Numbered from the stretch's first letter, positions 1 to 64,000 are shown. The stretch: DNA of 64,000 bases from Monocercomonoides exilis PA203 (GCA_001643675.2 LSRY02000017.1:1240001-1304000); one strand, 5' to 3'. Made by a program: numbers and translations. Notes: generated from the sequence alone by a model not told the origin.

Positions 1-2931
1 AGGTCGAATGACGATGGAGAGAAGACTAATACAGGGAGTGGGAATGGAGGAGGGAATGGGAGTGTTAATAGCAATGTTAGTGGGAATATGAATGGAAGTG
101 GGAGTGGGTGTCTGAATAGCAAACAAACAGACGTGAAGAAAGGGAAAGAAGAAGAAGCATCATCATCATCAACATCATCAGCAGGGGTTGTCTCAAACGC
201 ACTGCAGATGAATGTGAAGAGCAAAACAGGCCCAGTGAGAGAGTACGAGTACTACTACAACATCATTGTGGAGAAGCTAGCGCGGAACATTGTCAGTTTT
301 TCTATGCAAAAATTCTCATCGAATGTGATTGAGAAATGCCTCATATCTTCAACATCGAAGATGCCCCACGTGTTTCTGTCTGAAGACTCATACTCTTCGG
401 AGGCTGTGAATGAGCATCTCAGTTCACAAGGAATCAAAGTGAAGTCTGATGCTTTTCAATCACAGTACAAATCTCAATCTCAATCATTGTCTTCTTCCTT
501 AACTTCATCTTATCCTAATTCTTCTTCAACCACATCTACTTCTTCTTCTTCTCAATCCCAATCCCAATCTCACTCTCAACCTCCCTCCTCGTGTATCAGC
601 CACCGCACCTTCATGATCCATGCCCTGTTGCAGTCAGGGCGGGCGATCCAGCTGGCAGAGGACCAGTTCGGAAACTACGTGATGCAGATGGCATTTTCAG
701 TAGGTTCTCCAGAACAGCAGATGAAGATGGCACAGCTGCTGTACCCGTTTAAAGGGAGAATCGCATCGTCGGCGCATGGGAAGAAGCTCTTTGCGAAGAT
801 GGAGGCGGTTTTCTCGCATATTCAGAGGAGTCTGGGTGGGAAGGGGATGAAAGGGGGTGTGCAAGGGAAGGGAGAGGATAAAACGAGGGGTGTACCGCTG
901 CCGCCGCCTCCGAATGTTTCTGCTTCTTCTTCTTCTTCTTCTTCTGTTGTTGCGCCTGGTTTAACTGAATTAGAGCAATCAAAGAAGACTTCTCTGATGA
1001 AGAATAGCTCATATTCCACTCAGAATGAACGAAAGTCATTGGCAAATGAACAATCTTCTTCTTCTTCTTCTTCATATTCCTCTCCTTTTCTCCTTCTTTC
1101 TGACTCTTCAACGCTTCCACCGCCTCCTCCACGCCCATCCACATGTTCCTCGTCTTCTTCTTTTTCTTCTTATTCTTCTTATTCCTCTAATTCTTCCTAT
1201 TCTTCTTTGCCTTCTGATGAAGCATCTGTTTCATCTGTTTCATCCATTTTATCTGCTTCTGCTTCTTCTTCCTCTTCCTCCTCCTCTTACTCTTCCTCTT
1301 CTTCTGCCTCTATTTCTGCTTTGTCTGCTGATTCACTCAATTTGATTGACTCCCCAACACCAAAAGAGCAACCTTCCCCTCTTTTGCAGCTGCCGCCGCC
1401 TCATCTCTCACTTTCTATGGAGAAGACACAATACAATGATATGCCTTCTATGCATGCTTCTTCTTCTTCTAATTCTTCTTCTTCCAATTCTAATTCTGCA
1501 ATTTCTTCTTCTTTCTCCTCTTCCTTTGACACTTATTCTCCTTCATTTTATTCTTCTTACTCCTCCTTCATAACCTCCTCTTCTCCTCCTTTCCTTTCTT
1601 CTTCTTCTTCTTCCTCTTCCTCTTCCTCTTCCTCTTCCTCCTCTTCCTCAGATCTATCTCATCCTTCTCTTTCTCTCTCTCTCTCTTCCCCCACTCTCTC
1701 CACCCCTTCTGCTCCTCTTCAGCTGCCCCCCACACAGCCACACATTCTGCAGAGCCCTGCCTCTTCTTCATTCCCACTCCACCAGAGCTTCCAGTTAACT
1801 CTATCACCCCCGCAGCATCTTCAGCATCTGCAACCTCCTCCTCATCTGCTTCCTTCTTCCCTTCCTTCTTCCCTTCCTTCTTCCCTTCCTTCTTCCCTTC
1901 CTTCTTCCCTTCCTTCTTCCCTTCCTTCTTCTCAGCCCTCGTCTCGTCCTCAGACACCTTTGGCCCCCAAACACACCATCACTCCTCTTCATACTCCTCT
2001 CCATACTCCTCTTCATACCCCTATCTGTACCCCTATTCATACTCCTCTTCATACTCCCATTCAAACCCCAACTCTTGTTCATACCCAGCCCCCCATTCAC
2101 ACCAACCAAACGATGCTGCCTCACCCTGCCGCCTTCCAATCAGAGCTTCCGCCTTCTTTGGCTTCTGTGTCGAAAGAGAAGCCAAATGCAGATGTGAAGG
2201 CGAAGGCGAAGGAGAAAGAGAAGACAAGCACAAAAGCTTACGCAAACGCTTATATTAAGCCAGAAGCCGATGCTAATGCAAATGCAGTTACAGATGCAAA
2301 TGTAGATGAAGAAGCATCATTTCTGTATGACTCCTACATCCCTTCTTTGTTCAGCAGGACTAGCTCCATTCCTCTTCCGCTGCCTCTTCCGTCTTCTAAG
2401 GCACAGATCCAGTCTCAATATCAGCCTCAGCCTCAACCCCAATCACAACCCCATTCTTTCTCTCCCTCTTTTTCTCATTCATATTCTTATTCTAACCCAA
2501 GGCCCCACACACAACCACATTCCATGCCCTCCCACTCGTTAGCCCACTCTCAGCCCCAGTTTCAGACATACACTGGATTTTCTAGCACAGCCCCTTCTCA
2601 TCCGCCTCCTCGTCCACCACCTCCTCCACAACAACCTCAGCAGCAACCTCAGCAGATTCAGATGCAACAGATGCATCAAAAACAGAAGAAGAGCAGAATT
2701 CCCGCAAATTCGAGTGTTTCTTATTCTTCTCTGCCGTTTGTGCCGCGTGCTGTGCAGGTGGTGAAGACTTCTTATTCGACAAAGGGGAAGAGAGGAGGGA
2801 GAGGACAAGGAGGGCAGATGTATAGTGGTGCTGGTAGTGGTGGTAGTACAGGAAGTATTGGAAGTATTGGAAGTACAGGAAGCACTGGGATATCAGGGAG
2901 TGTGGGAAGTGCGAGTGGGTCAAGTAGGTAG
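1..2931 (+). CDS. Pumilio/PUF RNA-binding protein, 3' part (last PUF repeats plus long Ser/Pro-rich tail); 5'-truncated by window
   Basis: Frame is open from base 1 to TAG at 2929-2931. PUF repeat signatures SMQKFSSNVIEKCL and LAEDQFGNYVMQMAF, then a terminal helix 'HGKKLFAKME'. Confidence 0.85.
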   Translation, partial: RSNDDGEKTNTGSGNGGGNGSVNSNVSGNMNGSGSGCLNSKQTDVKKGKEEEASSSSTSSAGVVSNALQMNVKSKTGPVREYEYYYNIIVEKLARNIVSFSMQKFSSNVIEKCLISSTSKMPHVFLSEDSYSSEAVNEHLSSQGIKVKSDAFQSQYKSQSQSLSSSLTSSYPNSSSTTSTSSSSQSQSQSHSQPPSSCISHRTFMIHALLQSGRAIQLAEDQFGNYVMQMAFSVGSPEQQMKMAQLLYPFKGRIASSAHGKKLFAKMEAVFSHIQRSLGGKGMKGGVQGKGEDKTRGVPLPPPPNVSASSSSSSSVVAPGLTELEQSKKTSLMKNSSYSTQNERKSLANEQSSSSSSSYSSPFLLLSDSSTLPPPPPRPSTCSSSSSFSSYSSYSSNSSYSSLPSDEASVSSVSSILSASASSSSSSSSYSSSSSASISALSADSLNLIDSPTPKEQPSPLLQLPPPHLSLSMEKTQYNDMPSMHASSSSNSSSSNSNSAISSSFSSSFDTYSPSFYSSYSSFITSSSPPFLSSSSSSSSSSSSSSSSSSDLSHPSLSLSLSSPTLSTPSAPLQLPPTQPHILQSPASSSFPLHQSFQLTLSPPQHLQHLQPPPHLLPSSLPSSLPSSLPSSLPSSLPSSLPSSQPSSRPQTPLAPKHTITPLHTPLHTPLHTPICTPIHTPLHTPIQTPTLVHTQPPIHTNQTMLPHPAAFQSELPPSLASVSKEKPNADVKAKAKEKEKTSTKAYANAYIKPEADANANAVTDANVDEEASFLYDSYIPSLFSRTSSIPLPLPLPSSKAQIQSQYQPQPQPQSQPHSFSPSFSHSYSYSNPRPHTQPHSMPSHSLAHSQPQFQTYTGFSSTAPSHPPPRPPPPPQQPQQQPQQIQMQQMHQKQKKSRIPANSSVSYSSLPFVPRAVQVVKTSYSTKGKRGGRGQGGQMYSGAGSGGSTGSIGSIGSTGSTGISGSVGSASGSSR
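1849..1932 (+). repeat. 12-bp coding tandem repeat (CTTCCTTCTTCC)x7 encoding (LPSS)7
   Basis: Directly visible perfect repeat; last copy ends in T. Confidence 0.9.
1981..2070 (+). repeat. Degenerate 12-bp coding repeat encoding a TP(L/I)(H/C/Q) array
   Basis: ITPLHTPLHTPLHTPICTPIHTPLHTPIQTP in the PUF tail. Confidence 0.85.
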
Positions 2932-5900
2932 AAGAGGAAGGAGAAAGAGAAAGAGAAAGAATGGAAGGAAGAATGGAAGGAGAATGAGAAGAAGGAAGAG
3001 AAGGAAGAGGAAAAGGAAAAGGAATAGGGAAATGAGTTAATGATATGATATTAAATGATATGGTATTTATATGGAGTGTTACAAATAGCGTTTGCTTTGC
3101 TTGTCTTTTTGAGGCAGCGATAAAGATAACGATGATAATGTTTAGAAATTATTTATTAAAAAAAGAAAGAAAAGAAATATAAATTGGAAAGAGAGGAAGT
3201 TTTAGGTGGTTAAGCTTATCATCGATATCTTTTCTTGATTTTGTTAAAAATTCTGTTCTGTTCTCTTCTTAATTTATGATTCATATTCGCCTTTTTGTTT
3301 TTTCTCTTCACATAAGCTTTTCAAAAAAAATTACATGTTTTGATCATTTCTTATGAAATATTCGAATGCTATCAAAATTTGTTTTCTTTATTTTTTTATT
3401 CAGTTCAGTCTTTTTTTATTTGTCTTTGTTGTTATTTATTTGTTTTTGTTTTGTTCTCTTCATCTTTTTAATTTTTTCAGTTAGATTTCTGTAATTCATA
3501 AATGTCATCAAATGTGCTTCAATGTATTTATTATGATTTTAAATTTTTTATTAAATTTAATTTCATTTTTCATTTTTATTTAATTTTTGTTGCCCTTCGT
3601 CATTTCTTAATGCGTGTTTTCAGAATGTTGCTTCAAAGCAAGTCGATAATATCTCTTTCTGTTCCTTTCGTAATCAAAACTCTTCTCTATTTTTTGTCTT
3701 TTTCTTGGCAGATCTGTTTTAATACCTCCATTTGGCTTTGGAATATAGCCTTTTTTTACAAGTTATTATAAAAATATTCTGATTTTCTAGTTTTTTTACT
3801 TTGCTATGTTTTGTTTTTGTTTGCTTTTTCTTTTTTTGTTTTTTATTTTATTTTATTTTTTTATTTTCTGTTTAATTTTTCTTTTTATTCAAATTCTAAA
3901 AAATAAAAAATATTTCTTGTCGCTCTATTTTTCGTTTATTTTTTTGTTTTGTTTTGTTTTATTTTATTTTATTTTATAACTCTTATTCCGTCATATGACT
4001 TATAAATTTTCGCAGTCTTCTTTGGTGTTTTCTAACAATTGGCATTGTAAGATGTATTATATTTGAATGGCTAATCTAATTCTTTTCTTTGCTTTTCTTT
4101 TCTTTTCTTTTTTCATTTAAAGTGAAGTTAACATCATAAATGCATTTTGTGAAGAAGAAGAAGAAGAAGAAGAAGGTTGCATTGAGGCTTTGGTTATATA
4201 AGTATTCATATTCGTTATTGTTATTGTTATTGTTATTATTGCAATTTCTATTGCTATTGCTATTGCTCATTCTATTACTGATGTTATTGTTTGTTGTTTG
4301 TTTTGTTGTTTGTTGTTGTGATTATGTCGGAAGCAGTCGCAAAAGAGTTGGGCAAAGCAATGTGTTGATGATATTCTCTGTGTCTGTGTCTGAGTGTGTT
4401 TTATTTGATTTTGGTTTTTATTCTGGTTCTGGTTCTGATATTTGATATTTGAATTTGAATGCAGTTGTACTTTCAAAAAAAGAGAAAAGAAAAGAAAGAA
4501 AGAAAGAAAATTTTCAAATTGAAATAAGCATTTCTTTGTTTTTTTTATTCGCATTTTTGTATTTTTAGCTGTTCAATAAGCTCGTCACATATTTCATCTG
4601 TTATTTCAACACATTCTTGTTCATCTATTGTTACTCAGTGTATCACAGATAGGCTCAATTGGATTGTTTCTATTATTTCATCTTCTTTTATTTTCTCATT
4701 GGTTTCTTTCATATGCCGTATTTCCATTATGTCTGTACAATTATTCTCTTACTCCTCCCTCTTCTTCTTCCTCCTCCTTCTCCTCCTTCTCCTTTTCTTT
4801 CGATTGTATTATAAAATTTGTTATCTTTTTCCCTTCAATTTCTTTGTATGAAATGCTAAATTCTCACAAAAACTACAAAGATGTATTTAAAAAAGAAAGA
4901 AAGAAAAGAAAAGAAAAGAAATAAAATAAACATCAAATGCTATTTCAGTACACTTTTGTTGAGCTCAATTTATGATTAAACTTTTAGACTCTTTCCTGAG
5001 CATTTTCATGTTTTGTCAATATTCATTTTATTTTTCCATTTTTTTGCTTGATTTTTGTTTGTTCTTTATTTTTTTCATTTTTATTTTCAATTTTTTATTT
5101 AAATTTTATTTGCTTTGTAGATTCTTTATTTCTAGCAAACATAAAATATAGCATCTTTTTTTTTTTTTCTAATGTTTTTTTCCACTTTGTTTTACAACGC
5201 ATAGGCATTTGTTTATTCAGCAAAAGGATGAATAAAATAGTTGTTGTTTCGACTTGTTTCTCGTTGTCATTGAATTGTATCTGATGTAAGCATGCGTATT
5301 ATATTTTCGCTTTTCCTTCCTTCCTTCCTTCATTTCTTTCTTTCTTTCTTTCTTTCTTCTGTTTTGCTTTTCTTCTTTTTCTTTTTCCTCCTTTTTTTTT
5401 TACTGTTCATAAGATATTCACGTTTATATATTTTTTTGTTGAAGTCTTATTGCTCATTGCTTGCCGTGTCATCTCTTCTTGTGGCTTTGTGTGCTAGTTT
5501 TGGAGTATTACGATAGAATTATATTTTCATTGGGTTTTGTTCATTTATGCATCTTTGTCGTTTTTTGTCTTCAGTTATCTGCCTTTTTTTTTTTTTTTTA
5601 AATTCTTGCTTAAAATAAGAAATTCTTTGGAGGAGTTTATGAGTTAGAAACATCTGTTTTCAAATAAGCAACATTATTACAATGCAACCTTCTTTTCATT
5701 GTTATAAATTTCTTTAGACGAGAACAATATCCATTTGTTGCCCAAAAACCTTATTTCAAAGTCTTTAGAAAGATATATTTTGTTTTAATTTAATTTGGTT
5801 CAATTTGATTTATTTATTGATTTTATTTTTTATTCTTTTAACTATTACTATTATTATTATTAATCAGACTTGTTGGTTGGAACATAGAAATTTTATTAAG

Positions 5901-6119
5901 AATTGACCCCAAACAATTGAGTTTTTTTTATGTTGAAATTTTCTCAGCGTTTGTTTTTTTAAAAAATTAAATAATTTTACCATTTAAAATACCACAAAAT
6001 ATGATGAAAATAACTTTGCCAATTTGTCTATATCTAAAATGATAAAAGTTATTTCCAAATTGATTTTTGATCATTTATGTGCAAGTGAAGGTTACAGATC
6101 AAGAGATCAATTATTAAAT

Positions 6120-7542
6120 ATGACGTTTCAACCACAGATGGGAGATTTTCCTGTAGATTTTAACTTGGATGATGGTTTGATTTTCATATTATAAATTAAA
6201 GAAATTTGATATTTTTCTTTTTGGACCGCCGCTTTAACAATTTTTAGTTCCAAAGCAAACAGAAACATTTGATGTTTTTGTGAAAGGATTAAATGATGAA
6301 GTATCAATCACAGACTGGAAAAAGTATTTTGGACAATTTGGAGAAGTTAGCTACATTCAAATCACAAAGAACGATCAAGGAGTTTGCAAAGGATTTGGAT
6401 TCGTTCGAATGTTCAGAGAAGAAGAAGCATTAAGATTGGTTGAACAAGTTAATGGTAAAGCTCCTTTTGGAAGACAGCTTGTTGCTTCGATGAGTACAAA
6501 ATATAAACAGTCAAGAGGCCTTCCGCTTGACAATCCAGCTCAAACACCGAAACAAACTACCACACACACAAACGATGGCTTTACGCTATTCATTCACAAT
6601 TTGCCAAAAGAATTCACTAATGGCGAGCTTCGTGAAATTTTTCAGCAATATGGATATATTACAAAGGCAAATATTCCGACAAACAAAGAAACAGGTGAAC
6701 CTTTGAATTACGGCTTTGTAACGTTTCAAGACTATGATAGTGCGCGCGCAGCAGTTGCAGGGATGGATAAAAAGAGAATTCGTGATCGAGAACTTAAGGT
6801 ATCATTTAGAACAGCTCCTAAAGGTCGTAGTGGTGCTATGAAATCTACTCCAGTTTATAGCATGGGACAACAGTATGATCCTCTTCGCTATAATCCAAAT
6901 CCAGCTCATCAAGCACCTTTTACTCATCAACCTCTTGGATATGGTGTAGAAAGAGCTCAGTGGCAATATTCTGATCATCCTCCAATGTATCCTCCACGTG
7001 GGTCTACTCAACCTGTTTCCGCACCTACAGATGCTAGCTATGGATCTTCGTATGCATATCCTCCTCCAGGAGGTTATCCACCTTCCACTGCTTACCCTCC
7101 ACCGTCCTATCCTCCTGCAACAGCTCCTACTGGCTATCTTCCTCAATATAGTGATCCACAGGCACAACCTCAACCTGCTCCCCAGCAAACTGGTGCTCCT
7201 GGAATTCCATCACAGCCAGGACCTTATTCACAATCATCAGGAGCACCTCCTTCAGCATATCCGCCTCCTGCTACAACGACAAGTTATCCACCGCAATATC
7301 CTGAGTCACAACCATCAATGCCTGTGACGACACCTTCATATCCTCAGTCAGCGCAGTCAACCTCAGCTCTTCTTCCGTCCCCAGCCACTTCATCAGCTTA
7401 TCCTCCACCTCCTTCTGCTTCATCTGCAACTTCTTCATACACTCAACCACAAGCAACAAATATGTATCCACAAACATCTGGAGCTCCTTCAACTTCTCAA
7501 GCTTATCCCCCACAACATGCGCGGGGAGAGTATTTATATTGA
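6120..7542 (+). CDS. RNA-binding protein with two RRM domains and a Pro/Tyr/Ser/Gln-rich low-complexity C-terminus; exons 6120-6174, 6248-7542
   Basis: Splicing a GTTTGA..TTTAG intron (6175-6247) restores RNP2 'VFVKGL'. RNP1 motifs KGFGFVRM and NYGFVTF; second RNP2 LFIHNL. Confidence 0.9.
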
Positions 7543-8243
7543 TTGATTTAATGAGAAACACTTTGATTTTCAAGCGTTTTTTATTGTTTTTTAAAGCTAC
7601 TTTTTAATAATTTTTTTAAAAAAAAAAACTTTTTTTCTAACTTTTTTTGAATGTTTTCAAGTCTTATTAAAGTCTTTTATCAAACATTATTCGATTATAT
7701 AAATGTACTAATTTATTCTATTTTGTATATTTGTTTGAACACGTTACTCATCTTTTCAAGATTTAGCCGAAGGATATTTGTTTTTATGAGTAACTTAAAA
7801 TTTTGTGGCTTTTTGAAAATTAATGATTCGGTTGAACATTTTCAAAGTATTTCACGAAGTATTCAGTTTTAATTTTTATCGTTTGGTAGTTTTAAAGTAA
7901 ACTATAGATAAAATTTCTGTTTTAGCATTATTGTTCGAAGAATGTTAAGTTCATTGGATTGTTGAAAGAAAAATTTGTATTTTAACTTTGGTATGTATTG
8001 GAGTGGAATGCTTACAAGATGAAGTGACATTTGTGAACTTTGGAAGAATAATTCTATTTGTTTTCAAATTTCTTCTCTTCGGAATTTATTAGCTTTTAAT
8101 TAAAAATTAGATTTTTGGATATGTTAGTTATCATTTGATAATTACATTTTAAGTTTTAAATATGGATTTGCGTACTTATGCATGAAGTAGGTCCAGGAGC
8201 AACATTCGGATATGTTTCAATTGCAACACTTTTTAAAAAATAT

Positions 8244-8247
<4 letters not shown>

Positions 8248-8280
<33 letters not shown>
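8248..8280. repeat. poly-T tract (~33 nt)
   Basis: Visible homopolymer. Confidence 0.9.
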
Positions 8281-8281
<1 letters not shown>

Positions 8282-8429
8282 TTAAAATTAAGTAAGAATA
8301 AAAATCTTCCAATTTCTAAAAAATAATAAAAAAGACAATTGATTTTTGAAAAGATTGATATGAAAATAAAAACAAAAGTATTGCACATATGATTTGACGT
8401 GTTTATAAAAAAACAAAAAAGGAATCAGA

Positions 8430-11400
8430 CTAAGTTGCAGATCCCTTTCTTTTTTTCTTTTTTGCTAGTGCTGTTGCTTCTTTTTCTTTTCTTTTTCTTT
8501 CTTCCTCTCTTTCTTGTTCCTCCTTTTCTCTTTGTTTTTGCTCTTCTTCTCTTTGTATTATCGCCAGTGCAAATTCCTCTGCAAAATCTTTCGGAATCTT
8601 TGGCTTCTGTTGGGCAGGAAGCTCAATTGGCCACAGAGATGAATCCTTTTGCCATAACGAAGCAAACTCTGCTATTTGGTTCATGTCCACACTGCTTCCT
8701 GCTTCACCATCGCTGCCACTTTCAGCCGTTTTCCTTTCTCCTTCCATCTCGCTCCAGACCTTTTTAACCCATTCCAAAGTCCTCAGAGATCGTCGAAGCT
8801 GATGCAGGCGATGGACAAACGTCTGTGCCTTCTGTGAAATAAACCGCTTCGCCAGCGCTGTCGGATCAACCGTCTGCGTCGTCTCAACAATCCTTCTCAG
8901 CGTCTCTTCTGCTGGATCCAACACAACATGAGGCGAACTTCCGAAAGTTTCCAGTGCTCCAATTTGAGTCATTGAGGGTCCGTTGCCAACTCCGCCTTCT
9001 TTTGCAGTACTTTTCGCTGTGCTGCCGAAGCGTCCATCAGGCTTATTGAAAGTACGAGAAGTGAGTGGCTGCAAAGAAGCCCCATTCCCTGCAATCTCTG
9101 CATCATCCCACCAAGGTGCTCCCAGCAACCTCCGAGCTTCCAGCTCTGTTGCATTCAGTCCGCTCTTCATTTTATTCCATGCGCTTCCAAGTGGGCCTCC
9201 TTTTCGGATGCTCATAAGCCTCTCCATATTATCTCCTTCTTCTCCTCCGCCTTCTTCTTCAACTTGCTCATCTTCTGTTCCTGTCAGACTCTTCGATGAC
9301 TCCACAACAGCAACAATCGGGCGATGAGGTATCAGCTTCTTTGGTGGAACTCGTGGAGGCATAACAAACTGCATCTTCTCCATCAGAGGTGCCACTCCGC
9401 CATCTGATGCAAATCGCCTGATTGTGCTTGTAATCAAAAATGGTATTTTATTATTAGGACTCTCGTTTTCAGTCTCATCTTCTTTTTGCTTGTCTCCTTC
9501 GATATCCAGAAGTGACTCGCAAGATGAAGTATGATTTGGAAGTTGAAATCCTTCAGTGCCTTCGGGATGCAAAGGAGAAGGTGGTCGCTCCTCTTCTCCT
9601 TTTTCACCCAAATCTCCGTCTCCATTCAAGTCTGACTGACCGATCTGTGGTTGCTGTGCTTTCGGAGCAGAAAGAGATGCAACTTTTGTGTTTTTGCTGT
9701 TGTCTTCCTTTTCTGACTGCTGCAGAAACTCCGCAAGTGTCGCTTCATCCCACTCGTCCATTGCACATGAATGGAGCTTCTGCCAACCAGCGGTCGTTGC
9801 CTCGCACCACTTGACCCACGCAGAGAACAGCATCGAAAAGAATGTCAAGACAGGAAGCGCTTTTTCCACAAGAATGCCTCCTTCTGCTGGAAGTGCAGGT
9901 GCAGAAATCTGAGGAGGAGTCTTTGGAGTGGCTGCTGTACCAGTTGCAGAAGAAGGTTGTGCAGCAACCGCTTTCTTCAGTTCAGCATCAACTGCAGCTG
10001 CACCAGAGCTGGCTGATGAAGCTGAACCGGACGATGCTGCACCGTCTTTCTCTTTGTCAGAAGCATTCTCTCCTTCTGTGCTGTTGAGTGAATTTGTTGA
10101 CTTTAACAGTGTTTTGTCGGCTGGTGACACGAGTTTTTCAGCCTGGCGCTGAGAATTCCATGCTGAACGCAAGCCATCAGAGGCATCAGCTGGCAGTTCA
10201 GGCAGTAATAAGAACTTCACACTAAACACAGGAGGAGAAGGAGGTGGCATTTGCCCCAGTTGCTTCTGTGTGACTGTGGGAATGTCGAAAATCTGCGTCC
10301 AGTCAAAAAGTGTCTCTAGCGGATTGCGCTGGCTGAGCAACACAGACAAGACAGTGTTGCCAGAAGACTGCTGCGAGCCAGAAGGTGTTGAAGGTGCAGA
10401 CGTGTGGAAAGAGATGGGCGACTGGAATGGCGGGAGAGGCGTTCGGGAGCCGCTAACAGAGCCTGAGGAAGAAGGAGTGCTGGGTCCATTTGCCATCGAT
10501 TGAACTGTCCCTTGTGAGGCGAGATCGCTGCTCTGTGCTGAAGACACAGCTGCCAGCGATGACGAGCTCATGTTGGTGAGACGTCCGTGTGACTGCTGGC
10601 GCTGAATGACTGGATTCAACAGCATCTGCAGCGAGTTGAGCACAACTTGCATTGCTGCTGCTTTTCTCTGTGAGTCAATGTTCAGTCCACCGTTAGCACC
10701 TGACAATGATGATGATGCAGATGCAGAGGCAGGAGAACTGGCAGAATGATCGTTTTTGAATCCCTTGAATGGGAAGAACTCTGCGTAAGCTCCTTGCACA
10801 GATGCAAACTGGCAGTGGATTTGGCCACAGTGTGGGCATCTGAAAGGAACAGGCACAGAGGCAGACGAAGGAGCCGAGCCTGGCTGTGCTGCATTGGGAT
10901 CACAGGGCTGCTCAGCATCAGGAGGAATGAGTGCCTTTATGTTGGCGATGCATTCCCTCAAAAACTCTTCTGCAGATTGAAGAGGAGCTGCTGGGGACTG
11001 CAAGAAAGAGCACAGATGGCTTGGGAAAGGAGGCAGAGCAGAGAGACGAGAATGAAGGAATGCAATAGCATCATCAACATACTGCGCAAGACGGCGCAGC
11101 GGGCGAGAGGCGATGGGGTGGAGATCTCGAGAATTTGGCTGAGTGTGCTGGAGATAAGACGGAGAAGTGAGCGAAGGGAAAGTCGGTGACTGGATTGGAG
11201 AAGTGGCTGGAGTGACTCTATCAGATGCTGTTAAATCTTGTGCTCCTCCGTTTCTGGCATCACCCTGGTTGCTCTTGTTTGCTGGTGTTCTGAGGGAAGC
11301 GGTCAGCTCTGATGTTGCCCCGTCGTCCAGGCGCAGAATTGGCGAAGGTGCCTCTTTGCCACGGGCTGTGCCGAACAAAGGAGACATCGACCCATTCATC

Positions 11401-14224
11401 CAGCTGACGGCTGTTTCAATAAATTCTGGTGTGGTGTTCAGCACCATCCACAATGCAGAGCACAAGCGGAACGAGTGATGTGCAGGAGACACAACAAAGG
11501 GAAGCCTGGTGTCTTCCAAAGGCGACACTGCCTGCACCTGCAGCCCAATTCCAGGAGTCATATTCATCTCGTTCTTCTGCTGCGTCAGTGCTCTGCTGTC
11601 GTTGCTCGGCTGGTTGTTCCTCTGCTTCACCTGTAAGAAGAGACTGTAGAGATTGCTGTGGGCGAGGCGCGTGGCTGTCACAGGCGCCATCTTTCGCATC
11701 GGGCGCTTGGTGGTTGCAGCTGATGAAGTGCGCTGCGGTCTGTCCTTTGAAGAAGCACTTGTCACTTCTCCACGCTTGCGCCTGGCAGTTGCAGAGAAAG
11801 CAGAAGAGGAAGAAGATGATGAAGAAGTTGATGAAGAGTGAGAAGCAGACATAGTTTTAGTTGTGAAGCTCAAGTCTCTGCGTGGCGTGTGTGATGCAGA
11901 GCCAAGCATTCTGCTGGATGGTCTTGATGAGAATTCATCAACGTCCTCTTCTTTGTCAGCAGTAGCAGCAGCTGACTCACCACTTCCTTCGTGTTCAGAA
12001 CACGAGTCACAGTCGATAATCTCCTTCAGCAGCTTCTCGTCTTCATGAGCATCGAGGTCGTTCTCGTCAACTCCCTCGCTCGTCTGCTGCTTCTTGTTCC
12101 CTTTCTTTGCAAACTTCTCCTGGATCATCTTCCTTTTCGTACGCTCCATCTCAAACATGATCAGCGTCTCCCTCTCTTTCTTCTTCATCTCCTCTTTCTC
12201 ATCGTCCTTCTCTCTCCTCGTCTGCAGCGCTGTTCCCATCCCACCCACCTTTCCTGTTCCGCCGAGTGTTCCCATACCCACAACGCCTCCAAACGGCACT
12301 CCGCTTTTCTCTCCTGCTTTTGCCCCTCGCTGTGTGTGTGCCAGCGACGAAGGCTGCGACGGAAACGGCGATGGCGACGAGGCAACAGGGGACAGCTTCT
12401 TCTTCGGCTGCTGGAACTGGCTCAGCTTCTCCTTCATTTGCTTGTCCAGCCCTTCGGCGAAGATGTCCACGTCTGTCTTGGCGTGTGTGAGGATGCCCTG
12501 TCCAGGCAGAGGGATATACTCGCCATTCCGAATCACACCCTTCTTCGACGTCAGCTTCAGAAGCAGCGCTTTCTCAGCTTTCGCTTTTTCGTCTGCTTCT
12601 GCCTCGCCTTCTTCAGCTGCTTCGTCGTCGCCTTCCTCCTCTTCCTCTTCTCCTTCTTCCTCTTCCTCATTCCCTTCTTCAGAATCATCACTCTTCTTCT
12701 TCTTCTTCTTTTCTTTCTTTTCAATCACTGGCTCAGGATATTCTGTATCAACAAGCTCGGCGATCTTTCATTGAAGATTATGAAAAGAAGAGTTAAATAA
12801 TTATTTTTAAATAAATTTAAACAAAAAATGAATAGCATATATTTGGTATTAATAAACAAATATGAAAGATTTCAGGAAAAAAAATTATTTTTGTATAAGG
12901 ATGAAATATTTGAAAATATAATCCAAATAACAAATACCTTTGTGATGTAAACTTCAGCTTCAATGCGAAGCATCTGCATTTCTCGTTTGGCTCTTTCTCT
13001 TTCAGCTTCTGTTTTCTTCAGCTCTTCTTCTAACGATTCCTTTTTACAGAACATAAGATTTTCACAATGTTGAACAACGAACGAAGTTTGTTTGAAATTT
13101 TGAGGTGACCAATAAATACAAAGAAACAACAAAAAGACATCTTTTAAAAGATAAATAAAAACACAAAAAATGATACCTTCACAGTCTCGGCGGTTAGTTT
13201 TTTCTCTTTATCTTTTCCACCTTTCGAATCTGTTTTTCTTTTTCCCTTTCCACTTTTTGGAGTTGTAGAGCGATGTGTAGTTAACATTTCATCATCTGTG
13301 GTTTTGTCTGCATCTGCATCTTTTTCTTCTGAACTTTTCTTTCCCTTCTTTTTCTTTGACGACTGTTTTCTCTTTCTTGCTGCCGCCTCTTCAGCTGCTA
13401 TTTTAGCTTCGATATCTTTCGCTTCTTGTTCGATTCGTCTGCATTCTATCCATTCAAGTGCGAGTTGAGCGTTTTTCTTTGAGACAGCATCTTTCATTGA
13501 AATTTCTTCTAATTCTCGTCTTTTCTGTTGAAGGCGCGTGACTGTGGAATAAAGCTTTGTAACTATATCACCGCAACTACGCATAACTTTATCTATAAAT
13601 TTAACTTCAGGAAACAATGATTCTGCGTGCTAAAAGAAGAATGAAATTTTGAATAGTTAATTTTTTATTTTTTTCATACATGTTCTAATCCAATAGATGC
13701 TTTCACAGTCTCAGTGAAGTGAAGTGACTCATCCTCAATTACAGTTCTCATCCCCTTTGCCATATCCTGGAAAAGAATAAAATTTAAAATAATGAAAATT
13801 TTAAAAGCAAACTTGAGTTTTTTGCCTTCTTCTGTTTGCCTCAAATTCTTGATAAATCTCCTTTGAAACAGCGATGCATTGCTCTTCTGATAGTTGCAGC
13901 GAAAGTTTATAACGATTTGCAACCTGAAACAGAAAGAAAAGTTATTTCAAAAAAATCATATTTCGAAAAAAAGAAAAATCAAACCAATTCTCTCCATTGT
14001 TGCAATCCTCCAACAAGTCTTCCTTCTTCCCAAATTGTTGGGCAATCTGTGAAAGCAAATCCATAGGCCCGTTGAGTTTCAGAAATAAATTGTGGCCATT
14101 CTTCTGGAGTCTTCAGCAACGCTTCATATTCAAAAGATGGTAAATTGCATTTGAGGTGACGAGCTATTATGATTGCATGAGCTAATTTAGAACAATTAGC
14201 CTTCCCCGCAATGGTAAAGCCCAT
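8430..14224 (-). CDS. ~1770-aa protein: MDH1B-like N-terminal domain, coiled coil and Ser-rich regions; exons 14224-13985, 13923-13813, 13766-13680, 13629-13177, 13039-12953, 12764-8430
   Basis: Five GT-AG phase-0 introns join the ORF pieces in frame. N-terminus MGFTIAGKANC..LKCNLPSF..PEEW..CPTIW..LVGGLQQW resembles the MDH1B N-terminus as recalled (FVIAGRADC..LQKNLPDF..PEVW..SPIIW..LLGGYNEF). Confidence 0.7.
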
Positions 14225-14371
14225 TCAGTTTTTGAACGGTTCTTTTGAAATGAAGTTAAAATATGGTTTAATTCTTGATCATTAACAGAAAATACATATA
14301 AAGTTCACAAGTGAAGAAGAAGATAAATGAAATGCAAATAAAGAAAACATTGCAACTAAAATTACAATTCT

Positions 14372-17300
14372 TTACATAACTCTAGGCATCATCAATTCCT
14401 TAAACTCAAACTCTCCAATAATTTCCCTCATTTGTGCATCAATGCTATAAATAGCCTGGAAAACAGAAATTGCATTATACACTTCAATCATGGTAAGATC
14501 TTCTTCATCCGACTGCGAAGATGACGCAGCACCAATTCCCTTCTTCTTTGTTGGTGCTCCAATTTTCCCTCCTCCGACTCTAATCATAGTGATGGATGGA
14601 TTTAGCTCTTTCCACAATGCCATCAGCTGTGTGTGCAACTTCGAAGTCTGCTTAATTCCAATCTCCAAAAACACAATCGACTTATTCGGCTCTTTTTCCC
14701 ATTCGTGTTTTATAGCCTCAATCCAGCGGTTGTACTGAGCCACTTGGTCTTTTGCCCCGACCCAGCTGCGGTCATTCAACGACAGCTTGCACGCAGGCCG
14801 GCAGTCTCTTTGGCATCTGGGGCATCTGGGAATGTTGATGTGCTTAGGAAGTGGAGAGAATGATATTCATCATTTGTTAAATAAAAATTAAAAAAAAAGA
14901 TAATAATAAATAATACTTATAATAATTAAGCAATATCACACCATTGGCAGCAAAGGCTGCTTCGATGGCTCTTCTGTGTTTTTCGCTTTATCGCTCGGCC
15001 GAATGGCATACAGCGGGCAGTTCGGTGTGGTGATTCTGGCGCTCCCGAGGTACTCTCTCTTCACAGACTCATCCACAATTGCATCCACAGGCACATCCCC
15101 CGCGCCCATCCTCAGTTCTCCCCCACTCTCTGCCTGTCTCTGTGTCTCGCTCAGAAGCGACTGCTTGTCGTCTCCATGGGACACCTGAATCAGCTTGCTC
15201 CTCTTCGCATCATCCTTCGGCGATGACTCAGCCGAGCCTGAAATCGACCCTCTTCGCGACTCGCTGGCCTTTAGCGATGAGAACGACGAGCTGCGTGACA
15301 GTGTCCCGCTGCCTCCTCTGCTTCTGTCGCTTGTTCGCGGGCGAGAGGAAGCTGGACGCACAAGACGTGCCAGCGAATCGATGCTGTATGGAGGAGCAGA
15401 TGGTACATACCCAGTGTCTTCTTCAGAGGCGATGCCACAAGGTGATGTGGAAGACGGCTGCAGCGACTGCTCGCTGGCGAGGCTGCCTCTGTGCTCAGTC
15501 AGCACCACATCGAACTGGCTGCTCTGCGGCGAAGCGCTCGATCTCGTGGCAGCAGTGGCAGAAAGGTCGTTCTGTGAGACATTCAGTGGGAACATGTCGC
15601 GTGAGTGGATGTTGCGCGGGGAGATGGACGCGTATGTGGGCGACGTGGGCGGAGGGGCGTATTCAGACACAGTGCGGAACGGCGCATCGACTAGTTTTGA
15701 GGGAGGGATGATGGAGAGTCCGCCTAAAACAGACTGGCGCGCTGTCCAAGTGGAAGCAGTTGGCGTGAGAGAGGCAGAAGTTGCTGTGAGAGAAGACGAG
15801 GCAGACGAGGAGGATGCGACGGATGTTGAGAGAAAGGCGTTTTGAGACGGGGAAAGAGGATTCGGCTGGAGTGAAGTGATTGAGGTGTCAATGGCGCGCG
15901 ACCGCATCAGCCCAGATCTGCCAGGAGACTGCGGAAGATTCGGCGGCTGGGCAGTGGAGACGCGGAGTGCCCTGTCAGCAACGAGTGTTCTCCGCCTCAG
16001 CGGTGCGTCAGCCACAAAAGAGCGCGAAGTGATGGGGAAGATGCCAGTCACGTCGCTGCTGCTCGTGGCCTGCGTCATCGGCCGCTCCCACCCGTCGCCT
16101 GAAGTTATGGCAGAGGTGCGTGTCCGCATAGTCGTCGGTGAAAGAGGTGAATAAAGCGACTGCGGCGGATTTGAGAGAGAGGGAGACAAAACGTTGCTTG
16201 CTCCAAATTCTCCTTCCTCATCGCTGGCGTAGTGCTCTCCTTCTTCGCCTGCATACTCCTCGTCTTCGTCGCCAAAGCCAAAGTCATACGGCGTGTCGTC
16301 GTCCATCACGGGCGATGGCAGCGACAGCGCAGACGGGCGGACGATGGGCTTTCCGATCGTCGCTGGATGAGGGGGCCGGGGCTCCATAACACCCGGGTAC
16401 GAGAAGAGGCGGTGGTCGAGCTCGGCCAGATACATTGGAGAAAGAGGAGGCTCTGGCAGGACGGGAGGAAGCGCCACTGGAATGGACCATCCATTCTCGC
16501 GGCAGAAGGAACAGACCGCCATCGTCTGCTCGGCGGAGCGCGCTTCGACAAGCTGTGCGGGCGATGCTTGGTCCAAAAGCTGCCGGATGCGCTCGTCATG
16601 AGGCACAAGACGGTTGGCTTTGCCTGAAATTGAAGAAGCAGCAAATGAAAACAAGTTTAGGATTCATTATTTCCATTTAAGTTCAATTACAAAAATTAAA
16701 AACAAACATACCATTAGATTCTACAAAAAATCTGAAAAACGGATCGAGCTCATACTTAGAAGCACAACAAGGCGCATTACATTGCCAATGAATAAGATCA
16801 CCATCAACAGTACAAAGTTCTCTTGAAGAGAATCCAGCTTTTTGCCACAAACAGTCAAGCGATGTTGTATATACAAGTGCAGGGACTGATGGTTTTTCAT
16901 ATTCTGTTTTGTCTCGGCTAATCTTCATTAAACGACGCTTTGCTGGAAAAAGCGTTTTTGCCATTATTTGAGCTGCGGCAGACAAAACAGGAGGTTTTGC
17001 CTTCTTTCCTTTTTCTTTTTCCAATGGCTTTCCTTGCAAAATTGTCCTCTTGTCTGATCCGGGCATTACAAAAAGATGTTCGAACCATTTTAAAATTATT
17101 CGATATCCATTGTGAGGCGCAGCTTCAATCAATGCATTATATCTTTGACCAACAGCTCCATAAAAATTCATAGGATTTGACTTAATTTGAGATGGCGCCG
17201 GAAGAGGAGGAACTGGTGGAATTGGTCGTGACGGATCCGCTCGAGCAAATTGATCATCAGTCTGAAGTGAACAAAAAGAATTAAATATTCAAAAATATCT

Positions 17301-17410
17301 AACGAAAAATGCATTGTAATGCAAACGATAACAAGTAGATAATCAGCTGTAAGCAAAGCAGCAGCAGCAAGGGCCTCTTTTGGTGGTGGTGGTTGGTCTT
17401 TTCTACTCAT
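14372..17410 (-). CDS. SIR2/sirtuin-fold protein (~928 aa), catalytically degenerate, with ~560-aa insertion; exons 17410-17327, 17261-16712, 16623-14942, 14842-14372
   Basis: Sirtuin motifs appear in order: ADYLLVIT, FYG..APHNGYRIILKW, YTTSLDCLWQKAGF, WQCNAPC, IPRCPRC..RP, W..Q..YNRW, VFLEIG, MIRVG. Three GT-AG introns keep the frame. Confidence 0.8.
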
Positions 17411-17611
17411 AAAACGCAAAATATAATTTTAAAATTTGCTGAGTGATGAAAAAGAAAATATGCATCATAAATTATTCACAGCAAATTATAATTATTGATA
17501 TGAAACTTTAAATTACAAACAATTTTTTTAAAACTGGATTAAAGTTTATTTTAGCAAAGTAAAGCAAAACCAGTTTTATTTTTTCTTGTATTGTGGGTGA
17601 CTAACCAAAAT

Positions 17612-18356
17612 ATGAAAATACAAACATTTATTTCAGAAATTAAACGATTTTGTGAATTTTGGCCAGAATGGAAACTTATACAATACGTTGAACATGATGA
17701 AAATGCTCTAGGAGCTACAGCTAATTTTTCTGTCGAGCAATCTTCTACTAGTGAGGACAAAGATATTGACGTTGAAGAAGAAGACGAAGAACAACCGGAA
17801 CTTGAAGAATTTTCAGATGAAAGTTTGGTTTGATTTATAATATATGAACTTAATATTATTTAAGATGAAAAAAAATTTTTAGGCACCTGAACCATCGTCA
17901 AAAACACATTTAGTGTTAAATATTCATATCACTTACTTTGACGTTTATTCATCTCCAGTTATTTATTTTCGTGCTCATACGGAGAGCGGTGAATTTGTTG
18001 AATTGAATCAAATTCACAGACTGATTCTGTCAAATCCACATGTAACTTCAGATAAACCTTCTGTTCTTTATAACATTATCACACAAGGGATACATCCTTA
18101 TCTTCGAACCCCATTTTATATGATTCATCCTTGCCAAACTACGAATATATTAAAATTAGGGCAAACACTTTCACAAGAACAAAAGGAAACAATGAAATTA
18201 GATTCCATTTATAATGAAGATTGCTCTTCATCAAAATTAGATTCAGATGATTTAATGACGAAGCCTTCTGGATTCCTTTTCTGGATAAGCCTTTTTCTTC
18301 CATTACTACGTGTGGATGTGCCTCTCAAAGTTATTCAATGCTTCAAACACACATAA
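17612..18356 (+). CDS. ATG10: ATG10-like autophagy E2 enzyme (Atg3/Atg10 family); exons 17612-17827, 17883-18356
   Basis: HITYFDVYSSPVIYFRA, ITQGIHP, catalytic FYMIHPCQT and C-terminal FWISLF. Short length and no Atg3-type N-terminus favour Atg10. Confidence 0.8.
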
Positions 18357-18843
18357 AACTTTTTGAGTTGTGAAATGGTGTTGTTAGAAGTTGAAAACGA
18401 AGTTTTGAAATTCACAAAAATTGCCAGTATTTTTGTTAAAGATTTGAACATTATTTTTATATTGTTCGTTATTAATTGGAATATGTTTCGTTCTTTTACA
18501 AAAATTGATTTTTGCTTTTTCAAATTGATTTTAGCATTTCTGATTTAAATATTTGAAAGATTGAGCATTTTATATGAATAAATATTGTCATTCTTTTCTT
18601 TCCTTTTGAAGGTCTTTTCTTTGAAACGTTCTGATTTAAAATTGCATAAAAATCTTGTACAAAACCAATTTTATTCACCATTTTTGGATTGTCAATAACT
18701 CCTTAATAGAGTGGTTTTTTAAACCTGACTTTTTTTTTAATCCGGACAAAATTTTGAAAAATAAATATCTCAACAAATATTCAATATTAATTTTCATCAA
18801 TTTGCACAGTTGTGTATTAACAGGCATGACATCTGTTCATATA

Positions 18844-19853
18844 GGGTCAACTTTTTAATGGGACTTTTTCCTTTATTGGCACTTTTTTTATTTTCGATAA
18901 CAAAAAGCTGAGAAGTGTTAAATGGCTTTCAGCATTTGGATAACTGATTTTAACAAAGTTGATTCTATTTATTACCGGTTTGTTTTTTAATTTTTGTTTA
19001 TTATTTAACGAGATATGACGTTTTTTTTGATAAATTTGAATTGGCTTTTCCCACTCAACCAAGCATTTCCAGAAAATGAAAAATACTGTTTTCAAAAGCA
19101 CTAACTTTTATCTATATGTTTTTTAATTCTTTTTTTTGACAAACATTTTTTCCGTGTTATTTTTGCATTTCATTTTTTTAACAACATGCAAACATAAAAC
19201 TGATTGTTTCTTTGTAAATATAATGAAATGATGAAAATAAAAATATGATATGAAAATAAAACATTCAAATAATGAAGTATTGTCAAAATACAACATTGTT
19301 TTTTTCTATTTGTATAGAAAAGCCAAATGGTACAAATAGAAAATGATCTTCGATCAAACTTTTGTTATTTTTATGAGTTCAAGACAAATAAAAAAAAACA
19401 ATGTTGTATTTTGACAATACTTCATTATTTGAATGTTTTATTTTCATATCATATTTTTATTTTCATCATTTCATTATATTTACAAAGAAACAATCAGTTT
19501 TATGTTTGCATGTTGTTAAAAAAATGAAATGCAAAAATAACACGGAAAAAATGTTTGTCAAAAAAAAGAATTAAAAAACATATAGATAAAAGTTAGTGCT
19601 TTTGAAAACAGTATTTTTCATTTTCTGGAAATGCTTGGTTGAGTGGGAAAAGCCAATTCAAATTTATCAAAAAAAACGTCATATCTCGTTAAATAATAAA
19701 CAAAAATTAAAAAACAAACCGGTAATAAATAGAATCAACTTTGTTAAAATCAGTTATCCAAATGCTGAAAGCCATTTAACACTTCTCAGCTTTTTGTTAT
19801 CGAAAATAAAAAAAGTGCCAATAAAGGAAAAAGTCCCATTAAAAAGTTGACTT
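18844..19853. mobile_element. ~1-kb foldback/MITE-like element: 468-bp inverted arms (18846-19313 / 19384-19851), 70-bp spacer, TA flanks
   Basis: Arms are near-perfect reverse complements (identical 84-aa ORFs are called on opposite strands). TA at 18842-43 and 19854-55; terminal GG vs TT mismatch. Confidence 0.9.
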
Positions 19854-19855
19854 TA

Positions 19856-22021
19856 GACAGGGACAAAACCCGGGACATTTGGTACAGTTTTCTTTTCTTT
19901 GAAAAATGCTTCGATTAATAAATATTCACCTTTTAAATAGAATTATTTTTTTGCAAGAAAGAAGGAAACAAACAAGAGTAATTTGTTTTATATTCCTTTA
20001 TGATATGATAGAAAAGAAGTTTGATATCAAAAGAGGAACGAAAAAAAACAGTTCAAAATAGAAAGAAATAATTGTTAACATTAAAAAGAAATAATTTGCA
20101 CCTCATAAAAAGAATTATGAATCGAAAACAAAAACTGAACCCCATTTGCTTTCTGAAGTTTTCTTTCTTTTTCTTTTCTCGCTTGGAAACAGTATCTCTT
20201 CTTCCAAAGCGTTTAATTGCATTTCTGGATTTTTTGTTGTGTCAGACATTTTGAAAGAAACCTCTTCACGAAATGTAGTTTTCTTTTTTTGATCTTGAAA
20301 GTTGATACTTTCATCAGGAACAGAAATGTCAGATTTTTTGTTCGTAATATTGTGTGATTCCTTTTCACAAGATTTTAAGACCTCATGTTGAGTATCAGAG
20401 TGAATCATTGTGCTTTTTTTCTTAATCTCTAATTGAACTGAATAGCTTTCGTAAAAGTGTCTCCAGTGATTAGTTTCATACTGATGTTATTGGTTAACCC
20501 TGAGCAATTTGATTCATTCACGTTTTCGATTTTTTCTGAGATTTTAGGAAGACACTGATAGACCACAGATGGATCGAACGGATGAATTCCACAAGCTTCA
20601 AATGACTTTCTCACTATTCTCGGAGATAGAGAGTCGTATTCAGCTTCTAAAACAGCAGGAATCAATGCTTTTCTGCACGAAGAAATTGATGAATCAGTTG
20701 GCATCAAAAATTCACGTTTCAAGCTGTTTTTAAAAATGTGCAAAAACGAACCTATCCAAAGGTTGCGTTAAGTGAGTAGTGCGGGATGGAAGAATTGGAA
20801 GATGGATGTTGTGTTTCCTGCACCAAGAAATAACAGGTTGGCAAAATCGAGATGAATGACCGTCGAGAATAATTAATGCGAAAGAAGATGGCCCGTGTAG
20901 CAAACTCGTTTCTCATTTATTTTAGGCAAAAAATCTTCAATCATAATTTTTTCAAAATCATACTTGCTCATCCAGCCAGTCCCGTTTACAATGCAGTTTA
21001 TTCGATGGTTCTTTAATTCCTTCAAATCTTCAGACAGCGTCTGAGATGGCCACAACATCACAGGATCCAGTGATGTTCCATCTGCAAAAATTGTGAAAAA
21101 TAATGTCGCATTTTTCCTTCGCTGGACTTCTGGCAAGAGAGCGTGCTGAGTTTCTTTTGTTACTCCGATTTCATCTTCTGACTGTTTCATGGTGACTCCT
21201 GTCTCATCCATATTGATTATCAAATCTGAAGAAATATGAAAATCATCAATAACATTTTTTAGAAGACTAAACCAATTTCTCATTTTTTCGATGTTCGAAG
21301 CTTTAAGTCGATGTATGTCTATGTAAGTTGGTTTTATTAGTTTTAACAATCCGCTTTTTTTTATAAACCTGCCAGCCCATTTTGTATTAATATTGTGACA
21401 CTCCAAAGATGGAACGCTTTTCTTATTTTTTTTCATCATGATATTTCCTGTCTATCAAATAATACCTAGTTTAAAAAACATTATCTAAATAAATCACACG
21501 AATTTTATTATATCCGAAACTGTTAATTTGTTGGATGAAGATTTTTGAGCTCTTGCACAGTCTTCAATTTCCTCAATTTCTTCTTTATTAAATAACCCTG
21601 GTCTGCCCGAGCAGTGAGGATCTCTCCCAGCCTTTATTGATGCTATATGCCTGTAGATGAATGAATGAGAAATGATTTTTGCTTTAACCAAATCTGAAGG
21701 TTTGATTTTGTCTTGTTTTAAAAGATAATCAACTTTTTCTGCTTTTGAAGTGAGCCTGCGAAACTCTGCCGATGCCTTGATAGGAGATAATTTATTGGAA
21801 GAGAAAGAGGATGACATGTATGAATTTTTAATTTGATCAATGGAAACTCGATCATGCAATTTGATAAAAGTTCTTTTTAAAGAAGCAAATTTTTTTTAAA
21901 AGTGAACAAAGGATTTAATCAAAAAAAATATATTGTGTGTCAATTTTTAATTTGCGACTGCTTTTAATAAACATTCAAAAAAGTTATTTAAGACTGAAGT
22001 GTCCCGGACTTTGTCCCTGTC
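19856..22021 (-). mobile_element. pogo-like (Tc1/mariner superfamily) DNA transposon, 2166 bp, ~25-bp TIRs, TA target-site duplication
   Basis: Left end GACAGGGACAAAACCCGGGACATTT; reverse complement of right end GACAGGGACAAAGTCCGGGACACTT. TA on both sides; contains a DDE transposase. Confidence 0.92.
20429..21859 (-). pseudogene. pogo/Fot1-type DD35D transposase (HTH/CENP-B-like + DDE_1), one 48-nt intron (21452-21499), two frameshifts (~20895, ~20730)
   Basis: Motifs SGRPGLF, KWAGRFIKK, INMDETG, IILDGHSSR, LPSRTTHLTQPLD and SFEACGIHPFDP; 35 residues lie between the 2nd and 3rd Asp. Exact start codon uncertain. Confidence 0.88.
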
Positions 22022-22023
22022 TA

Positions 22024-22285
22024 TATGGGTGATTATTTTTGAAATCATATTTGTTCTTTCAAAAATTTCGGTTCGAAAATTTTCTCTTTATTATCAACAA
22101 AAGAGCACAAAAAAATGAAAAGGTTTATTGAAAACATCAACATCTTTATTTGAGCATAGACATTTATTTTTAATACAGTTGTGAAAAATACACAAATTGC
22201 AGACAAAAACTCTTCCCAATGACATACAACCTTTGAAAAATAAACACTCCGAAAAAAGTTATGATTTCAAAAATAATTACCCATA
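22024..22285 (+). mobile_element. ~262-bp MITE copy 1 (TIR TATGGGTGATTATTTTTGAAATCAT)
   Basis: Ends TATGGGTGATTATTTTTGAAATCAT / ATGATTTCAAAAATAATTACCCATA; internally colinear with copy 3. Confidence 0.85.
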
Positions 22286-22548
22286 TGTGTGATTCTTTTT
22301 GTAATCATAACTTTTTTCGTTGTGATAATTATTGGGAAAATTTTTTGAAATTGAAAATGAATTCATCAATGAAGAATGAAAATCATTTCAATTCTATCAA
22401 AAATTAATATTTGATAAAAAAGAAAGACAGAGACGGTTTTTATAGGATTTGTCACTTTTCTGTGTTCATAAACTAAAATTTTTAAACAAAATAAATAAAC
22501 AGAATTATATGTACAAAAAAAAATTTAATTTAAAAAATAATCATCCAA
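22284..22548 (-). mobile_element. ~265-bp MITE copy 2, inverted and more degenerate
   Basis: Starts TATGTGTGATTCTTTTTGTAATCATAACTTTTTTCG (reverse complement of the copy-1 right end); ends ATTTAAAAAATAATCATCCAAA. Confidence 0.6.
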
Positions 22549-22765
22549 AAGTCATTCTTTTATTTTTACAACATTTCACGATATGTTTGTGTTGTTATTT
22601 TCCGCAGATTTTGAAAATCTCGTACCCAAACAAACTCAAAAAAAAACAATAAGCAAAATAATAATTTTGATTTCAAGAAATAAGAAATGGGGTTTTTGTT
22701 ATTAATAAATGTGAAAGAAGAGAGTGAAAACTGCAAATGTCACACTACAATAAATTTAAAAAAAA

Positions 22766-23028
22766 TATGTGTGATTATTTTTGAAATCATATTTTTTCAT
22801 TCAAAAAATTTGGTGGAAAAATATTACTTGAATAGCAATAAAAAAAATTGAAAAGTGAAAAGGCTCATTGAATACATTTTTGTCTTTGATTCGGAAAAAC
22901 CATTTGTTTTTAAAAACAATTATCACACTTTTTCTCTTTTTTAAATAAAATATTTTTTCAGAAAACAAACAATTATTGAAAAATCAACACCCCGAAAAAA
23001 GATATGATTTCAAAAATTATCACCCATA
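22766..23028 (+). mobile_element. ~263-bp MITE copy 3
   Basis: TATGTGTGATTATTTTTGAAATCATAT ... ATATGATTTCAAAAATTATCACCCATA; alignable with copy 1 along its length. Confidence 0.85.
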
Positions 23029-23030
23029 TA

Positions 23031-23831
23031 CAGTCAAAACTGGATATAATCACGTCGAATATAATCACATTCGTTAATTGTCACATTTTTCGATGCACCG
23101 ACATTTTTGGCCTATTTTTCGTTAATTCTCCATCGCATATAATCACAGGGCTAAATATTATATAATCACATTTTTTATTAATATGGGTGATTTTTTCATT
23201 GAAAATAAAATTTCCTGATCAAAATTTCGAATATTCAGACTTATTTTAAGATACAGATTGTGCAAAAAAGACCGGCCAAGATCAATTTCTCAATAACCAC
23301 AAAAGGAATAATTCTGATAAATTTTCTCAAAACATATCTCATCAATATAAACTCATTTAATATACGAGACTTTCAAAACAGTTTCATTTGCGCTCAGAAA
23401 TAAATAATTATTAAAATTTCGGAGAAACTTGATTTTGAATTTCTCCGAAATTTCAAAAATTGATATTTCTGAGCACAAATGAAGCTGTTTTGAAAGTCTT
23501 GTTTATCAACTGAGTTTGTAATGATGAAATATATTTTGAGGAAAATTATCAGAATTATTCCTTTTGTGGTTATTGAGAATTTGATCTTGTCCGGTATTTT
23601 TTGCACAATCTGTATCTTAAAATAAGTCTGAATAATGTGTATTAATGATAAATAGTGTTGATTTTTTCGATAGATGTGTGCTAATGAAAAATAATTAAAA
23701 TGGAAAAATAGGCTCTAATTTTATTGATTAATTTTTTTTTTCTGTGAAAAGCAATATTGTATATATTCACAATCGGATATAGTCACAAAAAGTTGTGCAA
23801 AAACCAACGTGATTATATCCAATTTGGACTG
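23031..23831. mobile_element. Non-autonomous CAGT-ended Tc1/pogo-type element, ~27-bp TIRs
   Basis: CAGTCAAAACTGGATATAATCACGTCG vs reverse complement of right end CAGTCCAAATTGGATATAATCACGTTG. TA on the left, CA on the right; internal ATATAATCAC repeats. Confidence 0.85.
23234..23632. mobile_element. Nested 399-bp foldback MITE with ~120-bp inverted arms, TA flanks
   Basis: TTCAGACTTATTTTAAGATACAGATTGTGC... pairs with ...GCACAATCTGTATCTTAAAATAAGTCTGAA; TA at 23232-33 and 23633-34. Confidence 0.88.
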
Positions 23832-23877
23832 CAATCCTGTAATAAAAAATTGTTTTTTTCATTTACAGAAAATGTTC

Positions 23878-23878
<1 letters not shown>

Positions 23879-23919
<41 letters not shown>
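23879..23919. repeat. poly-T tract (~41 nt)
   Basis: Visible homopolymer. Confidence 0.9.
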
Positions 23920-23920
<1 letters not shown>

Positions 23921-24535
23921 TGACAGACGAGGATTCATGTGATTTGTCAGGTCACAGAGGTATATTTTAAAGTGTTATTATCAAATTAAAATTAAAAATT
24001 ATTTTGTCACTTCATTTTTCAAAAAGACCTCTCACGTGGAATGAATCGCAGATGTTTGGCTTCTCGTTTTGAAGTTGTTTGTCAAGTATCAATTAAAAAA
24101 AAAAAAACAGCTGAGCGTTCAAATGAGATCAACAAATGAATGTTATCAGAATTGGCAATTGTTTGATAATTGTTTAATCGAAAATGTTGTCTTAATTTTT
24201 TAAAAGTTCCTTTTGTTTTATTTCAGGTGAAAACAAAAATTGTGAAATTTGATGAAAATTTCGTTCCAAAAAATCAAAAGTTTCCAGAATAGAAACAATA
24301 ACATTTTCAAACTTTTATTTCCATTCAAGAAGCATTTAGTGAAATGGAATAAAAATTTGATGAAAAATTTCAATTTTTATTTTAACCTGATTATTAAACA
24401 AAATGAACTTTTTAAAAAAATTCAGCAAATATTTTGCTGCTATGCGTATTTACTCATTTTCATAAATTTCAGTTTTCATTGAAAAAATATTTGGTTTATT
24501 TTTCAAATAGAGAATGAATACGAAAGATTTTCACA

Positions 24536-24719
24536 TATGGGACAATATTTTTTGCTTCAAGAATTTTGTTCCACTCAAAAATTTCTAAGAATAATCTAGA
24601 ATTTTTAATATTTCTATATTATTTTTGCACGATAATGCAAGAATTACAATTATTCAATTACCGAAAACGTTTGGAACAAATCATTCAATTTTTCATAAAT
24701 TCAAAAATTCTGTCCCATA
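24536..24719. mobile_element. Candidate ~185-bp MITE
   Basis: TATGGGACAATATTTTTTG ... CAAAAATTCTGTCCCATA inverted termini bounded by TA. Confidence 0.5.
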
Positions 24720-25013
24720 TTCGAATAGTCCAGCTTCTCACGAAAGCTCAAAGCGAAGGACTTAAAAACTCCGTACTTTCACCAAATAAGAAATTGCATT
24801 CTTTTCGAAATTCTTATTATTTAATGTTAGTGATTTCACTTTTCTCCAAAATGAAAAAAAAAAAAATCATTGATGGGTTAAACTTAAAATTTAAAAAAAT
24901 ATTTTACAAAAAAAAATTGAAAAAAAAAAGAGGATCCTATTAATTTTTAATTTAGTAATTTGGACAAATAAAGATATCAATTAAGAGTGAAAAAATTAAA
25001 GAGTTTCTTTTCA

Positions 25014-26437
25014 TCAAACATTCACAAAGTAATCAGAAATATTAATTGGCAAATGAATAAAATATTCTTTGCTCAAATAATTAAATGTTTCATGAAGGCT
25101 AATAATTATATCTTCATATCCTTCTTTTTCCATTTTTTCAAATATCTCTTTTTTTATTAACTTTCTTTTTGGTTCGTATGTTTTAAAATCCTCCATTCTT
25201 TTTAATTTTCTTGAAATCATCAAATAGAAATTCAAGCAATCACATAAAATTTCACCATTTGATGTGGATTGAAGAATTTCCTCAAAAATCAAATCAACTG
25301 CCCCACCTTTCAACAAGTCATTAATTTTAATAACTTCAATTTCCGCTGCTTTTCTTAATAAATGAATGCATTGCTTACTAATTTCTCTGTGATCATCCCT
25401 TGATGCTCGAAATGCCTTAACAATGATGCTAATAAGTTCAGCATAACCCTCATTCCACAAGTGACAAAATTCAAAGTAAAGCGCCAACGTTTGAAACCAT
25501 CTCATCAAAGCAATCACTTCTTCCCTTTCTATTTCTCTCTTCCAATCGACACAACACAATAGCTCATCCAATTCTCTTGCTGCCTCTCTCACAAAACACA
25601 ATTCATTCACAATCATACCTTCCAAATTATTATCGTTGAATAATCTATTTATCAAAAATTGCCAAGCAGATTGATAGGCAAGTCGTTTCAGATTGTGATA
25701 CTCTTGATGATATTGGATGATCTCTTTGATTTCATTCAGATACAATTCTTGTTCCATAAACTTATGAAAATATTGTGAAAAAATTGAAAAAGAAACGTAA
25801 AATTTCACACTTCCCAATATCCAGCGCTACTCATTACCATCAATGCAGTTTCCACTTCATTCTGAGCTTCTTCGCTTTCCTCTTTCTTCAAGGCAACTTT
25901 TATGAGGCAAGGGATACAAATCGGCATTAATTCTGCTGAAATTGTGTTGATAAGAAAAAGATAGCATTCGCAGAGTTCAACTAAAAGCTTTTCATTTTTC
26001 CCTTCTCTTCTCTTTTCTTCATCAATAATCGTCTTCTTTAAACTTTTGCTCAACGAAGTTTCTCCAAAGTGCAGACTCCATACACATTTCATTTCTTTCC
26101 AATATCCAATAAACTTTAGCAAAATACATGTATTTTCAATGGACATTCTCCGTTTTTTTAACATTTTATGCGTTTTATTGAAAAGTACTTCTGTAAAAAC
26201 AGATTTGAATTCTTCTTTGTCCATCTCTTCCATTAATCTATTCGTCTCTTCTATTTTCTGTTTCTGCTCTTCCTTTTCACAATGCTCCAATTCATTAAAT
26301 AATTCTTCCAAAATTTAGGAAATATATCTTATAAAGTTCTTTCAAACAATAGAAAAAATTCACAAACTTGAAAACTTATCTCTGAGTGATAGCTCCTGAG
26401 TATCATCATTGGATTTGTCTTCATTGCACATTTCCAT
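25014..26437 (-). CDS. Member of an expanded helical (ARM/HEAT-like) hypothetical protein family; exons 26437-26368, 26304-25811, 25760-25014
   Basis: Two GT-AG introns join the ORFs. Strongly similar to the 31646-33140 paralog (EQKQKIEE, EGKNEKLLV.LCECY, EIKEIIQYHQ, LAYQ.AWQFL, EGYEDII.S, ISDYFVN). Confidence 0.85.
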
Positions 26438-26959
26438 CCTGTCTATTATTAGCAACGATCAATTTACCGCAAAATTTCAAATAAAAAACAAAATAACAAA
26501 AACAAAATTGTTGATTATTGATGTAATAAAATTATAATTGTCAAACTCAATTCTTTTGCTTAATAAAAATCTGTGGTAAAAAAGAAATCGCAAAGAAGCA
26601 ACAATATTGGTCGTATTTAGCCAAATACGAAAGAGTTTAATTTCTTCCTGATCGAACCAAAAATAATTCATTTCATTGAAATGAATGGAATTTCGAATGA
26701 AAAATAGAATGAATTGGAAAATTTCTACATATTTGACATTGAACATCAAAGCCATTTGAAGAAGAAATTTTTTTTATTTCAACGTTCTGAGCTACATGAA
26801 GAGTTGGCATTTAAGTTATTTAAAAAACTTTACAAAGGAGAGACAAAAAAGAGACAGTGCGCACATTAATCTGTGAATTCCAACATCTCTGTCAATTAAA
26901 AGCCAAATATTAGAAAATCATTTTGAAACTTATTTTTAGAGTTATCTGGAAACTTTACT

Positions 26960-27500
26960 TCATCGAAAAAAAATTTTCCGTTATATTGTTGTGTTTGCTG
27001 GTTTCTTTGGACATTTCAAATTTAATGTGTTGAGTAAAGTTATAAGCTATCGGGATAATTTTGTTATTAGTTCCTTTCTTGAGTGGGTTGTCCATGCTGA
27101 AGGTGGATTGATGAAGAGGATTAAGGTTTCATCAATTCACATTTTTTTTTTGATATTCGGGCATGTGATAGTTGGATGCCTTAGGAACTGTATCAAGACA
27201 ACAATGGACAACATTATTAATTGAACATTGAAAGAGATTTAATTCCAAAAGGCTTTGCGGTTGAGCGAAGATGAAAAAATACGAGAAGGCGAAGGAGATT
27301 GAGAGGACAAGCAGAACAAAGTGCATGGGGAATTTTAAGTTCGTTTTAATCTATTTTAAACTTCGTGGAGATGCCAATTGATGAGTCTTTTTCTGTGAAG
27401 ACGCTTGCTACGTTTTCTGGAAAATCATCATTTTGGGTTGTTTTGATAATTGTTGTTGATTCTCCAATTTCAGTGGGATTTCGAGAAAGACGGAAACAAT
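26960..27500 (-). pseudogene. Decayed coding remnant, weakly reminiscent of a DIRS-type tyrosine recombinase
   Basis: Minus-strand frame with several stops: FRLSRNPTE...ISTKFKID*NELKIPHALCSACPLNLLRLL...KPFG...LSHARIS. Motif resemblance only. Confidence 0.2.
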
Positions 27501-27914
27501 TTTAGTGATGCCGGAGTGAATATATCAAAATAAAATAGACTACAATTGAAATGGTTGATCAAAATAAGGTGCATCATTCAATTTGTTGCTGTATTTGTAA
27601 CGTTTTTTATTTGAAAAATTAACTAAAGAAAAAGAAAAAAAGAAATCAATAAAAATAAAAATAAATCGAACTTTCTCGGAAATTATAATTTCATTTTTTC
27701 ATTTTCATTTTTTCTTTCTTTTCTTTCTTTCTGTTTTGGTGTTGCAACTCAGTTCTTTTGACTTCAGTTTATAAAAATTAACGTCTGGGAAGAAATGATA
27801 AAAAACACGCTGCTTCAATCAGAGAGGCTACAAGATGAGCTTGAAAAAAAGGATATTTCCTCATAAAGAATACAAGCTTTTATTTGTGATTTCTTTTCTC
27901 TCTTTCTCTCTTTT

Positions 27915-27949
<35 letters not shown>

Positions 27950-28056
27950 CTGTCTGTCTGTCTTTTTTATCTGGATAATCAATATAATTTTCATATGGAT
28001 AATGATTTTTTAAGAAAACAGACTATTGCACATATTTTGTTTTCTTTAAGGAAAAA

Positions 28057-28058
<2 letters not shown>

Positions 28059-28109
<51 letters not shown>
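28059..28109. repeat. poly-A tract (~51 nt), downstream of (CTTT)n microsatellite at ~27890-27960
   Basis: Visible homopolymer and microsatellite. Confidence 0.9.
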
Positions 28110-28110
<1 letters not shown>

Positions 28111-28479
28111 ACAGCAATCAAGTCAAAAGTGACATTCACCTCATCTTATTTTGATCAATGCATTTATTCACATTTTTTAATGTTCGAGAAAACCAGTTAT
28201 TTTTTTTTTATGAACCCATTTTTCAATTCTGTCCATCAAATCATTCAAGCTTTAAGCAAAGATTGTTATTCAAAGAAAATAAAAATGATGAATATTTAGA
28301 GAACTTTATTTATTTCGAAAAACGAAATTCACAATAAAAATCAAAATAAAAATATTATTCAATTTCTAAAACAACATCCCAATTTTTGAAATTATTCGAA
28401 TTCAGTTCATATTTTTTTAAAAGAAATATTAAACAAATGAATATAGAGCTTTTTTTGTCTATATTTATTTCACACAACC

Positions 28480-30600
28480 AGTTCCTGAACTTCCACATCC
28501 TTAAATGGCCTATATGAAGCAGGACTAATCGACAAAAGCCAGCCGCTGACAATGCAACTGTATTAAAGAGTAACAAAGGCAATTGGATGCTGAGAGGCTG
28601 TGGGCGTGAAGACGAAAACAGTGTTTTTATCAACGAAGAAGAAGGAATAATTGCGGAACAAGCATTTTTTGCAGGAAAAGATGCGACAATGATTGATATA
28701 AGCGATAGCAACAACGCGTCACCTAAACTGTGAGTGAATGAAGCAGATAAAAGGGAAGAACCAGAATTGGCGCATTGAACAGAGAGAAAGATGGTGCTGA
28801 ACTGCTTGAGAACCCTATGCAAACCACTTTTGCTGTTTAGTAGCTCAACTGCGTTAAACAGCATCAAATTTCCCTTTGCTGCGCAGACAGCCAACAGAAG
28901 TGGAGGAAGCTTGTACTAATGGGGTGCAGTGAATGGCAAGGGAGGCATCTGATGCGACAATACGACATTCGATGGGAATGGCGAGTGCACACAGGAACGA
29001 GGAGAATTCTCTATGCTGTAACATACGAAGTACGCAAGGCAGATCATTGTCAGGAACTTTTTTGAAGAGAAGCATCAGAATTGCTTTTGACACCTCTGGT
29101 TCGAACATCCCAAAGAGTCTCCTCTTCATCCAGGTTTCCTTCTCTATCGTATGCAGAGTTCGGGAATCAAACAGCATTATGAATATTCCTCCCTTCAGTC
29201 TAGTTCCGATGTCCACCATCATTCGTTACCGTTGCGCATTCCAAAAGCAGAGGTATTCATCCACTCTGAGTATGAGGAGCGTGTTTCGAGCAATGGAAGA
29301 ATGCAGGAAGAAGGAGGTCATGATGCCTTGCGTGTTATTCTTAAGCTGTTGAATTGGACTGTTTCTGTATGTTCTGTTTGTTCAATGTTTGTTTTGAAGG
29401 CTGAGAAGATGAAAAAGGCGACTTTCGTTGCCAGAACGTAGATGATTGAGGAGAAGTTGAAGCAGATGAGTCTGATGTCATTCCGAATGCTTTGGAAAGT
29501 GGATTTTTGCTTGTCTGAAGTTATAATCCTGCAACTACCTGAACAGTTCCAAGAGTCGAAGAAAGACATTTCATCAAATAGAGAGAATTGAGAAGGTTAA
29601 AGTGTTTATGGTTTCTCTTTCTCCTTTTAGCTCATTCTGTCCGCCTCACTCTCTTCAAACAGAAGATGTTCTTCGTATTTCCCGTAGAATGGTGCATCGG
29701 TTGTGCTATCTTCGTTGTCTCCCTCTTCGTCTCACTCCGTCTTCCACTCATCCCCGAATAAGAGGCACACGCAGAATTAGTCGAATTTCCTCTGCTGTTG
29801 AGTTCCTGCTTTGCCTTCGTCAATTTCTTCTTTTCTACTACGTTAAAGTGTTTACACAGTATCATTGAGGCAATGTTTAACTGTGATGCTTAATCGTATG
29901 CAGATACCATCGGAATATATATCTGTAACAGGATGCTCAAAATTTTGATTGCTTTGTCCAAAAATAGAAAGAGAAAGAGAATAGATAGCACTCACTCTCA
30001 TCTGCCACAATTGGCACAACCACCCCGGTGTACAACGTCAGGCTTCCAAGAGAATTAAATGTATTCAAGTTATATATCGATTCATCCCGTCAAATCCAAC
30101 TGTGAAAGCAGTTGGGTCTTCTGGAGTCATGATGATTACGATATACATCTCCTGTGCATGAAGAGGAGAGTGTGGCGAGATAAAATGTTGAAGATAAAGA
30201 TAGCGACCTGGTTATGCGCTTTTTGACAGTTTGGCAGTGTATTTTGTTCTGTTTCTGCTACAATCCGCAACATTATCATCTCAAGCATTCTTTTCGCTGA
30301 ATGCTTCGTCTCTTTCCCAACATCCTGCCTGATGCATCCAATGACTTCTGAATGGGCATACATCGAACATCCATCTTCGATTGGACGGACAATCAGACAA
30401 GGGTTAAGATGGCTTTGGAAGAGGAAAGAAGAAGAAGAAGATGATAGTTGCGGTGATGAAGTGGAGAAGAGATGGGAGTTGTGTGCTAAATGCTGATGAG
30501 AAAGCGAAGAAGAAGTAGTAGTGGAAGTTGAATAAAAAAAAGACAGAAGAACGATGTTATTAAAAGGGATCAAAAGCAGGTTGTCATTCCGAGGAAGTCT
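28480..30600 (-). pseudogene. Fragmented gene remnant (GC-richer, coding-like), possibly WD40-like
   Basis: Chain of overlapping short minus-strand ORFs with stops and frameshifts, Ser-rich codon tracts, and weak WD-like ends (LCFWN, GNLMLFN, GHLRMWK). Confidence 0.3.
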
Positions 30601-31645
30601 AGATAAACCAGCACGCTTTTTTGTCTGTTCTTTTAGCGAATATCGTGAATGTGCAAGAAAAAAAATTATTGAAGCAATTCTTGTTTCGTTCGATATTTTT
30701 CGTTAAAGTGTGTGTGAAATAGAAGCTGTTGATCTTTATTTCACATGATCCAACATCATGAAAAAATAAATCTTACCTTTATTTTGAATCTTCCATAAAA
30801 TATTGGTTTTTTCTTACTATTACAAAATACAGAAGATAACTTTGCAATAATGCTGCCAATTTCCGGTCTCATTGCTTAATGGGTTATAATGCTTCTTTTC
30901 ACGATAGATATCCCTCCTTCAAAATTGCCATTCAAATTCCTTGTCAAAAACACCACAAATTGTTTCTCTTTCCTTATTTTCCGAAATACAATAAAAATTT
31001 GGTTGTTCTCCATTTTCCATATAATTCCATCCTCTTTTTCACTCATTCATTAAATAACTTTATGAGTAAATTATCATCTCTTGTTCTAAATAAAAATTAT
31101 GAAGCATGACACTGGTATAAATTCTCCTATTTCATAATTTTAATTCAATAATCACCTCTATTCTCATCGTCATGCTCTCCAAAGCGAACATTGGTCATTT
31201 TAATAATTTTCCAAATTCCTGAAGTTTGGAAAGGTTACAAATAGGAATATCTTCGCAATCGATAGAACAATAAAAAATGCATGCATTAATATTTTTTCAT
31301 TCAAAAATGAAATTGTTGCATTTTGTCTGCAATCCAATTTCAAAAACATGACGAAAGCATTCCAAAATCAACGCATCTCCATCATTGCCTGTCCCTACCA
31401 CACATAATAATATCGCCTGCTCTGCAGAAAATATTCGCTTACCGATCTCTGATTTTAAAAAGGAATATTTTTGTTCTTTCAAATCTGATGATCTGAATTT
31501 CCATTACTGCAAATCAAAAAAGATTTATCGTTTTTTCTTTCTTTGTAACGCCTTGGCAAATAATACTAAAATTTTTGAATGGTATAACAATTTAAAATTT
31601 CGTAGTTGTTTTGAGTTTATATTTTGCCCAAATTTCTTCTTTCCA

Positions 31646-33140
31646 ATGATATGCGGATTCAATACGAATTACGAATATTCGTTGTTTTCCGTCTGCAATG
31701 TGCTTTCAAAAATGCAGGCAACGAGTGAAACCGAAAGGTTAAATGGTTTGTGCTCATTATTGCATTTGAATTCATGATTATTGGATTTCATTTATTCTAT
31801 CTTTTCATAAAAGAAATGTTTTCTGAATTTGAACGTTGCACTGTCGTTGAACAGAAACAGAAAATTGAAGAAATGAATGGAATAATAGACGAGATGGACA
31901 AAGAAGAACTTAAATTCGTTTTCGCAACAGAGATGTTCAATAAAATCCACCAAATAATTGAAGAAAAGAAATTATCAATGGAAAATGTAATTTTGCTATT
32001 GAAACACATGGGATATTGCATTAAGCTGAAAGGAGTTTATGTTAGTAGCTATGAAAAATCTTCGTTGTGCAAAAGATTTGAGAAGATGATTATTGAAGAA
32101 GAAAAAGAAAAAGAAGGAAAAAATGAAAAATTGCTGGTTGATCTTTGTGAATGTTATCCTTTATTTTATGACGAATGCACGGACATTCCAGAAACAATAA
32201 TTGGGATTTGTGGGAAATACCTTATGAAAGCAGCATTGAAGAAAGAGGAAAACGAGGAGACACAAAAAGAAGTGGAAATTGCTTTGATGGCTTTGAGAAA
32301 CCTTCATGAATATTCTGTGTGAGAATTTCTATTTCATTTTTGATATTATTGATATGCCCCCTAATTTTTAATTAGAAATCGGATAAAGAAATATATACAT
32401 GCGAGATAAAAGAGATCATTCAATATCATCAGAAGCATCATAACCTAACATCGCTTGCTTATCAAACAGCTTGGCAGTTTTTGATTAGCAGATTTTACTA
32501 TGGAGAAATCTTGGAAGTTGTTATTGCAAATGAGCTTCATTTTGTGAAAGAGGCAGTAAAAGAACTGGAAGAGCTTGAGAAGTGTGTGGATTGGAAGAGA
32601 AAAGAAGAAGGAAAAAAAGAAAAAGAAAACAAAAAAGAGCTTCTTTTGATAAGATGGCTGGGAACATTGGACGGTTTCTTATCTTCATGCGAATTGTGGA
32701 ATGAAGCGTATTCTGGGCTTATCAGCAGCATTACTCAGGTACTTCGAGCAGCAAAAGTGAATAATGGGGGAATTGGCTGGTGGTGTATTAATTTGCTTAA
32801 AAGAGCAGTTGATAGCAGTTCTGTAAAAATTGATGACTTACTGAAAGGAAGAGCCATTGATGCTGTTTTGGAGGCGATTCAGAGGGTAACATTGGATAAC
32901 AGTGAGGTAAGTGAAAGCATGCATTTCTTTCTCTTATTTCAAAAACAATTCAAAAAAGTGGAGGATGACGAGATCGAAAAAGAAAAAAGAAAGGCGTTGT
33001 CAAAGATCATTGAAAAGATGGAAGAAGAAGGATATGAAGATATCATCACAAGCTTTTGTGAATTACTTCATTTTCTTTGGGTAAATAAATGTTATCGACA
33101 TTTATCGTTGGATATTTCTGATTATTTTGTGAACATTTAA
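31646..33140 (+). CDS. Second member of the same expanded hypothetical family; exons 31646-31745, 31814-32316, 32376-33140 (start could be 31712)
   Basis: Introns lie at the same positions and phases as in the 25014-26437 paralog; shared motifs. Confidence 0.85.
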
Positions 33141-34530
33141 GGAAATGAGATGTTACATATTTTGAAACTCAAAAATTTCTTTCTTCTTCTTCTTTTCTTT
33201 ATTAAAAATCTTCTTCAAATGATTCGTCCTCTCAAAGTTTCATAAAAAGAATTAATATGCACATGTATATTTTTCGACTTCAGCAACATTTTCTCTTCTC
33301 TTTTGAACAATTTGTGCTCTTCGGATTTTTCCTTCACTTTCTCATAATCGACAAGTCTTCATTGAACTGAAGAAGAGAAATCAAAACCCAATGATGAAAA
33401 GATGATTTGTGAAATGAATGCGATTGATAAGATAAAGATGCTTTCTTTTGGTGTTTGAAGAGCTGACTGTAGCTTCTCAACCATAAAAGTTCAATTGCTA
33501 TTAAAATATCTTCTTCCAATATTACTCGTCAAACAGTCAACAAGAAAATAATATCTTCAGCCAATTCCGAATGAGAAAGAGAAAAGAAGGCTTCACAAAA
33601 AACGAAGAAAAGAAATACATTTTCAACAAAACAGGTTTTTATTTCCAATCCAAAGGCTTTTATTTGCCCTTATTGTCATCATTCTTCAGCAGTTCAGTTT
33701 CTTCAAACAGCACAAATTAATTTTTAGAATTGAATGTTCACAAAACTGCTCAATTCAACAGTGGTTGAAACAATAACACCTGATTGATATTCATCCTCTT
33801 TCTTTGAGGATGATGATAGAACTGAAAAGAAAGGAAGAGCAATTTGAAAAAGAAGAAGAAAAAAGAAAGACAAAGAATAATCAAAAAGATTGATGTTATT
33901 CTTCTTCCTCCTCCTTATTTGACAATGTTAATTCCTCATTTTCCCCCTTTTCCATGAAAAATTAATGAAATCTATATTTTTCAGGAACATAGCTTGCTGC
34001 TTTGATTTTTATTTGAAAGAGAAAATTTCCTTCTGTAATAGTAATGATAATTTTCAATTTATCACGGATTATAACAAATCCTCTCATCAGCACATACAAC
34101 TCTATTTTAGCTTCTTTCCTATTTATCATATTTTAAGATAAAAGCAATGATCGAAGTTCCACCTTTCACATATCTTCTCCAGCTATTTCGTTAAATATCA
34201 TGTTTGTTCACAAAAACAAATAGAAAATTCTCTTCCATTCAAGTCAATTTAAATATCCAACAATGTTTAAAACAATCATTATTTAAAAAGACACAATTCC
34301 ACCTTTTTCATAAAAAAATTTTTCGAATCTTCAACAAAATATGGGTGCATTTATTGAAATTGGGATTAATTAGATCAAGTCGATTATAAAGTTTGTTTAA
34401 AATTAGTTATTTTGTTGGTAAACATCATAATTTTAATATCGTTTCACTACAATTCTCGTTATCTTTATTCTTTTTAAAAAATATACTGAATCTAAATTTT
34501 TTTTCTGATTTTTTCGATGAATTATGTTAG

Positions 34531-35069
34531 ATGCCTGTCACCATTCAAACAAGAAAGGTTCTGAAGAACCCATTGCTCCACCGTAAGCAAATGGTATTTG
34601 CTCTTGATATTTCATAATATTTTAAGCACTCTAAAATTAAACATACATATTTTTATTTTTTTGAAAAAAAATTTGCTTTTTCTAATAATACGGTGTTTCT
34701 AATATTTTTAAATATTAACAGGTTGTTCATGTGCTTCACCCAGGACAAAAAGCTCTTTCTCGTATTGAACTTCGCAACAAGCTTGCGAAAAACTTCAAAG
34801 TTAAGGATCCTGAATGCGTTATCACTTACGGACTGCGCACTGTTTTTGGAGGAGGGAAAACAACCGGTTTCGCTCTCATTTATGATAAGAGAGAACACAT
34901 GAGAAAAATTGAAATCCGTTATCGTAAGATCCGTCATTTGGTGGCAAAGGCTCCAAAGAAGAAGACCGTCAGAAAGGCAAGAAAGGAGAGAAAGAACAAG
35001 GATAAGAAGAATAGAGGTGTAAAGAACCAGAAAGAACAGAAAGCAAAGCGTCGCCAAAAGAATCAGTAA
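34531..35069 (+). CDS. RPS24: 40S ribosomal protein S24 (eS24); exons 34531-34593, 34722-35069
   Basis: MPVTIQTRKVLKNPLLHRKQM|VVHVLHPG...RTVFGGGKTTGFALIYD...RKERKNK.KK.RG. Confidence 0.97.
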
Positions 35070-35258
35070 TTATTATTGATTCATCTCTATCATTTCGGAT
35101 GGTGTTGCTTGGCATTTAATTTTTCTAGCACTTCTTGTCAAATATATCAAATTCTGAATGTTTATTTTTCGAGAAGTATTTTATATAACGATATTATTTT
35201 TTCTTCAATAAATAAAATGTTTTAAAAAAAATTGTAAAAATAGTGAATTGAAGTGAAC

Positions 35259-38077
35259 TTAAGTTGTTTTAATGCCAAAAAGCTCATTGTCAGCATCTTC
35301 ATCTATATCGCTGATAAAATCAATGATGTCTCTTTTCGTGTGAAATGAATTGTTGCCCTGTGAAATTGCTTCCATTTGTTCTTCGTCTTCGTCTTCTTCT
35401 TCCCATTCTGATTCATATTCGTCATCGTCATATCCTTCGTTGATATCCTGTCCTCTTTGGAAAAGTTCTTCAGCTTCTTTGATTCTTTTATCAATAGATT
35501 CTTCTCCGGGAGAGTGTGTAGTGCTAATTGAGTTGTCGAAGCCCATTGAAGAGAGACTTGAGTGTTCATCAGGTTGTGAAATAGGAAGTGTAACCTTTGG
35601 AAGTGCGGATGGAGTATTCTCTATGCGATTATTCTGATTTTGTATTGGTTGGTCGATAATTTGCTGGAATGGTTGTGGTTGCTCTTGTTGTAATGCCTCT
35701 TGTTCAATTTCTTTTTCAGTTGGTGCAAATTGCAAATCCACCGATTCGTTTCCTTCTTTTTCTTCTTCTTCTTTCTGCTCGTCTTCGTCATACTCTTCGT
35801 ATTCCTCCTCATATCCCTCATCGAACTCATCATCTGTGTAGTTCTCCTTAAGCGGTGATTCTTCCAATTTACGTTCCGCAAAAGAAGACTGCGCTGGCAT
35901 TATCTGTTTTTCCTCGTCGATGCTTGGTTGAGGCTGTTCTTTGGATTCGCTGTCTTCTTTTGGGTATGCTTCTTCACTGACTTGCTCGACTTCCGGTTCG
36001 TTCTGTGGCATCTGCTCGCTTTGACTTTCTGCAATTAACTCTGCTTCTAAATCGTCTTCGTTGGCTTGCTCAGATTCATTGAGATTATCATCTTTCTCTT
36101 TTTCATTCTTCTTTTCTTCTTGTAATTCTATCTCAGTTTTCATAGGCTGAATTGGAAGATCATGTGTAATACTTTTGCTGTTTTGTTCGTCAGAAGTTCT
36201 GAAGCTCAAAAGAGAAGATTTTTTGAAGTCAGAATCTCTATCTTCTCCTTCAGAATTGAAAAAGCTGTCAAAACGATGCTGAAGCTGTGTGAGTGCTGAT
36301 GTAACTTTCTGTTAAAAACAAAGAAAAAAAATAAAGATATTTGAAATAGAATGTGAACGATGAACAAAATAATTTGGGTGCACAACGTATTTTAAAGAAT
36401 AGAATCGAAAAATAAGACACACATCCAAATCATTTCGAAGTTGGTTAATGCGAGCCTCTTCTTCTGCAATTGCCTTACGTTTTTCCTCATTGTTTCGCTT
36501 TTTGATCTCAATTTGTTCCAAAAGATGTTGTTTTTGAGAGATAAGTTCCTCTTTCTTCTTAATAAGTTGATCTCTTTCTTCTCGTTTTGATCTAATTTGC
36601 CCGTGTTGATCTCCACTGCCTTCAAGTTCCTTCGCTTCCTGCTCTTCTGCTTTCTTTTCTCTTTCCGCTTGGAGCTCTCCTAACATTTCACTAAGCGAAG
36701 TGAGCGATGACGCCAATGACGCTTCTTTCGCATGAAGAGCCAGCACAAGTTGCGAAAGACGCTGCGTGAGAGAAATGAAGGACGCATTTTCAGAAGAAGA
36801 AGAAGAAGAAGAAGCTGATGCTGATGTTGATGACTCCACAGATGATGATGATGATGATGAAACAAATGAAACATTTGAGCTAGGGGGTTGAAGTGGAAGT
36901 AAAAGAGAAGGATCAACAGAAAGAGCTGACATAACCGAATGAACCGAAGATGGCTGTTCTGTTTCTGGAGCTGCGCTGCTCTTTTTCTTTTTCTTCTTTG
37001 GCTTCTTCGTTTTGTCAGAGGATTTCACATCCATATCAGGATTTTGTGTATTCTTCTTTTCTTCAGAAATCAACTGAGATTCTTTCATCTGAATGGAGCG
37101 CTGCGGAATTGAAGAAGATTCAGACTGCAGATCCAAAACTTCCTTGCTTCCGCTGTTCTGCTCACGAAGTGAATGTTGTTGAGTGCTTTGCTGCTGGTGG
37201 GGAAGAGAAGATTCATCCTTGTTTTCTTCAGATTTTACGTTACTAATGTGTTCTTCCTTTATCTTTTCCTTCGAAATTGCTTCTGGCTTTTTGGAATTAT
37301 TTTGATGAAATTTGTGAGCAATGTGAAGTGTTGGGATTTTTGAGGGTGATCGAATTGATGTTGGTGCAGTAGACAATCGAGTAACATTTCCCCTTTGTGG
37401 AATTTTCGAAATTCCTTGTGAAGGAGATTTGATTGAAGTTTTTGAAAGTGGAGAAGAGACATCCACAGTTTTTGGTCGATTCACAAACGAAATCGTTGAA
37501 GATAAATTTTGTGGAGCATGATGTGCTGTTGTCTGTGATTTTGAAGCTGAAAGAGATCTTGAAGGAGATGATGTTGATTGACTATAGCGCGACTGAGAAT
37601 ACGTTTCCACCCTTTTTGGAGATGAAGATATAGAAGTTGAATGCCCTGATGCGCGAGGGCTAATTTGAGAATAAGATTTTGCAGTTCTCGGTGACCGTGA
37701 ATCAGAAATATGTGTTCGATGGCTTGATGGTAAAGTAGATGAAAGATTTGAAATAGTTGTTGGAGATCCACGAACAATTTCAGATGGTTCTTCTGAAGAT
37801 TTTGTTGATGTTTTTGTTGATGGAGATGAATTTGTCCTCCATTGAGAGAGTCGTTCATGTGTGACTTGAATTTTTCTTTGGATCTGGCCATATCCAGAAC
37901 GTCTAGTCGATGCACCGCTAATATCTGCAGTGGGTTGATTAGATTGAGATGCTCGGTGCATGGGCGTTTGCAGGGAATTTAATTCAAGCTTTGAAACAGT
38001 ATTCGATTGTTTTGGACTTTGCGATTGAACGGATGGAGATTTTGTAATTTCTTTTGATATGCGTGTAACAGAATAAC
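35259..38077 (-). CDS. Hypothetical Ser-rich / coiled-coil / acidic-tail protein; intron 36309-36422; true start uncertain (37961 or an upstream exon near 38228)
   Basis: GTGTGT..AACAG intron joins the 549-aa and 316-aa ORFs in frame; central heptad-rich segment. Confidence 0.7.
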
Positions 38078-38372
38078 CTATATAAATAGAAATAGAAAAA
38101 GTAATACAAAAATACTTTCTTTTTAATTTGTATTCAAATTAACTTTGAAAAGAAAAAAATGTGAACCAAAGAAAAAGAATTCAAAATAATTTTCCAAATA
38201 AAAAAAATTTGTACCCTTTTTGGCTCATTTTCTTTGCGTAACACTTGCGTGTAGCAGCAAATTCCTCAAAGTGAAGAAGTTGGTTTTCAAATAGTCAATT
38301 TTATTAATAAAGGTGATCAGATCAGATAAAAATTATTAATATCGTTTTATTTCTGATACCAAAAAATTGTTT

Positions 38373-39812
38373 ATGAATTCATTACTTGTATGCGAAAGAA
38401 TAAATGATTCTCAATTGGATAAATTATTTGTTAAACCTTCTATAGCCAAGGTTTTTCATTTCTTGCTGTATTTTACTATTTCAACTTTTTTCCAATGCTC
38501 AAAGATAGAAATATGTTCCACAAACTCAGATTTAATAGATAAAATAATTGAAGAATTTATTCAGAAAATGACTTTTTGTTCTTATCCTGTTTCAGCATTT
38601 TCATGCGATTCTTTAATTCAACTGTTACCTCATGTTAAAAATGGAATTTCATATGGATTCCCCTTTTTTATACAAAACAATACATGTTTGCAATTATTTG
38701 TTTTTTTAAAAGTTTGCTAAACTTCTATTTAACAAATCATAAGCAAAACTTAATCTTTACCTTGATGAGTCTTCAGCCATGACAGTGAGCTTACCCAAAC
38801 GTAAGTTCCGAAACTCTTCACTTATATATGGTGTGAATTGTAATTTAATCCTTTCAGTGCTTCAAAAATTTTCTTTTTCCAAAAAATTATTTTTGTTAAA
38901 AAAGAATGTCACGTCGATGTGCCTGTTAGCACGAAGGATAACAAAGTTAAATCATTAAATTCATTTGCATCATTTTTGAAAAAAGCTCTTCGCGCTGAAA
39001 TGCCGACTAAGATGTCGTCTTCTTCTTGTTCTTCGTCTGAACCATCATTTTCTTCACATTATTTGTTTATTCCAAACTCCATTCATTCTGAGCAGTCTGA
39101 CGATTTCTTGAAATCATTCCCACACATAAACACTCATCATATCTCTTTGAATAAATCATCTTTTGTTCTTCCTCCGCGACCTCATCCGTTTTCAATTCTA
39201 TTAACAAACGAAGAAAATCATCCTTCTCCTGATCGCCCTGAAAAGCGAATGGATGATGGACATAAACACCAACCAGATAATTTAAAGAAAGATGAAAATG
39301 ATGAAGATAATGTCAATGAATGTTTGGAATGGATTGGAATGCTTTCTCATTTAAAGGATGATTTTGACGATTTAGATTTACATCCACAAGCATCAAAGGA
39401 TTCTTCAATTACAAATGAACAAGCAATAACCAAAGGCACCCGATATATTTTGAAGGGGTTATTCGATGAATTTCTACTTAAGCAGTTTTTACACCATTTA
39501 CATAAAGCATTTCAAGAAGATAGTTCTGAATTGGATGGAGATCCTAAATTAGCTGATCAATATGCGACAATAAAATTTTATTCAAGATCAGAAACATCAT
39601 TTCTCGATTCAATAAAAGCAGATCAAGCCATCCCTTTGTCTTCAATGATCGTTACCACTCCCGGCCTTTCATCAGATCCAATAGATCCTTCAAAGCAATC
39701 AAGTCCACAAAAATCAGACATATTTAACAGCTACGAAGATATTGTTGTTGCATTTGATTTTGCTCTTTTATTTGATTCAAATGAAATTATTCAATTAAGT
39801 CAATTACATTAA
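38373..39812 (+). CDS. RPP40: RNase P/MRP subunit p40-like protein; introns 38451-38504, 38686-38743, 38801-38904
   Basis: Spliced product has KLNLYLDESSAMTVSL, NECLEWIGMLS and ILKGLFDEFLLKQFLHHL, matching in order the Rpp40 motifs as recalled (L.L.LD...YE..GL, E..EWLG.., W.GF...). Confidence 0.55.
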
Positions 39813-39876
39813 GTTTTGAAAGATTTGTTTTGTTTGATCAAATGTAACATTATTATTTTTTTAATTTTTTAAACAA

Positions 39877-41771
39877 ATGTCACAACCAACAAAATCTTCA
39901 GGAAAAGGAAACAAAATACCTAATCCTCAATATTTATTGGCAAGATTGCGCGAGTTTAACATTTCTGTATCGGATGAAGCATTTTCAAAGCCTAATCTTC
40001 AAGATATGATGAAAATATATACAGGGGTATTTTTTTTCTCACATAAAAATTTTACAAAAGTAATGAACCAAATAGTTTCTGAAAGAATTTTCTAGTGATG
40101 AAAATATGATTGATGGCTCTGCGGAATTTGAAGAAGCCCAAGGAGAAAAGTCATATCTTGTTTCTGGAAAAGAAAAACTGAAGCTTTTCATAAAAATGTA
40201 TAAATTTTTTGAAAGTACAATTTCTTATCAAATTATGTTGCATTTTGTACATGCAGTTTAAATATGATGAAAACCATAGGATTTGAAGGATTCTCTTTGA
40301 AGGATATTTTTATTGTTCCTGATTCGAAGACAATGTCTGTTATCACATCCAGACTTGTGGAATATAGCATTTTCAGAAATGAACAATTAGAAATATTGGA
40401 AAAAGAGAAACAGGATTATGTTTGCACCACAATTTTGAAACTTTCTATTTTTATTTGAAGTTTAGGATGCAGAATTTGATGAGCATGCCACGCTGGAGCA
40501 AACAAAAGCCAATCTTGTTTCTGAAATAGAAGCAATTCGGTTTGTCTTCATTCTTGTCATTCTTTATGAACATTTTGTATTTTTAATAATAATTAAAAGC
40601 ATTCAACAAGCAAATGAACTTCCAAATCAGGACGAACTGAATCAAAAATTAATTTCATTGCAAGCGGAATTTCAGCAAAAAAACCAAGACATGCATCGAA
40701 TGCAAACTTTGCGATCAGAAGTGAAAGCACAATATGTTCACGTTCAAACTGAATTGGTATTGGAAATTATGAAAGAAAGTGATAAATGAGATATTTTTTA
40801 AATATTGATTTCTTAACAGACAAAGTTGAATAGTGATCTCAAAACAAAGGAAGAAGAAAAACAATTGCTTCAAAGCCGAATTGTCGAATCTCCGGAACAA
40901 TACCCAATGGTTTGTAATTGTGATTTATCAATCTTCGCAACAAATCATTTTTTGCTTGAAAATTTATAGAGAATCGAACAATACAAAAAAGACCTCGAGG
41001 AGCACAGAAGGAAAAAAATAGCAGCGGATTCCGAGTCGCTTCTAATACAAACACAAATAAAGCATCTTACACAAATGAAAAAAGTTTGAATTTTTTCTAT
41101 TCAAATATTCAATGCTGATGATGTATTTGTTAACATTGCAACAGGAATTGGACGAATTGAGAATAAAAGATGCACTAACCCAACATCAAACATTGACAAA
41201 ATACAGAACAGCTCTATTTTCGATACAAGATAAGTTAAGAGTTTGGCATTACTCTTGATAAATATAAATGATCACAAATATTTACCTAATGTTTTATCAT
41301 TTTCATGAAAATTTTAGAGTTCTCTTCGCGAGCTGCAGGAAATGGAGCCTGATATCTTCTTTTTAAAACAGAAAATGATACAATTAAACGATCAGTACAG
41401 AAATTCCAAAGAAGAACATGTTTGCTTTTATTATACATTTTTGATGCAATGTAAAATTTCTTCAATATTCATGAACATTACAATCATTTATTTCTCAATA
41501 ACATTTCATTTTTTCTTCCCAGAACCATCGAATGGAAGAAATCAGAACAGAGATTATCAAATGTGACCAGGCGACGCAAGCGATTCGAGAAGGCATTGCA
41601 TTAAATGCAGAAATGCAAATGCAAATTGCAAATCTGAAAAAGACTGTTGCAAAGAAAAAGGAGCAATTGATTCAGTTAAATACGGAATGCGATGAGAAAA
41701 AACAAAGGTTACTGGGAAGTGTGAAAGAATACATGAAGAAAATACAGACTGAGATAAGTGCAGAGTCTTGA
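39877..41771 (+). CDS. NUF2: Kinetochore protein Nuf2 (CH domain + coiled coil), about nine short introns
   Basis: LREFNISVSDEAFSKPN...KIY, MKTIGFEGFSLKDIF.PD, SRLVEYSIFRNEQL, followed by coiled-coil exons. Confidence 0.85.
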
Positions 41772-42107
41772 AGCAGAACGAAACACGACATCTTTCTCAT
41801 TTCATATTAAAATTGCAAAACTTTACGTTTTTCACTTCGTTTTGTCTCCTTCAAATCATTAAATTCACTTCTCCATTTCACTTCGCTTCTTTCTGTTTAA
41901 TTGCTTGAAACATGCTCCAATCACATACACACACTAAAAAGAGGAAAAGCAAGATGTGAACTGAATTATTAAAGCGTTAATGCAGTGAATGTGAGATGAA
42001 AAAAGATTGCATATTGAAACAATGGAAACTCAGAGGATAAAAGGAAAAAAAGAAATGAGATGACTTCACATAAGAAAAAGATAAGTTGATGAGTGATTTT
42101 TGTTCTC

Positions 42108-43705
42108 TCAAAAGCATTTCTTGTGGATGATTGATGGTCCAACGTCTTCATATTCATCTTTAGTGATCCAGACGCCTTCAAGCGGAAGCGCTGCGAAAAT
42201 CGAAGCGCCAACCCACACAGCATACTTTCTTTCAGGAGGGGCAGTGATCTTTATTTTCATTGCAGTTGGTGCAAGAGCCATAAGCTCCTTACCCATTCTG
42301 TCTGCCATCCCACTAAACATGGTAGAGCCACCAGAGAGAACGACATTGCCATACAATTCGCGCCGAATGTCACTGTCACATCGCATAATCGAATTGTAAG
42401 CCATTTCATGAATACCATTAATGTCCACACCTGCAAATAACAAGATGAAATAGAAAGAAGTAAAAAAAAGAGGTAAGAAAACTAATAGAAATTATCATTT
42501 TGTTTCAGAAGCACACCAAGAAGCGATGGCTGGAATAAGCCTTCGGGGCATCTGAATCTTTCTGTTCCGATGTGAAGTTGATGCCCATCAGGCAGTGAAA
42601 ATGATGTCTGTGAGAAAAACATTCAAAAATTATTATTCAAATAAGTGAATAAGATAACAAATGAAATACTTCGATGCTCTTTGCTGCTGAGAGAGATGTA
42701 ATTTCTTGCTCAAAATCGAGCGCAACAAAACAATGCTTTTCTTTACCCATTCTGATGCATTCGCGTTCTGTAAGAGACGAAAATGGAGGAGACTCCAACG
42801 AACCCGGGTGTGGTGGAGTTGACGTAGCAACATCCTTTTCTGCCAGAAGACGAGATAAGAAATCTGAAAAATAAAAAGAAATTTCAAAATGAAATGTTAG
42901 CAAACACCATTAAAAAAAGAAGAAAGAAAGAAAAGAAATATTTAACCAGTAAGTGTTCTGCCTGCAATGTCAAGAGTAAGAATAGACGAAGCGATTTTAT
43001 AGCCTTCATAAACAGGAACGGCTGTTGTCGATGCTTCTCCGCAATCAACAACAACACCAGTGGTTTTCCCTGAAGTGTATAAAGCAAGAACTTCCTTTGT
43101 CTGGCTGTACAGATCTGAAAATTTTCAAAAAAAATTATCAAATGAAGAGATTAACAAAAAGCAAGTGAAAATTATTTAAACGAAATATTTTCAAACTCGG
43201 AACGCGAAATGTTTCGAACATAATTTCTGTCATTCTCTCTCTTTCTCTTGGTGGATTTCTGGCTGCTTCGCTAAGAAGCACAGGATGATTTTCTGGTTGT
43301 GTGTGAAGCAGCGTAGTAAATATGTAATGCCAAATCCTAACCATATCGTCCCAATTTGTAACAACTCCTTTTTCGATTGGATAGCTTTATATAAAGAGTA
43401 ATTTGAAAATTTCAAAAAAAAAATTGTAAAGAATTTTAAAATCAAAAAACACACTTTAATACAAGTGCACCTCTTTTTAATTGCGCCTCTTCTCCGATGT
43501 AGCACTCTTTTTCTGCTTTATCAGCTCTTTTACGAACTTGAGCTTCTTCTTCGGTTGTAACTCGATTTTTTGGCCTACCAACCATTGTAGGCAAAATAGA
43601 GCGAGGCTTGTCATCACACGAAAATCCTGCTTTTATCCATCCAGATCCATTATCAATAACAATGGGTGAATTTTCACCAAGGTCAATTACAGGAGGAAGT
43701 GACAT
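42108..43705 (-). CDS. Divergent actin-like / actin-related protein, five introns
   Basis: [86 protein letters not shown]. Confidence 0.92.
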
Positions 43706-44008
43706 TATTTTCTAAATACCATAAAGAAAACCACATAAGACATTATTATGATTATTACATTTTGTTCAAATATCTTTTTATTGCTAAATAGCAAAAAAGT
43801 GATGGCAAACTTCTTTATTTTAGAGAAAAAATAAAGAATCAATGAATCGAACTGCTTTTTCAAAATATTATGGTCACTATTTACAACTTCGACGAAAAGA
43901 TAAAAATACTTGTCATTATTCTCAATTTTCTTTTTTGAATTTAGCTCATAAAAAAAATTTACCCACAACAAAAAATTTTATTCTAATCATTTTATAATAT
44001 CTTAGTAG

Positions 44009-45042
44009 ATGTCGTTTGAAGTGGAAAACGCTTCAGGACATCTTCAAGAACTTACATCATTACATTTATTAGATGAAGAATCACTCAGATCAATACAAGG
44101 CATTTCGGAAGAAGATATAATTAACGAAAAATCAGATTCAGTTGATGTTCTTCTTGAATCTCATGCTGAAATTGATGGCACTATTGTTAATTTTGCGCAT
44201 ATACCACGAAAGGGTCTTTCTTTCCAGCTTTGGCCATCTGCAGTTGCATTAGCTCAATATTTTGCTTTTTTAGTGAAAAAAGAAAATGGTTTTTAAGAGG
44301 GAAAGAAGTTGCTAGAATTAGGTTCAGGGACTGGATTTCTGGGCGCATTTTGTGCAATGCTTGGAGCTAATGTTATTGTTTCGGATCTTCTCAAAACTAT
44401 TGAAGTATTAAAAAGAACTTTGACTTTAAACAAATTGGATTCTTTAAAGAAAGAACAGCGCATTGGAGTTGCGAACGCAATTCCTCTTGATTGGCGCAAT
44501 CCCTTACCGAAGGAGGATGTTCTGAAAAATTATGCTGTCTCCTCTTTGTCTTTATCCTCATCCTCAAGCGATGCGCTCGCGACTTCTTCTCATATTGATA
44601 TTATTGCTGCAACAGATTGCGTTTACGAAAGAACGTTACACGATGCACTTCTGAAAACATTATTACAATATTGTGATTTGCAAACAACTGTGTATTTTTG
44701 CAATGTGAAGAGATTTAAAGTTGACAATAAATTCTGGAAAAAATTGGGAAAGTATTTTAATGTTGAAGAGGTGTGAATCTTTTCATAGGTAGTTGTTTTA
44801 TTTGTTATTTGTTTGGTCAGATTCAGTTTTTAGATCAAGAAGTCATCAATGAAAACGAAATTGATGAAAAAATTCACGAAAAAATCTTTGAATCAGAGAT
44901 AACAATAGATGGCGTTGAAAAAGATGATACTAAAAAAGATGAAAAGCAAACAGATCAGTCCAGCTCAATTCATCCAAAGAATCGCAGAAAAGGCGGGAGA
45001 GGTTCTCTTTATATGTGTCGTTGTACACTTAAGCAAAAATAG
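44009..45042 (+). CDS. Family-16 (METTL21/EFM-like) protein lysine methyltransferase; in-frame TAA at 44294-44296; intron 44771-44820
   Basis: QLWPSAVALAQY, LLELGSGTG, VSDL, PLDW, DIIAATDCVY; the first two ORFs share a frame across a single stop. Confidence 0.8.
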
Positions 45043-45165
45043 AAAAATAAATTATCTTTTATAATATTGAAACAAGCTTTTGTTATTATTTTGTGAAGTG
45101 GGGTTTGTAAAAAATAAAGAGATAGAAAACATTGTACAAAGTTGCTACTGCGCTGTTAGTTGAGG

Positions 45166-48100
45166 CTATAATTTGCTTTGAAGTTGCTCGATTATCATTT
45201 TCTTACCCTTTGATTCGAACTTTAGTAAAATTGATCTTTTCCACTGAACAGTTGTGCGAACAACATCAGCTGATGAATTAAGAACCCTCAGCAACACTTC
45301 TGTTGGGAGTGGAGGAAGAGGAGCAGGCGCATCAGCAGCTGTTGGGAAGTGTGAGAGGAGATAGTTTGTCTGGCAAGCTCTGAAGAACTCGTTGAAGCGT
45401 GTGAGGAGAAGTGAGCGGAATGAAGCGAGCAGTGGAAGAGGAATTGTCGGTGGAAGAGAAGATGAATCCGAAGGAGTTGATGTTGAAGATGCAGAAGATG
45501 ATGATGGTACAGAAGAAGAAGAAGAAGAAGCCGAGAGTGATTCGCTTTGCAGGAATGAATCAACAGAGGCAGATACAATTTCTTCGAATGGGAAAAGATG
45601 GAGGTTGATAGAAAAGAGAAACTGACCATAAGGAGTAGATGCCTGTGATTGGTCAACAGAAGGAGGAGCGAATGAAGTTGAAGGTGCGGTGATAGAAAGG
45701 ATAAGCGGATTGTGCGAAAGAAAATTCCTCATCAAAATATATTGTGGTGCGTCTGGCTCAAAGCCAGCAAGAAGAGTGAGGAAAGGAGAGTGATTCAAGT
45801 GCTCAGGAGGAACCAGAGAAGAAGAGGAAGGCGGTGTTATAGAGGATGCAAAGTGATGCTCAAGCCATCCGAAGAATCTGTCAAATGGCTCAATGGCCAC
45901 ATCTGCATGTGAATGCTTTTGAGGTGCTGATGGCTGGCTCAATGACTTTTCCTTTTCCTTTTCCCTATCCTCAAATCCACTCTCCTGAGAACTTTCTCCA
46001 AATACGATAGAGATGCTGCTGTCTGTCTCAGATTCTCCTTCTTTCGAATGATTAGCCTCATTTCTCTTTCTTTCTTGTTCTTCTAGAAAAGCTTGCTTTT
46101 TGGCCTCAAATTGAGATGAAGCTGAATATAAATCTATGTCCCCTTCAGCTTCTTTCAAAGATCTTTTCAGCATAGAAATAAGTACATCGTGAACCTTATT
46201 TGTGGAAGAAGGTCTTTGGCAAGTGCCTTCAAGGGACTTTGCCATCACAGTTAGAACGCTTTGTCCTTCGTCGATCCAGTTCATGTGATCCAGTTGATGC
46301 AGGCTAGGAGATTTGATTGCAGCAGATGAGGGTAGAGAGGAGGGCGAGGAAGACGATGATTGAGAGATATCAGAAACAGGTTGAAGAGAAGAAAGGAAAG
46401 AGATTGCCTTAATGCTTCGAAGGAAGACAAAGAAGTGGAAGATAATTCGTGGGATGAGTGCGTAAAGGTTGCAAGAATTAGATTCAGAACTCGAATTTAT
46501 TGAAGAAGAAGAAGAAGATGATGATGATGATGAGCTTTCTTTCAGGTTGGAGTTGTTTGACGAAAGCACATCCAACGAAGACTGAAGCTGTTGAGCTGGA
46601 GTTGCACAAAGCATCGAGAAGAAAGGGGAAGAAAGAAGAGGCAAAGCGGTGACTGAGATGAGCTGTGGTGTGTCTTTGTGTGTTTGCTCGTTCTCTCTCT
46701 TTTCGCTTTCACAGCTGCAAATTTTGTCTGTCACTTCAGATTTAGTTTCATCAGATTTATTTTCATCTGCTTGTTTTTCTTCCGTTTTCTCTTCCATCAT
46801 TCTTTTTTCCTCTTTTTTCTTTTGAACTTCCCTCTGAATCTCTTCTCTCTTTTCTGTAATGTCAAGCAAAGACGCCACAGATGCCCATCCGTTCAGACTT
46901 TGCCCTCGCACAGGCTCTTTTTCTTTGTCTTTCTCTTTCATTTTGTTCGCATCTTCAGAATTGCTGGTAACAGACCCATTTTCCTGTTCTGTTGCAATAT
47001 TTTGAGATGGACTTTTCTGAACTTTATTGGAAGCATTGGGAGAATACCTGAAACAAGATCGTTTCATGTATGGAGCCTTTGCAAAGATCGGCTGGCTGCT
47101 CTGTGGGCTCAATTGCAAGGAAGATGATGCTTCACTTGATGGCGACTGCATCGGAGATGGAGTGGAAACAGGCGAAGCATCAGGGCAAGGGCTCTGAGCA
47201 TCTGGTGTTGATTCAGCAGAAACCAAAGAATTTGGAGTGGCAGAAGGAGATGTCGGAGAAGGGAGCTGTGCAGAATCACAAGTTGCCTTTACTGTTTCCA
47301 CAGGTGCTTCTGATGAAGCGGATTGAGGGGATGGAGGCAGCTGAGGTGTAATTACAGCAGGAGTTAATTGGCCAGATGCTGGACGGAACGTATTCGAAGG
47401 GAAAGGATTTTTCGGGGGTGGCAAATGTGGAAGCAAAGGGAGCGAAGGAGGAGAAGGAGGAAGCGTCAGAAGGCGATGATTTGCAGCTGCTCTGAGATCA
47501 ATTAAGAAGGACAAAATCAGCGGAACAGACTGAAGAAGCACATAATCTCTTTCTCTCACTTCTTTTGGCTGCTCATTCACTTGGCTTTCATCTGCTTTGC
47601 AGTTACATTCGCATTTCTGAGAAGATCCTACTTTCTGTTGATTTGCCAACAAATTGCTCATATCTTCTGCAGTTGCCCACTGAGCCTCCTTCAGCCAGCG
47701 CCTGGCAGCATCGATCCAGAAGAGCAGGAGATGGAATGTTGAACTCGTGTCTCGTGCTCCCTTCTGCTCCTTTTGCAAGTTCCTTTCTTCTCTTTCTTTC
47801 AACCTCCTTTCTCGCAGGCGCCCTTTCTCTGCATTCCGCTCGATTCGCTTCTGTTCAATGGAAGCAACTGCATTTGGTTGCAGATTGACAGATGGAGAAG
47901 ACGCAGCTGGCGATGACTGAGGTTCAGTCGATGCTGAAGGAGTGGATACTGCTGCTGATGGTGTTATAGAGCCACATTCATTTGTCGATGCTTCGCTTTG
48001 GACAGCTGGTGTCTCTGCGCAATCTCCGGCTGATGCTGGAGAAAGTGAAATGGCGACTGGTGTCTGATTGGGAGAAGATTTATCAGATGAATCTTTATCA

Positions 48101-49737
48101 TCTAATGGCTGCTGCGGATCATTGGTACAACCACTTGCTTCTCTTGAGCATTCTTTTCCTTCGCATTCGCCTTCAGCTTTCTTTTCGCACAAACACGCTT
48201 GACACTCCGAAGGCTGAGCTATCTGCGGAGTCGGCTGTTGTTGCTGCTGCTGTAAGCGCTGGCGATGCTGTTTTCCCTTCGACTTTGTGGGAACCGTCCA
48301 ATCCAGCACACCCGTGCTTGAAGCAGGCTTGGCTGAAGACACTGAGGTGCCTTCTGATAACGTTTGGGATGTGCTCTTTTGTGCATCTTCGTTCAGCACA
48401 GACAAAAATGATGTCAACAGCAGAGAAAGAATCCGATGCAAAACAACAAGGAAATAGCGAGAAGGGCAGAGCAGCACAAAAATGATAAACGGAGAGAGCG
48501 AAGGATGGAAGGAATGAAGGCTCGACTGGCTCTGCTCTTCAGAAGAATGCCCTGAAGCAGAATCTGAAGAAGCTGATGAAGATGATGCAGGGCAGAAAAA
48601 CATTGGCATATTTTTGGCATCTTCGAATAAGTCATAGATGAAAAGACTGTTTGGCTTTGTTCGTCTTTCTAACACATTTTTATGAGACAATTGCTTTTCT
48701 GGAAAATGCTCTTTGTCTTCGATAATCCGTATGCATTCAGCCATCCCTTCTGCACACAGCCACTCTGCAATAAAGCTGTTCATTTCTCTTTCTTTCTCTT
48801 TTGATTTCAAAGAAGCCATTATCCTGTTAATGATCTTGTTTCTCTCTTTGAAAGCAGCCAATTGCAACTTGTACTCCGTTTTCCGCTTTTCATCCTCTTC
48901 ACTAAGCGGAACTGAAAGAGGACTGACAGAAGGAGTAACAGTCGAATTAAAAGCACAAGATGAATCACATGAAGGCTGAGATGAAGATGGAGTCGCAGAT
49001 ATTGAAGGTTGTTGAGATGTAACCGAGCTTGAAGATGGTTGTTGTTCATTAACAATTTCTTCCGCAAGCTCTTTATTTCCTTCAATTTTCTTGTCGTTTG
49101 CTTTTGGTTCATTCTTTGCAATTTCATTTTGTTTCCTGCAAATAAAAGCCTTTCTTCTTCTTTCTTTTTCCTTTTCCTTTTCTAAATTTTTTGCTTCTTC
49201 AGCACGTATTTCTTCAATAGACTTCTCCTTTGATGACGTTGCCCATCCATCTCCTTCGCTCCCATAAAAGAAAATTGATACAGCTTCACTAAGTCCAGTG
49301 AATGCAGACGTTTGCATTAACGGGAAAAGTTCATGAGCCAATGCATGAGGAAGGCGAGGATCAACAAATTCATTATCCTGTTGCTGAGGCATATGTTTTT
49401 CAGAAGGGAAATCTCTTGTTATGCGCTCCTTTTCTAATTGAATGAGAATTTCCCTTTTTAGATGAAAAATAAAATTTATCATAGAATCTTTCATTTTGTC
49501 AGTAATTGGACAAGGCAATGGGGGTGAAGAATAAGTGACTGAACATGGTTCAGCTACCGTAGTGAATTCTTCCTCTGGAATTCCACGTGGTATTGTTGGG
49601 GGGTCATTAACAATCGAAGGACACGCAAAAAGTGGTAATTTGGTTCTAAAATAATATATTAATTTAATTAGTGAAGGTTCGGAAAGTATGAGAGGCGGAG
49701 AAGAACCACCGGAGCCTAAGACGCCAGGTTTTGGCAT
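45166..49737 (-). CDS. ~1520-aa hypothetical protein: hydrophobic helical blocks separated by Ser/Pro-rich and charged inserts
   Basis: Uninterrupted 4.5-kb ORF, first ATG at 49737; no family recognised. Confidence 0.8.
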   Translation of the reverse strand: MPKPGVLGSGGSSPPLILSEPSLIKLIYYFRTKLPLFACPSIVNDPPTIPRGIPEEEFTTVAEPCSVTYSSPPLPCPITDKMKDSMINFIFHLKREILIQLEKERITRDFPSEKHMPQQQDNEFVDPRLPHALAHELFPLMQTSAFTGLSEAVSIFFYGSEGDGWATSSKEKSIEEIRAEEAKNLEKEKEKERRRKAFICRKQNEIAKNEPKANDKKIEGNKELAEEIVNEQQPSSSSVTSQQPSISATPSSSQPSCDSSCAFNSTVTPSVSPLSVPLSEEDEKRKTEYKLQLAAFKERNKIINRIMASLKSKEKEREMNSFIAEWLCAEGMAECIRIIEDKEHFPEKQLSHKNVLERRTKPNSLFIYDLFEDAKNMPMFFCPASSSSASSDSASGHSSEEQSQSSLHSFHPSLSPFIIFVLLCPSRYFLVVLHRILSLLLTSFLSVLNEDAQKSTSQTLSEGTSVSSAKPASSTGVLDWTVPTKSKGKQHRQRLQQQQQQPTPQIAQPSECQACLCEKKAEGECEGKECSREASGCTNDPQQPLDDKDSSDKSSPNQTPVAISLSPASAGDCAETPAVQSEASTNECGSITPSAAVSTPSASTEPQSSPAASSPSVNLQPNAVASIEQKRIERNAEKGRLRERRLKEREERNLQKEQKGARDTSSTFHLLLFWIDAARRWLKEAQWATAEDMSNLLANQQKVGSSQKCECNCKADESQVNEQPKEVRERDYVLLQSVPLILSFLIDLRAAANHRLLTLPPSPPSLPLLPHLPPPKNPFPSNTFRPASGQLTPAVITPQLPPSPQSASSEAPVETVKATCDSAQLPSPTSPSATPNSLVSAESTPDAQSPCPDASPVSTPSPMQSPSSEASSSLQLSPQSSQPIFAKAPYMKRSCFRYSPNASNKVQKSPSQNIATEQENGSVTSNSEDANKMKEKDKEKEPVRGQSLNGWASVASLLDITEKREEIQREVQKKKEEKRMMEEKTEEKQADENKSDETKSEVTDKICSCESEKRENEQTHKDTPQLISVTALPLLSSPFFSMLCATPAQQLQSSLDVLSSNNSNLKESSSSSSSSSSSSINSSSESNSCNLYALIPRIIFHFFVFLRSIKAISFLSSLQPVSDISQSSSSSPSSLPSSAAIKSPSLHQLDHMNWIDEGQSVLTVMAKSLEGTCQRPSSTNKVHDVLISMLKRSLKEAEGDIDLYSASSQFEAKKQAFLEEQERKRNEANHSKEGESETDSSISIVFGESSQESGFEDREKEKEKSLSQPSAPQKHSHADVAIEPFDRFFGWLEHHFASSITPPSSSSLVPPEHLNHSPFLTLLAGFEPDAPQYILMRNFLSHNPLILSITAPSTSFAPPSVDQSQASTPYGQFLFSINLHLFPFEEIVSASVDSFLQSESLSASSSSSSVPSSSSASSTSTPSDSSSLPPTIPLPLLASFRSLLLTRFNEFFRACQTNYLLSHFPTAADAPAPLPPLPTEVLLRVLNSSADVVRTTVQWKRSILLKFESKGKKMIIEQLQSKL

Positions 49738-50404
49738 TGCTTTCAAATAAAAAATTTTTTAAAAATTATTATAGTTAACATTGATCTTTCGAGTGTTAAT
49801 GATGATATTTGTTCATTTTTTTCCGCATCTTTTATGATTATGATCACCGTTTTGTAGTTTTTTGATGTTAAGCATTTATATCTATGGAACAGAAGAAAAG
49901 AAAGAAGTCAACTCCTCATTTTGGCGTTATAGATTATTCATCTTTACATAAAAAAAACAAGTTCAACGCGAGAAGCATGATAAATGCTTAGATCGTGAAA
50001 TAAACAAAGCTTAAAAAGAAAAGCTGTTATAGTTAAACAAAAGCAAAACTGGCGTTCTGAGAAAAAATAAGAAATAAACATGATAGAACAAAAGTGTTTT
50101 GACAATTTGAAATATTTTGAGATAATCGTTAAATAATTCATTTAGAAATAAAAAAATTGAAAGATAAGATAAGAAAACAAATTTTACACATCACCCAAGT
50201 GTGTGTGTAATAATTCGTCTATAAATATATTTAAAGCGATGAATATAAATATCTACCCATAATGAAGAAATAGATAAGTGCGAAGAAATTCCACTTGTTC
50301 GCAATAATTCATAAAACAAAATTCAATGCAATTCTACTGCTTATATAATGCAATTAAAACGAAAAAAAAAGAAAGAAAGAAAAAGAAAGAAAAAGACAAA
50401 AGAG

Positions 50405-53400
50405 TTAATGTTTGTCAGCATGTGAGTGAGAATGGGAATGCGAATGATGTCCAGATGAGGAATTATGGTGCTGGTGAGTTTCCTGCCGTGTTCTTGCCTG
50501 TTTTGGAGGAGAAGAGGCAGGCGATGCTGACTGCTCTTTTGTGGTGTGGTGGGACTTGCTGTGGTGAGAGTGGCTGCGGGTGTGGTGGTGGTGGTGGGTG
50601 TGCGGCCGGGGCTCAGAAAACATCACAGCTGCTGATGATGGAATTGAAGAAGGAGAAATGGAGGAAGAGGAGGAGGAAGAAGATGATGATGAAGGAAAAG
50701 GAGAAGGAGAAGAAAGACTATTTGATGCAGGTGTGGAAAGGGAGCTTTGAGGGGTGTGTGGTTGAGTAGCAGTAGTCATAGGGGTGAGCGTACGTGAGGA
50801 AGGTGGAGGCCCCACAAGCAGAGGAGAAGCAAAAGAGCCACGAGAAGATGAAGCAGCAGCAGAAGAAGAAGGAGGAGTAGTAGTAGTAGAAGAAGAAGCG
50901 TTGTGGAGAGGTGTCTGCGACTGCATCGAACTGGCTGAAGGAGCCATCTGAGGAACAAAGGAGGAGGCTGTTATTGCATTTGCCCCAGTTCCTGTTGTTG
51001 TTGTTGTTATGGTTGATGCAACTGCTGCCCAGTGCTGTTGCTCTGATGATGTGTTGGGATGTGAATGTGAATGCGAATGTGTGTGTGAATGTGACTGAGA
51101 ATTAGAATTAGAATTTGAATGAGAGTTTGAATGAGAATGAGAATGAGGCTGTGAATGAGAATGTGAGTGTGAGTGTGAATGAATGCCACTCTGCTGGCTC
51201 TTCAAAGGCGAACGGTGTCGATGCTTCTCTTCTGGTGCCTGTCCATCTGATGAGATGTGCAGAGGAGCTGGGCGGTTGGGTGTGCTGATTGGTGTGAGCT
51301 GCTTGTTGGATGGATGGATTGAAGAAGAGGAAGATGAAGGAGGATGCGTCCCAGCAGGAGAGCGAGGCGGCAGGGCAGTGGATGGAGGAGCCTTCAGTTT
51401 TGAGGGCACAAATGAAGGAGATGCCAAAGAAAGAAGAGTCGAAGGAGAGGGCGAGCTGGATGGCATCGACATCATTTGTGAAGAAGAAGAAGAAGATGAT
51501 GATGATGGAGAAGTTGTTGTTGTTGTTGTTGTTGTTGTTGATGCACTTGGTGAAGGCATAGAAGAAGAAACAGAGGAAGAAGCAGCAGCAGCAGCGGGAG
51601 AATTAAGAACAGAGTTGGGGATATTTTGACCTCCAGTAACAGAAGAAGAAGAGGAGGAGGAGGAAGAGCGATAAGCAGCAGAAGCACTTGAAGATCCCAT
51701 TCCGAGTGCATTTGATGCTCTGAGTGATGGCAGGATGGTCTGATGTGACTCGCCCCAGTCAACATCCTTCTCTCTGGACGATGCAAACGAAGAGGAAGGA
51801 AACATGAAGGATGACATGGGCTGCACAGAGGAGGGAGAGAGCGTCATTGAAGGAGCAGTGAAGGGGGAAATAGATAGCAGATGGGATGCAGCCACTGCAG
51901 CAGAAGCAGAAGCAGAAGAAGAAGAAGAGGAAGATGAAGAAGAAGATTGGTGTGCTAGTTTTCCTCCATGTGATGATAGGGATTTTGCCTGAAGTTGAGT
52001 TCGAGTCAAAGAGGAAGGTGTTGTTTGGTGGCCGTGGGGCTGCTCGAGCGAAGAGGCAGAAGGCGACTTGTGGTGGTGGAGATGCTGATGAGGAGCAGAA
52101 GAAGGAGTTGTTTGTGTGGATGTTCTTGATGGTGTGGAAGAAGACTGGGATGATGAATGATGCTCAGAATCACGAATAGCAGGCAGATGTATCTGTGGAT
52201 GCATTTGTGTGTTAGAAGAACCAGCTGAAGAAGGAGAAGAAGAGGGGGAAGAAGAAGAAAGCGAAGCAGCTGATATTTGAGGCTGTCCATTTGATTGCGC
52301 AGTCGAAGAGGCGATCTCAGCAGAAGATGCCACAAGTGCTGTTCTGTTTGGCGAGCGTAGTCGAGCAGGGCTTCGTGAGCTTCCAAAGGCAGAAGAGCGG
52401 AGTTTGTTTTCGTGTTCAGAGAAAGTGCTGTGATGAATGGGGTTGTGCGGGTGGTGGTGAGGGATAAATGAAGGAGAGGCGACGGAGAGGCGCGCTTCTG
52501 TTATGGCTGAGGACTCGGCTTTATCCTGCTGGGCAGCGCTGAAATTTGTGGAGGATGGAGGAAACATCTTTGAAGAAGAAGAGGAGGAAGAAGAAGAAGA
52601 GCGGTGGGACGTAGTTTGTGTTGTTGGCGGAGTTGTTGATTGTGTCTGGCCCATTGAAAAAGAGGATGAGGAGGAAGAAGAAGAAGAAGATGCTGAGTGT
52701 GCAGATCTGGCTGAAGAAGGCGCAGTAACAGAAGTAGCAGAGTCAGAAGCCAAGCTGTGTGGCGTGGATGTTCTGGAGTATCCAGATGCAGACAGAGGTT
52801 TTCCACCCGAATGCTTCTGAATTGGCTGCAGCGGCTGGTGCGAGTGCGGACGAGGCGAAGAAGCTGTTTGGATGGCAGGGGCACTGGCTGTGCGTGTGTG
52901 TGTGACCTCTTTCTTCGCCAGCTCATTCAACAAGACAGCACGCTCTTTGTCTCGATTGGCCTTCCGCTGCCACTCTCTCTCTCTCTCCTCGGCCATCATG
53001 TTCTGCACCCTCTCTCTTTCCAGCTTGTGCTCCAGCTCTTTGTTCGCCTTCCACTGCTGCAGGATGATCTGCCTGTGCCTCGTCCGTTCCTCCTTCCCAT
53101 ACACCAGCTCTGCTATCTTCTCCACCATCAGGTTCCGTTTAATCGCCACCCGCGCAATCACTTTGACGGCGCTGTGCATGTGGCGATAGAGTGGGAAGCG
53201 GAAGCGGAGGAGGTCTGGCGAAAGAGGATGGGGAGATATCCCGAAGACGGTGCTGTCTTCGAAGTAGCGGCCGAGGCGAAGGAGAATCGGGGGCATGATG
53301 TATTGAGGGAAGTGGGGCACATTCAGATGAGATGAGCGTGGCGGAGACAACTGCGATGCTTGTGATATTTGCGACATTTGTGATATTTGTGAAAATTGTG

Positions 53401-56400
53401 ATATTTGTGATGGCTGTGAGTTCATTGACATCATTGTTGTAAGTGGCGTGAGTGCTGTAAGTGATGAAGGAGCAAGTGCTGTTGATGCCATCTGTGACTT
53501 CGGTGTTGCTGTGTGTGGCGGAGACGCTGTCTCAGAAATGGCATATGGTTCTGATGTCACTTCCTGCGATGTCGAAATCGAAGTAGAAGTAGAACAAGAA
53601 GAAGAAGAAGAAGAAGAAGTAGAAGTAGAAGTCGAAGTTGAAGTCGGAGGCGAAGGAGAAGGCACCAGCAGCTCAGGCTCCTCTCCCTTCGACAGCTTCG
53701 CCTCTTCATCTCTCCTCAGCTTGTCTGCAACTATTCCCTGTGCCAGCGCCAGCAGCCACTCTCTCCACAGCCGCTTCTCCTTCGGAATCACATCAGCTGA
53801 TATCTCGTTCTGCCTTGTTCCCCACGCCCCTGCAAACGTCGCCCCTTGCAGAATGAGCCAGGTTGCCTCTGAAAACACATTCAGCATCGGCAGAAGCGAA
53901 GAGAAGGCAGGAATTGCTAAGGAAACGTTGCCTGCCTGGCCGAAGACGAGGAAGGGGGACATCTGCGGGATGGACTGCATCGACAGGGCGGGTGTGTATG
54001 ACACATGGGAAAGAGGTTGGTTCTCTGCATGAACAAGAGAATTAACCACGTGGCGGATGATTTCACCAGGAGGCAAGCGAGACAGTAGGTTTTCTCCTGT
54101 GATTAAGGCTGGCTGTTCGTTAGCCTTCTCAAGCGCCTCCTTCTTTGCTCTCTGTTCTTGCTCCTTCACAATCATCTTTGAGAGGAGGAGCAGCTGGCGG
54201 GTGATTGTCAGGCGCAGCTTCGATGTGAAGGCGTTGGTGCCCATCGAGTTGGAGATGATGAAGAAAGGAGAGGTGTGGCAGGGAATAACCACAACTGGCA
54301 CAAGAGTGTATGGCAGAACAACTTCTCCATCTTCGTCGTATTGGTATCCTGCTCCGACCTCGTCATATGCATACTCACTGGATTCATCACTGGAGGAATA
54401 GTCATCTTCATAGTCAAAATCATCATCATCATCATCATCATTACCGTCTTTTTCTTCTTCTTTATCTTCTTTATCTTTGTTCTTTCCTTCTTCTTCATTC
54501 TTATTTTCACTTTTATCGTCTTCTTTGTTCATTTCTGCTCCTGAATAGTTATTCCTCTTCTTCCTTCTCTTCTTCTTCCCACCTTCTTCTTCTTTCTCTC
54601 TAATAAACCTCTTAATCCCCCTCCGTGCCTCCTTGCACTTCACCAGCATCATCTCGTTCTCAATGATCCTCCTGTGAAGCGGGTTCTGTATAACCGAGTA
54701 GATAATCACATCATTCCCTGATATAATGCCTATGGTCTCTGGATCGAGTATCTGCCCTTCGATGGCCAGCGACGGCGTCACAAGCGAAGCGACCTGCCGG
54801 ACAGATGCGCCGATTGTGGCAGCGCTGCGGCAGAGGGAGTGTGGGTATGTGCGGGAGATGCAGAGAGAAGAGGCAGAGGTACCAGGAAAATGGGTGCAGT
54901 TGCAGAGAGGAAGGAGATCGAAGAGAGAGACGGGGTTCAGATTCATGTGAGCAGGGCGGAAGAAACTGCAGGAGGAAGAGGAAGCTGAAGGAGAAGAGAA
55001 GGAGCGGGAATATGAGGAAGAGGATGAGGAAGAGGAGTAAGAGGAAGAAGCAGAGGAAGATGAGATGCCAGATGAAGAATAAGAAGAGGAATAAGAAGAA
55101 GAAACTGATTCATCTGCTTCATCTGCTTCAGATGCCTCTGTCTCTTCAGCCAGTTCAGATGCAGACGATTGAGTGGACAATGCTTGTGATGCAATAGAAA
55201 GGCCATCTGTGTCGCTGTATTCTGATTCACTGGGGCTCTCCACTTGGATCGCCTTCCTTCTGAACTTGAGCCCTGTCTCCACTCTCATCTTCTCCAGCTT
55301 CTCTGGACTGTCCTTAGAAGCTTCAATCTTCACCTTCCTTTTCGCGATTGCCTCGTCTGCTTTCTTCATAAACCTTCCCCTCAGGCTCATGTACATCCTT
55401 TGTGATGCTCCGTTCCAGAGGCAGAGGTGTTTCATCCGCGGGAGCAGTGGCGTTGACACAGGGAAACCAGCAGGCAAAGTCATGTCAAACATAGACACTC
55501 CACATGGCGAATGGACAGCGAGGATGCGGAGCAAGCGAGGGGTGAAGAGATACTGCGGAATGAGGTGGGACAGGCGCGAGTGGTAGTACTGCATCTGCGG
55601 GCGAGAGCTGAACACCGTGTCTGCCTGCGGCACCCCGTCTGTCTCGACCATGTTCTTCGTCTTCCACTCCTTCTGAATGGGGTCGGAGAGAACTGTAGCA
55701 CCTGCAAGGGACACAGACACGACGGGAGAGGGGGCAACAACATAGCCCATCAGCTGCACTGTGATTGGAGGAGGACGTTGAGGCAAGGGAGTGCCAGGCA
55801 GTTTGGCCATTGACACGAATGTGGTGGTGGATGTAGTTAAAGAAGAAGAAGAAGAGCCTGCAGCAGAAAGAGAAGACGATGGAAGTGAGTAGTTCACCCA
55901 GTCTCTCCGTTGCAGGCGCATTGCCTCCTGTTCAGACAGCGCCAGCTGCTTCAGCCTTTCTCCTTCTGTCTCTCCAGCTGCTGCCAGCACTGCGTCACCT
56001 CCTATTCGTGTGTCGTTGACGATGTCGGTGGAACTCACGTGGAACGGGAAGAGAGGAGCCAGCTTGCCTTGCAGATCGAACAAGGGGAGGGTGCAGCTGC
56101 AGGTGAAGGTCGATGGCAGAATCTCGATTGGATCGTCTTTGTTGTGTTGAGTGGCATCAGATGCTTGTCCTTGTTGAATTGTGCTGGTTGGTTGGCCAGT
56201 TTTTGTGGTTTGTGCAGTTTTGTCCGCTTTTGCATCATCAGCAGGGTTTGTTTCTGCGTCTGGTGTGGAATCAATTGAACTGGTGCTGCTGGTGGATGAG
56301 GAAGATGTTGTGATTGAAGAGGAAGAGGAAGACGAGGAGGAAGAAGAAGAAGATAAGTCAGATGTGCTTGTTAGAGAGGAATCTGTTTCTGAGTCTAAGT

Positions 56401-59400
56401 GATCTTTTCCTTTTTCTTTGTTTTTGCCTTTATTTTTGTCAGTTTTTGTGTGTTTATCCTTTTCTTTCTTTGCTTTCCTTTCTTTCCTCTCTTTCTTCTC
56501 TTTACTCAATTTGTTCTTCCTCTTCATCTCCGCCATTCTTTCCTTCTCCTTCTCCTCTTCCTCTTTCTTCCTCGCCAGCGCCTCCTCCTCCGTCTCCCCC
56601 GCTATCCCCAGCCTCGAATCAGCCACTCGCTCTGCCGTGTTCTCAATGTTGTGTCTGAGATCTGCACCTGTGGGCGAGCACGAGGTGAAGCCAAAGACCA
56701 TCACAGACTTCCCGTTCACTGCCACCAGCAGCGACGGGTGTGCCACTATGCTCTGCACTCCGCCGACGATGCGGATGCGTTTGAGTGGGATGATCTCGAC
56801 ATTCAGCAGCTGGTGCACTTCGAAGTCGTTGGCGACGCTGGAGGTGGTCGTGTAGAACATCGGGGACGAGGAAGAAGGTGTGACGGGGGTGAGGCAGAGG
56901 GAGCACGCATCGTTGGTTGTGGCATCGCAGAGGTAGTTGTACTCTTTGGAGGTGAGCAGATCGCTGTCTGAACCTGTTTTGGAGGAGGATGATGATGATG
57001 AAAAGGAAGAAGAAGAAGAGGAAGAAGATGATGATGATGCTAACGATGCTGATAATCGTGTTGTCAAAGCAGAGCGTGAACGACTGGGAGAAGAGTAAGG
57101 CGCAAACGACGAGTAAGAAATGCCCTCGTTGCCTGGTTTTGACCCTCTTTTTCGTGTTCTGCAGCTTCTTCCTTCGACTTCGCACATAATTTCGTCTGCC
57201 ACACGATGCGCCTCGCTCACAAGAGACGTTCGGATCACTTCGAAGATGAAGATGTCTGTGTAAAGTGTTTCTAATGAATAATCATCGTCTGCTGGAGAAT
57301 TGGTTGCATCTGCTGGGCTGTTGAATGTGTTGGAGGAGGAAGAGGAAGAGGCAGAAGACAAAGAGGATGAGGAAGATAATGAAGAAGAGGAAGAAGAAGA
57401 AGAAGATGCGGCAGAGTGTGCTTGGTGCAGTCGAAATGCAGAGAACGGCGCATCTTCATCGATATCGCTGGTAAGGGAAGACGAAAGAGAAGAGGAGGAA
57501 GAAGACAAAGAAGAGGATGAAATAGACAAAGATGATGAAAGACTTGAAGAAGATTCATCGTCTGCATCCAGATTGCCTGGTGTGATGGCGCCCATCAGCA
57601 GCTTTTCTGCTCTTTTACTCTCTTTCTCTTTCCTCCTCTGCTCAATCTCCTTCCTCCGCACTTCCCGTTGCTTCCTTCTCAGCTCTCTGTTCTGCCTTCT
57701 CCTTTCATGCAGCTCCTTCTTCCTCATCAGGCTCTCTTTCTTCCTCTGCAGCCTCTCCTTCCGCTCTGCCCCGCTTTCAGTCATCCCAATGCCAGGCCTC
57801 CCTAATGTCGACTCTCTCCCACACACAGCAATCGGGTTGCGCACATACCGCTTCTGCAGTACATCTGAGGGAAGTCCATATCCCAATGGCTTGATTGGTG
57901 TGAAGGTGTCGTGTCTGCTTGTATTTCCTCCTCCTCCACTGCCATTTCCTCCTCCTCCTCTCCTCCTCCTCCTCCTCCTCCTCCTCCTCCTCCTCCTCCT
58001 CCTCCAATCAGAGAAGAGAAGCTGCTGCCTCTCATCTGCGGAGGTGGCGGTGGAGGTGGCAATGCAGACGGATCAGAAGAAGAAGAAGAAGAAGACTTTT
58101 CTGTGAGTGGTTGAGGTTTGTAGTCGTCTGGTGATGGAATTGTCAGTTTGCCCGACGGGTCAGTGATAAATGAAGTTGGCGGCATCTTCGCAGAGCTTTG
58201 ATCATTTGCTTCTTTCTGGTTAGCATTCTGCTTCGATACACTTGAATACTCATCGTTATTCCCGTCTTCGTCATCGTCTTCGCCCACTTCTTCCATCATA
58301 TCTTCATCCACATCCACATCGTCGTCGTCATCATCATCTCCTCCATTCAACCCATCATCTTCCTGATCCACCAGCCGCACCCCTTTCCACTGCTGTTTTT
58401 GAACTGGGATTCCGTTGTCATTCATCTTCGAGTGCATCTGCTCCAGCGTCTCCAGCACAACCCCTTCTTCAATCGACACCATCTCCCTCACAGCGGATAG
58501 AGTGGGCACTGAAAATGCGGCGATGCAGAAGAAGTTGTAGAGAGCGGTGGATGAAAACCTCAGGGAATCGAGTTGGGCTGGGGAGAGGGAGCTGGCAGAG
58601 GAGCTGTTGCGCACATTGGGTAGAGAAGAGAGAGAAGAAGAGGAAGAAGAAGAAGAGGAAGGGGAAGGGGAAGAAGAAGAAGTTGATTGAGGAGAAGCGC
58701 CAGGCATCAGAGAAAAAGAAGAGTCAGAGAGGTCGGAGATGTTGCGTATGTGCATATGTGACAGGTTTATTCGTCCAATCCGCATTCTCATGTCTCTCTC
58801 GTCATACAGACAGAGGATGAATGCAGGTGAATAGAGCGATGTCAGTGCATCAGAGGATATAGAAGTCGGGGCAGTGAGTGAAGGAATCTGTGTGTTTGAC
58901 GGGATGAGCGAGATGGAGTGTGAGGAGAAGCCAGAGGAGCGTGTGAGCTGCTTGTTCGAGACGTGGGTGGCAGACGAGGGTGTCTTGATGAGTCGGAAAA
59001 GGGCGTCAGACGAGTTCTGCAGAGAAGAGCGGGGCAATGCGCGGTGGAAGTGGTGGTGGATTTTGGGGAGGTAAGGGCTCGGCTTGTCTGAACGGGTTGT
59101 TAATGAAGGAGGTTCAAATGGATTCTCCTCTGAAACAGAAAGCAATCTGCCCAAAATCTTCTTCTCCCTCCGCCTTCGCTCATCTCGCGCTTTCCTCGCC
59201 TGCTGGATGACCCGCTTCGTCTTCGCTTTTTCTCTCCGCATTTCCACTTTATGCCTCTTCATCCCTCTTTTCGTTGCCCTCAGCTGCCGCTTCCGCACAA
59301 TCTGTATCATCTGATTCTGGACAGAGCCGTCGGTGAGCCAAGGAGGAAGCGAGTGGCAGAACTTGGATGAAGTAGAGAAGCAGTGCAGAGGTGTTGGCCG

Positions 59401-62400
59401 GCGGGGAGGGAGGTGACGGATGGGGCGGAAGTCACGTGGAAGATGTGAATGAGCGTTTGAATAGGAATTTACAGCGAGGTCAGTGAATGGAATGCCATTG
59501 GCATCGACACGTGGGGCACGCGGGTCAAAAGTTGGGGAGTGGAGCTTGAGAAAGGCCTGGAGGTGGAGGTAGATGGGGTCGTATATGTTGCCAGATGAGG
59601 AAGAAGATGAAGAAGATGAAGAGAAGCTTTCATCGGATAGGCCAGAAGATGAGTCAGAAGTGGATAAGAGAGACAGCTGTGATGTTGTTGAGAGGAGGGA
59701 AGAAGAGGAAAGAGAGGCAGTTGAGAAAAGGGAAGACATGGAAGATGACTGAAGAAGAGAGGAGGAGGACGAGTGGCTGCTCAGCATAGGAGAGATTGTA
59801 GGGGATGATGGCGGAGAGAGAAGGCCTGCTGAGACAGCCAGACTTTGTGATGAATGCTTAGCTGAAGGAGTGGCAGAAGCAGAAGAAGTTGAAGAAGGTG
59901 TATTTGAATGGATTGTGTGGTGTGCTGCCTTTGGTGATGAAGCAGCCTGGGGAGAAGGAGAAGACTCATGGGAAGGCGGAGACGAGAAGCGGGGCTTGGC
60001 AAAATCAGCCATTTTTGCTCGGATTGAGTCTCTTCTCTTCTGCAGGCGGAGGATGCGCTCCTGCTGGTGCAGCTTGTGCAGGTCCCTTTTCTCCTTCCTC
60101 GCTTTCTTCCACAATCTTCTGTTCTTCTTCTCTTCTCTGTGCACCAAGTGCTCAATGTCAGCCTTCGTAAACAGCCCCGCTTTCCTCCTCTCCTTCGCTT
60201 TGATCCCTTCCAGATCATCCAGATAGTTCTCTATCACTTCGCGAAACAGCCGCTGCTTGTCGTGTCCTGTCTGTGCAAATGCCCCCAGATCCATCCCAAG
60301 CCCCGTCTCGTCGGCTTCTCCTGTGATTGGACGCAGCGGAGCTTCAGACACACTTGCTGCTGGCACAATCACCCCTTCCTTCACAAGTTTCTCATCAATA
60401 GCTTGGCCAATCGAAGACGTCTTGGAATCGGCTGATCCTTGTTCAATAGCCTTCATTCCTTCCTTCTCTCCTCCTCCTCTTCCATCACCTGCTCCTGCTC
60501 CTGTCCCTGCTCCCTCTTTCCCCATGAAGCTCCACAATTCCTCCACTGCTCTGTCTGCTGGCGTGCGCGACAGCTGCCACTCTCTGCACAGCACAGCCAC
60601 TGCATGCAGCGCCGGCAGATGGGCAATGCTCAACGGGGCACAGGGAAGCTCTTTGATCTGCCGAGAAATCTTCTTCTGCTTGCTGATCCTGCCAAAGAAC
60701 AAAAACTTCTCCACAAACCCGATCCAGGCAAGGGTGGGGCGGGGAGGAGGGGAAGGAGGGGTTGGTAGAGGAGGAGGAATGATTGAGGTGGCAGAAGAAC
60801 TCGAGCGGTGGGGCAGCGGTTGGTGGGAGAAGGGGATGCCGGCAGTGGCGTTGGCACTGGAGGAGACGGTGCCAGCAGCGCTGTGGTGGATGTAGATGCC
60901 TTCTTTCTTCCGGATCTTCACCTCAAACTCCTCCGACAGGTCTTCTTTCTCCGAGTCGCTCTCGTAGAACGGGTCGAGGTCGTTGGCTGCGCAGATCTCT
61001 GCTGTCCGCAGCCTCTCTGTCTCTGCCCCTTCGACCTCCACCTGCATCGGGCAGAGCTTGACGAGCGGGCCGTGGTGGCTGAGGGGCGTCCACGTGATCT
61101 TTCTGAACGTGCTGCTCCACCGGAGCATCGCTGTGTCGTCGTTGTGGAGGAGCACAGAGTTCTTGTTGTCGACTAAAGTGACGGTCTCTCTGCCAGCAAA
61201 GACGTATGAGACAGTCGGAGGTGGAGGCAGCATCATCAGCGCTGAGGAGGAGAGGATGGAAGAGGGGAAGTAGGAGAGCGTGGTGAGTGGCTGGGTGGGT
61301 TTGCTTTCTAAAGAGGGAAGAGAAGAGCCGGGTGTGATTGGGGTGGTGGTGAATGTTGATGATGATTGTGATTTCTTCAATTTTTCTGATTTTGATTCAT
61401 CTTCTTCATTTGTGGGTGTGGTGGATGTGTCTAATCTGCCAGGTGATGATGCATTTGCAGAAGAAGCAGAAGAAGTTGATGATGAAGCTGAAGAAACCGA
61501 TGAAGAAGCCAATAATGACAAAGACGATACAGTCGATGCAAACTCTGGTGAAGACGGGATGGCGTTAAACAGCTTCTTGTTGAGCTCTGTTGTCACAAGC
61601 GGACCACCTGACAGCTCGCTCATCATGTTGCGTGCAGAATTCTTGCTTTCCAATTCAGCAAGTGAAAAAGAAGAAGGCGGAGAATCAAGCAGAAGGGAGA
61701 GGGGGATGATAGAGCACGCCAGCTGCCCGCAGCGGCACCCTACAAGAAGTGCTGCTCCTTCAGCCTCGTCATAGCCATACGGGACAGACCGAACAAGGGC
61801 AGAGAAGCTTGCCAATGTTGAAGAGCGGAGTGAGGCTGAGAGCGGAGATAACCTCCCTGCACCTCCTCTGTAACTGCCAGGAAAAGCAGAAGAGGCGAGA
61901 GAAGGAGAGGAAGAAGCGACCAGCTCGTGGGAGGCGTAGGCGTCGTCGAGGTTGAGTTCGGTATTGACTGTGTTGAGAGAGTGGCTGGCAGATAAAGTGT
62001 CATAAGGTGTGTCGATGTAGTGCTCTTCATCAGAGAAGGGGTTGTTCCGCTCAGCCCAGTCGCAGCGGATCTGCTTGTCGAAAGTGGTGAGCAGGATGGA
62101 GTGTGGGGCGTAATGGCAGGGGAGAACGAAGAGAGGGAAGAGGGAAAGATTCTGTTTGGAGTGGCTGTCTTTGCTGTCGGAGGAGAGAGAGCTGGAACGA
62201 GAGGAAGAAGAAGAGAAGGAAGAAGAAGAAGATGATGATGATGATGATGACGATGATGAAGCAGATGATGAGTTGTATTGTGAGGCTGGGGTGTTCTCGA
62301 TGTAGACAGAGGAATTTGGGGCGACTTCGATGAATCTGCGCGTGGGGATGAAGGCAGACGCAGGCGGCGGCCGAAGAAGCGTTGATCGGTTTGTGTGGAA

Positions 62401-64000
62401 GCGGAGGCTCTGCCCTGGGTTCATTCCTACGTTGTGATGGGAGTAGATGGGATGGATGGAGAATAAAGAAATGAGAAAGAGAGAAAGAGAAAGAGAAAGG
62501 AGAGATAACAAAATACAAATAGAAATAGCAAAGATCAAAGATAAATAAATAAAAAAATGATAAATATGAAGATGAATAAATAATAATAATAAAATACTCC
62601 AATAATCGTCTCTGGCCTTCTGCAGGAGCGGGAGCCTGTCTTTGCTCTCCACTCTGAAGATGATGACACAGGGTGGCGATATGCACCCAGCTATCACAAA
62701 TGACCGCCCACACACAGTGGCTGTGGAAAGAGCAGAGACAGTAGAGGGAAGTCGGAGCGTGGCAATCTGTGTGAGAGAAGGAGGGATGCTTGTGATGTTT
62801 CTCTTGGAGGAGGATGAGGAAGAAGAAGAAGAGGAGGAGGAAGGTTTGTCTTTGCCTTTCTCTCTCCTCCTCGATGAAGAAGAAGAAGACGATGATGATA
62901 TACTCTTCGATCCATCACCCCCCGTTTTCTCCTCCTTCGTGTAGCCAGGCCTCCACGTGAGCACAAACATCGTCGACAGAAAGGAAGCAGCCACCACATT
63001 GTCTGAGGCAGAGGCCAAGCTCAGCTCGAGTGCCCCGATGCGCCCAGGGGCTGGTGTGTGGCCAGCATTGAGACTGCGCAGCTGAGACTCAGTGAAGACT
63101 AAGGGGGGCTTCCAGGTGATGACAGAGGAGATGTCAGCGCCGATGGCTTCGGGGATGAAAATCTGGGGAGGGAAGAGAGGGGAGAAGGGGGTGGCGGATG
63201 AACGGGTGGAACGAGAAGAAGAGGAAGAAGAAGGAGAGGAAGAAATAGATGATGAGGAAGATAATGATGAGGATGAGGAAGAAGATGAAGGAGTAGGAGA
63301 AGGAGAAGGTGTAGATGAGTCAGAAGAATCAGGAAGTTCGGGAAGATAATCAAGAGGAGTTGTATTGTGTGATGCGAGTGAGGAGACAAAAGATGACACG
63401 AGCGAAGGTGTTGATGTGGCTGAGGCAACAAGAGAGACAGAAAGATGGCGAGAAGAAGAAGACGATGAGGAAGAAGAGGAAGAAGATGCAACTGCACAAG
63501 AAGAGCCCAATGCTCCACCACCACCACCAGGAGAGGAAGAAGCTATTTTCTGCATTCTTGCTGCAAGGTGGATGAGAGCAAGCGACGACGGCGACAGTGA
63601 CGAGAGGAGTGAATATGGTGGGGTTATCCTCGATCGAGTGGATGTCTTTGACTTCTTCGCTATTCTGAGCATCGGATAATCTCCTTCCTCTTCCTGCTCC
63701 TGTTCTTCTTTCTCCATCAGTGCGATCGCATCAAACGACGCCATCCCGTCTCTTATGAGCGACTGCATCGCCTCGTCCTGCAGAGCAGCCTGCAGCGAGA
63801 TCTGTCTGAAGCTCACGGTCGGAATGATCCGGATCTCCCCCACTGTCACCTGCGCCATTGCACCTTGTATTCCAGTCAGCGCCAGCGTCCTTCTTGTGCC
63901 ATCAATGCCGAGTGTAGCTGCATCGACCAAGTCAACTTTCTCTGGGTGCAGTGAAAAGAGCATAGACACACTCTGCCGCACCTCTGCCTGGAACAGGATC
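50405..64000 (-). CDS. DDB1: DDB1-like beta-propeller protein (DDB1/CPSF160/SF3B3 family), massively expanded; 5'-truncated; intron 62427-62597; 1-nt frameshift at ~57960
   Basis: Ordered matches to DDB1 as recalled: AQVTVGEIRII (IQITSASVRLV), WKPP, ASASDNVVAA, APHSILLTTFD (IPRSILMTTFE), LLVGCRCGQL, YVFAG, FGRISKQKKISRQIKELPCAP ([21 protein letters not shown]), VGGVQSIVAH..LLVAVNGKSV (KGAVYSMVEF..LLASINSTV). Confidence 0.75.
57948..58005. repeat. (CCT)n / (GGA)n microsatellite with a single-base phase break at 57960/57961
   Basis: ...cctcctcctc|tcctcctcct... Confidence 0.9.

Follow-up and report, generated by a model that had tools for sequence, protein, structure and literature searches.

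A transposon stack in an AT-rich island of Monocercomonoides exilis and its likely origin on one alternating-TA run

Composition of the stack

The window, a stretch of 64,000 nucleotides from the genome of Monocercomonoides exilis PA203, contains seven small elements of five families, arranged end to end within one stack (Table 1), and the ends of these elements were set by comparison with other genomic copies, not from the stack locus alone. A foldback element (FB), a pogo transposon and MITEs A and B' follow one another directly, after which a unique stretch breaks the chain before it resumes with MITE C and the CAGT element, in which a palindromic MITE is nested. The stack is situated in a 9-kb island of 24-34% GC that is flanked by GC-rich coding DNA.

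Table 1. Elements of the stack and the duplication words between them, in positions of the window
Feature	Position	Strand	Description
Left remnant ATATA	18839-18843		probable rest of an ancestral (AT)4 run; last TA (18842-18843) is the left duplication of FB
FB	18844-19853		1010-bp foldback (palindromic), non-autonomous, duplicates TA
TA	19854-19855		single TA, right duplication of FB and left duplication of pogo
pogo	19856-22021	-	2166-bp DNA transposon; 22-nt terminal inverted repeats beginning GACAGGGACAAA
TATAT	22022-22026		right TA of pogo (22022-22023) overlaps left ATAT of MITE A (22023-22026) by one base
MITE A	22027-22282		256 bp, GGGTGAT ends, ATAT/ATAT duplication
ATAT	22283-22286		target duplication common to MITE A and MITE B'
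MITE B'	22287-22546		260 bp, decayed copy of the GGGTGAT family
Spacer	22547-22764		218 bp: decayed target copy of B', AAAA (22547-22550), and 214 bp of non-repeat DNA
MITE C	22769-23025		257 bp, GGGTGAT family; ATAT at 22765-22768 and 23026-23029
ATATA	23026-23030		right ATAT of MITE C overlaps left TA of the CAGT element (23029-23030) by one base
CAGT element	23031-23831		Tc1/mariner-like MITE, duplicates TA; right flank CA (23832-23833)
Palindromic MITE	23254-23611		358 bp, CAGAT...ATCTG ends, TA at 23252-23253 and 23612-23613

The initial annotation had described unrelated TA-targeting elements of four different terminal-repeat families, joined through single shared TA dinucleotides with no host DNA at four named junctions. 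At least four unrelated families are indeed involved, five when the nested palindromic MITE is counted, and the four junctions consist of target-duplication bases only. A single shared TA is found between FB and pogo but not at the other three junctions, which are longer or overlapping duplication words, and the premise that all elements target TA is wrong, because the GGGTGAT MITE family duplicates 4 bp. The pentanucleotide TATAT that links pogo to MITE A also links a pogo to a 4-bp-duplicating element at locus L023 and is mirrored at L003, while a shared ATAT is seen at four other pairs of MITEs, all of which are independent events.

It is very improbable that the stack is an assembly concatenation of repeats, or one unit that moved or duplicated as a whole. 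The assembly derives from Nanopore sequencing and the region is made up wholly of repeats, which would favor such an artefact, but each element has its own matching duplications, TA on either side of FB, pogo and the palindromic MITE and ATAT on either side of MITEs A and C. A false join would not yield these, and they point to sequential, real insertions. The 5-kb block does not recur as one composite unit among the genomic matches to its elements. The closest pairing of an FB with a pogo, on contig C22, is of different subfamilies, with 72-73% identity and 42 bp between them, and the neighboring copies in the stack are at least 9-10% diverged from every other copy.

The element families and their target sites

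The arms of the FB element (18846-19305 and 19392-19851) are perfectly complementary, with the right terminal CC reading TT, and these 460-nt perfect arms argue that the copy is young. More than 40 copies with 72-91% identity share the common ends GGGTCAAC...GTTGACCC, and since they read TA/GGGTCAAC...GTTGACCC/TA, the bounds first given for FB, with TA on both sides, are borne out. TA adjoins 63 of 88 exact FB ends, nine of these 63 (14%) having TATA against a background of 6% (p=0.013).

The transposase of the pogo element is encoded on the minus strand, where it is disrupted into no fewer than three frames, with open reading frame pieces at 21494-21859, 20873-21439, 20730-20903 and 20429-20743. 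A 57-aa piece matches the Pfam domain PF03184 DDE_1 (E=6.5e-7, 29.5 bits against a cut-off of 22), and, read directly, its D residues in LDGHSS and QPLD are 35 residues apart, a DD35D spacing; a 188-aa piece carries the motif NMDETG. The Pfam search with the 121-aa N-terminal piece gave no match, the reading frame of this copy being broken in at least two places. The terminal repeats of 22 nt differ by two mismatches. The window copy is flanked by TA on each side, as are 34 of 38 outer ends of related copies, in agreement with the bounds proposed earlier. The outer ends of pogo copies continue into TATA in 34 of 38 cases, compared with 6% in the background (p=2e-37), and the reconstructed targets are TATATA in 15/16 and ATATATAT in 9-10/16. 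The pogo lineage thus hardly occurs outside such sites. The only exception to TATATA is the copy in the window, which becomes canonical if FB came after pogo.

Members of the GGGTGAT family end in GGGTGAT...ATCACCC. Identical flanking 4-mers were found in 12 of 14 copies (nine times ATAT, and AAAT, TCTT and AGTT), and paired ends also give AGAT, AAAT and AGTT duplications; at 51 of 100 ends the duplication is ATAT, a word that makes up 7-9% of ANNT words. The search with MITE A gave more than 1000 candidate matches, the nearest copy being 90% identical. This duplication moves the first MITE to 22027-22282 from the 22024-22285 originally given, and the last MITE ends at 23025 instead of 23028. 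The element beside MITE A had been called an inverted copy sharing its terminal TA. The two do share a duplication, ATAT and not TA, but B' is so decayed that its orientation cannot be told: its left end is 82% and its right end about 76% like the family end, its right duplication, now AAAA, is decayed as well, and its interior matched none of the other copies. The 214 bp of non-repeat spacer DNA likewise had no match in any fetched locus. In another family, G5 (GGGGGAAAATAC), the ends are preceded by ATAT, ATGT, ACAT or ATTT, again a 4-bp duplication. By this AT-rich, AWWT-like duplication the GGGTGAT and G5 MITEs appear Sola2-like, in accordance with Sola2 elements having short terminal repeats and AWWT duplications of 4 bp (ATAT, AAAT, ATTT; PMC3627910). 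In these MITEs ATAT is the commonest word, and AAAT, AGTT, AGAT and TCTT also occur; the likeness to Sola2 is one of duplication.

The CAGT element keeps the bounds and the left TA first assigned to it, but on the right it is followed by CA instead of TA, and it is a composite: a MITE of about 440 bp (the family length is about 450 bp) is split by a nested insertion. CAGT termini, CAGTC...GACTG, have 249 exact ends genome-wide; TA stands at about 80 of 100 ends, and 17 of the approximately 80 TA-flanked ends (21%) have TATA against the 6% background (p=7e-6). The nested palindromic MITE has TA in 5/5 copies. The 20 bases on each side of it (23232-23251 and 23614-23633) mirror each other exactly, and the left mirrored arm is absent in six other CAGT copies. 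FB, the CAGT element and the palindromic MITE all duplicate TA, have terminal inverted repeats and lack coding capacity, as non-autonomous elements of the Tc1/mariner type do, and their termini are unlike the ends of the window pogo.

Abutment of element ends in the stack and in the genome

It had been proposed that transposon ends, or the bases of hairpins, are targeted as a safe harbor, and that repeated insertion at such sites is unlikely by chance. The first proposal fails when the abutment of whole families is counted. Exact-match FB ends abut a known element end in 0-1 of 88 cases (about 2% with the window copy and a copy on contig C10), CAGT ends abut another element in 1 of 100, and ends of GGGTGAT MITEs in 1-2 of 100. 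CAGT ends lie inside other elements in at least six of 100 cases, and this ratio of nested to abutting ends, at least 6:1, is roughly that of internal to flanking TA sites, so that it is as the share of TA sites predicts. The two most abundant families, the palindromic and the GGGTGAT MITEs, form four facing pairs within 30 bp genome-wide, one of them gap-free. The 1-kb FB with its perfect arms almost never has a neighbor at the hairpin base, and hairpin bases are not insertion hot spots. No family has a large share of its copies at the proposed target, pogo alone reaching 4/16, and transposon-end targeting is not a family habit.

The second proposal holds for the stack, which is unusual and beyond naive chance; across the families abutment is rare. 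As a null model, seven insertions were placed in the reconstructed 4.6-kb island with the target preference measured for each family and uniform use within the island, and an unweighted version was also run. For this locus, which was chosen post hoc, at least two gap-free junctions arose in 1% and at least three in 0.03% of trials, and four in 0/6000. The TA-run bias of FB and CAGT is mild, so that each of the two junctions they form has a probability of 1-2%. Present-day runs of (AT)≥4 are mostly empty, 2-3 of 55 sampled runs abutting a MITE, and therefore such runs are not saturated hot spots. Sequence preference alone under-predicts the stack, and a site-level effect, from selection or from true attraction, may act beyond it.

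In true attraction TA-type transposons, above all pogo, would prefer the TA beside the terminus of a resident element. They could be drawn there by proteins sitting on the ends or by DNA that is distorted where an extrudable inverted repeat has its base, and ordered trains without gaps would result. We consider it unlikely, although several counts besides the simulated islands speak for it. In the fetched loci three pairs of facing termini lie 8-50 bp apart and five pairs 51-400 bp apart, a higher density at the shorter distances, and ten MITE-MITE pairs within 30 bp compare with an estimated expectation below one under uniform genome-wide placement; the distribution of MITE-MITE gaps, again by estimate, fits the availability of ATAT. 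Four of 16 pogo copies lie beside a 4-bp-duplicating element via a TA run, while roughly 1-8% would be expected from the 93 unoccupied sites at which TATATAT directly meets GGGKG, the approximately 10,000 TATATAT words of the whole genome and a regional factor of about 2.6. The binomial probability is about 1e-6 at an expectation of 0.5%, 0.007 at 5% and, as an estimate, about 0.02 at 6-7%. Against attraction stand the low abutment of the FB, CAGT and MITE ends, the nesting of CAGT, the single gap-free junction between the two most abundant and unrelated families and the nearly empty FB hairpin base. The geometry of pogo also stands against it, since the distance of pogo from the MITE end is that set by the center of ATATATAT, becoming 5 bp in the longer run of L004. 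Insertion at the central TA of ATATATAT explains this geometry. In loci not picked for adjacency, all other gap-free junctions join a pogo to a 4-bp-duplicating element via a TA run that extends on the host side (L003, L004 and L023), which favors the reuse of a TA run.

Reuse of one TA run as the probable origin

The stack most likely arose from a taste for alternating TA shared by the families and from the reuse of one ATATATAT site, not from the recognition of ends, and would then be a nest of transposons that began on a single short run of alternating TA, within an island poor in genes and rich in AT; we give this reading a probability of about 0.55. When FB and pogo are taken out, each with one TA, the sequence GTTC-ATATATAT-GGGTG is obtained beside MITE A, and the empty site would have read GTTC-ATATATAT. 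The restored ATATATAT is the only one in the 6.2-kb pre-insertion island, in which it is one of three TATATA sites.

The two Sola2-like MITEs, B' and then A, would have inserted first, with ATAT duplications, on the right margin of the run, where a 4-bp duplication leaves the entire run intact on the other side. Pogo would then have taken the TA in the middle of the run that survived, which automatically places it three bases from MITE A, and FB would have come last, using the TA freshly duplicated by pogo. About 740 bp away the CAGT MITE and MITE C may have used overlapping TA and ATAT words of an ATATA site, and the palindromic MITE would have landed within the CAGT element afterwards. This order of arrival is suggested by parsimony and arm identity. 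As every newly inserted element ends up with a copy of its target word, TA or ATAT, on either side and all the families prefer these words, gap-free junctions would follow, with the hot spot regenerated beside every newcomer. A retention bias may add to this, as a new insertion next to an older one falls in DNA that has already proved to be dispensable.

Selection could also have acted alone. Insertion would then be blind, most TA runs of the compact genome would lie in promoters or untranslated regions, and only inserts beside or inside earlier, dispensable ones would persist, the trains being the survivors. About 63% of chromosome length in M. exilis is coding, and repeats are concentrated in low-coding, repeat-rich stretches that alternate with coding regions (PMC8767320). 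The stack itself is situated in an AT-rich island between coding DNA, and abutment exceeds its expectation most for pogo, at 2.2 kb the largest element and the likeliest to be harmful elsewhere. However, the placement at ends and not in interiors is left unexplained, as both should be equally harmless to the host, and we regard selection alone as a doubtful explanation. It is similarly doubtful that cut-and-paste transposons of M. exilis, at least the pogo lineage, prefer those TA runs that abut resident ends. Resident termini would in that case be beacons for landing and give rise to trains that have no gaps and spare the genes, a stacking by sequence plus context.

The preferred reading, reuse of a TA run, can be compared with known insertion systems. 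Sleeping Beauty inserts at the TA in the center of ATATATAT, and the wild type uses this octamer in 2-3% of insertions, while 21-39% of the insertions of the engineered variants K248R and H187V are in the octamer and tighter variants keep out of exons through sequence alone (PMC8934666). Passer, a different pogo, has a preference for AAGTACTT (PMC9976928). The M. exilis pogo lineage resembles Sleeping Beauty in duplicating TA and using the central TA of its target, and resembles the engineered variants in that its preference would by itself steer insertions away from coding DNA. It differs in being a natural protist pogo (DD35D) and not a Tc1 element, with a preference far tighter than that of the wild type, although its counts are of fixed copies, to which selection may contribute.

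The retroelements Ty3 and, in Dictyostelium, TRE show target-specific stacking at tRNA genes. Neither a tRNA gene nor any Rfam RNA was found in or near the stack, and the window is without a tRNA gene; the landing zone here is a sequence word, unlike the gene feature used by these retroelements, but as in their case one small landing zone is reused and ordered, nearly gap-free trains result. In plant genomes, nested and clustered MITE 'multimers' were reportedly described by Jiang and Wessler in 2001 in Plant Cell, formed mainly by insertion inside other MITEs. As in these multimers, small elements gather in or beside each other and their own sequence and duplications supply the target word, but in M. 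exilis they are joined end to end via shared or overlapping duplications, and two superfamily types take part, one duplicating the 2-bp TA and the other the 4-bp ATAT.

Structure of the stack and its reconstruction

The stack sits in a 9-kb island with 24-34% GC and GC-rich coding DNA on both sides, in an assembly of 82,301,135 bases and 101 contigs. The Nanopore assembly of M. exilis PA203 is described as 82.3 Mbp in 101 contigs with 46% repeats, mostly unclassified, and repeats in this ~63% coding genome are concentrated where coding is low (PMC8767320). All element ends were set from copies elsewhere in the genome and not from the window locus; the initial annotation was mostly right, but its coordinates were corrected, one family proved not to duplicate TA and the CAGT element proved to be composite.

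Elements of the stack, with window positions and the bases joining each to the next element
Element	Position	Characteristics	Junction
Foldback (FB)	18844-19853	family of ~1-kb foldbacks, TA-GGGTCAAC...GTTGACCC-TA	TA, to pogo
pogo	19856-22021	transposase on minus strand; terminal repeats start GACAGGGACAAA; TA on both sides	TATAT, to MITE A
MITE A	22027-22282	GGGTGAT...ATCACCC family	ATAT, to MITE B'
MITE B', decayed	22287-22546	GGGTGAT...ATCACCC family	
MITE C	22769-23025	GGGTGAT...ATCACCC family	ATATA, to CAGT element
CAGT element	23031-23831	~440-bp TA-duplicating MITE interrupted by palindromic MITE; right flank CA	
Palindromic MITE nested in CAGT	23254-23611	358 bp, TA duplicated	

Four junctions had been described as devoid of host DNA, and only duplication bases are indeed found at each. 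They had also been described as single shared TAs, which is true of the FB-pogo junction alone: A and B' have a 4-bp duplication in common, and at the pogo-A and C-CAGT junctions a TA and an ATAT overlap by one base. B' and C are separated by 218 bp of unique DNA, including AAAA, the decayed right-hand target copy of B'. The elements keep matching duplications on both sides, so insertion one after another is favoured over a false join made during assembly. Origin by composite or segmental duplication was rejected since no second copy of the whole block was found in the genome, and the block was not found recurring as one unit. An FB and pogo pairing on C22 involves other subfamilies with 42 bp between them, and four other MITE-ATAT-MITE dimers are of differing subfamilies and orientations; the joined MITE pairs are independent events.

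When FB and pogo were deleted in silico with one TA each, GTTC-ATATATAT-GGGTG was obtained, and the octamer ATATATAT remained when A and B' were removed, each together with one ATAT. The same octamer after each removal indicates that a single (AT)4 run received all of the first four elements. ATATATAT occurs once, and TATATA at three sites only, in the island of 6.2 kb as it was before the insertions. The best account of the stack is reuse of this (AT)4 hot spot, where each insertion would regenerate an (AT)4 hot spot next to itself.

Over 460 nt the two arms of FB pair without a mismatch. Its last two bases (19852-19853) are TT, although CC would be expected from the family and from the left end of FB itself; gap repair after Tc1/mariner-type integration re-synthesises these two positions. 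Three FB-family copies (C8:1684855/1685880, C22:796864/797892 and C80:1698965/1700901) are flanked by inverted repeats of at least 30 nt, so that the foldback is the apex of a larger palindrome. The pogo transposase is broken, with one piece matching Pfam DDE_1 with DD35D spacing. In pogo subfamilies at ~72% identity (L008-L016, L021-L023) an 18-nt terminal motif, CCGGGTTTTGTCC.TG.C, is tandemly doubled at both ends.

Target preferences of the families

Not all of the families target TA, as had been supposed, since the GGGTGAT MITEs duplicate 4 bp: 12 of 14 copies have the same 4-mer on both sides, and among these 4-mers are AAAT, TCTT and AGTT, which are not palindromic. Among the 100 ends listed for this family, ATAT comes next in 51 and T is at the fourth position in 95. 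This pattern of duplications fits the AWWT duplications of Sola2 (PMC3627910). A further abundant family, G5, has the ends GGGGGAAAATACGGACTTTCAAGC and 4-bp A..T duplications. The fetched loci, 0.3 Mb in all, contain ~10 copies (L003:1476-1495, L006:1105, L009:45, L015:677, L018:1105 and others), and another site is C8:1226499; G5 and the GGGTGAT MITEs probably belong to one superfamily.

Background word rates were taken from ~0.3 Mb, that is, the window and fetched loci. All families lean to alternating TA, FB mildly (TATA at 9 of 63 TA-flanked ends, p=0.013), CAGT at 17 of ~80 such ends (p=7e-6), and pogo almost exclusively, with TATA after 34 of 38 outer ends among all related copies fetched, where the background rate is 6% (p=2e-37). 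The reconstructed pogo targets, a small sample of 16, comprise 15 with TATATA and nine with ATATATAT. The sole non-canonical target is that of the window copy, and it becomes canonical if FB came after pogo, an order that fits the perfect arms of FB and the decayed ends and reading frame of pogo. For the stack as a whole the proposed succession is B' first, then A and C, then pogo, with FB last. Wild-type Sleeping Beauty has a weak ATATATAT consensus, which is strong in engineered variants that thereby avoid exons (PMC8934666). Specificity of the (TA)3-4 type was engineered in Sleeping Beauty to spare genes, whereas in the pogo lineage of M. exilis it is natural and near-absolute. The locus documents such a lineage in a protist with mostly unclassified repeats, together with abundant Sola2-like 4-bp-duplicating MITE families and TA-duplicating foldback elements.

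Adjacency of elements and sequence preference

The initial annotation proposed that transposon ends are targeted as a safe harbour. Checked family by family, the proposal is not supported for FB, CAGT or the GGGTGAT MITEs, whose ends abut other elements in 1-2% of cases, and it may apply to pogo alone. None of 88 exact FB ends clearly adjoins a known element end (one candidate, a CAGTG-type sequence, is on C69), and abutment is ~2% once the window copy and a C10 copy beside a MITE-like end are counted. One of 100 listed CAGT ends adjoins another element (G5, C8:1226499) and at least six are nested in MITEs, CAGT elements or palindromic MITEs, roughly the proportion in which TA sites occur inside elements and at their flanks. 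For the GGGTGAT MITEs one or two of 100 listed ends adjoin another element. Ten MITE-MITE facing pairs lie within 30 bp, four with a common ATAT and one joined by ATATAT; by our estimate this spike is as expected, because the duplication is the preferred word itself. Palindromic and GGGTGAT MITEs face each other within 30 bp in four pairs genome-wide, one of them gap-free. An argument from mariner ends as integration hot spots in vitro was dropped, since no major hot spots are reported for Hsmar1 (PMC3544897).

There are 3508 octamer windows of (AT)4 or longer genome-wide. These runs are mostly empty, with only two or three of 55 sampled adjoining a MITE and most flanks unique, and for this reason saturation of (AT)4 runs as hot spots was rejected. 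In four of 16 copies pogo lies beside a 4-bp-duplicating element, namely MITEs in the window, L023 and L004, and G5 in L003. From 93 unoccupied TATATAT-GGGKG sites, a total of ~10,000 TATATAT sites as extrapolated from the window, and a ~2.6-fold regional enrichment of MITEs around pogo copies, we estimate that 1-8% of pogo copies would be expected to do so. The binomial p for four of 16 goes from ~1e-6 at a rate of 0.5% to 0.007 at 5%, and is estimated at ~0.02 at 6-7%. We also simulated seven insertions into the reconstructed island with the measured preference of each family. Out of 6000 trials 15% gave at least one gap-free junction, 1% at least two and 0.03% at least three, while four were obtained in none. 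In loci picked irrespective of adjacency, the density of facing termini is also higher between 8 and 50 bp than between 51 and 400 bp. The simulation and the pogo excess indicate that sequence preference alone under-predicts the stack, to which retention bias or real local attraction may add.

If the simple reading of hot spot reuse is true, the locus is a clear example of how gap-free trains can arise without dedicated targeting machinery, the hot spot being renewed through the preference for a target word and the duplication of the target site. If the residual excess, i.e. pogo beside MITE ends and the four junctions, is true end attraction, DNA transposons would have a safe-harbour targeting of a new kind.

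Surroundings and mirrored flanks

Stacking anchored on tRNA genes was rejected, as ARAGORN found no tRNA gene in the 64-kb window and Rfam no RNA family in its 15-30 kb part. To the right of the CAGT element, at 48 bp, is a run of ~42 T (23880-23923), next to which a short repeat (23892-23966) is present also in L023 and L043. A 1.3-kb repeat at 24979-26313 and 31849-33148, with 66% identity between the two copies, matches several fetched loci, and its ORFs, of 267 and 168 aa, are on the minus strand. A Pfam search with ORFs of the repeat at 24979-26313 gave no match; a gene family or an element of no known class could be represented here.

Next to the nested palindromic MITE, 20 bases on the left (23232-23251) and 20 on the right (23614-23633) mirror each other exactly. 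In six other CAGT copies only the right-hand version is present and the left arm is absent; therefore the mirroring took place during the insertion or later, when the right flank, copied in inverted form, replaced the left. Landing of the MITE at the tip of an older hairpin in CAGT was rejected, since the surrounding 42-bp palindrome is not ancestral. The mirrored flank is a small-scale palindrome extension, of which quasipalindrome correction or template switching might perhaps be the cause. Elsewhere, a MITE-like copy (L025:3075-3316) has ATGA on its left and TCAT on its right, a flank that is mirrored and not duplicated.
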